Shown piece by piece: positions 1 through 63,106 of a stretch of 63,106 nt of DNA. The position numbers and the translations under genes are program-made. This DNA is from Podospora anserina (taxonomy: Eukaryota), in the NCBI GenBank assembly GCA_017654855.1, contig CM030337.1, positions 4,278,001 to 4,341,106 of the forward strand. Direction: 5' to 3'. Position 1 is the stretch's first letter; the number at the start of each line of letters is the position of its first letter. The notes under the pieces were generated by a model, which searched no databases, had not been told where the DNA came from, and saw nothing but the letters and a program-made list of their open reading frames with translations.

Positions 1-61
1 GGATGGCGGTGACAGTGGCCACAAAGAAAGCGGCAGCAGTGGTGAGGAGTTGGAACTTCAT
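1..61 (-). CDS. 5' end of a secreted protein gene (signal peptide only; continues beyond the window edge)
   Basis: Minus strand from ATG at 61 reads MKFQLLTTAAAFFVATVTAI, a typical signal peptide. Good start context (ATCAACATG) and a TATAAA on the minus strand near 201-206. Confidence 0.75.
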   Translation of the reverse strand, partial: MKFQLLTTAAAFFVATVTAI

Positions 62-1134
62 GTTGATGGTTGGAAGTCTGAGAGTAAGGTAGCTGACTGT
101 TGCTGAAGGGTTTTCAACGGATGAGCAAGCTAGATGGTGCTTTGAAAGCTGTTGATGATGAGGGTGATTATGGAGAATAGACACGGATGAAGTGGCCCCC
201 TTTATACAGTTTTCTGGCTCTTTCATGAACCTATTTGGTCTTTGCTGCTGCTCTCATCCCCACCACCACCCAAAAAATCCCAAGTCTCACCTTCGCACCA
301 GGATAATCTTGGAGTTGCTGACCCGACTCTGGGCAACTTCATTAAGCTTCGGTCTCTCAGCTTGGCAATCATCAGGGTCGACTAGGTTATGCAACAAGCA
401 GTCTCTCTATCTCCAAGTACATGCGGCGCAGAACAAGGCTCTGCCCCTGAAATCATGCGGCAGATAGATAATCGGGAACGTGAGCCTTGTCAGACAGGCT
501 GTGGTCTACATCTTTCTTGGTGAGGTGGGACAAAGGTTGAGCCGTGCCAAGGTAAGCGTTGCGAGTATAGAGATGGAGGGTTACATTAGGCGTGCGGCGT
601 TGGGCGCAGTCGTTGGCCCGCCCCTGAAATAAGTCCAGCTGAACTGCAGAAGAAGAGTGTTTGGATGAGCTTGTTTGTGCCACCCCCCGCACTTTGATCT
701 GGCCAAGCACGGTGAGATTTACCTAGATGATCTGCAACAAGTGTATTCCACACGGGTGGTCTGTGGGAGCTCAAGGGAGAAGAAATATGGTGAGCATGAT
801 GTATCGAGAGAGCAAACTATTTACCAAAATGAAAACAAACAGAAAAAACAATATGCCCTCACAACCTGACCCACTGGGAGCAACCGGTCCTCCCACATCT
901 TATCGCCGACAATGACAAGTGATGCTGTTGACGACCTCCAACGGGCAGGCACCGTGCATTGTTCACGATCCAATCAAGGCGGCCGACGTCAGCGTCGGAC
1001 GGACATTGTGGGGACGGCGTTGAACCGGGCATTGTGGATGAATCAAGCACAGCATTATCTCCGGTTCTTCGAAGGAACTGCTCTGCCATTTCTTCTTTTC
1101 GACAGAATCACATTGATATCGGTCACAGTCATAG

Positions 1135-2517
1135 ATGGGTCAGCTTTCTGTCTCTTGCCCCACCGATGGGCAACCACATCGGGCGGCGGTCGTCGGCGCT
1201 GGAATAGCAGGCTTGTGCGCCGCCATCGCCCTCCGTCGTGCAGGATGGCATGTCGCCGTGTACGAGAAGAGCAGCTTCAAAAACGAAATTGGTGCGGCCA
1301 TCACGATAACTCCCAACGCGACCTTGGTTCTGGAACGGTTTGGATTCGACTTTTTAGAACTCGGCGGCGTTCGCAATGAGATGCTCCTGCGCTACGAGGC
1401 GAAGAACTTGTCCCTGCTTCAAAAGGAATACTATGGCCCGGACTCAGGCGCAGAATGGAGTCGCTTTTGGTCAGTTCACAGGGTGGACTTGCACAGCGGG
1501 CTCAGAGGGCTAGCGACCCAGACGCAAGACAACACACCAGGGCCACCAGCAGATATCCGATTGGGCCAAGATGTTACGGGAATCGATTGCGAGGCCGGCA
1601 CAGTCAAACTCAAAGACGGGAGACTGGAGCAGTATGACTTGGTAATAATAGCAGATGGGGCTCATGTAAGTCTGGACTCTTTCACCACGCCCAGGAAGGG
1701 AAACTGATCAGCATAGAGCCGCTTAATTGAGGATTTTACCGGGAATCCGTCCACGGTTCACCGTACAGGCCGGTCTATTTACAGATGGCTGGTATCCATG
1801 GACGAGGTCAATGCAGATCCTGTACTCCAAAACCTCTACACAGACCCGCAGGGAAGTCGGAAAAGCGGCTTCGTGGCTTGGGTTGATCAAGAAACCAGGA
1901 TACTTTGGGTCAGCTACAAGTGTAGGGGCGGCAAGGTGCTGAACAATGCCGTGGTTCATGACACGCAAACCGGTGAAGGAGAAGAGGATCTTTGGCAGTC
2001 TCCCGTATCACGAGAACAAATCCTCAAGGTTCTTTGCAACTTTCACCCGTCAGTTCTAAACATGGTCTCCATGACGGCCGAGGATGGCATCAAAGCCCAC
2101 CACCTCTACAAACGGCTTCCACTCCAAAGCTTTGTTCGTGGAAAGACGTTGGTGATGGGAGATGCAGCACATGTCATGATGCCCATTCATGCGGCCGGAG
2201 CAAGTGTGGCTATCGAGACAGCGGCCACGTTGGAAACACTTTTTGACCTTTCCGGGAGCACATGGACAATGGAAAGCCGGTTGGAGATGTTTGACAAGCT
2301 CCGAGTGCCCCGATGTAACCTCGCCATGCTTTCTTCCAACGCTGGCCCGGAATGGCTCCACGTTCCGGGTGTGGAGGACGAGATTCGAAAGTACTACTCT
2401 GGTCCTCTGCCGCCTGCTGGTGCCATGCCTTATAGCAGTGCGTTCAGGGACGTCTTGTTCAAACACGACGAATACCGAGCCGCAAGAGAGTGCATGGACA
2501 AGACAGCCAAGAACTAG
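1135..2517 (+). CDS. FAD-dependent monooxygenase (salicylate hydroxylase-like, FAD_binding_3)
   Basis: GAGIAG Rossmann motif; the DG motif (ADGAH-SRLI) is joined across a GT-AG intron at 1666-1716; GDAAH motif in exon 2. Confidence 0.92.
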
Positions 2518-3570
2518 GTGGACGAGATGGGAAAGAGACGGAAGACCAGCAGAGACGGATAAACTGCTGCAGGCAAGGAGCTGTGCAGTAGAACAGATGC
2601 AAATGACACGAGTTTTGATTGCGCCAGCTCTCTCGGGGTATGTCACCCCATTTGCGTGGTCTTGGATGCCAATACCCCCTCAAACTCTTATCAGATGAGG
2701 AAGTTGTGGGTAAATCAGACATCCCCCCCCCCACGTTTTTGTCCTCAAGGTATCCAGGAAATGAGTGAGTGGCGGGTATGTACCTGTGGTCGGGTTGGGC
2801 AACGAGCTCGCTCTCGGTGATTCGGTGAATGTGGTGGGAGGTGACAACAAGGTGATTTTCCTTCTCAGGCTATGAGGCAACCCTCATTCATCACACCTTG
2901 AGTACGACGTTCCAATGACACCCCAAGGGATTCTAGAAGAATTCCCCCCCCACATTGTCAATCCCTATTCGGGCTGCATCCAAGCGAGACTGTCTTGTGC
3001 TATCACCAGCTGCACACCTCGACAGTGCCGAGAGAAAATGCTGTACCGCTGGCTATATGAAGTGTAAATGTAGCGGAGCTTCTTCGGGTTACCGCCAAGG
3101 CGGATTCAACCTTTTATACAGACTCTGGCCCACGAAATGACGGCACGACGCCCGCCGTTCCTGCATGAGCCCAGCACAGCGTCCTCGGTAAAATCGGCAG
3201 CCTGTCATTTAGCCTCTATCTGGAATCTCACTTGCTTATAACACTGCAAATGCTCCGGATAGTGCCTCACTGTGACGCCCAAGACGTGTAAATTAAGAAA
3301 AGAACAGCTTCTGAGCGGGTTCCTGATCTAACAGCCGGCAGCCGAGATGCCTTCTCCAAAAAACAAAGACCGTGAGGTCCCTAACCAGGGCCTGTGGGGT
3401 GAAGGGTCAAGAAGTGGGGCATGAGGGGGTCGTGGATGAGAGATGAAGCCGAGTGGAAATTGATTATTTACATGAGCTCCCCCATCCCTTGGTCGGGAGT
3501 TGCCAACTTGATCCTGCTCCTCGTACCGCCCATCTAGACCGACGACAGTGAGCGTGAAACGACAGCAAAG

Positions 3571-4617
3571 ATGAAGTCCATGTGCATTGGACTGGCAGCA
3601 GCTGCCTTGTCGTGGACAGGCGTGCTGGCCAGCGAGAGCAACAACGCCATTCCCAACGAAGCCCTCCTCGCTCGTCGCCCTCGTGTGCTCCAGAGCCGCC
3701 ACCGAAACGGCACCACTGACTACGCCCAGCTTGGTCTTCGTCAGGAAGGTGGCAGATGCGGAGCGGGAGTTGGACGCTGCCCCGATGGGCAGTGCTGCTC
3801 CGACTATGGCTTCTGCGGTTTGACCGTTGACCACTGCCATCCTCTGTTTGACTGTCAAGCCCAGTATGGTGTCTGCGGATGGCCTCCCCCGGTGCCTGCC
3901 ACCACATCGACTCCTCCTCCCCCCCCAACGACCACGTCAACCCCCCCACCCCCTCCCACCACCACTTCCACCACTTCCACCACTTCCACCGCTGCTCCCC
4001 CGCCTCCTCCTACCACTACAAGCAGTGTGGTTGTAATCCCCCCGAGCAGCACCTCATCGACTCCCTCTGTTCCCCAGCCTACTGGTCCCCTGGTTGTGAC
4101 CACCAATGGCCAGTGCGGAAACGGCACCATGTGCATTGGAAACCCCAACTACGGCCCTTGCTGCTCGCAGTATTTCTGGTGCGGTTCCTCAATTGACTTC
4201 TGCGGTGCCGGCTGTCAGTCCAACTTTGGTGCTTGTCTCGGCATCCCTGGTCTGCCCGGAACTCCCATCAACGGCACGACCACAAGCACCTCGCCCGTTG
4301 TCCCGCCCACGACCATATCCACCCCGGTTGTTGTGCCTCCCACCACAACCTCCTCCACCACCACCAGCAGCACCACCACCACGAGCTCGACTTCCACCAG
4401 GACCACCTCCACCACTTCTGTCGCGCCCACTCCTACCCTGGTCCTCCCACCCGGTCAGAGATCTTCTACCGACGGACGCTGTGGCAGCGGTCAGAACTGC
4501 TTGGGTTCCACCTTCGGAAGATGCTGCTCGCAGTTTGGCTGGTGCGGCGATGGCGATCAGTACTGCCCGTATATTGTCGGGTGCCAGCCCGAGTTTGGCT
4601 ACTGCGATCCCAACTAA
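3571..4617 (+). CDS. Secreted chitin-binding protein with three CBM18/hevein domains and Pro/Thr/Ser linkers, no catalytic domain
   Basis: Signal peptide; three CG...C...CCS.(Y/F)(G/F)(F/W)CG...C...CQ..(Y/F)G.C modules separated by PT-rich tracts; intronless 348-aa ORF. Confidence 0.92.
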   Translation: MKSMCIGLAAAALSWTGVLASESNNAIPNEALLARRPRVLQSRHRNGTTDYAQLGLRQEGGRCGAGVGRCPDGQCCSDYGFCGLTVDHCHPLFDCQAQYGVCGWPPPVPATTSTPPPPPTTTSTPPPPPTTTSTTSTTSTAAPPPPPTTTSSVVVIPPSSTSSTPSVPQPTGPLVVTTNGQCGNGTMCIGNPNYGPCCSQYFWCGSSIDFCGAGCQSNFGACLGIPGLPGTPINGTTTSTSPVVPPTTISTPVVVPPTTTSSTTTSSTTTTSSTSTRTTSTTSVAPTPTLVLPPGQRSSTDGRCGSGQNCLGSTFGRCCSQFGWCGDGDQYCPYIVGCQPEFGYCDPN

Positions 4618-5424
4618 GCTGCAGTTCCCTTGTTTACTGTAGAATTACGCGTTGTAGACAGCGATTGGGTCTGTCGTTCGTGCGGAGAGAGAAGACTTGA
4701 AGGTTTAATGGCTGGAAGATTACAGCAAATATCAAGTTTATGTTCAGATTGAGTCCCTATTTTGTTCCAACATGTGTTATGCTCCACCGATTGTCAAAAA
4801 GCGACCGCACCTATATGAAGTGTGCCGATGATGTCAGTTGGGGTAAGCAATAATGAAAAAAGGGGGGTACTCCATGGACGGTGGGCCGAGTGTGGATGGG
4901 TGGGGAGGCAAAAATGATGGAACATGATTTCGTCCAGGCTCGAACTGGAGACCTTCAGTGTGTTAGACTGACGTGATAACCAACTACACCACGAAACCAT
5001 CTGATTTGTGACGGTCACCACCTGAAATAGGCCTTGTGTAGGAATAGCAACGTGACAATAACGAACATCACACATGGTCTACAAGCAATAACTGCCCAGC
5101 AATCAAACCGAACAGGATACAAATGGCATCTATATGTATACTTAGATATCAGCCCATCCAGCAGTCATGGGGTGCATCGGCAGATGGTTGCAGCGGGTGC
5201 ATCATGCTCGGCTGGATCTGGTGCGCCATTGGCCAGCCAACACCTCAGCCCCTATTCATCTGCTGACACTTTCCAATACAATGCCGGCACCGCCCGTGTA
5301 AAACAAGCCTATAAGAACAACACGCCGCCAGAGCCAGCGCAAAAATATCTTGACAATTTTTTCTACCGTCCAAATACAACTGCATCAACTTTCCCCATCA
5401 ACATCATCTGCATTACCATTAACC

Positions 5425-6234
5425 ATGAACCACAACATCACCGACGTTGCCCCTTACCAACCGCTACTTCCACGTCCGCACTCCCCAATTTCATATCCGA
5501 AGAAGAAGAAATCGGGGATATTTCCTGATCTCACCAAGAATATCAACTTGGGCGAAGACATTGACCTCGTCGTTGGCCTCACAGCCACAGCGCTCACAGC
5601 CGACCAAGTCCTCAAGCTCAAAGACAGCAAAAAGCACAAGGCCATGCATTTAGCAAAGGCCAGCCTGAGTGCCGCCGCCGCCGCTACCGCGTTTACCATG
5701 ATGAAAAGAGAGCATAATGAAAGAGTCGGACGGGAGAGGACACGTCAGCGTCCTGAGAGTGAGTCCAGGTCAACGCCTAGCACAACAAAAGGCGAGAAGC
5801 ACGAGTGCCACAGTAGGAGCACCTCACAATCTAGCTCACGTCCGAGGTCATTCGAGAGAACGAGGAGAAGAAGCAGAAGCCGAGACCGGGAGCTGCCCTA
5901 CCCTGACTTGGAAGCACAAAAGCCAGAAGATCACAAGGTGCGATGGGCTCTAGTTCCCTCGCCACCATTTCAGGAGGAACATCAAGAGCAGCGTGCAGAG
6001 AGCCCCGAAGACTACAGCTACGCGAGCTCGCGTCTGGCGCCACCGCCAGACGAACGATACCACCACAGAGGCAGGGCTCGGACAACGTCACCAGTCCGCA
6101 GGCAAGACGATGACCGGTGGCCCGATAACCATCAGCACCATCACCGAAGAAGGAAGTCAGAAGGACAGTCAAGATGGCACACTTTCTTTGACCTGCTTGG
6201 TCAAGAGTTATTACACAGGCAGCAGAAAGCTTGA
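5425..6234 (+). CDS. Hypothetical protein with an Ala-rich helical segment and an Arg/Ser-rich low-complexity C-terminus
   Basis: Long ORF with ATG at 5425 in a good context (AACCATG) and a TATAA near 5310; composition is typical of fungal low-complexity proteins. Confidence 0.65.
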   Translation: MNHNITDVAPYQPLLPRPHSPISYPKKKKSGIFPDLTKNINLGEDIDLVVGLTATALTADQVLKLKDSKKHKAMHLAKASLSAAAAATAFTMMKREHNERVGRERTRQRPESESRSTPSTTKGEKHECHSRSTSQSSSRPRSFERTRRRSRSRDRELPYPDLEAQKPEDHKVRWALVPSPPFQEEHQEQRAESPEDYSYASSRLAPPPDERYHHRGRARTTSPVRRQDDDRWPDNHQHHHRRRKSEGQSRWHTFFDLLGQELLHRQQKA

Positions 6235-6355
6235 GACGGCTCTTGGATATATAGACAGCACTTTTCCTTTGGATACAAACTGAGACAATCAAACAATCGT
6301 ATATGTAACCCAATATACTACTCCTAAACTCCAATCATGCCGCATAAAGCACCCA

Positions 6356-7548
6356 CTACAAATCCTCTTTGCTCAAAAGATCCCAACTCAACCCCTCGTC
6401 AGTAACCTCGATCAGCCCAGGTGCCGCAATCGTAGCCTCCACCACCTCGCCATATGTCGTAAAGTTGTCTTTTGAAGTAAGAGCAGCAATCGTCAACCCG
6501 ACAAGTATATTCTCCTCAAAAGGAAACTCAGCCTCAAACCTCAGCTGTGTGTTGTTCTCGCCAAACCACTCGACATCTTCAACAGGCACACTGATGGGCA
6601 ACAGCTGTCCGCTAAAGTAGGTAACAAACAGATCCGGACCAGTCTCATTGATGAACTGCTCTGCCTCGGAGGAGCCGGTCAAATTGGCAACAAAAGACAA
6701 GCGCTGATCACGGGACTCAATGGTTTGGCCTCCTGTCACATGGGCGACCTCAAGAGGCGGGAAGATTGGGATTTCAATCTCGCTGATGTTGAAGGGGCAA
6801 GAGACGACGAATTGTTGAAGCGCGCTCCAGGCAAAGGCGCCGACGTTGGTGGTCAAGAAGGGTTTCTGCGATGGCTTTTGATTAAGAAGCAGACGGTAGA
6901 AGCCAGACTGCTGCCCTTCTTGGCCGATGATGGAGGCGACTTCACGAATAGGACCCAAGTCCCCGTTGACGGCTAGCCCCTCGGCCGCATCCTGAAGTGT
7001 TCCGAGAACGACATCGGTGAAGGTGGCGGCGAGAGCGATGGACGAGTTGATGTCGGTGGCACCGGGGAAGACGTACTCGCAGGGCTCGGGGATCAGAGAG
7101 GCGTTGAAGTGCTTGAGAACGTTGGAGGCATCTATGGCGTGCAGTTGTTCTTGCTATTGCATAGGTAAGATAGTTAGCATCTGTGTAGGTCTGTGGTAGG
7201 GAAATGAACACTTACAGCCAAGACGGTCGCCAGGATTTCGAGTATCTCCACTTTCTTCTCTGTTGAAAGTGTGAAGCCGGGCTCGTCCGTGGTGATGTTC
7301 TCAATGAGGGACGAAAAGAAGGCGACTTCAAAATTCTCATTGAAGCTAATCAGCTGGAAAATAGGAATGCTGCTTTCGTTCAGGGAGGGCGGGGGCGGTG
7401 CATCTGACAGTGTGCCATCTGCTACGTCTTCGATGAATTCAAGCTGAGTTGCATTCGGGTTAGGAAACCCGTCGGCGGTATCGCGGCGAACAACTTTCCC
7501 TGTTGCCAGGGCTATGGCTACGAAAAGGAGGACTAGTTGGGAAAGCAT
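6356..7548 (-). CDS. Secreted ferritin-like domain protein (late sexual development LsdA / Rds1-like)
   Basis: Signal peptide; FQLISFNENFEVAFF, LAQEQLHA (joined across intron 7154-7215) and SIIGQEGQQSGFYR motifs. Confidence 0.8.
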
Positions 7549-8353
7549 GATAGCTGGAATAGACGGAAACTGTTCAGGAGAGACTCTTTAGAAAATAACC
7601 CAGATTGCCAATTTTTGGCGTGTTTTATTCATCTTGGCTTGGCCGGATGCCTGTCATTTATAGCAATCGCTTTTCCTTTGGGCGTGAAACTGGGTTTTCT
7701 ATTGTTAGATTTCGCTAAAATGCTCTCAATCTGATCAGGACAAGACTGAATAGTTAGCTTGAGCGTAGGGCACAGACATGTCTACCCAAAACTTATACTT
7801 TGTACTGATGATGTCACATCTTCTCGAACAACGAAATTGCGGTTCAAACACAGCCCGCAATCCAGATTCTCGAGGCCGGATGCGGAACAATGTTCTCATA
7901 CCATCCGTTCCGACCCGGTCGGCCCGAATAAGCTACTGAATATTGGGGAATCGGACAAAGGAGCTCTGCTATTTTTACCAGCGTTGGAACGGGCAAGAAT
8001 ACCTACCTAGGTGCCTAGCTTGGGCCCAAAGCCTCGGCTCCCTCCTTTCAATGTGGTTCTCAATCACCAACCTCAGCAGAAAGTCACCTCTGGGAAGTTT
8101 CAAGTTAGAAAGTTGTGTGAACTTGTCGTTCAATGTGTTTGAGAGAATCTATAGCAGGGAGATAAACCAGACCACAAGCACCCCTTCAGACAACGGACCG
8201 GTGCAAAGTTCCTTCTCTATGATGGTGTACAGATAAGTCATACATGTGAAAAAACTACAACAAGCGAAACGAACGGAGGGGAGAATGAAAGTTTCCGTCA
8301 GGCCTGTGTGACCGTAGGAGTTCGGTTGTACGTTGCGAACAGCCGAGGTGTAC

Positions 8354-9007
8354 TCAGTACCACACTGGGGCAGCGGTCCAGTGCTGCAACATCCAGTTGA
8401 TGGCATAAGTCCACTCTTGAGAAAAGTAGGCTGCCAGCTCCTGTATCTGTTGATCGTCTGGCACGACACCGCCCCACATTTCAGGCCTGGCTGCTTCGAT
8501 TTCAGCATAGGTGGCCACCAGATTCCTGCCATTCTTTGTTAGTCCTTGATCACCAAATAATCTGACAAGGAACGTACTCCTCTGTGATCTTTTCTAGTAC
8601 CATCCAGGCGAAGTTCCAGCTCCTGTTGGATTGCGGGTCGTTTCGGACCAGGCCCTGGGCGTACGTCAACATTTCCCCGGAAAAGGCGTAGTTGGGGGTG
8701 AGCCCCCGGAGCTCGGAAAGCATCTGATTTGATTCGACGTAGTAGATCCAAGCCGAGGTCATGGGTTCCTGGAAAGCTAGTTGATCCTCCTCTGTCTCGG
8801 CATTCGCTACCAAGCGTTCCACACGACAGAGCTCAGTCAAGGTGTTGATGCGGTGGGTAAGGAGAGACTCGATGATCTGGCGCGCTGACTGCTGCAGGGC
8901 TGTTAGTTTATTTGAGCACGAGCGAGAAGGTATGTCAATCATACTGAGCCGGATCCACTCGAGCTTCCAGACTTGTGTCCAGTTCGACGTGAGCGCGAAG
9001 ATGACAT
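8354..9007 (-). CDS. Fungal hypothetical protein (3 exons)
   Basis: Exons 9007-8945, 8891-8578 and 8525-8354 are joined by canonical GT-AG introns with CTAAC branch points. This gives one frame ending ...WMLQHWTAAPVWY*. Confidence 0.75.
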
Positions 9008-11469
9008 GGTGGGTTCTGGTGTGAACGAGAGCAGTTTAAGTCAGTGTGTGTGTAAGTGACTGAACTGATGGTAGTGAGATGTACAGCGACTGATGATGGA
9101 GCTGGGCGAGCTTGATGTAGATATAAGTCTGATGGTCTGGAATCTTGAAGATGCGTAGGTCTTGGATTCAAACTTGAGAAAGTGACTGCCTGGTCCAAAA
9201 AGTGGATAGGTAACGGCACCATACTGACGGTACTTTTCACCCCTCCACACTCTCCCAGTCTACCGGGTCAGGGACAGCCCTAGGCTAACCTGAATGGCAC
9301 CCAATCTAGTGTACTCGAGGAAGAGACAAGACATGCCATCCAATCATGTTTGCAGACAGGACGACAGATAATGTTGGGCTCTTACCGGGTGGACTCACCA
9401 GATCAGTATAAAGATGACCGGGTGGTGGGCAGAGTCAGACGGGCGAAGCTTGAAAAGACGCCCCAAACAAAAGGCAAGAATGGGTTCGGTGGCCATGGTA
9501 CGCTATGTGCCGGAGTGACCATGGACCAACGGATAGTGCGGCTCGGGGAGTTATCTGCCAGACGAGAAGCAAGGGTTGTATTAGTGTGGGAATAGGTAAC
9601 CATTTCCAACCATGACGATGGTGGGTCAGTACCTACCGAGTGCATCTTCTGGGCACAAGAGATAGTTCTCATGTGCTGGATCTCTTGGTTTTGTTCGCTC
9701 TTGGAGAGGAACATGCCCGAGCCCTCTGTCTGCAAAGCCAGTGAACTGTTGGTTACAACCCCTCACTCACGGAGCGTTGGGTGATGAACTTTCTGGGAAC
9801 AATATCACCACTGGTCAAGCCTGTTGCTATCTTAGGTGCACAGAATCAAGGCTCAGGATCAGGCATGCCATGGCTTGCAGTGGTTGACTGGCAAGGCACC
9901 GTATAATGCCGAATTTGTGGGTTTGAATAATCAAGACGCACCATGAGGCATCATGTCGTCATGAGATGAAGGGTGGAATGGATGAGTGGGCCAGGCATAG
10001 ATTTGTCCTGAGCTCATTTCGAGTATTGACCGTGTACTCTCTTTCCTGACATCTTGAGTTGTTGCCTGAGAAAATACATGGGTCTCTGAGGCCTTGATTC
10101 CACCCTCATGATTGCAGTCAGATTTTAGCGCATTATAGTGGCACAGCGAAACAATCCGCGATGCACCACGGATATTTCCTGTATGTTGGAGGTGGGATCC
10201 AAACAAGAACGAGCCTCGTAGTCAGAGTCGGGCGCGAGTTGTAAGCAGTCAAGCCATGAGTGAGGAGCCGCGTTTATGTTCCGGGAGAATGGACAGGAGG
10301 GTGCGGTGCATTTGAACCAATGGAGGTGGCATCGCTGAGCTAAGAGGGATGCCTGTCTTGGTGTTTTGCATGTAGGGATGATGAATGACGATGCCACTCT
10401 AGAGTATGAGTCTGGACAAGACCGCTCCGATGTCACCGACTGCTTGCCGAGTTGCTGATTGGTGGCTGTTGTGAGTGCAGTCCGGGCTTCCACGTGGAAC
10501 TCAGCTGGTCTCGCTCCAAGTGTGCCTGCCAGGAACCAACGGCGATCTGTTTCAGGCGATCGGTCCCCGGCCCCCGCGGTAGGGCTGAGACGAATGGGAG
10601 CAGGGATGACAAGAGATGATGGTCATCTCGTAATCTGGATGCCTGAGGAAGCCCAAATCGGGTTGTGGAATCAGCGCGCCCATCCGGAGACGCAGCAAGA
10701 CATCTGTCAAGTTGCTGGCCATCCATACCTGCCTGTGCATTAATGGTGATGAGATAGAGGACACGAGGTGACTGATGAGGGCGGGTAAAGACGCTTGTGG
10801 CATCACTTCTTGCGTGGGGAAGACCCCTGTCTGGCTGAATGGCTGTAGACCCTCCAACGTGCAGTAGCGGCGCATTCCAACTCCCAAGCAGTCACCTTCA
10901 TTGGTCTCCTTACGTGGAGATACTTTTGCCAACCATAGCCGGTATACAGAGCAGACGGTAAATGTGTTTCGACCAAAGAATGCTCTGTAGAGTCATGAAT
11001 GCCTTGACAATGTTGAGCGCGTAGCCCAACAACTGCGGTGAGGCAAATCTACACTCAGCAACATGCGTCGGCCCAAGTCACGACCAGTCCCCATAGGGGT
11101 ATCGTCAAGAGCGAAGTTTTTAACGTCCATACCGGGTTGGGAAGGTGACTGCCAAGGCGGAACTGATGATAGACACACTTCTGTCTTCTATTTGCGTTTT
11201 GGAATCCTTTCCAAAGCAGTTTGTAAGCTCTTCACTTGTTGGGGGGTACATGTAAGCGAAGACGACCCAGTTTCAACGTCGACTTGTGATATCCTTCTCT
11301 TTGATGTTGAAAACAGAGTAACCTAAAGTCATCATTGTAACAGGTGCCTTCTATCCCGACACAGAGCCTCTCTGTAATGGCCCCCAACATGACAGACAAC
11401 AGCTCCCCACCCCCATCGCCTTGTTTCGCACCAGGTAGACAGAGTCTCACCTTGTAGTCATCCTTTGTG

Positions 11470-13600
11470 TCACCTGCCAACAGCCCTTTCCTCGTCAATA
11501 TCCTCATCGTCCTGTCCATCTGCACCCTCACCACCTTGCTCTTCCTCACCTTCGTACTCGGCACTCTCTAATCCATAGCCTTTGATCACCCAGCTCCAGA
11601 TCCACCCGCCAAGAGTAACACCGGCGAAAAGACCCCATGCGAGCGCCTCTCCCTTGGGCCTGAAACGCATGCTCAAAGTAAACAGGCCCCCAGACAAGAA
11701 TGGCCCCACACTCCTCCCGGCGGCTGACAGCGTTTGAGCAATCCCGTTCAAAGTTCCCAACGTCTCATGGGACGGAGCCGAGTTTGTGATCTGGACACGT
11801 GATCTGGGTCAGCACATATCAGAGGTGGGGGTAACATGATGAACTCACCAGAAGCATGACACTACTCAACCCCCCGACAGCGCAGATATTCTTGATGATT
11901 AGAATGACTCCCAGCTCGCTATAAAGCCAGCCCTTGCCGCTGCCGATGCCCAGGTGAGGCGTTGAATCCAAGTACCCAATCCAGGGCATAAGACTCATAG
12001 CAACCGCCATTCCAAGTAGAGAAAACCGGTATGTTCCCAGGTTCCCCATCCTCGCCTTGAGCCTTTCAAACACAAGAGCCTGGAAGACAATGGTGGCCAG
12101 GCCTGCAAGGGACAGGGACAGGCCGATGATGCCCGGTCCAAGCTCGCGTCCGGTGGGGGGAGGAGCAGAGACAAAGATTGGGTACAGAGAGTTGAAAGAG
12201 ATGTTGGCAAGTTGAAAGACAAGATAGGTTCCCAAGACGGCCATGGTATTTCGGTTGGCCAATTGTCGGAAGGCAGACTTCTTTTGCGACGGAGTAAGGC
12301 TGTTCGCATCCTCGTCATCTTCATCAGCTGCCTTGGTATTCGCCGAACTGAGAAGTGCCTGCTGTTCTTGGCTATCTTGCTGGTGGTCAGAACTGACGGA
12401 TTCCGACCTGTGTTTTCCAGCTTGTTGTTTTCTCCACGGCCGCTGGACAATGCTTTTCAGCCACCCCATCCAACCACGCGGGCCTCGTGCAGATGTCCCA
12501 TCATGTTCTCCTTCCAAGGTTTCCTTGAACCATATTCCTAGCACAATGACACTGACGACCAAAAAAGCCGCCACCACAAGATTTGGGGTCAAGTAGGGGT
12601 ATTTTGCCCCGTCAATCCCAGCATCCGTCTCCACCAACAGACCACCCAGGGCAGGCCCTGTAATGCTTCCAAGCGAATAGATGACGGGAAGCCACGTAAA
12701 TGCTCTGCTCTGGTTCGTCCTGTCAGTGACTTCGCCCAGACACGTAGGGACTACTGCCGCATTCCCGTTGAGCAATCCCATAGCGACGTGTACTATGATC
12801 AAGTGCGCATAGGTGGTGCACATGCCAAAGAAGCAGAAGCAGCCAGCCAACAAAGATGTCCCGATCAGCATGACAGGCTTGCGTCCAATCCTATCAGAAA
12901 GCCACCCCCACAGCAGATTGGTCGCCAGCTGTGCCATGGCAAAAGCCGATGCGAGCAAGCCCACGTACATGCCTTCCTGGCCGGAGGGGATCTCGGGAAA
13001 CGAGGCCACCATGGCTGGGAGGTAAGGACCAATGGAATTGAGGGCTGTCTGCTCTGCCAGTGACAGGAGCGCGAGCAGAGCCAGTTGTCTCCACGGTAGC
13101 GGCGTTGAATTCGGACTCGTATCAGGTCTCGTGTGGTGGTGGCTGTTGTCTGACCCCTCGCCCCTTCGCGATGGCGATGCGCTGAAGCCTCGTTCGTCGG
13201 CTTGTGAAAAGTAGTGGCTGTTGTCCTCTCCATTTTCTTCTCGCGATGGCGAATGTCTGAGCAGTGACCGGAGCCATGAGTTCTTTCTCAGCCGCGTCTG
13301 CTGAGGCTGGTTGGAGGGCGTCGCGGGGGGTTCGGTCGGAAATGTGTGGTATTTGGCGGTCGACTGTCGCTGGACCGGAGGAGGACGGCCGGCGACAGAA
13401 CTCTTTCTTCGTCGGCGGCGGCTGCTTGATGGAGATTCGCGATAGGGAGAGAGATCGGGAAATGGCTCACCGGCGTGAAACGATCCAGAATGGCGATAGC
13501 GTTTGACGGAGGGTCGTGGGATGCTCGACTGCGACTGCGGGTGCGACTGCGAGGCTGTCGCGGTGGTCGCGCTGGCAGCAACGGCGCCCGTGTGTACCAT
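11470..13600 (-). CDS. MFS transporter (DHA1/ZIFL-like, about 12 TM) with a long disordered N-terminus
   Basis: WGWLSDRIGRKP motif A, GLLNGN and GPALGG motifs; intron 11791-11848; final exon ...GTLNGIAQTLSAAGRSVGP. Confidence 0.92.
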
Positions 13601-14331
13601 TGTTGATGATGGCTGTGTCGTACTTGCTCAAGGGTGCGGGCTCTAAGATGAGAGAGGAAGACCTTCAGCACCGCTGTCTCTCTTCAAGGTCAGTGACGAT
13701 GGAGGAACGGGCCAATGGGCAGCCAGGCAATTGCTCAACGGGCCCGGCTGCAGGGGATCCCAGTCGCTCCAGGAGGTGATGTCATGGCACCCCACGCCGC
13801 AATCGACCGATGCTGTGTTGACTGACTACCAAGGTATCGTCAAATGGTAGGGGAAAATAGCATAGGATAACTGTTGTGGATTGACACATACACAAGACCT
13901 GCAGATGAGGAGCTGTCAATGTCAATGTCAGTTGCATATCTGCCAGATCCTCGGGCATCTGGGCAGTGATCAGGATGGTGTTGCTGCCCGCAGTGCGTTT
14001 ACCCCGCATCCAGACAATTTTGTGTTAAGAGCCCCACCATACCTTATGGAAACGTTCTGGAAGCTCAACCTCCAAGCTCCAAAGAAGAGACCCCACCTCA
14101 GCTTTCATCACAAGGGCCTCTTCGGCCTCCTCTCATTGTCTCTGTTGACCACCACCTCGCCTAATCCGCGTCGCCGGGACTTTGGAGTTCCACCATGGAA
14201 AACCGCGCTGCTCAGCCGCGTCACAACACCGTCGGACAACACGGGCAGCCAGTCTCACGCGCGCGACCATCCAATCGGGCACTCGGTTTTTGAACAAGTT
14301 TATTGGCAGACGGCATCCATTGTATCGTACT

Positions 14332-15180
14332 CTAAAAGACAACAGTCCGGGTGCCGTTCAAAAACACCCTCCTCTCGGCATACCACTTGACGGCGGCCGC
14401 AAGCACTTGGCTCTCTACGTTGGATCCCTCGTCCACCAGCGCCTTGGGGCTCAGGCTGTGGTCCACGCGGGCAACGCGCTGCTCAATGATGGGCCCCTCG
14501 TCAAGGTCGGCCGTGACAAAGTGCGCCGTGGCACCGATAATCTTGACACCGCGGTCGTAGGCCTGGTGGTAGGGCTTGGCGCCCTTGAAGCTGGGCAAGA
14601 AGCTGTGGTGGATGTTGATGATCTTGCCGCTCATGGCCTCGCACAGCGTCGGGCTCAGCACCTGCATGTAGCGCGCCAGCACCACAAGCTCGACATTGTG
14701 CTCTTTGATGAGTTCCAGGATCTGGCCCTCCTGCGCCGCCTTGGTGTCCTTGGTGACGGGGAGGTGGCGGAATTCGATGCCGTAGCTGGCGGCGAGCGGC
14801 GCAAAGTCTGGGTGGTTGGACACGATGAGGGGGATTTCGATGGGAAGCTGGCCCGTCTTGGCGCGGAAGAGGAGGTCGTTGAGGCAGTGGCCGATCTTGG
14901 ACACCATGATGAGGACCTTTGGCTTTTGTGCCACGGGCCGGATGTCGTACGTCATGTCATACTCGCCGGCCAGCTTCTCAAAGTGCGGGCGCAAGAACTC
15001 GGGCGACTCGGTCGGTGTTGGGCCAAAGTGCACACGCATGAAGAATTTTTCTGTGACGGGATCCGAAAACTGCTGCAGGTCGATGATGTTGACCTTTTCG
15101 CCGGCGAACACGCCCGTCACGGCGTGAACGATGCCCGGCTTGTCAGGGCACGACAGCGTCAGGAAGTGGTCGTTGGCCAT
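14332..15180 (-). CDS. purU: Formyltetrahydrofolate deformylase
   Basis: N-terminal ACT domain (LSCPDKPGIVHAV), LARYMQVLS, INIHHSFLPSFKGAKPYHQAYDRGVKIIGATAHFVTADLDEGPIIEQ; intronless. Confidence 0.96.
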   Translation of the reverse strand: MANDHFLTLSCPDKPGIVHAVTGVFAGEKVNIIDLQQFSDPVTEKFFMRVHFGPTPTESPEFLRPHFEKLAGEYDMTYDIRPVAQKPKVLIMVSKIGHCLNDLLFRAKTGQLPIEIPLIVSNHPDFAPLAASYGIEFRHLPVTKDTKAAQEGQILELIKEHNVELVVLARYMQVLSPTLCEAMSGKIINIHHSFLPSFKGAKPYHQAYDRGVKIIGATAHFVTADLDEGPIIEQRVARVDHSLSPKALVDEGSNVESQVLAAAVKWYAERRVFLNGTRTVVF

Positions 15181-15587
15181 TGTTGAAATGCGTGCTGGGT
15201 GGGTGATCACTGGGTGAGTGAGTCCAGACGAGGTCGTTCAGTGTTTTTGCCTCCTCAGTTTGAGGAATGACTCAACTAACGCACTTCGGAGCTGCCCGTT
15301 GGAGATGTGTCCACTGTGGAGTTTGGAGTGTGCACGCTAGGGTTAGGGTACCTGCATTTCGCTTGGCAGCCCCTGAGAGGCACGAGATCTCGGAGCGACG
15401 ACTTGACGTGTTGCAGTGCGGGAATGATATTGGTTTTGGCATACCGGTGTGTCACAGTCTGGACAACATGGACATCTGGTCTTTTCTGAGCTCATGCCCC
15501 GGCCAGGGTGCTCTTTTGACGACAGCAGATCCATATCATGAGCAGGAAATCTTGACCGCCTGGTTCACGTTTCAAAAGACTGTCGAC

Positions 15588-17290
15588 ATGGCGAGCTTGT
15601 TTGGTCTCTTGCTGCTTCTGTCAGCGGCTCTTCCTTGCTCCTTTGCTGTTTCTCAGTGGAATGAGGAAGTCGTGAACGGCATCCCTTACCGTACCTTTTA
15701 CCACGCGGACACCAACAGCAAGCTTTCGATAGTCAGTAACTCTGGTATCTGCGAGACAACCCCCAATGTGAATCAACTCAGCGGATACATTCGCATCAGC
15801 GAGGACATCAACCTCTTCTTTTGGTTCTTTGAGTCTCGCAACAGCCCTGCAACCGCCCCTTTGGCTCTGTGGCTCAACGGTGGCCCAGGATGCAGCTCGA
15901 TGCTTGGTCTCTTTGTCGAACATGGGCCTTGTCGTTTTCCTGATGGATCGCCAGCGGGATCTGACCCAGTGTTGAATGAAGAGAGCTGGAACAGCTACGC
16001 CAACATGCTCTACCTTGATCAGCCCGTTGGTGTGGGCTTCAGGTTTGTTGGTCTGTCTCAACGCGCAGGGAACCCGGTTAACAGACGAAAGCTATGGGGT
16101 AGGCCAAGTCAACGCCACCACCCAGGGCTCAATCTATGTGTGGACATTTCTGCAGGCCTTTCTTGCTGCCAAGCCTGAGCTAGCCAAGTCACAGTTTGGC
16201 CTCTTCACTGAGAGCTATGGCGGTCGGTATCCTCTTGCGGTGCACAATACTTCGCGTAGGCTGATAGCGTTCAGGACATTACGGGCCGGACATCGTCCGC
16301 TTTATCCAGCAGCAAAACAAGGTCGTAGACCAAAACGTTTCCAACGCAGTCAAGATCGACATTATCGCCTTGGGAATCAACAATGGCTGGGTCGACCCCA
16401 AGCTCCAGTTTCCTGCGTACCTCGATTTTGGACTCACCAACAACTACAGGCAACTTGTGAATCAGTCGCAGTATTCAACTGGAATCACTCTATACCAACA
16501 ACGATGCGTTCCGGCATTGCAAAACTGCACCGTGACCGCAGGGACAGCGGAAGATTGCAACCATGCCCACAACACCTGTTACGATGCGTTGGGTCTCTTT
16601 ACCGTGGAGCTCCAGCGATTCGACCTGTACGACGTCAGAAGGGTCGACACATGGACTGGGATCCCAGGAACAGATATGTACCATGAGTATCTGGCGAGGT
16701 CTGACGTGAAGGATGCCATTGGCGCTCAGCGCGACTATACCGAGTGTTCCGACGTCGCCTGGGGGCTGTTTGACAGTACCGGAGACCGTGAGTTGTTTTC
16801 TGGGCGACTGGGCTACGCCGCGCTGACAGCGATACAGCATCGAGATCCTTCCTCGGTGAGCTGAGCGAGGTTGTCCAGTCAGGTGTGAGAGTGCTGTTGT
16901 GGGCCGGGGATGCCGGTGTGTTTGTTCCTGGCCTGGTTTCCTTATCTGTCAATGAAGCTGACATGCATGCCTGGCGCAGACTATCTTTGCAACTGGATGG
17001 GCAATCTTGCTGTTGCGAACGCGATTGACTATTCTGGGCAGCTTGACTTTGTCAAGAGAGGCATGAGCGCCTATCAAGTCAACGGAACATCTTTCGGCGA
17101 GTTCAAGACGGTCGAGAACTTGAGCTGGCTTCGAGTGTATAGTGCGGGGCATCTTGTGTGAGTTTTTAGTTTCTGGTCCATCATACTCTGGCCGCTGACA
17201 CTTGGCCGTCTTAGATCCTCGGATCAACCCCGAGCCGCACTGCAGGCATTCCGCCAGACCATGGAAAACAGACCACTGGAAGCAACTTGA
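15588..17290 (+). CDS. Secreted serine carboxypeptidase (peptidase S10)
   Basis: Signal peptide; WLNGGPGCSS, DQPVGVGFSY (intron 16043-16091), ESYGGHY (intron ~16223-16274), WAGDADYLCNW and SAGHLV motifs; five GT-AG introns. Confidence 0.93.
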
Positions 17291-17606
17291 GTCGATGTAC
17301 AAGTTGGGTGCTTTTGCCCTGTTTGGATTTGAGTTGCTGGGAGTTTCGAAAGGGGAATGTCTGCTGGATAGAGAAGGATCAGCTTTTGGCAAATTGAACC
17401 GAGTGTCCACTGTCGCAATCATGCCGATATATGCATGCAAGTGTATTTGTCACAGGCTAGCGTTTTTGGCTGCTTGGCCCTGAGGATGCTGACAGCCTAG
17501 ACATATTCAGGTAACGGTTGGCCATATATGAAAGCTCCAGATTCCAGTTCTCACAGGCTGGTCACCGCCACGGTCCTCGCACAGGTTTCCATTTTTCTGA
17601 AACAAT

Positions 17607-19520
17607 ATGCGGGTGGCAGTCATCGGTGCCGGGCCTTCGGGTCTAGTGACACTAAAGTATCTGCTCTCAGCTTGTGACTCTCTGGGTTCTGACCCTGTCG
17701 AACCGATCTTGTTCGAGTCCGAGTCATTGATGGGGGGGACGTTTGTTCATCGCACATATGAGGATGGAGAGGTATGTTTGCGGGATGCTTTGATCACTCA
17801 CCGGCTCACCAAGTGTACTGTAGCTTGTATCTTCGAAACAGCTTACGACATTTTCCGACTTTAGGCCTCAGGACTCTGACCCGGACTTCCATTCGACTGA
17901 CCGTTATGTCGAGTACCTCAACGATTACTGCACACACTTTGGGCTTTGGGAGCACATCAAACTTTCGATTACCGTTGTCTCGATCCGCAAAAATGGGAAC
18001 AGGCGCCATATCATTACTTATCGGCAGCAAGACGGTCCACAGACTGCAGAACACGAATGCGATGCCGTGGCCATTTGTACCGGACTCCACGTTACTCCGA
18101 ATATCCCCAACCATCAACGGCGTGGACCGAGTATCAAAAGTCTTTCACTCGTCCGAGTTCAAGAATAGGAGCCAGTTTGGAGTGGGGAAAACGGTGCTTA
18201 TCTTGGGTAGTGGCGAAACGGCCATGGATCTGGGATACCTCGCCATGCACAGCCCCATCAAAAGAGGCTTGATGAGCCACCGCGATGGATTTTTGTGCGC
18301 GCCCAAGAGAGTTCCTGATCCTGTCATTTTGCCCATTCTTGGTAACAAGCCTGACCCGAACAGACTCAACGTGCCGGTCGACAGCGGCAGTGCTAGTCTT
18401 TTTGATACGGCCTACGTCCACCGCCGTATGAGAGACCAAATGTTGCTGTGGCATTACTATGATATCTTTATCCAATCGACCCTTTGGTTGGTTGGCGGCT
18501 CCAAGTATGGAATGGCACAGTGGATAGGGGGGATATCGGATGAGCGGTATCACGCCAGTAAAAGTCTGTGTGTTTTTCTTCCGTCCCGTTGCTCGGAAGC
18601 TGACATTTCTACTAGTTTTCTTCAACAAATCCAACAAGGCCATGCCATATCTATCAGCCCCATATCGCCAAGAGCGGGAATCGTCCATTGTCCAGAGAAT
18701 CAGGTCTTCCCTCATTCAGGTGCCAATAGCAGAGACTGGTGGTCGACACATTGACCTGGCACCCTGGCCTACCCACTTTGACGAACAAGGCATCGTTCAT
18801 TTTCGGAGCAACAACCGTCCCGAATTCCACCGCCTGAAGGGCCAAAGGATCAAGCCTGATGTGGTGATATTTGCAACAGGATACACACAGACTTTCCCTT
18901 TCTTCTCCGATGATCACCCTACGCCAGAAAGCCTTGATACACGATCCATCTGGAAGTCGACAGATCCTTCTGTTGCTTTTATTGGGTTTATCCGCCCATC
19001 CTTTGGCGCCATACCGCCGTTGTCCAAACTACAAGCTCAACTTTGGGTTGTCAACCTTTTGCGCCCTGGATTAGTACCAAGGCCCTTGAGCATCACGGAT
19101 GAGCCACATTACAAACTCAAAATGAACAACAGATCGCGAATCCAGTACGGAGTGGACCACGAGAGCTATGCATATCAGCTTGCACTTGACATGGGAGCTG
19201 CATCAGGATTCTCCCAAGTTTTATCGCGAGGATGGGCATATCAAACGTCAAAGGGCAGACGCAATGGCGGGTGGTACAAGTTGCCTCTAGTATGGGCTTT
19301 GGGAGCTAATTTCAACACCAAATTCCGGTTGACGGGCCTATGGAAGTGGAAAGGTGCAGAGCACGTGTTGGTGGAGGAGCTGTGGGCCACGGTTGAGCGA
19401 AGAGGAGGGTTCTTTGGCCATGTTACACTCTCTGGCTTGCCTATGGATGTCTTTGGGTGCATCAGCTTGGTGCTGTGGGTGTTGGAGCCTGTTATGAACA
19501 TATTGGGGATGCTAATGTGA
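17607..19520 (+). pseudogene. Flavin-containing monooxygenase (FMO), frameshifted as sequenced
   Basis: GAGPSG; ELVSSKQLTTFSDFR across intron 17772-17823; FHSSEFK, GSGETAMD and FATGY motifs. An extra C in CCCC at 18105-18108 breaks the frame between CTGLHVTPNIP and TINGVDRV. Confidence 0.8.
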
Positions 19521-19577
19521 GATCAGGCCCAAGTTGACAAAGACACAATGTATCCTAGCTCCTCTGACTGCACATCC

Positions 19578-21197
19578 CTAGCTGTCCCTCTTATCCACAA
19601 CAAAATCAAGCGAGGGCCCCCGGTACACAGAAACCCAATTCATCACAAAGGGAAACCCTTGGTTCCGGAGAGGCTCTGTAAGATCCAGCTTGAAGTTTGT
19701 CACCACGCCCGCGACAGCATGGTTGAGATTCAGATTGGCCAGCGTGTAACCAACACACATCATGTTGCCCATGCCAAAGGGTACCAAATACTTTTCCATG
19801 CCCCTTGAGCTTCCTCCGGGGAGCCATCTTTCCGGTTCGAACCTTTCCGGATCCGGAAAGATCTTTTCGTTGTGATGAACGTGATAATTGTCTGTCTCCA
19901 CAACCGTGCCGCCGGGGATGTCATATCCACATAATACAGCTCCCTGGGCTGGCGTGTCACGAGGCATGGCCCCAGGGATCGCATGTGCCAGCCGCAACGA
20001 CTCCTTCATAAAAGCAGAAAACTAGGGCAGAGCCTCCAGAGACGAGTTGGTGATGTCTGAGCCTTTGTCGGGGAAGGCTGCTTTCAGTTCTGAAAACAGC
20101 TTGTTTTGGACGGCAGGGTAGGCACCCAGAAAGTACGCAGTCCGGGTCAGCGACCAGAGTGTAGTGTGCAATGCTGCTCCCAGTATTGTGTACCCCTCGG
20201 CAATGACAGTGTTTGGGTCCAGGGAATCCAACAGCCTAGCGATGATTGATGACTCTTTGCTTCTTGGCTTTTCGGCAGGCCTCTTTTGCTCGTTCATAAT
20301 TTGAAACACTTCGACTGCTGTGGTGTTTCTGATGATGGCTTGTCCGGTGGCAGCAGGGATCAACTTTGTCATGATAGATTGAGGGACGACCTCGAGAATC
20401 GGCACGACGGGAGGAAAGTACTTGACTATTGTCCAGGACTGCGCGAGCATGTCGACTGAGCTCGTAAGGGGGGTGTGCCTCGAGCGTGTCAGTTTCCAAC
20501 AAGCTGATGCACGGTAAGCATAGGCAGGCTTTTGAACAACCCAGATCAAACAAACATACCCGTAGGATGTCTGACAGATGGCCTCTGCCGCGACATCAAC
20601 GACTAGCCCAGCCAGTGCATTCTTCATGTTCACCACACTGGAACCCCTTTCCAGGAACGATCTGATGTTCCCCACCATCATCTCCCGCTTGCCTTTTATC
20701 AAGCCCTCGTAGAGCTTGATCACCTCACCCTTGGCAAACATGGGTGCAATGAGCGAACGTCTTTTTCGGTGGAAATCCGGGTCCGTCGAACCAAAAAGCG
20801 CATTGGAGAGGCGGAAGGGAACGTAAAAGTATTTTGCTTTTGTAAACTTACTGCCGACCTTGTGAACATCTCGAAAGGCGTCGGGATCAGATATGTGCAA
20901 GGCATTTGGCCGGATGCGCACAACAGGGCCATATTTGGGGTGCAGAACAAATCGCTGGTGTTCAGGCCATGACAGTGGTGAGCGTGAAAAGAGGGCATGC
21001 CACGTTTCGTAAAGAGATGTTGCAGCTGCCAATTTTGGGCCCGGGAACGAAGAGAGAGGGTGGAAATAGATGCGCTGGATGATCAGAAGAATGCGGTGTA
21101 TAATGAGGACAGCAATTAAGGGGGTTATAAGAGAGTGCATTAGAAAAGGTGCAAAGACATGACCTTCAGGGGCCACTCCGATGGACGTAGCATTCAT
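19578..21197 (-). pseudogene. Cytochrome P450 pseudogene
   Basis: PLSSFPGPKLAAAT, KYGPVVRIRPN, KESLR (ExxR), FEPERW and FGMGNMMCVG heme motif. In-frame TAG at 20022-20024 (LEALP*FSAFMKESLR). Probable +1 frameshift in the G6 run at 20468-20473 after intron 20504-20559. Confidence 0.85.
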
Positions 21198-23084
21198 AAT
21201 CAGTATCAGTCGCGGGACTTGAAGATCAGGGAGCATGAAGCTCACAGGAGAGGATGAAGATGGCACCGATATAAATAGCAGCTACTGTGGGAAGGTGGAA
21301 TGAACCCACCGTTGAGTGGTTTGAATTGGGAGTTTTTGGGACATTAGATAGCAAGAAAATACAACCATCCTTCCCCCCTCGATTTGACTGTTTGATATAC
21401 CACAACTTCTGACACGAACCCACCGTACTGACGCACACTACCCACTCTGCCTACAATAGGTAACATGAAATCAACACAAAATTCCCGCAGTGCGTCTATT
21501 TGCGCCCAAGTTCATGACATCGCCCTTCGAAAAGATCCAGGCATATGCACAGAGACCCTTAGTATGATGGTGATATGTCACCCTGCAGAGTGCTATTGAA
21601 TGGCGCCTCGCATGAGAACCGGCAGTGGAGGTGGTAAGTGATGATAGGTAGGTAGGTATCATTCAGCTATTGTTTAGGACGTGACAGGCACCAAGCCCCG
21701 CTTGCACTTCTTTCTCACTGCAGCAGCAAAGGCTGCTCTTCTTTGTTGTCGAGATCTTTCACTGTTGCTTATCTATAGTGCGTTCAAGCTTCCCAGCCAA
21801 GCTTACCAGCAAGATCATCTATTTGCTCGCAATTCACTGTTCCACTCGGACTCTTTCCACCCAGCAACCTCACACGCCCTCGTCATGGTCATGGGACTTT
21901 TCTTCCAATCGACAACGCTCGAAATCAACCCCCGCCCCTAGTTATGATACCTAATGATAACTGCTTAGGTGCCTTGTATTTGGGGCGCCATCCCGTTAGT
22001 CTTTTGTCTTTTATTGGTGGTATACCTACATGTACGGGAAACAATATTGATTCTTGTCCATACCTTACCAAGTCTAGCGTGCAACTTCTCCTCCATTGCA
22101 ACCCCAGCTGTAGCAGATCTCTGTCAGCTTTCATCATCCACCGCTCGCTCTATCACTTCATTTCCACAACTGGAACCACCTGCATCAAGCCTCTTTCTCC
22201 AAGCCCTCTTCGAGTTGTTTGAGCACCCTGCCTCCATCAAGTCTGCACCCCCCAAGTCTGCCTTCATGTTCATGCTTAGCTCGTCCGATTCCATATCTTC
22301 TGATTCTGCATCCTTTACGCTGCCCTCATCCAAGACCCCCTCTAGGGGGTTCTCCTTGACCGCGTCCTCCCTTGGCCTACCTACCTCTTTCAAGCCGACC
22401 CCTCATAGGTCTACCTCGACCGAGTCATGATTTTGACCTCCTTCGGACAAGCCTCACCCCAGTCGAATCCGCCTGGTTTGATCGCTATTTCTTAGAGCAT
22501 GGCTTTTTTCTTGCCTTTCTATCTCCATTCCTTCCGTCGCTCCTAGTTCTGCGATGCCGCCCCCCTCTACAAGAGCTTCTCCCTTAGTCAATGCTGGAGC
22601 TCTGTTCTTCTCTCAATCGGTTTCTGCTTCCACCATTTGATCGACCGGTCAAAGGTCGTCAATCAAGCAAATGGTGCCTTCATCAGTCGAGCAGGTGCCG
22701 ATTAGACCTTTTATTGCTTTGGCACAGCAAAAGTCACTTCCAACCGAAGATAGCAGGGACACCATCATACAGTAAACCAGGTGCAGGCGGCTGTGAAACT
22801 TCAAGCTGATTAATCCCCCAGCAACCATGTTGAATGGATGGCTGGTACCAACTGCCGAAGGTCAGATTTACCCACCACTCCAACCAAACCTCGAACGTTT
22901 CATTTCCCCGTCTCGAGTTTCGTTTTAATATACGATAGAATATTTCCAGGTCCCAATGGAGCAGGACAACGGAGCCAGCAGAGCTGCTTTCAGTTGGAGC
23001 TCTCGATATATCTTTCAATTATCCATCCCCCCACCAGGTCAAATCACCCACTCCACGGCTCACCATGCCAAAAAAAATCCCACA

Positions 23085-23948
23085 ATGCGATCCCTGTTCC
23101 TATTCCCCATCATCTGGCATCTTGCTCTGGCAGCCAGCGTTCGAAGCATTTTTCTGTTCAAAGATGTCATGAAATCTAATACAACAGCCCTCAAGACGTC
23201 GGGCTTTAATACTCTCATCATGTTTGGCGTGGGCATTTTGAGCAATGGCGACATCATGTATTATTCCAACACGCCTGGAAGTCAAGATGTGCGAGTTGCT
23301 TCTGGCGGGGTCTATGTTGGGGGTGATGCTCTGGCCCAAAAGGTGCGCTCGCTGAAAACGGGGGAAACCGGCGCCACGAGGCTGGAGATTTCGATGAACG
23401 CCCAGAATGTGAGAAACCTCATAATGACACCAGGCCCAGGGCCAGAGACGCCTTTGTTTCGCAACTTTCAGGCCTTGAAGGAAGCTTGGATGCTTGATGC
23501 CGTCAACAATGACGACGAATCCATTTATGATCTCAACAGTTCGGTTGCCTTTGGAAGAATGCTGGGTCAGATCGGATACAAATACACCATCGCGCCATAT
23601 ACGAACGCCCAGTTCTGGCTCAACGTGAAGAATCAACTTAATCAGGGGCTCAAGGAACAAGACTGGCTGCTTGATCGGGTGTATCTACAATGCTACGACG
23701 GCGGGGCATACAATAACCCTCCTGGATGGCAAACATTTTTGGGTATGAAGGTTGTTCCTCTGATCTGGGTCATCAATGACGCCAAACCAGTTTACGGCGC
23801 CACTGTTGCTCAGGCGCGAACCCGACTTACCCAGTGGCATCAACAAAGTACCCTTGCCGGAGGAGGGTACTGGAACGACTACGATATCGAAAAGATGGGG
23901 TTGTCGTATCGGGATTATGGCAACGTACTGGCCAGCATATTTCCGTAG
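23085..23948 (+). CDS. Secreted GH18-like TIM-barrel protein (possible glycosidase or lectin)
   Basis: Signal peptide MRSLFLFPIIWHLALAAS; DAVNNDDE resembles the GH18 DxxDxDxE motif; YLQCYDGG and terminal GGGYWN motifs; intronless. Confidence 0.7.
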   Translation: MRSLFLFPIIWHLALAASVRSIFLFKDVMKSNTTALKTSGFNTLIMFGVGILSNGDIMYYSNTPGSQDVRVASGGVYVGGDALAQKVRSLKTGETGATRLEISMNAQNVRNLIMTPGPGPETPLFRNFQALKEAWMLDAVNNDDESIYDLNSSVAFGRMLGQIGYKYTIAPYTNAQFWLNVKNQLNQGLKEQDWLLDRVYLQCYDGGAYNNPPGWQTFLGMKVVPLIWVINDAKPVYGATVAQARTRLTQWHQQSTLAGGGYWNDYDIEKMGLSYRDYGNVLASIFP

Positions 23949-24061
23949 AGTCCAATTGAAAAACATGAGTTTGATTAACTTCATAACGCATCACATCATT
24001 CAGCCCAAGTTCTGATCCAGCCATGACCTGGAGCCTATCTCCCTCCCATCCCATAATCCCT

Positions 24062-24882
<821 letters not shown>

Positions 24883-26933
24883 GATGAAGAGATGGGACTG
24901 ATGGGAAGGTAGGTAGATGGAGGGATGCCTGCTGCTAGGGAGCGGGACAACAAGTCGACGGGTTCCTGGTCTTCTTATACATGATCATCTCCCGTACAAC
25001 ATGGCAGATGTGATCGAGGTACACTCCCATATCGCCTACACCACGACCTTGAGGCTACCACACTCGTTTCCTGGCGATGCTGTACCTTAACTTTCAGTCT
25101 TCGGAGGTATGTTCCACAATCGGAAGTTCCCACCATTCAGGGCGCGAAAGATGGCAGACAGGCATTCCCCGCATTTTCGTCGTAGTGTGGTGGAGAAGCC
25201 TCGTAGGTAAGATAGGTAGTCAGGTAGCATCGCCGAACTTGGCATCTTACCGAACGGCCCTTCTCGTTCAACAAACGTGGCCGCTGGTCATCATCTGCCA
25301 CTACTGTATCGGGCGTTGATCCCAAATCACCTCGATGCGCCGCCCCTTGCCCTCATGGACGGACCTTTATGTGAAGCATGACCAAGGTATAGAATCGAGA
25401 ATTTCTCCGTCTCGAGGTCGAGATCGCGGTCCATGCTAGCGAGGGACTCTGATCGCGATGCCCGATTCATTTGTCAAGACGGTGAACGGGACCGGAATGC
25501 GCTTTCAACTATCCGATGACACAAGTAAGCTTGCATCTGGGCAAGAGGAAATCCATGGTTCCTCAACCAACTTTCTACCCAGCCGCGGCCCAGTGTCTAA
25601 TGTACCAAGTAGCTCTGGGAGGCCGATCAGCGTGTTGATCTTTTGAAAATTGGAGGAATTTTCCATAAGCCAGGTCGATATTTGAAAGCGAGTTCCTGCA
25701 TTAACCCCTCCTTGCCGTCTCCGAGAGTAACACACCAACACGATCTCCCGCAGACTCTCATTCGTCTTCGGACCTCGCTGCACCACAAGACAGCCAGATA
25801 GGTACACCACTGTCAAGATACTGTTCATTACATCTATCTTTGCAGTCGTGTTACAACGTGTTGTGTGTTCGAGGGGGCGCAGACACCTTCCCAAATCCTG
25901 GCTATTTGCCGTGCTGTGGAGCCTTTTCTCTCTGAAAACCTGCAAAGACGGAGGGAGCTCTGGAGGGTAGCATTGAGCCATCGTTTCACCGGGTTACGTT
26001 TTCCTACTTGGAGCAAGATAGACCGCCGGCGCCAAATCGTGGGGTGCATGGTGTAATAGCACGCGAGCGTAGAATCTCGACAGCCGGAGATGGGCATGGC
26101 CGTCGAGCGTTACTCGTTCAGCTTCTCGTTGGAACCCTGGGGCGGACAAATGTCTATCTTTCTTTGAGCCTTCGAGAGACAACCATGCCGTGGGGCTGAC
26201 CAGTATGGCTTGAGAAATACCTACGAAGGGTGCCGAGGTGGCTTTCTATATGGGGGTACACTTCTCCTCAGCAGACCTGTTTTCTTTTCCACCCCATCTC
26301 TCAATACAAATCAACTCTTGCCAAACCGGCCAAGTACCACCATTACAACTGGAGCAACGACCCCCACCAACGGATGTATGTCTAAATTCAAGGGATCGGC
26401 CTACCAGTCATGGGCCAAAGCCGGGGAATAGAACGTGCGCAGTGTCTGGAGTGGTGCCAAGAGTCTAGTCGACGTGCATGGTAGTCTGTCTCTGTATGTA
26501 AAACCCCACCGCGATAGGTTGTACTCGCAAGCATTCCCGGCCCGAAAGCCTTTGGTGTTGTCGTGTACGGACAATCAGTTTTTAACCTGAGGTTTCAGGG
26601 TCAGTGGGGCTCACCATCTGAATACCTAATCCATTTCACTTTCAAGTCTTTTCCTCCGTGAAGAACTGTTGTCATTTGCTTATGGAATATCTAGAAGCCC
26701 TTCTTTAATGCCAGTTATTGTAGGCCATCATCGAGGGGTGATAACCAAGTCATGATGCTGCATGTGTGGGAGAGATGATTTGGCATGGATTTGGAGCAGA
26801 AAATCGGGATGTGTATTTTGATCGCTGATTGACAAGAGGCTATCATGCCGACGACTCATGCCACATCCAATCCAGAGTGACGAGGCAAAAGGGAAGCCGT
26901 CTCTCGAGTACCCAGTCAATTCAAGGCAGTGGT

Positions 26934-28622
26934 CTACAGCTTGTGGGTGCCACCTGGATTCTTCCGGCAAAAGCAGGAAGCCATGACGGGAACATCTGCT
27001 ACCGCTAAAGCAATCTGCAACTGGGGCCACACAATCTTGGCCTCGGCCTCCCTCTTGAGCGTGGTGAGGCATTCGTGATAGCCATGCAATGCCCACACAT
27101 TATTTCGGTGCTGCAAGGCTCGGGGAAGGGTGCCATCGAATCCCAAATCCGCTGCATACACCGCAAGGGCCTCTTCTACTCTTCCCTGCTCCAACAGCAG
27201 AGCCCCATAAGCATGCCTGGTCGGCTGCATCCAGCCCCAGGGCTCATCATACGGCAGAGCATCATCCAGCTCAATAGACCTGCGCAGATGCTCAAACCCC
27301 AGCTCGATATTTCCCCGACGATACTCCAACTCTCCATCCAACATGGCAGAGGCGATAGCTAGGATACCTTGGCACGGGTTGTTGAAGACTGTCCTTGAGG
27401 CGGGCACGGTCTTGACTGCACTCCGGAACTGAGCTCGCGCTTCCTCGGCCTCTTGGAATCTCCCGGTATTGGCGAAAGCCACACCCTTTGCGTAGAGAAT
27501 CATGGCCGTCGTGGAACAGTATAACGACTTGTCTTTTGGTAAAGGGAGACGCTGTATGGCCTCCCACTTACCAAACCTAACGAGCGCATGTACCCTCATG
27601 GCAAGAAATCCCTCCAGCCAGTCGGCCATTGGCGGCGATTGCACTCTCAGAAGCTCTTCCGGTATCGCCTCCTCGAGCAACTGGGCTGTTTCTAGAGCCA
27701 CTGCGGACTGTCCCGCAAACATGGCAGCATAAAGCCGAAAATGCAAGTCGTGGCAGCGGTACAGACTGTAAAAGTTGATGGCGCCGTCTCTTTGCACAAA
27801 CTTTTGGTCCGCCCGCACAGCCGCCGAGTTGGAAGTTATTGCGGAACGGTAATCTCCGCAGAGCATGTAAATGTGAGATGGCATGTGGTTGAGATGGCCC
27901 GAGTCGGGGATGATGCCCAACAGTCTGTCGGCCGCGTTCAGGGCAAACTCCGGCTGGGCCGACATCTCCATGAGGTGAATGTAGAGGTGAAGCATTCCAG
28001 GGTGGTTGGGGTGCTTGGTGAGGGCGTCATCCAAGGCCGCTTTGGCATCCAGTGTCCTCGCCCCCTTGGTCGGTGCTCCTGTTCGCAAGTCCCAGAGGTC
28101 CCATGGTGTCAGGTTCAACAAGGCGTCGACATAGACGGCGGCCACGTCGGGATGGTTTGGGTGAGCATTGTATGCCACTTCCATGGCTTGCGCAAACGTG
28201 TGGTTCCAGACGTATCCCTGCTTGGCCTCTCCTCGATCTTGTGGGTACCGATGCTGGAGAGCCTCAACAAGTGCTCGCTCCACCGGCGCCGCTGCCGCCG
28301 CCTTTGCCAATGCCACGACCACAGCTTCTCTGGCCCGCCGCAGGTATCGGCTTCCTTCCTCGTCATCAAAGGCAGCCCACGGCTTGTTGTAGTTGGGGCC
28401 CAGGGCATAAGCAAGACCCCAGTATGTCATGGCGCAGTCGGGGTCTGTCAGAGCCGCCCGCTCAAAGCACTTGACGGCCTCTTCATGGTTGAACCCGTAG
28501 CACCACACGAGCCCCCGGTTGAACCATATCTGTGTATCGTGGCTTCTGGTGGTGATGGTCATGTAAAAGTCGCCAAGGTCGTAGTAGTCTTCCGTCTTAT
28601 CTGGGGGAGGTTGGAGCCCCAT
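26934..28622 (-). CDS. TPR-domain protein (fungal/bacterial family with YYDLG, FNHEEA and HMPSHI motifs)
   Basis: Intronless ORF; WFNRGLVWCYGFNHEEA, HLYIHLME, GHLNHMPSHIY and YDEPWGWMQPTRHA motifs; helical repeats. Confidence 0.85.
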   Translation of the reverse strand: MGLQPPPDKTEDYYDLGDFYMTITTRSHDTQIWFNRGLVWCYGFNHEEAVKCFERAALTDPDCAMTYWGLAYALGPNYNKPWAAFDDEEGSRYLRRAREAVVVALAKAAAAAPVERALVEALQHRYPQDRGEAKQGYVWNHTFAQAMEVAYNAHPNHPDVAAVYVDALLNLTPWDLWDLRTGAPTKGARTLDAKAALDDALTKHPNHPGMLHLYIHLMEMSAQPEFALNAADRLLGIIPDSGHLNHMPSHIYMLCGDYRSAITSNSAAVRADQKFVQRDGAINFYSLYRCHDLHFRLYAAMFAGQSAVALETAQLLEEAIPEELLRVQSPPMADWLEGFLAMRVHALVRFGKWEAIQRLPLPKDKSLYCSTTAMILYAKGVAFANTGRFQEAEEARAQFRSAVKTVPASRTVFNNPCQGILAIASAMLDGELEYRRGNIELGFEHLRRSIELDDALPYDEPWGWMQPTRHAYGALLLEQGRVEEALAVYAADLGFDGTLPRALQHRNNVWALHGYHECLTTLKREAEAKIVWPQLQIALAVADVPVMASCFCRKNPGGTHKL

Positions 28623-29533
28623 CGTGGGGGATTCACGCGTCTTGGTATCCTGGACTGCCTGCCGTTTTGAGCCTGGGCCCAAGACTGGTTGATAAGATGC
28701 TGGCCGCTCTTGGCGAGTGTTGCAACGCTGTATGCCACAGTTCGGAGGGGATTGTTTGATGACTGGTGACCTTGGGCTCAAACGTCATTTTACCCAAAGA
28801 GCCGACAAACGCCACCACGTGTTTTGTTTGGGTTGCGGGTACCTGATCGCCGAGAAGCGAGTGCGGGGTTACGGGTTGGGGGTTGGGATTTGACGCGTAG
28901 GAATTATAAGTGTTTGAAACGAGAGTGTCCCGCCATTTCCAACCGTCCCAGCCCAGCTTTGAACCAGACTTTTAACCTTCTGTACTGTCAGTCCGCCGTC
29001 ACATCGGACACAAGGAGCCCCGAATCGGAGCAACTAGTCTAGTAAGCTAGTTTTCGAAATCACCACTTCGCCATCTTGGCCAATCTGTTCTTAGCCAACC
29101 AGGTCGCTGTTTAACCGCACACGGGCATTCGTGACCCATTCGTTGCGACGCAAATGTCTACACAACCCAGCTTCGGCCGTGTTGATGACCCAGCCAGCCA
29201 TCATCGCACGTTTTTGACGTGCTCTTCTTTTTGTATCACCATGATCTTGCACTGTCAGGCCTGCCGCATCCGGCAAAGTTGATCGTCAGCGTGGCATCCC
29301 GAACCGTTGTCATACATGGCCTACTCGGTTGGCATTGCTGGATGAGGCAGGTTCGTCCATATCGAGAACCCCGTTTTGCGACCGACGACCAGCAGTTGGT
29401 CGGAAACCGCCGATGGTTTCCTTGTCGTTGTGAGGAGGAGACGAAGAGAGGGATCAAGTATAAAGCCATACCATTGGCGTCCAGACCTCATCATTGCTCC
29501 TCATCCTCTTCACCCCCTCTCAAAGCCGCCGCC

Positions 29534-30137
29534 ATGAAACTCTCCCTCCTCGCCTTTCTCCCCGCCGTCCTGGCCTTGCCTGCGGCCGACTCGTCGGGCA
29601 TCGCGTCCAGACAGACAGCCGTTGCCACGACCGACAACTACATCTTCACTCTGACCCTCCCTCAGTTCACCGTCAGGCGCAACAACCGCAACCCGGCGTC
29701 TCTGGACTGGAGCTCGGATGGCTGCTCAAACTCCCCCGACAACCCGTTTGGCTTCCCATTCACTCCCGCCTGCCACCGCCACGACTTTGGTTACAGAAAC
29801 TACAAGAAGCAAAGCCGGTTCACGGATGCCAATCGCAAGAGGATCGACGACAAGTTCAAGGTTGAGTATGTACCTGTCTTGTGGAATTACCGGCCCATTG
29901 AATGGATGTTAACCATGTCGCAGTCTTCTTTACCAGTGCAGCTCCAACGGCCACGGTGCCGTCTGCCGTGCTCTGGCGGATGTCTACCATGCTGCCGTTA
30001 GAGCGTTTGGTGGGAGCGGAGCCAGCAAGAGAGAGGAGGAAGAGGATTGGGTCAAGATTTACGAGGAGAAGCTCGCCATTTACAACGAGCTCGTCAAGGA
30101 GGCCCAGGCCACGGGTGAGCTGTGGACATTGGAGTAG
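29534..30137 (+). CDS. Secreted phospholipase A2 (fungal/prokaryotic group XIV) with a C-terminal Kex2-cleaved extension
   Basis: Signal peptide; WSSDGCS..PDNP.GFPF.PACHRHDFGYRN motif; intron 29866-29923; YHAAVRAFG followed by KR and an acidic tail. Confidence 0.93.
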
Positions 30138-30482
30138 ATTGATGACTTAATGATTATGATATATCAGATACCTACAAAAGCTGTCTCTTTGGGTGCTCAA
30201 ATTGTGGTGTCATGGCTCAGGGGTTTAGGGGTAGTAAACATAACATTGCCCTGGTCTCCATGCTGCTCAAGGTTTCCATCACTTTGATCCTGGCGACGTG
30301 ACTGCTTGGTGGATGCCAAAGTTGGCCACTCATGTGTCTCTGAACGGATTCGTAAAACTCGACATTGCATCGTTACCCTAAAAGCTATGTACCCTGCCTC
30401 TCACCATATGTGTACATACTGTTACAAAACCATACCCATACCTATACCGCTGCACCCACTCCAAATATCATTCCTTATCATA

Positions 30483-32479
30483 TCACCGGACCTCTTTGAC
30501 CTTCCCGCCCTCAATTCTCATTCTTCTGGTCTTGGGAGCAGGGTCTTGGGCGTCACGCTTGCTGTGCGTGGCCCAGTACTCGTCGAGAACCTCCAAGACT
30601 TCCTCGACATTGTTGTAGGGCTGCAGTCCGGCCATGAACTGAATCTTTTCGGTGATGGCAGCCGTGGTGAACTTGGCAGCCGTGACCGGCTCGGCTCTCC
30701 ATCTGGCCTCCATGGGGTCACGGAACGCGGTCTCGTTGTATCCCAAGTCAGTCAGAGCAGTGACGTTGAAGGCAGCCATCATGTCGTGCTAGTGTCAAGG
30801 TTAGCTCTGCGCTCAGGGCGACGGGCAGAAGAATACTTACATCCTCGTGAATCAGGTTGTGGCAGTGGAACATGTAGACTCCGTCCCATGGGGCGTAGTG
30901 GGCCTCCACTCTGACAATCTCGTTGGGCGCAAGCCAGACAACATCCTTCAAACCCTGGGCCTCGTAGTTGTAGACCGGTCTGCCATCGTCATTCGAGCGC
31001 CACAAGACTTTGAAGTCGACCAGGTGAATGTGGATTGGGTGGCTCCATCCGCCGCCGCCGTTCTCGAGCTCCCAAATTTCAACCTTGCCGCGGGGGACAT
31101 TGGCAAGCACACGGTTGTTGACATCGGCAAAGACGACTCCGTTGATCTGCCACTCGCCATTGGAGCGGTCAAACTTAAAGTGTCTGTCCACACCGGTTCC
31201 ATCAGAGGTCGGCCAGTCGACAGTAGCCAGAGTGCTGGGAATGGAGCTGGTGTCGGTCACTGGGGTGTTGCCAACGATGAATCTCATGACCTTGTTGGTG
31301 TGGAGGTAATCGTCGTCCTGGCCCACGTCGTCCGTGTTGCGCAAGGTGATGTTTTGGCCAGCAAAGGGCGAAAAGTCAAAGACAACCTCGTACCGCTCTC
31401 CCATGCTGATGTAAAGGTCGTTTGTGGTGGCTGGTGAGGCCATCAAGCCGGCATCTGTGGCAATGACTTGGAAAGGAATCTTGGCTGAGCTGCCAGTTTG
31501 ACGCTGGAAGTAGAGCTTGAAGGTGCGTGAGACGGCAGCGTCGAGGAAGCGGAGGCGGTACTTGCGAGGCTCAACGTTGAAGTAGGGCCAGGGCTGGCCG
31601 TTGACGTGGATAACATCGCCAAAGAGCGAGTCCGTCTCACCATTGGTGGTGAACAGACTGCCATTGTTGTTGTACTGCTTGGAAGAGAGCACCAGAGGAA
31701 TATCATGAACACCGTAACCTGAGGGAAGGTTCAAGGCGTCTTCAGCAGGATCATGAATAATGTAGGCCCCAGCTTGGCCTTGTATGTGTCAGCGGATGAA
31801 AACAAAGCTGCAGAGATGGCCATCATACCAAAATATGCATTCTCAGCAGTATGCATGAATGCGTGATCGTGGTACCACAGGAAACGGGCCGCCTGTTGGT
31901 TGGGATAGTAGTAGTCCTTGAACTCGCCTGGCATGGTCACATCCTCTGCCCAACCATCCCAAGGAGCGCGCTATTTGACAAATGTCAGTCACCAGCCATC
32001 AAAGCAACGACAAGGAGACTCACAGAGTATGACCCGTGGAGATGGACCGAGTTTTCGATGCTGGCATTGTTGACGAAGCGCACAACAGCCTCATGACCTC
32101 TCTCCACGATAAAGGTCGGGCCGGGAGAGATGCCGTCGTAACCAACAAGAGTTGCGGGACCCTTGTTTGGATACACTTGTTGGGTGAACCGGTTGATGTA
32201 GACCTCGTAATAGTGAATGGGGTTGCCAGTCACCGGGTTGGTAACGGTCCTATGATCGAATCAATACCCCCAGTGAAGCAAAGATTATGAGAGAAAAGCT
32301 CACAGTTTGGGCGTCTTGACCGGAGGAATAGGCAGAGGAAATTGGTAAAGCCACGAATAGGTAGGACTCTCCCAATCCTTTCTGGCGACCAGCTTGTGCT
32401 TTTGCTCAGGCGTAGCCCGACCCAAGACAACAGGCGAGGCCGAGACGGCGAGAAGAGCGGAAGTGAGGATGGACAACAT
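30483..32479 (-). CDS. Bilirubin oxidase-type multicopper oxidase, secreted
   Basis: All four Cu motifs present: VHLHG, WYHDH, WSHPIHIHL and HCHNLIHEDHDMM (axial Met). Introns at 32250-32303, 31971-32023, 31779-31828 and 30789-30840. Confidence 0.95.
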
Positions 32480-34964
32480 TGCGAGAGATGGAAGGGAGGA
32501 AGCCGCTTGAGGAGAGATATCTTTCGAGTCCCAGACGCAGGTAGTCTGGTTCTTTTATCCCTCCTCACGACACCCTCGCAACTCGGGAGGTGGAGTCCCA
32601 GGAGCAGTGAATCATTTTGACGCCCGGCTTGCGCCGCTTGGGCTCAACTCGCCACTATTTGGACTCTGAACAGCTCCATTCACAATGTGATGGTGCTAGT
32701 GAACCGATAGTCTCGTCAATTGGATCGTGATGGTGGTGGGCACGGGGCAAGACGGCAAGAACTTCCTTGAGTCGTCAAGTTGTAGACCTCATGAACTCAA
32801 ATCTGAGGAAAGTGCAAGCGTGGATGCATCCACCACCTTCAATATCACGCTGGGGTGTTTGGCCAAGATCCTTGTGGTGGATGCATCAGTCATAAAGTGG
32901 CCCCAGGTGACTGACGAGCGCCTCTTCCTTTGCATTCGGTGTGTGCTAAAAGGGGAATTCTTACCCTTGATTATTGGCACCAAGAGCATGCAACGAGAGC
33001 CTCGCGGCGTGGCAGCCACACGTGGTGGTCGAGACAGAGAGGCCTTGTTATCGATATCTTCCTACCCCAGTCTGACCGTTTGTTTCCCAAGAAATGGTGG
33101 TTTGCTTAGCCGAGATAAGCTTTGTCAAGACACTAACATCGAAAAGGCCGTTGACGGCTTGGTTTCCCCAAGGCCGACGGTATACTTGGCGTTCAATAAA
33201 TTGAGGCTTAGCAGCGGCATCACGGCGGGATCACAACATCAATGTCCTGCATTAGGGCTCAGGTCTAGACTTTGCACGAGATCAGGGAATCTCCAGGCAC
33301 GATTCTGCACTTGGCTTCTTCCATATGTTTCCCCGAAGAGCTGGATGCTAGCTCCTGACTTAAACCGATGGCGCTACTAGCGCCTCACTCCCGCACATGG
33401 ATCGCTCTGGCGTTATCCTCTTTTGGTTTTCTATCTCGTATTCTTGGCATCGTGTCCAGGATGCTATCCGACGGATTCCGAGCCCATGTTTCAACCCATT
33501 TGCTTCTTTACGGCTTCTGTCGAAGCGCGATGGACGACGTGAATGATGCATGTTTGCGGCGAGAAAAGGGGCAAGGGGGGAAATGATTGGACCGAGCTCT
33601 CCATGTCCACAACCTTGACCCGCATGTCATCCCATGTCACCCCGTGTCAACTTGCCCGCCATACAGCCCAAGGCTTGCATCATGTCAGACGTTTTCATCG
33701 CTGTATCGTCTGCCACTGCAGGATTGACATTGACCCGACTGACTGACGAGGGAGTGTTTCCGTCGATACAGCAGCTCTGGTTCGGCACTTCTAAACGAAC
33801 ACAACAAGCGAGCTCGGCTGGGGGCGGAGTTAGCGTCGTGGTTGCATCTCCGCACGGCACGACCCACGAATGCTACCCTAAATCCGAATTATTGACAGGC
33901 GTCTGTAATGGCTACTCCCGCGCTAAGCCTTATACATATTGGGAGTGAACACGAGCAGACGGAACTTTCCCCGCAACCTACTTCGATGGCTTGCCAGCTG
34001 CACATGTCAAGACAAAGGTGCCCACAATCCTCCGCGGATGCATACAGACACAAGGAGCAGGAATACGCGACATCTGTCGGGTAGACTTGCCGCTGCCGGA
34101 ACCAATATGATAATCGCTAGTCCAACTCCCATTTAAAAAGAAATGAGCTCGTTTCTCTAGAACGGTGTATGAAACCGAGCGAGTTGAACTATTGGGTGCT
34201 TTGGACGCAGCACGGTGAATCTATTTTGAGAGAGCTCGGGAGCTGCCAGTACTCAGGCCCGCTCTAGGCCTGCCGCGGGTGGCGAACCGTGGTTGAGGCT
34301 CGGCAGTTTGGTCGATCTTGTGACATGGCCGGTATAGTATAGGTGTTTGCTTTATCTATCCTGTCTCGCTTAATTTACGGTGGTAGTATCAGAGGGTGTC
34401 GGTTCGGGGCCTTTAGCTAAGGGATGCAAACACACTTGACAGACCTACCCCTTGGTCATCACCAAGCAGCCAAGCATACTCGAACCTTCGGTTTCATTGT
34501 CTTTGTAAATACTCCTTGGCAAGCATCCGAGAGCGATATCCTCCTGCAGTGGGTCGGCTGGGCCGCAGTCGCCCACCATTTCCGTAATGAGATGAGAGGT
34601 TTCAACATGAACAACACCATGTCTATGTCGCCCCTTGAGCTGGGGGGCCATCTCTACTGCAATGCCCAGAATATCGAATCGTCGGATTGGGAAGGTACCT
34701 CGGGATCTGTTCAGAATTACTACCCAGTTGTCTACAATGAGTGAACCTTGGAAGGTCGAGCCGGTGTGAATAGTCATGTAGTTATGAACAAGTTGTACAA
34801 GGTGAAATGACTGAACCGGTTGGAGTTGCCGAGATTGTGTTGAGGTGTTCAAATGTATAAAGACACAGGAATGTGTCCTTGGGAAATCAGTTGGAATCAG
34901 CCACGGACAACCAGTTCCATCAAACCATTCATCACTGAACCATACACTGCCCAGACTTTGAGCC

Positions 34965-37048
34965 ATGCTTGTGCTCTTCCCACTTCTCTGCCTCGTCCTC
35001 GGGGCCTTGGGGGTTGACATCCCCATCTGGCTGGACGGAGCTCTTGTTGAGTGAGTGACACCAAACGCTGGCTTTGTGGGCCTGAACACTGACCTGAGAA
35101 GTGCCACCGCCACCGATGATTCCTATAACACTGGAGGAACCATCTCGGTAAATGGATGGACAGTCCAGGTTCCCAAGAACATGTTGGTCACCTTTCCAGC
35201 GGCCTATGTGCCCTGGAAGGACTTTGTAGCTCAAAAGGCTGCCGTCATGGGATACGAGGTCAATGTATGTCTCTCACATCATCCGACACCGTCGAGAATA
35301 TACTAACCGAACAACAGGTCGCTGGCAACATTGTGAATGGCGTCTCGATCGCAGCCCAGATCATTGTTCAGGAGTTCGCCATGGAGATCAACCAGGGCTA
35401 CATTGAGGAGATCAACTTTGACGGCACCATGAAGATTCTGAACGGCCCCATCATTCGAATCAACGACCCCAATGCCGTCTTCTCGGCCGGCTATTCCTCC
35501 CCCTTTATGGTGGCCGATGACAAGAGCCCTAGCGTTAGCTCATTCTCTGGCTTCCCCATGTGTGTCCCTCGGTCGTCCAACGACACACTTTGCCCATCCT
35601 CGCAGCGGCCTGTTGTTACTGGCACCCCACGCAGAATCTTGTAAGTACGAACTGGCTCAAAGTTGTCTGTTGACTAACCCAAAGTAAACAGTCAAGCCCC
35701 CGACCCGTTGGTCATGGCTCCTTTCCTTCCTGGAGACTTTATCATGTACAGAGGCTTCCGCAACGCGCATAACCAGCTCATCTGCTTCGACATTGTCGCC
35801 TGGAACGTTCAGATCACCACGACAGGCAGCCCAGCTTACATCAGAGTGGAAGAGACACTGGTTGGCGTGTACACTCCCAACACCAACGCCGAGGTGGCTG
35901 AAACACGGTTCATCGGTTACACGAGTGATCCCAGCGTCACCGTCTCCATCAGCGCCATTGATATCGATCCCTGCACCGGCCATGAAACCTACAGATCTAT
36001 CGGTGTTGGACAGGCCCGTCCCGAAGAGGGTGGACGCAACAAGTGGATCGCGCGCATCGACGGGACCACCCCTTCCATCTACACGCGTGAGTACCGCATG
36101 GTTGCCTCTAGCGGGACTGTGGTCACCAGGAACGGAATTGTAGCGGGCGAGTATGTCGCTCCCATTCTCGAGTGGATTCAACCCGAGCTCCTCGTTCCCG
36201 GCATCGAGCCCATCATCAACGAGTATGCCGCCATGTCCCATCTGACTCGTGGTGTCGGTCCCGACGAGGATGGCAACATCTTTGGTCCCCTCGACCCCTT
36301 CCCCCAGTCCGGCGTCACCGTCTTCAACATTTCGACTTGCGCCGGGCCGGTCACCCCTGGAGAGCCGGGCGAGGGGGAGCCGCAGACAGCCAACCCCCGT
36401 ATCGATGCCACGATCCCCATCTCTACCACCGGAAGCCAAGTTGCCACCGTTCCTCACACCAAGCGTCTCTACGTCCGTCACGATGACACCTTTACCCTTC
36501 GCGGCTTCCAGGACAACAACAACATGGGCAGCAACGACACCCTGACCTGGAGCTGGTCCGTGTTGACCGATCAGTCTGCTGGAACCCAGTCCAACCTTGC
36601 CACTTTCACTCCTTCGTCTGACTCCAAGTTCATCTCGGTTCGCTTTGCCAACTCTGCACCCACCGGGGAGTACGTGTTCCAGCTCGCCATTTCGTCGGCA
36701 AACCACAACACCACGGGTAACTTCACCTACACCGTTTCGCTGTTCTCTGGGTCGGATATCGTGTCGGTTGATGCCGTCACCTGGACGAGCGGCCAGAGTG
36801 GCACCATCGGTGTCACTTGCAGCAGTTTGTATCTGGTCGACTGGAAGGTCAACATGCAGGTAACTTATCCCGGTGATAGGGGTACCACAACCAGCGCTAT
36901 GGCGGCAACTCCTCCCGGCAGTGGGTTGTGGTCCTTCTCCTCGAGACGGGTTGACCGGCCTGGCACTATTACATGCAGGAGTGCACTCAACGGACAGGCA
37001 ACGCGATCTGGGACCACGGCAAAGCGCGCGGTGCAGCTCAAGGCCTGA
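34965..37048 (+). CDS. Uncharacterised secreted beta-rich protein (about 640 aa) with Ig/PKD-like C-terminal segments
   Basis: Signal peptide MLVLFPLLCLVLGALG; introns 35051-35101, 35265-35317 and 35641-35691 join one frame; motifs GGTISVNG, INDPNAVFS, SGFPMCVPR and GPLDPFP. Confidence 0.85.
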
Positions 37049-37151
37049 GGTGGGAGAATAAGAGGGATATATGTTTGTCAATGTGAGCTAGCATTTTGCC
37101 TGTGTCAAAAAAATTATAGTCTTGTCTCACCCTCATGCAAAAGTAATGTTT

Positions 37152-37233
37152 CGACCCACGCGCGACTCGAACACGCAATCTTCAGAGTGATTCTTAACCG
37201 AAATCTGACGCCTTACCATTTGGCCAGCGGGCC
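37152..37233 (-). tRNA. tRNA-Arg(UCG) with a short intron
   Basis: GGCCCGC/GTGGGTC acceptor stem, D-arm GCCAAATGGTAAGGC, anticodon stem TCAGA/TCTGA with TCG, T-loop GTTCGAGT, downstream T-run. Confidence 0.85.
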
Positions 37234-37391
37234 ACCAGGATTAGTAGTGTGTGTTATTGAACACCTCTTCGTGTAAAAAGACCAGCCGCCTTTTTGGATA
37301 ACTATAAAACTTGTAAAGCCCACAGTGGTAGAGCAGTCCCAAGTAACAAAAACAAAATGTTGTTTACTATAAGGTAGTTAAATATAGAAAA

Positions 37392-37477
37392 CGATCCGCC
37401 CAGGGGTCAAACCTGGAACCTCCTGATTGCACAATGTAACATCGTATTCAGACGCGCTGCTATTACGCCAGCGGACC
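37392..37477 (-). pseudogene. tRNA-Arg(ACG) with intron, probably a damaged pseudo-tRNA
   Basis: GGTCCGC/GCGGATC acceptor stem, ACG anticodon and TTTT terminator. D-loop GG is changed to AG and T-loop TTCGA to TTTGA, damaging the A and B boxes. Confidence 0.75.
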
Positions 37478-37966
37478 TATTGAATTGATTAATGAATTCC
37501 GGGTGCGGAGCATAGAAAACAATCATCAACGATAGTTTGGTGAGAGTCGGTAGACTGACAACAAGTCCGACAGAATGATGCCTAAAGGGTGCCTAAATGA
37601 CTTTCCCTCTGGATGCTGGACTATAGCTATGGATAGATAGCGACATTGGTGCTTTTGTTTTCCAGCTCCTTTACTAGATCAAAACGCAACGGTGGATCCC
37701 GATATGCGTAACTTGTCGTAGTAGCTCTTGAGAAAGACTGCTATTCTAAGCACTACGCCGAAAATAAAGTATCGTAATGTCTTGGAGTAGCAAATATTAT
37801 TTCGTGTGGCGCTATGCAAAGGGAAACCCCTAGGAGATTAAGGTTTCAGTCGAGAAAGCGATGGAGCGCAACGAGTCGTGCTCTCTAAAGTAAAGCAGAT
37901 GTTTAAACAACGTATAGTCTCCTAATACCCGACTACGCTCCTAGTAAATTCTGTTAATCCCAACAT

Positions 37967-38057
37967 TTATTTTTCTATAGATAATAGTATAATCCGTTAA
38001 AAAATATACTTAAAAAGGCCCACTTAAAAACTAAGGATTATATCCGATAAAAATATT
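37967..38057 (+). repeat. Degenerate copy of the ~90-bp motif found at 49717-49810
   Basis: TAGTATAATCCGTTAAAAAATATACTTAAAAAGGCCCACTTAAAAAC aligns with TAGTACAATCCGTTGAAAAGCGCACCAAAAAAAAGGCCCCACTTTAGAAAC, mostly through RIP-type transitions. Confidence 0.7.
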
Positions 38058-38086
38058 GTAAAGCGAAGTTAATTTATAACGTAGTA

Positions 38087-38521
38087 TAACGTGCGTGATA
38101 AGCGAGCGTAACAGATAAGCGAGCGCAACACTTTCTACGCGTCGTACCACCTCCGCCTTTAACACTTATTTCTTCCACAATCTAATATAGTATCGCCGTT
38201 AAATAAAGCACGATTAAATCTAGCTCTTTAAGCTCTTTAAAATAATAAAAAGCTAAGCTTGCGAGCTGCAGCTAAGATCTATAACGTTGACTATATAACT
38301 CTCTTCTATCGACGCGCCGGCCGGCCTGTACGATACGATATTCCAGTTAACTTACGTAAGCTTACTGATCTAGAGAAGTAAACGATTATTTAATATATAA
38401 TTAAGTATTATACGCGTATATTTTATTCTCGGCTTTATTACGTAAAAGATATAGTTAACCGATTACTACGCGAACGTAACGCGCTCCCTATTAGTAAACA
38501 ATAGGCTTATAACTTCGTTAT
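38087..38521 (+). mobile_element. 5' fragment of a pogo/Fot1-type (Tc1/mariner superfamily) DNA transposon, RIP-mutated
   Basis: TA followed by an ACGTGCGTGATAAGCGAGCG terminal repeat with an internal repeat. Reverting RIP gives EARLNLAL..KLSLRAAAKIYNV..TL...RKLTDLEE...DMANRLL...VGKRWA.NFV (HTH-psq/CENP-B domains). Cut off by an LTR. Confidence 0.85.
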
Positions 38522-38884
38522 TAAAATAGTGAGAAAACACATAAAATAACCACAACACTATAAATATACCCTCAATAGGTCTCAGAATAAATATACCTGC
38601 GTGATAGTAACTCGCTCGCAGGCCGCACTTCACGTAGGACAAAGAAAAGACACTATAGGCTCGCAGGCTACATAATAAGCACTGGATTAGCCTAATTAGA
38701 GGGCCAGAATTACTTGCACGCGTGTAAGGCACAAAATACGAAAAAAAATAAAAGTCGATGTTTTGTCTAAAATAAAATATCCGAAGCAAACTACTTATAT
38801 ATATAGCCCCCCTAAACCCTTAAGTCCTCTAAGCGCCCCGCTTCCTTATTTATACTTTTAAGTTTATAGCCGTACCCTAAACTA
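38522..38884 (-). mobile_element. Solo LTR of the Gypsy family whose 3' LTR is at 42596-42957
   Basis: About 360 bp colinear with 42596-42957, differing mainly by C>T/G>A transitions. Confidence 0.9.
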
Positions 38885-39539
38885 ATATAGTATTTTTATA
38901 ACGAACCCCTATATAGAACCTCTAAAAGGGATACGGGTTAAAGGTAACTTCTATCAATTAGTTCGGTGCAGCTAAATAATATATAATAAAATGTTTTAAT
39001 ATAAATATAAAATACCGTAAATACAACTGTAAATTACATACTACGGAACTATCTATTTATACTAGCTAGTTCCTCCGTATATATAAACTTATTTATTACT
39101 ATTATTACTAGTAATAATATCGATTATTATTCGTCGTTTACCGAAAGCTAGTAATAATCGTGATTATTACCCTTAGCGTTAGTAATAATTTAACTTCCTT
39201 ACTTTTCTATTCCTAGTAGTTAGACGGGTCGCGCCCCGCACTCCCTACTTATATTAAGTCCGTAATAACCTTATACAAAAGGTATATATTAGCTATTAAT
39301 CATTAACGACTACGAGAGGCACTACTCCGAAGAATTCGAAACTTATTACCGGAAATATAATATTATTATACTATATATACCTCCGCACTCCTCCTATATA
39401 CTTTAGCTATTAAATATTAATTATTTTATATTATTAAAAAATACGTATAGCCGCTAAATTAAATACTTAATACGGATAAATATTATTGTTAACTAGTAAG
39501 CCCTAATAGGCCTATAATATAGAACCTATACAGGGTTGC
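38885..39539. other. Unclassified RIP-mutated repeat relic
   Basis: AT-rich, TpA-rich and CpA/TpG-poor segment between two LTRs; no motif recognised. Confidence 0.4.
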
Positions 39540-42500
39540 TGTAAAATACAGCAGTGCGTAAGCGGAAGCGGGAGGATACGACGGCAGTGCCGAAAGAAAG
39601 TAAAGCACTATAATACAGTGAGGTATAAAGAATAAGAATTGCCTTTATTACCCTTGGCCTTAGCTTTTAGCCTTAGCCTTAAGCTTTTGCCCTTAAGGAA
39701 AGAAAGAAAGGAAATATTCTACAGGAGAGAGGAGAGGTCTATATATAGGCCTTCGTAGGCCTACTGTGGGTCCTGTAGGCCCTAGAAGCCCCTATACCAC
39801 TTTGGGGTATTTAGTGGGCTCAGGTGGGTCTAGTGTAGACTTACGGAAATCCATAGAACCTTCGGCAGCAAAGGTGCCCTATAAATCACACCATTGTAGC
39901 AACTTACTACGTAAGCCTATAGCTACTTTGGAAGGTTCTAGTATCTATTAACTAAGCCTCAGGCTACAGTAGCCCTGTAAGCCTTTAAAGGTCCCTTGTA
40001 AAGAACATTCTAAAAGGATCCAAGCCGGGAAGTTCCATTACTACTTATAGCAATACTACCCACTATAATATTAATCTATAGAGCAGTAAGTAGGGCACTT
40101 AGTAGTACCCACACATTAACACCCCTTCTGTGGGAGTGCTAGGTGCCCACTTACTAGGCCGTAGGGCCTTTATAAGTACTAGGCTTCCGGTAGTTTATTA
40201 GCTCTAAAAAGCGTTGGAACTTAGGTGCTAGTAGGGCCTTTATTAGGCCGTCGGCTACTATATCCTCTATAGGTACGAATGATATAGTAATATTTCCTTC
40301 TATAACGCTCTCCCTAACGCCTTGGAATTTAAGGAGCGTGTGCTTAGTACGGTTATAGTGCTTCGGGTTGTGGGCTATCTCTATAGCACCTTAGTTATCG
40401 CACCTTAAGGGGGTAGGGCTCTTTAGAGAGCGCTGAATTTCACTGTATAGCCCTCTAAGCCACAGGGCTTCCCGGTTACCTTCGATTAAGGCCGTATATT
40501 CGGCCTCGAGGGTGCTATAGGTAACCGTAGGCGCTCGTTTAGATTTCTAGCTTACAGGGCCACCTCCTACTAAAAATAAGTAGCCGTAAGTAGACCGAGC
40601 AGTGGTTTTACAGCCAGCGAAATCGCTATCGGTATAGCCTATAGGCTCAATACTACCCGTACCTCCTAACTATATAGCTAGGTCCATCGTGCTATATAGG
40701 TAGCTTAGCAGCTTTTTAGCTGCTTTTAGGTGGGCTACTTTAGGTGCTTGTAGGTGCCGTAAAAGCCACTAAACGGAGTAGGTAATATCGGCCCGGGTTT
40801 GGGTTATCGGGTAGGTAATAGTGCCTAGTAGGCTCTAGTATAGCTTAGTGTCGGCTTTATTTAGTGGATCAAAGGGAGTTTCGGGGCCTGTAAGGCCTAG
40901 AGAGAGCGGTAAGGCAGGTACGTGAGTGCTAACTTCGAAGTGCTTAACAGCCTCTTGGATATAAGCCTTTTGGTAGAGCTAAAGTAGCCTTTTACGCCTA
41001 TTTCTTTTAATTTGGACCCCGAGAAAGAACTTAGTAGGGCCTAAGTCCTCTATATCGTAAGCCTGAGCCAACTGTAGCTTCAGGGCCTGCGGAAGTAATA
41101 CTTCGATATTAGTAAGCTTTAAAGGTACTATTGCCGTAAGTATAGGCCTAGGAGGTACTATTGCAGTAAGTGCCCCTTCTATAATTATAGGGGGTTCCCC
41201 TTCTAAAAGCTCGATGTCTTCCAGTTCTGGAAGCCTTAGTTGCGATGTAGAGGCTATAGGTCCTTCTAAATAAGGCCTATAATCTTCGTACAGTTTAACG
41301 AATGGCGTTTAGATTACTTGCCGGTAGCCTAGCCACACTAAGTAAGTATTATTGCCTAGTACGGCTAAAAGCTTGCCTTTAGTAGCTTTAGGCTCTAGCT
41401 TTCTTACGGTAATGCGTTTTTCAGGCGGTGTAAGTACTAAAACTTCAGCGCCTATAGCCCTATAAGGTCTAAGGTCCGGGACGTAAGGGGCCTATAAGGG
41501 CACCAATTCGTTAAAAAATAACTAGTGGGGCGTAAATTCCTTAGTGGAAGTGGCTATACGGTTAATAATATCTACAATAGAGCCAATTACGTAGCACCAG
41601 AGGGTAAGTGGTAGGCCAGAGGCTACCATAGTAGCCCGTAGACGCTCTAAAATTACCCGAATAGAGCGCTCGGCTAGGCCGTTTTGGTGGTGGGCGTATG
41701 GGCTAGACTCACTAAAGGTTATACCTTTTTCAGTAAGGTAGGGCAGTAGCCTTTAAATTTCCTTGCCCCCGTCGTAGTGGAATTGTGCCGGGTACCGCTT
41801 ATAAGTATTGTATAGGCTCTCTATAGCGGAGCGAGCCTCTATAGCGACTTCGTCCTTAATTTTTAGGAGCCTAACAAGCCTGTACCGGGTCTTACGGTCC
41901 ACTAAAATAAGCCCGTAAGGCCTGCTATTTAGTGGGGTGGGTCGAATCACAAATATATTCCCTTCTATTCGACTCAGCGCATACGGTGGGTCCGTTACAG
42001 GCCTTTTAAAGGGTTTACGCAGTAATTTAGCTGCGTCACAGCTCTTACAGGTCAGATCTATAGGCTATACCTTCTATAAATTAGGTATGCCCTTAGTAAT
42101 TAGGGCAGTTTTCTTCAGAAAGTCTAGGCCTATATAGCCTAATCGAACGTGCCAGAGTCTTACAGCCTAAATCAACGCTTAGTTACGTTAGTAGGGCGAA
42201 TGCCCTGTACGGCGAGGGGTAAGCGCCGTAATGGTAATTGGTTTAGGCGCTATAATAGGCGCTATGGTAAGCGCTATGGTAGGCACTGTAGTAAGCGCTA
42301 TAGTAGGCGCTATAGTAGGCGCTATAGTAGGCGCTATAGTAGGCACTATAGTAGGCGCTATAGTAGGCGCTATAGTAGGCGCTATAGTAGGCACTATAGT
42401 AAGCGCTATAATAAGCGCTGTGGTAGCTGGAAATTCAGGCGTAATGGTAGTTAATTCAGGGTCTAAATCGCTATCTTCAGTGCTATAGCACTAAATAGAG

Positions 42501-42595
42501 CCGTATGCTTATAGCGTTAAATACTCTATTTTAGCTAGAACCGTGGTTTTAGTAATAAAAAAGAACCCATTTTTCTTAAAGTTAAGGAGGGCCAG
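39540..42595 (-). mobile_element. Ty1/Copia LTR retrotransposon, 5'-truncated and internally deleted (3' LTR 39540-40121)
   Basis: Minus-strand order: LWHVRLG(H) pre-integrase; integrase YDGGKE...HQNGLAER; RT tail DLGPTKFFLG and TRADI; RNase H GYTDSDFAG, STLEAEY, RTKH and ADGL(T)K; PPT AGAAGGGG followed by a TG...CA LTR. Confidence 0.9.
42243..42420 (-). repeat. 12-bp tandem repeat (GCGCTATAGTAG)n encoding PTIA-like repeats inside Copia pol
   Basis: About 14-15 imperfect copies visible directly; the ORF track gives PTIAPTIAPTIA. Confidence 0.9.
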
Positions 42596-45500
42596 TAAAA
42601 TGGTGAGAAAACACACAAAACAACCACAACACCACAAATATACCCTCAACAGGTCTCAGAATAAACACACCTGCGTGACAGTAACTCGCTCGCAGGCCGC
42701 ACTTCACGTAGGACAAAGAAAAGACACTATGGGCTCGCAGGCCACATAATAAGCACCGGATTGGCCTGATCAGAGGGCCAGAATTGCCTGCACGCGTGTA
42801 AGGCACAAAATACGAAGAAAAGAATAAAAATCGATGTCCTGTCTAAATAGAATGTCCGAAGTAGACCGCTTATATATATGACCCCTAAACCCCTAAGTCC
42901 TCTAAGAGCCCCGCTTCCTTATTCATACTCTTAGGCCTATAGCCGCACCCTAAACCAAACCTCCCTTCGCATTTAACTATTATAAACTAATAGGTAAATA
43001 CGTATATAAGAAAAAAATCCCTTACAAATAAAAAAAAAAAAAGAAAATATCGTTCAGTAAAAAGAAGGGAAAACGATGTAATCCTGCTATCCCTTTATCT
43101 ATTCTCCCTTAATTAGAGAAAAGAGCACCCTCACTTCTCGGATCTCAGAGTATACCTCCGTCTCTATCGAGCCATTATAATTAGTAACCTAACGACCTCC
43201 TCCCTTTGTCTTTAAGGAACTCTAAGAGCCCACTCCCATCCCATAAAACCAGGTATATAATTAGGCGAAAAGTATATTATTAGCGATCCTAAGTAGTTAT
43301 AAGTAGGGGGACGGGTAATTATAGGCCTAAAGAGGAGCGGCAAGTCTATTATTATAAGAGTATAGAACTTAAAGGGGGTTACTACCCTATTTAATCGTTA
43401 AAAATTATTCGATACGTTACTTAGTTTAAACCCTTTATAATTAAAAAGAAGACCTACGACGTACTTATCTCCCTTAATAGTAGTAACTAAAGCTAACGGA
43501 AAACTAGGGAGGGAAATAAACCGGGGAATTAATAAAGATTTAAAAAGAAACGAGAGGGTATTTAGTAAGTTAAATCCTTTCGCGTTTATTAAGTCCTCTA
43601 GGCCCCTCTTCCTCCATTTCTTATTACGTACCCTCTAATTAGGCTTATAACCTAAAAACCTTTTTATATAAGCTATTTATAATTTTATTATTTTCTTCCC
43701 CGTAACGCTTACGGTCTTATAGTTTCTATAGTAATAATTTCCTCTCTAAACCTTTATTACCGTTAAATCCTTTTTTTTACCGTACAAAATACTTCCTTAA
43801 AAATAAGTACAATAATACTTTAAAACTTAAAGATTATATTCCTACGCCCCGCCCTATTTACTATAGGCTAACCTCCTTACTTTTACGTTAAGGTTATAGT
43901 AAAAAGCGTAACGGATATAAGATATTAAATAAAAAATAATATTAACTTAATACCCCTTTTAATCCTTCGACGAGTCTATATAAACTAAAATATTAATAGT
44001 AACGTTGTAAATACTTATTACCTAATAGCTTCCGTTATTAATATAAATAGGAAAAACCTAGTATTATTAGTTAAAGGCGTTATAATTATCGTTAAATAGA
44101 AAAAAGTATATCGACGACTTTATTATAATAAAGTTTAAAGACTCTCTAGAGATCTATATATAACGTTTAAGGATTCCCTAAAGAAAATACTAAAAAGCGT
44201 AAGTAAGGACTAAGCTAGTAAATTACTATTTAACCTTTAATTAACCTTAAAAGTTATATATAATATAAATAAAGGAAGTTATATAAATATTATAAATATA
44301 AATCCGATTAGGGGGGGTCGTTATTCTTAAATTAAGAAAAAGATATTTAATAGTATTAATCGAAAATTACTTTACGAAAATAATATTAATTTAATCGGGC
44401 CGCTTTTTTATAATATAATTTCCTAGGTCGGTAATTAAATTAAAACTAAAATAAATAGGCTAAAGAATATTATTATTTTAAGAAAGGAAAATACCGTGCG
44501 GGGGACTAGAGCTATAAACCCTATCGATACTTTAAAAGCGTACTTTCCGAATAATCTCTTTAACGAAATTATTAGGAAGGCTAAATTTCTTAATAATAAT
44601 AAATTTTTCCTATAATATATCGTAAATAAACTTTATAAAAAATATTAATAATATTATTCTATAAAAATTAAAAAGAAGTAATATATAGTATAATCTATAA
44701 TTAAAGGGTTATCGAGAGGGAAATAAAAATTTTTTTTTAAAATAGAGAATTAAAGAGGGAAAAAGGTCTTCGGTAAGTCTTTATTCTTTATTATTTACTT
44801 AATTTATAAAGTAAGATTATTAGATAGTTACGTAAGCCGTTTAAAGAGGAAAAAGCGCTTTAATAAATCTCCCTCCTATAGAGGTCTGTAAGACTAGTCG
44901 CACCGTCCTATCCTCTAATTATAAATACCTATACTAATTTTCTTTATTCCCGCTTACTCCTTATCTTTTTTAATACTTATTAACCGCTTCTTCCTAATAA
45001 CCTTTTTTTTAAAGAAACTTATTATTTCGTCCGATTAAATAATTAATAACCTTACTATTTAAGTATTTATAACTTTTTTTATTAAAAAACTTTTTAATTA
45101 AATTAAGGAAATTTTTAACCTTACTATATATAATTAGTCCGAGGTTACTATAGACTTTACTTAAAAGCTTTTACTTACTACCCTTATTTATTATTCCACC
45201 GACCTTACCTATATTTTTAATAATTAAAGTATTATTTATAAGAAATACGTTTAGGTTCGGCGTTTTATTTACGTTTATAACTCTACTATACTTAAAAGTA
45301 TTAATATTTATTATAATATTTTTCTCCCTTATTAAATTACTTTTTAATACTTTAAGATTTCCCCTTTAAATCCTAAATACGTAACTACTCTCCTCTACCT
45401 TAAGTAATTCCTCTTTAATCCGACGAAAAAGGAGGGTAAAAAAGAATAATAGTTACTTTTTAAGGATATTAATACGGATAAAACTATTATTAATTATATT

Positions 45501-48500
45501 TCTAAAGTATTATTAACCGGTTCCGTTAAACGGATTTTCGTCGAACGGTTTAATAAGTAGTTTTTCGGGCGCTAGCTCTTCGAAATCGTTAAATAGGTTT
45601 ATCGCTCTAAAGGTTTATTTATTTAGGCTACCGGATTATTATAAGTACCGCCCCCTTAATTAAACTTAGTTTAATATTAATATATTAGATTTAATTATAT
45701 TAATTTATATAATAAGTGCGATTAAAGTTATTGCTAGTCTTTCGTAACGTTCCCCGATAGGACTAAAATTAAAGTAATATAATTATACTTTAGTTATATA
45801 GGAAGAAAGGACCTCGATTAGAAATACAGGAATTATTAATATAAAGGTATTTATTATTTATAGTTTAATATTAATAAGGATAGTTTTTACTTTAAGGATT
45901 TTAGTAGTAGTAGGTTATCGAAGTTAAATCGTAGTACCGTAAGTTTAATTTTTAATAATAAGGAAGTCGATTGGGATTAGGAATAAGAAGAATAGCGGGC
46001 TAAATATAAAGAGTTTAAAAAATAGTAGATAGATAAAAAGAAAGAGAAAAAAAAAAAAAAAAAATAATTTTTTATTTCCTTAAATTAGAGGAAAGGGTAT
46101 AAAGAGAGAAGTAAATCGGAAAAAAAAATAATAAGAAAAAAAAAAAAAAATTAAAAATTTAATATAATAATCTTTACCCTAATTAATTACCTCCCTTAGT
46201 ATCTTTCCTCCTTTTAAAAATAAATAACTCCTATAGCTTTATTCTTATAATATAAACTTTAGTATCCTTTTAAAGAAAAATAATAATTATAATACCTTTA
46301 TTATCGTTTCCCTTTAATTACTTAAAAAGTCCTCTAATTTACCCTTTTTTAGGACTATCTTTATACTTTTACCTTTCTTAAATCTCTTTTATACTTTAGT
46401 ATTCTTCCGTTCTATCTAAATCTTCCCCCTAATTATTATTCTCCCTAATATTTTTTTTATTATTTTTTTTTTTTATTTTTATTTTCCACTATATTTATAC
46501 CTTCCTTTACTTTATTTTTAGGTACTTATTTAATTTTCCCTAGTCCTAGCTATATATTTATATCCTCTTTATTTATATATATATTTTTTAACCTAAAAAA
46601 CTTCTTTACTTTATTTAGTATATAAGAAACTTATAATAGTACCCTATTTAGTATCTCTAAAAAATAATAAATATTACTTAGTTCGACCTTCTTTATTTTA
46701 AAAGGGCCGTCCTAATAGTACTATAACTTCCTTACTATACTTATATCTAACTTTTTATTTATTTTATATATTAATACTAAATCCCCCTTTCTAATTATAT
46801 TATTTTTAAGCCTAATACTACGAATCCCTTTTTTATTTTTTTTTACCGCGGCTTTCTATTTTACTATACTAACCCTCTTAACTACTAAAGTCAGATTTAT
46901 CTCCTAGGATTTTAATAGTCTTACCCTTACCTCTATTAAATCTATAATCGCTCTCTCCTTCCAGTATCTCCCTAATCTATCGAAACTAATCTTTTCTTAT
47001 TAAACGATTTTCTATAATAGTACGTCCTTTTCGATTAGCGTAATAAAGTTAAACCTATATATTAAATAAAAAGTATTATATTTATAAATACCTCGTATTA
47101 TAATCCTATTAATAAATAATATATAAAGAAATTATTATTTTTACTTTTTTCCTATCCTATTTATTATTTTTATTAATATTAATATAATTAGAATATAATT
47201 AAACTCCGTTACTTTATTTACTTTTACGTTATAAAGTAAAACTATTACCCGAAGAACTTTTAGCCTCTCTAAAATCTTAATAGTTTCCTTCCTAAATTCT
47301 AATTCGTTATTTATTATTACGATTAGAGGGTAACCCTATTTAAGGATAATATCGTATAGAATAAAGTTTTTAACCCCAGAAACCTTACTTAAGCTTAAAA
47401 CCTTTATTTTTAAATACTTAATTAAGTTATCCCTCGCTTTTAAAAGGTAAATTTTTTTTCCCGAAATCGTTAATAAAAATTAAACGTTTAAATACTACTT
47501 TATAAATAAAGTAATTAAAGGTTTAATATATAAATATTAATCTTTTTAACGTTTCGGGCTTTATTATTAATATTACTTATATATTTTAATCTAAACCTTA
47601 ATATTAATATATATACCCTTCTAATAATAATTTTTTATTATTCGGGTATAAATAACTTCCCGTCCTTTATAACCTATTTCGTTATAATACGTATTAAAGA
47701 CTTTTTCCCGCTCGATTAGAGGGTTAATAATTCTTTTAAAGGGAAAGCTTCCTTTATTTAATTTAAAAAATAAAATTTTATTTTCGAAAATTATTTTTAA
47801 GGTATTATTTTTAATAGTTTAAACGTTAAACTTCGTTTTAGCCCTTAGCTCCGCATTAATCGTAAGGAACTCGGCGATAGTATAAGAGTAAAGAGACTAT
47901 AGTTTATTTAAGTAGGGGCCTTACTTAATAACTTCCTTTTTCTTTTTTTTAATATTTACTTGCTAAATACTTACTTTTTGGATATCGTTCTTCTAAATCC
48001 TTACATTAACCTTATTATTAATATCTAACTCTAATTCCTTTTCTTTTAAATTAGAGAGGCTAAATAGCTTTTTCGATAATACGTTTACTATAAAGTTCTT
48101 ACTTCTAGGGATATAAATAATTATAAAGTCGAAAAGTCTAATCTATTCTAATTATTTTATTATTAAAGTATTAGGAACGTTATTAGCCGCCCCTTAGACT
48201 TAATAGACTACCACTTAAGCGTCCGTTTCTACCGTAAAATATACCCTAAAAAAATACTTTTTAAATCTCTTTAAAATATATAATAGTCCTTTTAACTCCC
48301 TCTTAATAGTATTATACCTCTATTTAGCCGGGCTCCAAATATTATTTTTAAACTAATAAGGGTACCGTTTTTTATTAAGTCTTACTTATTTAATTACCGT
48401 TCCTTACCCTATTAAGTTTATATTAAAAATAATAAAAATTCTATCGAAACGGTCGTTATTAAACGTTAAAGAAATTAAATACGGTACCTTTATAATTAAA

Positions 48501-49715
48501 AAAGCAAGCTACTTTATTATACCCTATTAAACTTCCGTTTATTCCTATTTCGTATCCTTCCTTATTAAAAAATATAATAGAACTACAATTAAATTAAAGA
48601 GAAGTATCTATAGCCAATAATAGCCGGTAATCCCTAGGAAAGTATAAATATTTTTAAGACTATAGTAAGTTCGCTATTCTTTTATTTTTATTATCTTTAT
48701 TTAATTAGGGAGGTGCCCGTCCGGTATATAGGAATAGCTAAAGATAATAGTTTCCCGTTTATATTAAAGGGATTTTACGGTTATAATTGTGGCTTTTATA
48801 AGCTTATAGTTAAGTAAAACTATATTAATATTCTTTAAATACTTTAGGACCTACTTTTTAATTTCTAACCTTTTTTCTTTACTATTATAATTTTACTTTA
48901 GCCCTTTTACTATAATATCGTTTAAGTATAACTAATATATTTATGGGATAAGATTTTAAAAGACTTTAGTTACGGCTCTTTAAAATTAGGCTACTAAATT
49001 AGTAGTTCCTTAAAGTAAGGTATATATCCTAAATAGGCCGATAGGTGTCGCGAAGGTAATAAGGTTTCGGCTCGTTAAAACTAATTTAATTTAATTATAT
49101 CCGGAAAAAAAATTAAATAAAAAAATAATAAAATACTTTATAAAGTCCTTACTAAACTCTTTAATATTTAATAGGATAAAGGTATTTCGTTATATAATTT
49201 TATTATATTTTTAGGTATCGTTAATTAAACGGAAGTTATTATCCTTTTTCTTTATTAGAAATTAATTATTACGGTAGGGACTATACGTTTCTTTAATAAT
49301 ATTTCTCTTAATTCGTTCCCTAAGAAAATTAATAACTTTTTTTATAAATAACTTTGGGATCGGAATAAACTTATTTTATTACGCTTTATAAGTGATAATC
49401 CTAATATATTAAATAGGGAAAATTTTTTTAAGGATCTATTTATATTCGGTAAAGTCCTATATTAATATAACTTCCCTTATAAATAAGATTACTATAAATA
49501 CTTTAATTTTTTAATTTATTAAAATATTAGTAATTTATTTAATTAAATCGGTTAAGTATTTTAAAGTAAAGTATAACCCTTTAATTATTTTAAAAAACTT
49601 AAAAACTATAATATTATTAAATTCTAAACTATATTATAAGGATTCTTTAATTACTACCTATCTCCTTACTTTTTAGTTCGGATCTCCTTTAGGAGTATTA
49701 TTATTTAACCTATCA
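42596..49715 (-). mobile_element. Ty3/Gypsy LTR retrotransposon, heavily RIP-mutated and 5'-truncated (3' LTR 42596-42957)
   Basis: PPT GCGAAGGGAGGTT next to the LTR. RIP-reverted motifs: RT YL(D)DI at ~48914-48928; RNase H VETDA..(W)IRLFDF..KN at ~48080-48235; integrase YN..SN..E.(GH) at ~47190-47240; (W)DGPF at ~46700. Domain order RT-RH-IN. Resembles the Podospora crapaud/repa family from memory only. Confidence 0.88.
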
Positions 49716-49816
49716 GTTATTCTCCGATGGATTGTAGTACAATCCGTTGAAAAGCGCACCAAAAAAAAGGCCCCACTTTAGAAACAGGGGGTAGGATCCG
49801 TTGAAGAATTCAGTTG

Positions 49817-52800
49817 TACGATCCGATGGGATTTCTCCCATCAATATAAAAAGCAAAGACACTATTAGAATTGCCTGAACGAGCTGCATAGAATGGTATA
49901 GGGTGCATTATCGTACGAGCGGTGTGGAATTGTGAATGGTAGATATGAAGTTAGGTATGAGTGTGCTAGTAATGTACGTAGATAGTAAAGTGAGGTTGGG
50001 TAATAGAAGAGTAAGTTGTACGATCCGATGGGATTTCTCCCATCAAAATAAAAAGCAAAGATACCATTAAAAACAACTAAACGAACTGCATAAAATAGTA
50101 TAAGGTGCATTATCGTACGAGCGGTGTAGAATTATAAGCAAAAGATATAAAGTTAGGTATAAGTATGCTGGTAATACACGTGGATAGTAAAGTAAGGTTG
50201 GGTAATAGAAGGGTAAGTTATACGATCCGATGGGATTTCTCCCGTCAAAATAAAAAGTAAAAATAGCATTAGAATCGCCTAAACGAGCTATACAGAATAG
50301 TATAAGGTATATTATTATACGAGCGGTATAAAATTATAAATAAAAAATATAAAGTTAGGTATAAGTATACTAGTAATGTACGTAGATAGTAAAGTAAGGT
50401 TGAGTAATGGAAGGGTAAGTTATACGATCCGATGGGATTTCTCCCATCAATATAAAAAGTAAAGATATTATTAAAATTACTTAAACGAGTTATATAAAAT
50501 AGTATAGGGTATATTATCGTACGAGCGGTATAGAATTATAAATAGTAGATATAAAGTTAGGTATAAATATGCTAATAATGCACGTAAATAGTAAAGTGAG
50601 GTTGGGTAATAGAAGAGTAAGTTATACGATCCGATGGGATTTCTCCCATTAAAATAAAAAGTAAAGATACTATTAGAAATAACTAAACGAGCTATATAGA
50701 ATAGTATAAGGTACATTATCGTACGAGCGGTATAAAATTATAAATAAAAGATATAAAGTTAGGTATAAGTATGTTAGTAATGTACGTGGATAGTAAAGTA
50801 AGGTTAGGTAATGGAAGGGTAAGTTATACGATCCGATAGGATTTCTCCCGTTAAAATAAAAAATAAAGATAGTATTAGAATCGCCTGGACGAGCTACATA
50901 GAATAGTATAAGGTATATTATCGTACGAGCAGTATAGAATTATAAATAAAAAATATAAAGTTAAGTATAAATATGTTAGTAATATACGTAGATAGTAAAG
51001 TAAGGTTAGGTAATAAAAAAGTAAGTTATATGATCCGATAAGATTTCTTCCGTTAAAATAAAAAGTAAAGATAGTATTAAAATTGCTTAAACGAGCTATA
51101 TAGAATAGTATAAGGTATATTATCGTACGAGCGGTATAGAATTATAAGTAAAAAATATAAAGTTAGGTATAAGTATATTAGTAATGTACGTAGATAGTAA
51201 AGTAAGGTTAAGTAATAGAAAGGTAAGTTGTATAATCCGATAGGATTTCTCCCATTAATATAAAAAGTAAAGATATTATTAGAATTGCTTAAACGAGCTA
51301 TATAGAATAGTATAAAGTATATTATTATACGAGCGGTATAGAATTATAAATAATAAATATAAAGTTAGATATAAGTGTGTTAGTAATGTACGTAAATAGT
51401 AAAGTGAGGTTAGGTAATAGAAAAGTAAGTTATACGATCCGATAGGATTTCTCCTATTAAAATAAAAAACAAAAATACTATTAAAAATAATTAAACGAGC
51501 TATATAGAATAGTATAAGGTATATTATTGTACGAGCGGTATAGAATTATAAATAAAAGATATAAAGTTAGGTATAAGTATACTAGTAATATACGTGGATA
51601 GTAAAGTAAGGTTAAGTAATAGAAAGGTAAGTTATACGATCCGATAGGATTTCTTCTATTAAAATAAAAAGTAAAGATAGTATTAAAATCGCCTGGACGA
51701 GCTATATAGAATAGTATAAAGTATATTATTATACGAGCGGTATAGAATTATAAATAAAAGATATAAAGTTAGGTATAAGTATATTAGTAATATACGTAGA
51801 TAGTAAAGTAAGGTTGGGTAATGGAAAGGTAAGTTATACGATCCGATAGGATTTCTCCCGTTAAAATAAAAAATAAAGATAATATTAGAATCGCCTGGAC
51901 GAGCTGCACAGAATGGTATAAGGTATATTATTATACGAGCGGTATAGAATTATAAATAAAAGATATAAAGTTAGGTATAAGTATATTAGTAATATACGTA
52001 AATAGTAAAGTAAGGTTAAGTAATAGAAAGGTAAATTATACGATCCGATAGGATTTCTCCCGTTAAAATAAAAAGTAAAGATAGTATTAGAATTACCTAA
52101 ACGAGCTGCATAAAATAGTATAAAGTATATTATCGTACGAGCGGTATGGAATTATAAGTAAAAAATATAAAGTTAGGTATAAGTATACTAGTAATATACG
52201 TAGATAGTAAAGTAAGGTTAGGTAATGGAAGGGTAAGTTATACGATCCGATAGGATTTCTCCCGTTAAAATAAAAAATAAAGATAGTATTAGAATCGCTT
52301 AAACGAGCTATATAAAATAATATAAGGTGTATTATCGTATAAGCGGTATAGAATTATAAGTAAAAGATATAAAGTTAGGTATAAGTATATTAATAATATA
52401 CGTAGATAGTAAAGTAAGGTTAGGTAATAGAAGGGTAAGTTATACGATCCGATAGGATTTCTCCCGTTAAAATAAAAAGTAAAAATAATATTAGAATTGC
52501 CTGAACGAGCTGTATAGAATAGTATAAGGTATATTATTATACGAACGGTATAAAATTATAAATAAAAAATATAAAGTTAGGTATAAGTATATTAATAATA
52601 TACGTAGATAGTAAAGTAAGGTTAAGTAATAGAAAAGTAAATTATACGATCCAATAAGATTTCTCCTATTAATATAAAAAGTAAAGATATTATTAAAATT
52701 ACCTAAACGAGCTATATAGAATAATATAGGGTATATTATCGTACGAACAGTATGGAATTATAAATAATAAATATAAAGTTAAGTATAAGTATATTAATAA

Positions 52801-53185
52801 TATACGTAAATAGTAAAGTAAAGTTAAGTAATAAAAAAGTAAATTATATAATCCGATAGGATTTTTTCTATTAAAATAAAAAGTAAAGATACTATTAGAA
52901 ATAATTAAACGAGTTATATAGAATAGTATAAAATATATTATTATACGAGCGGTATAGAATTATAAATAAAAAATATAAAGTTAGGTATAAGTATATTAGT
53001 AATATACGTAAATAGTAAAGTAAAGTTAAATAATAGAAAGGTAAATTATATAATCCGATAGGATTTCTCCCATCAATATAAAAAGCAAAAACACTATTAA
53101 AATTACTTAAACGAGCTATATAAAATAATATAAAGTATATTATTATACGAGCGGTATAGAATTATAAATAAAAAATATAAAATTA
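49817..53185 (+). repeat. Tandem array of about 16.7 copies of a 202-bp unit
   Basis: The anchor TACGATCCGAT (or its RIP variant) recurs at 49817, 50019, 50221, 50423, 50625, 50827 and so on to 53049, at an exact 202-bp spacing. Confidence 0.97.
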
Positions 53186-53212
53186 ATCGACTTTTATTAT
53201 CGTACGACTTAT

Positions 53213-53600
53213 TTAATTATCGGAATTACTAATAACTATAGGCTCCTAGCTCTCTTCCGCCGCTCCTTTATTTCCCTTACTTTCTTCCTCGGCTTTAGTA
53301 CCGCTTTATTTAACGGTATAGAAATTATATTTACTACTATAATCCCTTTACTTATAGTTACTACAAGCACCACCCTAGTACCTATCTGTCGTACGATAAT
53401 CCTTAAACGGCCCTCTATTAGGCTTACTAATACAGGCAATATAGGGAAAGGTAGCCACTAAACCACGGCTCTAAATTAAAACTATATTTAAGTAGCTCGA
53501 ACGAATTAATACTTTAGCCCCCTTTACTTTGCCGGAAACGTATTCGATATCGGCCGATAGTAGAGCCGAAATTATTTATTATATTTCTTATATATTTATT
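53213..53600 (-). pseudogene. DUF3716-family Cys-rich protein relic, RIP-inactivated (boundaries approximate)
   Basis: RIP-reverted frame: RSSYLN(A)VLI(Q)SRGLVATFP(C).AC...RGPFKD(C)......GGAC(G)N(C)K(W)RD(H)..K(C), matching the DUF3716 pattern as I recall it. Confidence 0.7.
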
Positions 53601-54074
53601 AATTTAAATATTATTATACGAGAAAAATATATATTAATATTAATATAAAAACTATTTATTAGGCTCCTAATATAAAACTAATTAGTATCGATAACCTTAT
53701 ACGAACTACGGATAGCAAAGATAAAAACTATCTTAAATATTTATTTAAAAGTTAATTAATTTATACGATTAAAAGTTTATTAAAAAAGGGCCTTAATTAA
53801 AATTAAACCTATACCTCTAAAAACTTTAAAACCGTATATACCGCTCAGTTATTATACCTTAAAATCTTTATATTACCTTTTGGGCGATAATACTAACAAA
53901 CGATAAATCTATAAACCCCGTATAAAAATTATACAATACTTTTTTACTATTATATAATATTCCATTATACAATATTTATATTATTCTATTATATAATATT
54001 TATATTATTCTATTATACGATAAGCCTATTATATAACCGTCCGGGAATTAAATATCTATATCTTTTAATTAAAC

Positions 54075-54975
54075 CTTATCGTACGGCACCCAAACGGCTT
54101 AATCGGAATAACAAAGCTATATTACACAGCTAGCCTATTAAGGGATTTAAAAAAAAAAGCCTGCTTTACAGACCCAGACCCCGGCAACCGCACGCCACTA
54201 CCTTCCTGCCGAGGCATACCCTGACTATCGTACGGGACTAGCAACTATACGCCACTACCTTCCTGCCGAAGCATGCCCTAACTATCGTACGGCACCCAGA
54301 CGCTTTAATCGAAATAATAACGCTTTATTGTAAAGCTAGCCTGTCGAGGGATTTAGAAAAAAAGGTCCGCTTTTAAAGACCCAGATCCAGCAACCGCACC
54401 CCACTACCTTCCTGCCCAAGCATGCCCTGACTATTGTACGGTACCCAGACGCCTTAATCGGAATAATAAAGCTTTATTACATAGCTGGGTAGTCGAGGTA
54501 GTTAAAAGAAATAGTCCCAGATCCTCGCAGCCGCACGCCACTACCTTCGCGCCCAGGCGAGCCTTACCTACCGTACAGGACCTAAACGCCTAGATCGGAA
54601 TAATAAGGCTCTGTTATATAGCTGGGTAGTCGAGGTAGTTAGAAGAAATAGTCCCAGATCCTCGCAACCGCACGCTACTACCTTCGTGCCCAGGCGAGCC
54701 TTACCTACCGTACGGGACCTAGACGCCTGGATCGGAATAATAAGGCTCTGTTGCACAGCTGGCCTGTCGAGGGATTTGGAAGAAAAGGCCTGCTTTGGAA
54801 GAAAAGGTCTGCTTTTGCAGACCCAAACCCCGGCAACCGCACGCCACTGCCTTCCTGCCCAGGCACGCCCTGACTATCGTATGGGACTGGCAACCGCACC
54901 CTACTGCCTTCCTGCCCAAGCACGCCCTGACTATCGTACGGGACCTAGACCCCGGTAACCGTACGCTACTGCCCT
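54075..54975 (+). repeat. GC-rich complex tandem repeat (~57-bp core in 57-170-bp units) upstream of the TLH gene
   Basis: Variants of GCAACCGCACGCCACTACCTTCCTGCC...CTGACTATCGTACGG start at about 54184, 54241, 54390, 54527, 54664, 54833, 54890 and 54954. Confidence 0.9.
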
Positions 54976-55106
54976 TATCTACTTACACGTAACCCACTCC
55001 ACCTTTAATAGGGTATCCTTTTCTAAAAAAACTTACTAATAAACTTTAATTTAATAATATCTCGTATCGTACATAACTATTATATTACCATTAATACTAT
55101 ACTAAA

Positions 55107-58100
55107 ATAAACCCTTTTATTTATATTTCCCGCTTTTAAATTTTTATTTATAGGAAATATAAAATAATTATTCTTATAAATAAAGTGCCTACCTATCTTT
55201 ATACGTCCTATAAAGATATTATAACTATAAATAAACTAAATATCGTATAAGAGTATAACAATTTACTAACGGTCTTTCGAAAACAATAAGACTTAATAAA
55301 CTTTATACTTCCTTCTACAGTAATTAATTTAATTCTAAAATTAAAAAAACCTTCTTTTAATAAATTAAAGTACGATACCTACGCTTATATTGTATAGATT
55401 AAAAGGGCGATATAAAAATATTACTATATAAAATATAATTAAATTAACCCTAATATAAAAGGGGGAAATATTAAAGTAGCTTAATAATATTAGGGACTTT
55501 AAATAATTAGAATATATTACTAACGGTTTTTTAAAAGCCGGTTAGTTACTAGATATTTTAAAGTACGATTAACGGAGCCGGTAGCCGGAAGTCCTAACCT
55601 CGTATAATAAACCTAAAAATAAAAAAAGTAGTTTATAGTATTTTATCGTACGATTAACTTAACCCTTTAATAAATATTAATAATTATTATAGTAAGTAAG
55701 GAACGATTAGCTTTAAATCCTTAACTAAATAGGATAGGTTAGGTATACTACTTTAGGTTTTTAAACTAATAAACTATATATCGTTTAACCTTTCTTAACT
55801 TAAACGAAGGATAGTTAGACAGTAAAAATCTAATTACTTTTATAGTCCTCTATAAAATTTAAGAAAGGATTAATTAAGTTATTACTAATATAATAATAAG
55901 GTTATCGTCCGATAAAATCGGTTACCCGGTTTTATTCGAAATTAATAAAAAAACGATCGACTAAAAACCCTCTAAGCCTTTTAATAGTAGTAGCCTAGTC
56001 CTTCGTATAATATAGAAATACTTTTTTATTTAGAAAAGGATTTTTAGGTATATTTGCCGTATATAGAGTTAGGATTAATAAAATCGGTTACCATATAATT
56101 TAAACGCTAGTTAGATAAAAAGTTTAGAGATTATTATATAAATAGTATAAAAGTTTTATTATAGTAACGATAAGGCCGAAGGAAAGTTATTAAATTAAAT
56201 ATTTATCGATTTTTTTATTAGACTTTTAAATTATCCTCTCCTATAGTCGTCGTACGAAAGCACCCTCCTCTCTGCCCTAGCTACTATAGCCCTAAAGGAT
56301 AATAGAAAGTAATATACCCCGTCCGACTTTACACTATTCCTTTTTACTATCGTTACCCTCGGTAGGGCCTTTATCGTACGACACTTACTTTACGAGTTTA
56401 CCCGGCTAAAAGAGGTAAGTAAAAAGCTTAGTCTCTTTAATATCGTCCGCTCTAAAGTCTCGAGGTTTATAACTAAAGTTTACTAAAGTAATTACCCTAT
56501 ACCGATAAACTAGGTTTTAAAGGCTCGTACGTATAATATAATTATTAATAGCTCTATAATATCCGAAAGTAAATTTACGTTTAACGGTATTACTATTATA
56601 TATTAGGATATCTCTATTATTATTAACGTTTTAACTAAAATAATATATATTTTAATTAATAAAATTAATCGTATAATCTAGGACCTAACTTTCTTATTAA
56701 TATTGGGCATTTCTATCCCGGAAATTCCCTAGAATAATTTAAAGGATAATATAAGCTAGGATAAAATTAGGTATTCCTTTTTTTCCGATCCTAGTAATAT
56801 ATATTTCCGGCGGCCTTAAAATTAAATTGTATAACGAATTACCGAAAATCCTTCCCTTATTTAACTTTAGTTAAAAAAATAGGGTAATAATTATATTTAT
56901 TATACAACCGAAGCCCAGTCGTACCTAGACCGGGTAAATAGGCTCCGATCCCTCCTTTTTATCGCTATTTATTTATTAATAAGGTTACCGCCTCGTACGA
57001 TAGAGCTTTTAAGTATAAGGTTCTATAATATACCGGTTAAAGGGTTTAAAAATATATTTATTTAATATAGTATAATCGTAATCGTACTATAGTATAATAA
57101 AGGGTTAAGCTATACCGGATAATTAAAAATTATTTATCGCTATCTCCTAAAGGAGCTAGGTATAAGTATCGTATAATACCTTTAACTTATTTACCCCTTT
57201 TACCTTAATTTATAATACTAGTTTAACGGAGCCTCTACCCCTACCCTATTCTTTTAGGATTCTAAATTTATACGGCTATTTAAAGATATTAAATTTAAGG
57301 ATACCGGCTAAAGTATATCCTCCGGTAACCCAGAAAATTAATAGTCGTTTAATAAAGTTAGCCGGGCCCTTATATCGTATATAGAGCGCTACTTCGGATC
57401 TAAAATCAGTATTCGGCCCTAACGTTATATTACCGTAAATATTACTCGCTAATTTCTTATTTATTTTATTCTAAAGAGTTTATTAGAAAATAAAATAGTA
57501 CCGTCGTCCGATAATTATAACGGGTCTGATTTTAATTACGACGAGGATAACGAAAATAAAGGCTTTAATCTTATTATTACGGCCTAAACCGGTTACTCGG
57601 AAAGGATTATTAGAATAGTATATACTAAGTATATTAACTAAGGAAGGTTAGGGTATACCGTACGATAATAGTAGTTTATGAAGCTTAGTTAATTATAGTA
57701 CTAGCTATTTACCTTCGGCTCGGACGATACTTTGACCCTCTAGTAGACCAAAACTAACCTCTTCCAGAACCAACGTTATACCGTACGGCAGGGACGACTC
57801 CGGTACCTAGCTAGCCTTAATATTAAGGGCTATTTCCGTTAGATATTTAATAACTTTAATATTAGTTTTAAAGGTAACTAGCGCGAGGTATTAACTTTTA
57901 TTGTACGAGGGTTTAGCCCAATCCTTTATATTACCGGGATAGGTAATAGAAAAAGTATTATCTTCTTACTCCTAATTTATTATACGAAGGACGGGGTTAT
58001 TATTATTATTTTTCCTTTTATAGTACTATAAAAGAATATAGCCCGGCGTTATAAAGAATTAGGGATTAGTTATACGATTTAGAGTTTTAAAGAGGTTTCG

Positions 58101-59813
58101 ATTAACTAGGTTATTTTTATAACCCCGGAGACCTTTAGTACTAAAACGTTTAAGACCTTCGTTAATAAGCTTAACGTATAATAATAGCTTAACCGGATTA
58201 TTTTTAATAAGTATTATACTATTCTAGACTCGTCGTACGAATTTCGACCACTCTTCCGGCAAATCGGTTAATATATAGCTTTAATCGGGATATAATTACT
58301 CTTCCTAATAGCTACCCTCCTACCTCGGGACTTACTAGGGTTTTATAAAAGTTTATATTTTAATTCGTAAAAGGTAACTATCGTACGGTTTATTATATTC
58401 CGGTCGAATATTAAATACTTTATAGTTAAGTATAGAGATTAAAAGGCCGTCCTCTAAGCCCTTTATTAGTAAGTTAACTCTATCGGTAACCGTAATCCTC
58501 GTACGAGGGTTATTATTTATTCCCCTTCAATCGATTTTACTAAAGTTATTTTATACTTATTTAAGTGTCCGGCATACTATAGTAATATAGAAGAGAGTAT
58601 TTAGAAAAATAAGATTGTACGAGGGTGGATTAAAAGCGGTGGTACTATTATAGTAACGTCTGCCCTAGGTACTAATATCGATATTCCAGATATACGATAT
58701 GTTTTTTATACCGGGCTTCTAAAGATATTAAGGGACTTTATTTAGGAAAGCGGATAAGCCGGGAGAGACGGAGTAAAGGCCGAATCGGTAATTTTTTTTA
58801 TAAAGAATTGTACGGCCGGAAAGTTAATTACCGGAATTATAGATTTAGCGTTATTAAAAATAAAGTATTTCGTATAGAATAGTAACTTATATTATAAGAT
58901 TATTTTTTCCCGGGTAATAGATAGGCGGATAGATAGGGCCGGGTATAAGGAGGGCGAGGAGTTATATAGGTTATATAAAGAGCGGTTTTTTAATATAGTT
59001 CGTACGAAGTTATTCCGAATAGAGGAGGAGGCTTATAGGTTTTATTATACGGTAATCCTAGAGGCTATAAATAAATAGGTTTTCGATATAGTTATTAATA
59101 AAGAAAAGTAACGTTAAGTTATTATAAAAAAGCAGGAAAGGAGGAAAAATATTATATAAAACGTAGAGGTTATAATTAAAGTATTTTTATAGTTACGGGT
59201 AAACTATATAGTTTACTTTTTAAAGTATACCGAGTTTAAGGAGGAATATATACGGTACGAATTTTAGTAATCGACGGCTTACGGATTTTACGGTATTATA
59301 CGAAATACTTTATAACTAACTAAACTTTTTAGTAGATTAAAAAAGCTATATATATTAAAGGGTTTATTTAAGGATAAATAGGCTTAAAAAAAAAGTGTAG
59401 AGTTAAGCGATTAGTTTTTAAGGGTTAGGGGTTTAAGTTTAAATACCGTACGAAAATTAAACGGAGGTTTCTAGGGGTATAATAAGTATAGGGTTCTAAA
59501 AAGGTTTTATAGGCGGTGGGAACCGTTAAAGGAAAACGAGGGTTCGTTTTATAAGTCTAGGAAGGATTATTCGTACGGGATAAAATTAATAATGGGGTTA
59601 ATTATAGTTAAAAAAAGAGGTTTGGGTTAGTTTAAAGAAGATGTTGAGGCACTTTATTGGAAATACGGGGTTATATTAGATAACGAAATAGGGGTAGTAC
59701 GTCGGTTACTCGTACGGGTAAAAGTATCGGATATTAAGTGTTCTGTAATAGTATTAGTTTAGGTTAAGGTGTGGGAGGAAATTCGTACGAGATATCCAAA
59801 GTTAATAGAGTAA
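55107..59813 (+). pseudogene. Telomere-linked RecQ helicase (TLH) relic: DUF3505 Zn-finger + tyrosine-recombinase-like domain + RecQ helicase + Zn-binding domain, RIP-inactivated
   Basis: All sampled motifs fall in one frame: (C)(Q)RFF...YF(E)V; NP(W)L.R(T)G(W); F(R)GN(Q)REV; G(T)G.(G)KS at 57936-57956; (DECH) at 58206-58217; (T)ATL(P)P; TSALG..IDIPDIR; (Q)ESG(R)AGRDG at 58743-58772; (C)..GEEL(C).L(C). Oriented toward the telomere. Confidence 0.9.
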
Positions 59814-59870
59814 TACTACGGTTTTTTTATTTAAAAATATATATATATATATATATTTTATAAATAAAAG

Positions 59871-60228
59871 TAAAAATAAAGAAAAATATTATATTATAAT
59901 AGTAGAAGAATATATAAAATTAATTATAATATTATAAAGATATATATATAATAAGAGCTTGCTAGTAAGCTATACTATATATAGGAAAAAAAAAAGATAT
60001 TATAGGCTCGTAAGCCATATAATAAGTACCGGAACGGCCTGATCAGAGGGCTAGAATAGCCTATACACGTATAATATATAAAATATAAAAAAAGAAAAGT
60101 CGATATCGTATTTAAAATAAAATATTAAAAATAAACTATTTATATATATAACCTATAAACCCCCGAATTCTTTAAAAAGTTTATATTATTATTTATACTT
60201 TTAAAAATATAGCCGAACTTTATATAAA
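59871..60228 (-). mobile_element. Heavily RIP-mutated solo LTR related to the 42596-42957 LTR
   Basis: The core TATAGGCTCGTAAGCCATATAATAAGTACCGGAACGGCCTGATCAGAGGGCTAGAAT aligns with TATGGGCTCGCAGGCCACATAATAAGCACCGGATTGGCCTGATCAGAGGGCCAGAAT; ends are approximate. Confidence 0.75.
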
Positions 60229-60589
60229 TATATTTATAAAACTTTAAATATACTATTTTACGAAAAAATAATAATATTTTTTATAATAAAAAGAAATTAA
60301 TAAATATAAAGAGACTTTTTATTAATATTTTTAAATAGTATAAAAAAATTAAATAATTAATAAAGAAAAAAAGAAAAGTAATTAAATAAATAAGGGTATA
60401 ATATATAGTAAAAAAAAATTATTAATTAAATAAATTTAAAATATAAAATTTATTATTCTTTATAAATTAAATAAATAAAGTTAGATTAATATATATATAT
60501 ATATATAAATATTAATACTTAATATATATAAACGAAAAAAAACTATATATTATAATATAAAAATTTAAAGAATATATAATTATTATATA

Positions 60590-63018
60590 TAAGTAGGAAA
60601 GTACCCGAACCGCTATATATATATATAAGGATATATAAAGACTAACTACTATATATTAGTAAGAGGGAACACGAATTACTATACGTATATATAAAACTAT
60701 ATAAAAGCTAATAACTATATATAAGTATAAATGTATTAAACCCGCTATATATACGTAAAAAAAAAGTATTAACCGCTATATATATAGTAAATAAGGTGCT
60801 AACCGCTATATAAATATAGAAAGGAATATTAACCGGTATATATATATAGAAAAAAGTATTAACCGGTATATATATATAGAAAAAAGTATTAAGCGCTATA
60901 TATACGTAAGGAAAAGTATTAACCGCTATATATATAGTAATAAGAGTACTAACCGCTATATATATATAAAAAAAAGTATTAACCGCTATATATATATAAG
61001 AATACATTAAAACTAATTATAATATAAATATAAGAAGGAATAGTAACCCGTATATATATATGGAAAGAAGTACTAACCGATATATATATATAAAAAATAC
61101 GTTAAAACTAACCGCTATATAGATATAAAAGGAATAGTAACCCGTATCTATATATAGAAAAAGTGCTAACCGCTATATAAATATAGAAAAAGGAATAATA
61201 ACCCGTATATATATATAGAAAGAAATGCTAACCGCTATATATATATAAGGATACGTTAAAACTAACCGCTATAGAAATATAAAAAGGAATAGTAACCCGT
61301 ATATATATATGGAAAAAAGTATTAACCGCGATATATATAGATAAAGATACGTTAAAACTAACCGCTATAAAAATATAAAAAGGAAGAGTAACCCGTATAT
61401 ATATGTGAAAAGAAGTGCTAACCGCTATATATATATATAAAAATACGTTAAAACTAACCGCTATATAAATATAAAAAGGAATAGTAACCCGTATATATAT
61501 GTGGAAAGAAGCGCTAACCGCTATATATATATATAAAGATTTATTAAAACTTATTACTATAAATATATAGAAAGAAATACTAACCGCTATATAGATATAG
61601 TAAATAGTGTTAACCACTATAAATATATATAAAAGATTTACCGCTTTATATATAGCAAAGAATACTAACCGGTATATATATAAATAAAAAAGTATTAATT
61701 GTTATATATAAATAAAAAAGACTATTAAGGGTAAAAATATATATATATATATATTAATTAAAATTAACCGCTATATAAATATAGAAAGGAATATAAACTA
61801 GTATATATATATGGAAAAAGGGGCCAACCATATATATATATAAGGATACGTTAAAACTAACCGCTATAGAAATATAAAAAGGAATAGTAACCCGTATATA
61901 TATATAGAAAAAATATTAACCGCGATATATATATAAGGGTAGGTTAAAACTAACCGCTATAGAAATATAGAAAGGAATAGTAACCCGTATATATATATAG
62001 AAAAAAGTGTTAACCGCGATATATATATAAGGGTAGGTTAAACTAACCGCTATAGAAATATAGAAAGGAATAGTAATCCGTATATATAAAAAGGAAAAAG
62101 TGTTAACCGCTATTATAAATATAGAAAGGAATATTAACTTATATATATATATAAAAGAAAATGCTAACGGCTATAAATATATAAAAAAGAAATTTTAATT
62201 ATTATAAATATATAGAAAGATCCGTTAAGATTAACCGCTATAAATATATGGAAAAAGAAGTACTAACCGCTATATATATATAGAAAAGAAGTGCTGACCG
62301 CTATATATATATAGAAAAAATTACTAACCACTAAAATATATATAAAAGATACGTTAAAACTAAAAGCGCTATCTATATAGTAAAAAAGTATTAAACCGCT
62401 ATATATATATATATATAAAAAGTATATAAAAATCAACTGCTATATATATATCTAAAGATATATTAACCGATATATATATATATAAAAGAAATACTTACCG
62501 CTATATATAAAAAAAAAAATATTAAATGCAATATATATATATATAATAAATAAAAACTAAGCGCTCGATATATAGTATAAGAAATACTAAACGCTATATT
62601 TATAGTAAAAAGCATGCTAACCGCTATATATATATAATAATATATTAAGACTAACCGCTATAAATATATTAAAAGAACTATTAATAGTAAAAAGCATAAT
62701 AACTGCTATATATATATAATAATATATTAAGACTAAGCGCTATAAATATATTAAAAAAAGTGCTAACAGCAAAAAGCATACTAAACGCTATATATATATA
62801 ATATTATGTTAAAACTAACCGCTATAAATATATTAAAAAAAGTACCGACAAAAAAAAGCATACCAACCGCTATATATATATAATAATATATTAAAACTAA
62901 CCGCTATAAATATATTAAAAAAAGTACCGACAGAAAAAAGCATACCAACCGCTGTATATATATAATGATATGATACGACTAACCGCTATGATTATGTTAA
63001 AGGAAGTGCTGCCCGCTA
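60590..63018 (+). repeat. AT-rich subtelomeric minisatellite with ~30-bp units and a TAACCGCTATA / TAACCCGTATA core
   Basis: Dozens of TAACCGCTATATATATA-type units with higher-order patterning. Confidence 0.92.
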
Positions 63019-63106
63019 TAGGGTTAGGGTTAGGGTTAGGGTTAGGGTTAGGGTTAGGGTTAGGGTTAGGGTTAGGGTTAGGGTTAGGAGTTAGGGTTAG
63101 GGTTAG
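63019..63106 (+). repeat. Telomere (TTAGGG)n
   Basis: About 14 TTAGGG repeats run to the end of the sequence, with one TTAGGAG variant. Confidence 0.99.

Follow-up and report, generated by a model that had tools for sequence, protein, structure and literature searches.

Genes for telomere-linked RecQ helicases (TLHs) have been known from fungal and choanoflagellate chromosome ends since 1998, and the passages devoted to them in a report on such genes state their role as undetermined (10.1101/2024.02.27.582403). Members in print include M. oryzae TLH1, U. maydis UTASa, S. pombe Tlh1/2, and the TLHs of F. oxysporum and B. cinerea (10.1101/2024.02.27.582403; 10.1101/2022.03.07.483234). As these passages describe them, they share the architecture of the family studied here: two C2H2-type Zn motifs, a "TLH domain" of ~250 aa, a RecQ core and adjacency to telomeres. 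The name of the domain is credited to Rehmeyer et al. 2009, and the same passages give it no function or fold (10.1101/2024.02.27.582403). An earlier note on this DNA was not aware of any characterisation of the domain, which holds for its fold and function in the passages cited, but not for its name. We found no literature linking telomere-linked helicases or the TLH domain to tyrosine recombinases. Likewise, among the listed papers that name both "tyrosine recombinase" and "RecQ", none is about TLHs by its title and the start of its abstract. The recombinase reading of the domain presented here is an addition to the published descriptions of TLHs.

Our analysis covered a stretch of 63,106 nucleotides of Podospora anserina (GCA_017654855.1, contig CM030337.1, positions 4,278,001 to 4,341,106), called the window below. 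Close to its right-hand end, the window combines the features that characterize the TLH family, namely a RecQ core, an upstream TLH domain, N-terminal Zn motifs and proximity to a telomere. The features are as follows.

55107..59150, plus strand: RIP-degraded TLH pseudogene (tblastn with P0030-P0033 and P0001, blastp, RIP indices)
55107..55475, plus strand: relic of the N-terminal OrsD/DUF3505-type zinc-finger region (aligns with residues 1-122 of P0031, E 4.9e-4)
56190..56900, plus strand: relic of a helical region upstream of the catalytic domain (colinear with P0001 392-640)
56904..57719, plus strand: relic of the TLH domain, a predicted tyrosine-recombinase-like (DNA breaking-rejoining) catalytic domain (hmmsearch; AF2 and Foldseek on intact relatives)
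57885..58772, plus strand: relic of the RecQ-type helicase core, DEAD and Helicase_C (Pfam and colinearity with the domains of P0001)
60715..63001, no strand: degenerate AT-rich tandem arrays with periods of about 30, 61, 82 and 93 bp (Tandem Repeats Finder)
63019..63106, plus strand: telomere repeat (TTAGGG)n, 14.5 copies, up to the window end (Tandem Repeats Finder)

The telomere lies downstream of the pseudogene at a distance of ~3.9 kb, with the AT-rich arrays between them. A single frame is kept through the pseudogene with no frameshift, as all tblastn alignments with the intact homologues P0030-P0033 and P0001 fall in frame 3, and the pseudogene is colinear from end to end with the intact 1554-aa homologue P0001 (blastp, E = 2e-79). 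A profile made from the domains of 32 intact relatives also hit the X-read-through at 56904-57719 (hmmsearch, E = 1.1e-38). When the read-through of the pseudogene was searched with Pfam, the sole match was a weak one to Helicase_C (E 0.0036, residues 995-1091); neither the zinc-finger relic (55107..55475) nor the 256-aa candidate recombinase segment was matched. Pfam does place OrsD at residues 4-110 of the intact homologue P0031. The earlier note had proposed a fusion of Zn finger, recombinase-like domain and helicase, and intact relatives display this architecture (Pfam OrsD, DEAD and Helicase_C) in the order OrsD Zn finger, helical region, recombinase-like domain and RecQ core (DEAD, Helicase_C). 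Clusters of TLH homologues carry generic names such as "superfamily II DNA helicase RecQ".

The copy in the window is dead, a relic left by RIP. Across 55500-59400, 93 in-frame stops were counted in 1300 codons, 54 of them TAA, 39 TAG and 0 TGA. The TpA/ApT ratio is 1.54 at 55000-60000 compared with 0.58 at 1-36000, and the ratio (CpA+TpG)/(ApC+GpT) is 0.12 compared with 1.32 over the same two intervals. Being a pseudogene, this copy is uninformative on the activity of TLHs. It carries relics of the candidate tyrosine-recombinase motifs. The earlier note had placed an Arg at 56994, a Lys at 57099, a second Arg at 57423, a G(H) at 57591-57596 and a Tyr at 57621. Each of these codons was found at its position, and all share the frame of the pseudogene (positions divisible by 3). 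The motifs lie as follows.

56994..57005, plus strand: box I, with Arg 56994 and Glu 57003 of R-T-I-E (family consensus GQPARxTELL)
57099..57101, plus strand: candidate hairpin Lys, AAA, in YNKG (family YHKG; codon read directly)
57420..57428, plus strand: stop (TAA)-Arg-Tyr with the candidate second catalytic Arg (family [Y/W]-R-H; codons read directly)
57585..57623, plus strand: box II, stop (TAA)-T-G-Y(57594)...Y(57621) (family LQAGH-x8-Y; codons read directly)

The box I Arg is encoded by CGT (56994-56996) inside LPPRTIELL, and the coordinate of the Glu was obtained by counting three codons past this Arg in the translation. The second Arg is likewise CGT (57423-57425) and is followed at 57426 by TAT (Tyr), where most relatives have His. 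Within box II, a TAA stop stands at 57585 at the place of Gln in relatives, and TAC (Tyr) occupies 57594-57596 at the place of their His. The candidate nucleophile is TAT (57621-57623), nine residues past the box II His position. At 57420, the earlier note had reverted a RIP-derived stop to Trp; the TAA is present, but Trp as the original residue is uncertain because relatives carry either Tyr (139) or Trp (103) here.

For conservation, we evaluated 265 domain matches, which come from a set of 272 TLH proteins and fragments. Arg-I was present in 238/239, Lys in 236/241, Arg-II in 245/250, His in 240/248 and Tyr in 247/249, and the Glu of box I was found in 234/239. In near-complete homologue domains, the figures were 107/107 for R, E, K and the second R, 105/107 for H and 106/107 for Y. 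Six of the eight non-His residues at the box II His are Tyr, as a C-to-T RIP change would yield. The residue three positions before Arg-II varied among the 250 sequences covering it (S76/A44/Q40/L26/R17), so TLHs do not conserve the first His of HxxR, in agreement with the earlier observation that it is not evident in the window. Without selection for chemistry, the retention of five residues at 97-100% in proteins taken from clusters of <=50% identity would be difficult to account for. Their order (Arg-I, Lys, Arg-II, His, Tyr) matches that of Cre and lambda Int. The successive spacings are 35/88/43/9 in TLHs, 28/91/23/9 in Cre and 23/76/22/9 in lambda Int, and a variable acidic loop of about 20-35 residues before box II takes up the ~20 surplus residues.

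Conservation of this kind also bears on whether the domain has a recombinase fold but no catalysis, and serves as a DNA- or protein-binding module that tethers the helicase to subtelomeric DNA, in the manner of Ndc10/Cbf2, DUF3504 or the SPbeta repressor. There are precedents for domesticated, non-catalytic recombinase folds in DUF3504 and Cbf2/Ndc10, as treated in part of the Crypton paper (PMC3212892), and in MrpR and SroF, as their abstracts indicate. The absence of the first His of HxxR would suit such a role. In addition, NDC10_II was the top named protein-language-model look-alike of the domain at 0.86; the only look-alikes with a family name were NDC10_II, Phage_integrase, ResT-TelK_cat and DUF3435 (0.84-0.86), and all are leads only. 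However, the domesticated cases, as that part of PMC3212892 describes them, lose their catalytic residues, whereas TLHs retain Arg, Lys, Arg, His and Tyr almost throughout. We therefore regard a purely binding role as improbable.

The second line of evidence is the predicted fold. Two AF2 models were built from intact relatives with different alignments and different first sequences, one for the domain alone (pLDDT 83.2, pTM 0.81) and one of 515 aa (pLDDT 86.8, pTM 0.82) that is confident over the upstream helical region. When the domain model was compared with the PDB by Foldseek, ranks 1-41 were all tyrosine recombinases (XerH, Cre, XerA, IntI, XerD), and the same was true of ranks 1-33 for the 515-aa model, so the structural similarity to the tyrosine recombinase fold anticipated in the earlier note was recovered. 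The best PDB matches were XerH (5jk0, E 2.8e-3, probability 1.00) and Cre (1drg, E 3.3e-3), and the first match other than a recombinase had a probability of 0.03. Neither model gave a PDB match at E <= 1e-3; in BFVD there were three, the best at 2.1e-4. The named entries among the first 41 BFVD matches were integrases, Tyr-recombinases or DNA_BRE_C, apart from two labelled "uncharacterized", and 13 rows were nameless. TM-scores were low (0.37-0.40 for the domain model and about 0.2 for the 515-aa model), with rmsd of at least 9-10 A. The 515-aa model aligned with full-length Cre and XerH over 340-434 columns, beyond the catalytic domain, at rmsd > 19 A. The helical region (56190..56900) may, on the basis of this model, be the counterpart of the recombinase core-binding domain.

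In the domain model, Arg-I stands directly ahead of a short helix, the Lys occupies the turn between strands 61-68 and 79-84, following strand two of a sheet of three, Arg-II is inside helix 154-169, four residues past its start, and His and Tyr fall within the C-terminal helices. This placement agrees with the topology of tyrosine recombinases. The His/Tyr segment has the lowest confidence in both models, with pLDDT < 50 at 460-475 of the 515-aa model.

Sequence-level comparisons were negative. At E <= 10, Pfam found no Phage_integrase, DUF3435, NDC10_II, ResT-TelK_cat or Topoisom_I in P0001 or the 32 domain segments; the segments matched only scattered chance families, the commonest being Peptidase_S8, in two of the segments. 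A domain-only profile had no matches at E <= 10 among PDB sequences (HMMER), and a profile of the full-length alignment retrieved mainly RecQ and DEAD helicases and is uninformative on the TLH domain. Comparison by hhalign, local and global, with Cre, lambda Int and a 98-sequence lambda-Int-like profile gave non-significant probabilities of 0.07-0.44%. The two best local alignments to Cre, which were not significant, placed R/E on R173/E176 and H/Y on W315/Y324 in exact register. Finally, a near-length search that used the profile of the domain gave 554 matches, the best 120 of which were TLH fragments only, with no bridging family, no clear stand-alone form and no Pfam family besides helicase DEAD/ResIII.

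These results raise the question of whether the likeness is a chance one, in a helical domain of some other kind whose fold was wrongly predicted. The uniformly non-significant profile comparisons and TM-scores of about 0.4 would be expected in that case, and the 12 invariant and 13 near-invariant positions of the domain allow many five-residue subsets to be chosen. Nevertheless, two separate models searched against two structure libraries both placed recombinases on top, with probabilities up to 1.00 and three BFVD matches at E <= 1e-3. Furthermore, the residues sit on the expected secondary-structure elements, and the His-Tyr spacing is exactly 9. Coincidence is, in our judgment, very improbable.

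A different possibility is that the domain does carry out catalysis, but works as a swivel in the manner of type IB topoisomerases, one that nicks, allows rotation and reseals, with no site-specific strand exchange and no mobility. It would then relieve torsion or dissolve RecQ-made structures at telomeres, as a single-chain equivalent of RecQ-Top3 or reverse gyrase. An R-K-R-H-Y pentad is found in poxvirus and eukaryotic topoisomerase IB, as opposed to the recombinase hexad, and the conserved TLH set is precisely R-K-R-H-Y with the first His of HxxR missing. The R-to-H spacing of about 43 exceeds that of Cre and lambda Int, although the acidic loop accounts for it. Fusion to a helicase would suit a role in managing topology. 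Consistent with a swivel, a search of 53000-63106 turned up neither recombination sites nor terminal repeats, and inverted repeats there were limited to AT-rich low-complexity pairs; this is a weak test because RIP would blur real sites. Against a swivel, Foldseek puts recombinases first, with human topoisomerase I at rank 38 and a probability of 0.07 for the 515-aa model and absent among the matches listed for the domain model, and Pfam Topoisom_I was unmatched in the 32 segments. We consider this explanation unlikely.

Because both the fold comparison and the conservation of R/K/R/H/Y in intact homologues came out in its favor, the interpretation of the earlier note is supported. Taken together, the models and the conserved residues suggest that the TLH domain is a real recombinase-type domain, fused to RecQ and probably catalytic. 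We put the probability at roughly 60% that the ~250-residue domain of the intact family is a tyrosine-recombinase-type DNA breaking-rejoining domain that serves the copying or moving of TLH elements between chromosome ends. By analogy with tyrosine recombinases, the Tyr would attack a DNA phosphodiester, forming a covalent 3'-phosphotyrosyl link and leaving a 5'-OH. The fused 3'-to-5' RecQ motor would then unwind from or towards the nick, and the enzyme would thereby cut, unwind and rejoin chromosome-end DNA. The weakest step is the purpose, in which the TLH-bearing subtelomeric element would be a selfish one associated with ends and would be copied or moved from one end to another. In this way, TLHs could mobilise or exchange chromosome ends. 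We are doubtful of the more far-reaching proposal that TLH proteins are active recombinase-helicases of a class of mobile elements at eukaryotic chromosome ends that has so far gone unrecognised. In that proposal, they would nick through a 3'-phosphotyrosyl link and peel or reel in a strand with RecQ, so that the element copies itself between telomere-adjacent sites, and they could also offer a way of rebuilding ends that does not need telomerase.

Under the recombinase reading, the TLH is no longer just a "RecQ helicase of unknown purpose" but the subject of a specific hypothesis testable by mutation, in which a cutting-rejoining Tyr is coupled to a helicase. If correct, it would account for TLH genes being multicopy, end-linked, strain-variable and targeted by RIP, and it would extend the known means of cutting and moving eukaryotic DNA by a recombinase-helicase fusion. 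It would also bear on the subtelomere plasticity of plant-pathogenic fungi and on telomerase-independent end maintenance.

Among known systems, the best structural matches of the TLH domain are XerH, XerA, XerD, Cre, lambda Int and IntI. It has Arg, Lys, Arg, His/Trp and Tyr in the same order as Cre and lambda Int and, as in these, a spacing of nine from the His/Trp to the Tyr, and it shares with tyrosine recombinases the box I G.R..EL and box II GH....Y contexts. In contrast to prokaryotic and phage recombinases, it has no detectable profile similarity to them, lacks a His three residues before Arg-II and carries the acidic loop before box II. Furthermore, it sits in a ~1500-aa protein that runs from Zn finger to RecQ and has no known recombination site.

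The eukaryotic tyrosine-recombinase elements, namely Cryptons, Starship captains (DUF3435) and DIRS/Ngaro, resemble TLHs in that they occur in fungi in multiple copies, are linked to genome plasticity and are subject to RIP, and DUF3435 is a feature look-alike of the TLH domain (0.84, lead only). Unlike these elements, TLHs have no Pfam DUF3435 or Phage_integrase match, and their copies adjoin telomeres whereas Crypton-, Starship- and DIRS-type elements occupy dispersed target sites. Cryptons also differ in that the word "helicase" is absent from the main text of the Crypton paper (PMC3212892).

Type IB topoisomerases and the telomere resolvases ResT and TelK belong to the same DNA breaking-rejoining superfamily as is proposed for the TLH domain, and ResT-TelK_cat is one of its feature look-alikes (0.84). 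ResT is reported, in the abstract of PMC5388405, to unwind DNA, which is functionally akin to the pairing of a recombinase with a helicase at DNA ends. However, telomere resolvases were not among the Foldseek matches listed for the TLH models, and the telomere in the window consists of ordinary TTAGGG repeats, not a hairpin. Helitrons pair an HUH nuclease, which forms a 5'-phosphotyrosine, with a Pif1-type 5'-to-3' helicase. Their Rep-Hel protein is like the TLH in joining a tyrosine-based DNA-cleaving domain to a helicase in a multicopy element, an analogy of design only that implies no homology. The polarity of the TLH would be the opposite, with a 3'-phosphotyrosine expected and a RecQ helicase moving 3'-to-5'.

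The window is a fungal chromosome end, with 14.5 copies of TTAGGG at 63019-63106. G+C falls to 18-33% from ~43 kb onwards, except in a G+C-rich island at ~54.1-55.0 kb, and the RIP signal in 55000-60000 is clear by both indices: TpA/ApT is 1.54 there versus 0.58 in 1-36000, and (CpA+TpG)/(ApC+GpT) is 0.12 versus 1.32. The earlier note placed a tyrosine-recombinase signature at 56900-57630, inside the ORF of a telomere-linked RecQ helicase (TLH), and a direct codon check located every residue that it named at its stated position within the pseudogene:

~55107-59150, + strand: TLH pseudogene, single frame, colinear with telomere-linked RecQ helicases
56994, + strand: Arg, in LPPRTIELL
57099, + strand: Lys, in YNKG
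57420, 57423 and 57426, + strand: TAA, Arg and Tyr, in IRP*RYITV
57585, 57594 and 57621, + strand: TAA, Tyr and Tyr, in A*TGYSERIIRIVY

With five intact homologues as tblastn queries, frame 3 was kept throughout, and blastp of the X-read-through (the translation with stops written X) against P0001, an intact homologue of 1554 aa, gave E = 2e-79 across ~1040 columns. Stops occupy 93 of 1300 codons (54 TAA and 39 TAG, no TGA), a pattern that C-to-T and G-to-A mutation of CpA/TpG would produce in the absence of indels. Because its frame is riddled with stops, the window copy is a dead pseudogene, and functional inference must come from intact relatives.

Directly upstream of the pseudogene start, the island at 54100-54990 has 52% G+C versus 26-29% on both flanks and is made of a 137-bp unit in three copies (54380-54785) and a 57-bp unit in two (54832-54944). 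With (CpA+TpG)/(ApC+GpT) at 0.79 versus 0.12-0.19 in its surroundings, it looks far less RIP-mutated than neighbouring DNA. Farther upstream, ~2 kb from the pseudogene, a 202-bp unit forms a tandem array of 16.7 copies with 88% matches (49812-53185) in AT-rich, RIP-like DNA. The space that separates the TLH relic from the telomere is filled with some 2.3 kb of tandem repeats, degenerate and AT-rich (60715-63001; periods about 30, 61, 82 and 93 bp), whose units share a core like CTAACCGCTATATATATA; since CTAACC resembles the C-strand telomere repeat, they may have decayed from a telomere-associated repeat.

The TLH domain lies just upstream of the RecQ core, and 56904-57719 matches a profile of 32 intact domains (E = 1.1e-38), for which the family consensus is H.TGGQPAR.TELL ... 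YHKG ... [Y/W]RHIAIAI ... LQAGH-x8-YAR. The relatives bear out the proposed RIP reversions of Tyr to His and of stop to Gln; for the stop at 57420, which the earlier note took as Trp, Tyr and Trp are both possible. Relatives came from an HMMER search run exhaustively on 1.84 billion representatives (6811 matches at E <= 0.001, 198 at E <= 1e-30; best 150 of 6811 kept), and the compared proteins were taken from clusters at or below 50% identity. Among 107 near-complete, script-aligned segments from these 150 and two further relatives (P0058 excluded), both Arg, the Glu and the Lys were each present in 107/107, His in 105/107 and Tyr in 106/107. A second count, with 120 short fragments added from a second search and all sequences aligned to the domain HMM, covered 265 domain matches in 272 proteins. 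Conservation of the five candidate active-site residues in homologues, a check set beforehand, was borne out:

Residues retained among the 265 domain matches
Arg-I (box I, R..E): 238/239
Glu (box I): 234/239
Lys: 236/241
Arg-II: 245/250
His (box II, GH-x8-Y): 240/248, six of the eight exceptions being Tyr
Tyr (box II): 247/249

Picked from about 25 conserved positions, these five residues are by themselves not strong evidence; Asn46, Arg53, Pro86, Tyr96, Pro102 and Ser232 are also invariant. In recombinases, the first His of HxxR sits three residues before the second Arg. The earlier note could not make it out, and the position is not conserved among the 250 sequences that cover it (S 76, A 44, Q 40, L 26, R 17).

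The His-to-Tyr change in six of eight relatives without the box II His is that of the window copy, so some database TLH 'proteins' are probably translations of RIP-affected copies. P0058, a relative of 1560 aa, matches the domain query in three pieces (529-693, 836-1004 and 1099-1220), a pattern that points to partial internal duplication or to an error in assembling the gene model. Downstream of the helicase core, the C-terminal ~250 residues of P0001 and P0030-P0179 carry conserved Cys/His clusters in consensus (CRR..LD, C...E.CD.C, C..C....H....C, C..C..PQ..C), probably further zinc-binding modules; RecQ_Zn_bind matches P0001 only below threshold (E 0.01).

Pfam assigns OrsD, DEAD, Helicase_C and ResIII to intact relatives and no family to the roughly 800 residues between Zn finger and helicase; at E <= 10, the 32 domain segments include no match to any recombinase or topoisomerase family. 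The domain profile likewise has no match at E <= 10 among PDB sequences, and hhalign against Cre, lambda Int and a 98-sequence lambda-Int-like profile gave probabilities of only 0.07-0.44%. The best local alignments to Cre, which are not significant, are in exact register, with His/Tyr on W315/Y324 (32-sequence profile) and Arg/Glu on R173/E176 (107-sequence profile); these Cre residues were confirmed. Protein-language-model look-alikes bearing a family name (NDC10_II, Phage_integrase, ResT-TelK_cat, DUF3435) scored 0.84-0.86, leads only by the method's own calibration.

Structural similarity to the recombinase fold, also set beforehand as a check, was found with AlphaFold2 models. The TLH domain alone (32-row alignment, P0125 segment first) gave pLDDT 83.2 and pTM 0.81, and P0001 385-899 (56-row alignment) gave 86.8 and 0.82; the His/Tyr segment is the lowest-confidence part of both. 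With the domain model, tyrosine recombinases occupy every Foldseek rank from 1 to 41 in the PDB (XerH, Cre, XerA, staphylococcal integrase, IntI, XerD; E from 2.8e-3 upward; probability 1.00-0.44), the first unrelated match having 0.03. TM-scores are 0.37-0.40 and rmsd about 9-10 A, and neither model has a PDB match at E <= 1e-3. BFVD gave three matches at E <= 1e-3 (best 2.1e-4), and all named matches in its first 41 are integrase, Tyr-recombinase or DNA_BRE_C, bar two uncharacterised entries. In the predicted order a long helix comes first, and Arg-I immediately precedes the short helix that follows it. Next are three strands (Lys sits in the turn that follows the second), another long helix and a pair of helices, the second of which holds Arg-II four residues from its start. 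An acidic loop of low confidence leads to the last helices, which bear His and Tyr. We take this to be the layout of the recombinase catalytic domain. Residue order was as the earlier note had it; the spacing agreed in part:

Spacing of active-site residues (R-K / K-R / R-H(W) / H(W)-Y)
TLH domain: 35 / 88 / 43 / 9
Cre: 28 / 91 / 23 / 9
lambda Int: 23 / 76 / 22 / 9

The last interval is 9 in all three, whereas R-H is longer in the TLH domain, its surplus falling in the variable acidic loop. The larger model retrieved recombinases at ranks 1-33, with alignments of up to 434 columns reaching into the upstream helical region. A topoisomerase IB-like swivel serving the helicase is a less favoured alternative, against which human topoisomerase I appears only at PDB rank 38 (probability 0.07) with this model.

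The relevant passages of one preprint name a ~250-residue 'TLH domain', credited to Rehmeyer et al. 2009, and give it no fold or catalytic function (10.1101/2024.02.27.582403); those of a 2022 preprint list it without function (10.1101/2022.03.07.483234). The domain was thus already named, and the view that it was uncharacterised holds for fold and function in these passages. Nothing relevant linking TLHs to recombinases was found in the literature searched, a scope outside which lay subscription journals, supplements and database annotations. We rate the TLH domain as a divergent domain of the tyrosine-recombinase type, joined to RecQ in a new fusion; the basis of this assignment is predicted structure together with conservation rather than biochemistry.

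Our preferred reading of its role, at a probability of about one in three, is mobilisation of a TLH-bearing element between chromosome ends. A search around the window TLH gene turned up neither terminal repeats nor recombination sites, although RIP would blur them. Botrytis TLHs are described, in the part of the source concerned, as multicopy, end-linked and strain-variable (10.1101/2022.03.07.483234); this distribution and the RIP targeting in the window fit a selfish element without proving one.

Taken together, the modelling and counts show a predicted recombinase fold and near-invariance of five residues. That the domain only binds DNA is likewise a less favoured alternative. The domain would most likely be catalytic, its Tyr forming a 3'-phosphotyrosyl intermediate with DNA, and fusion to a RecQ motor would make a nick-and-unwind enzyme plausible. 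The comparison that argues for catalysis over binding is with DUF3504 and Cbf2/Ndc10, recombinase folds turned binding modules which, according to the relevant part of PMC3212892, lost the catalytic residues that the TLH domain keeps.
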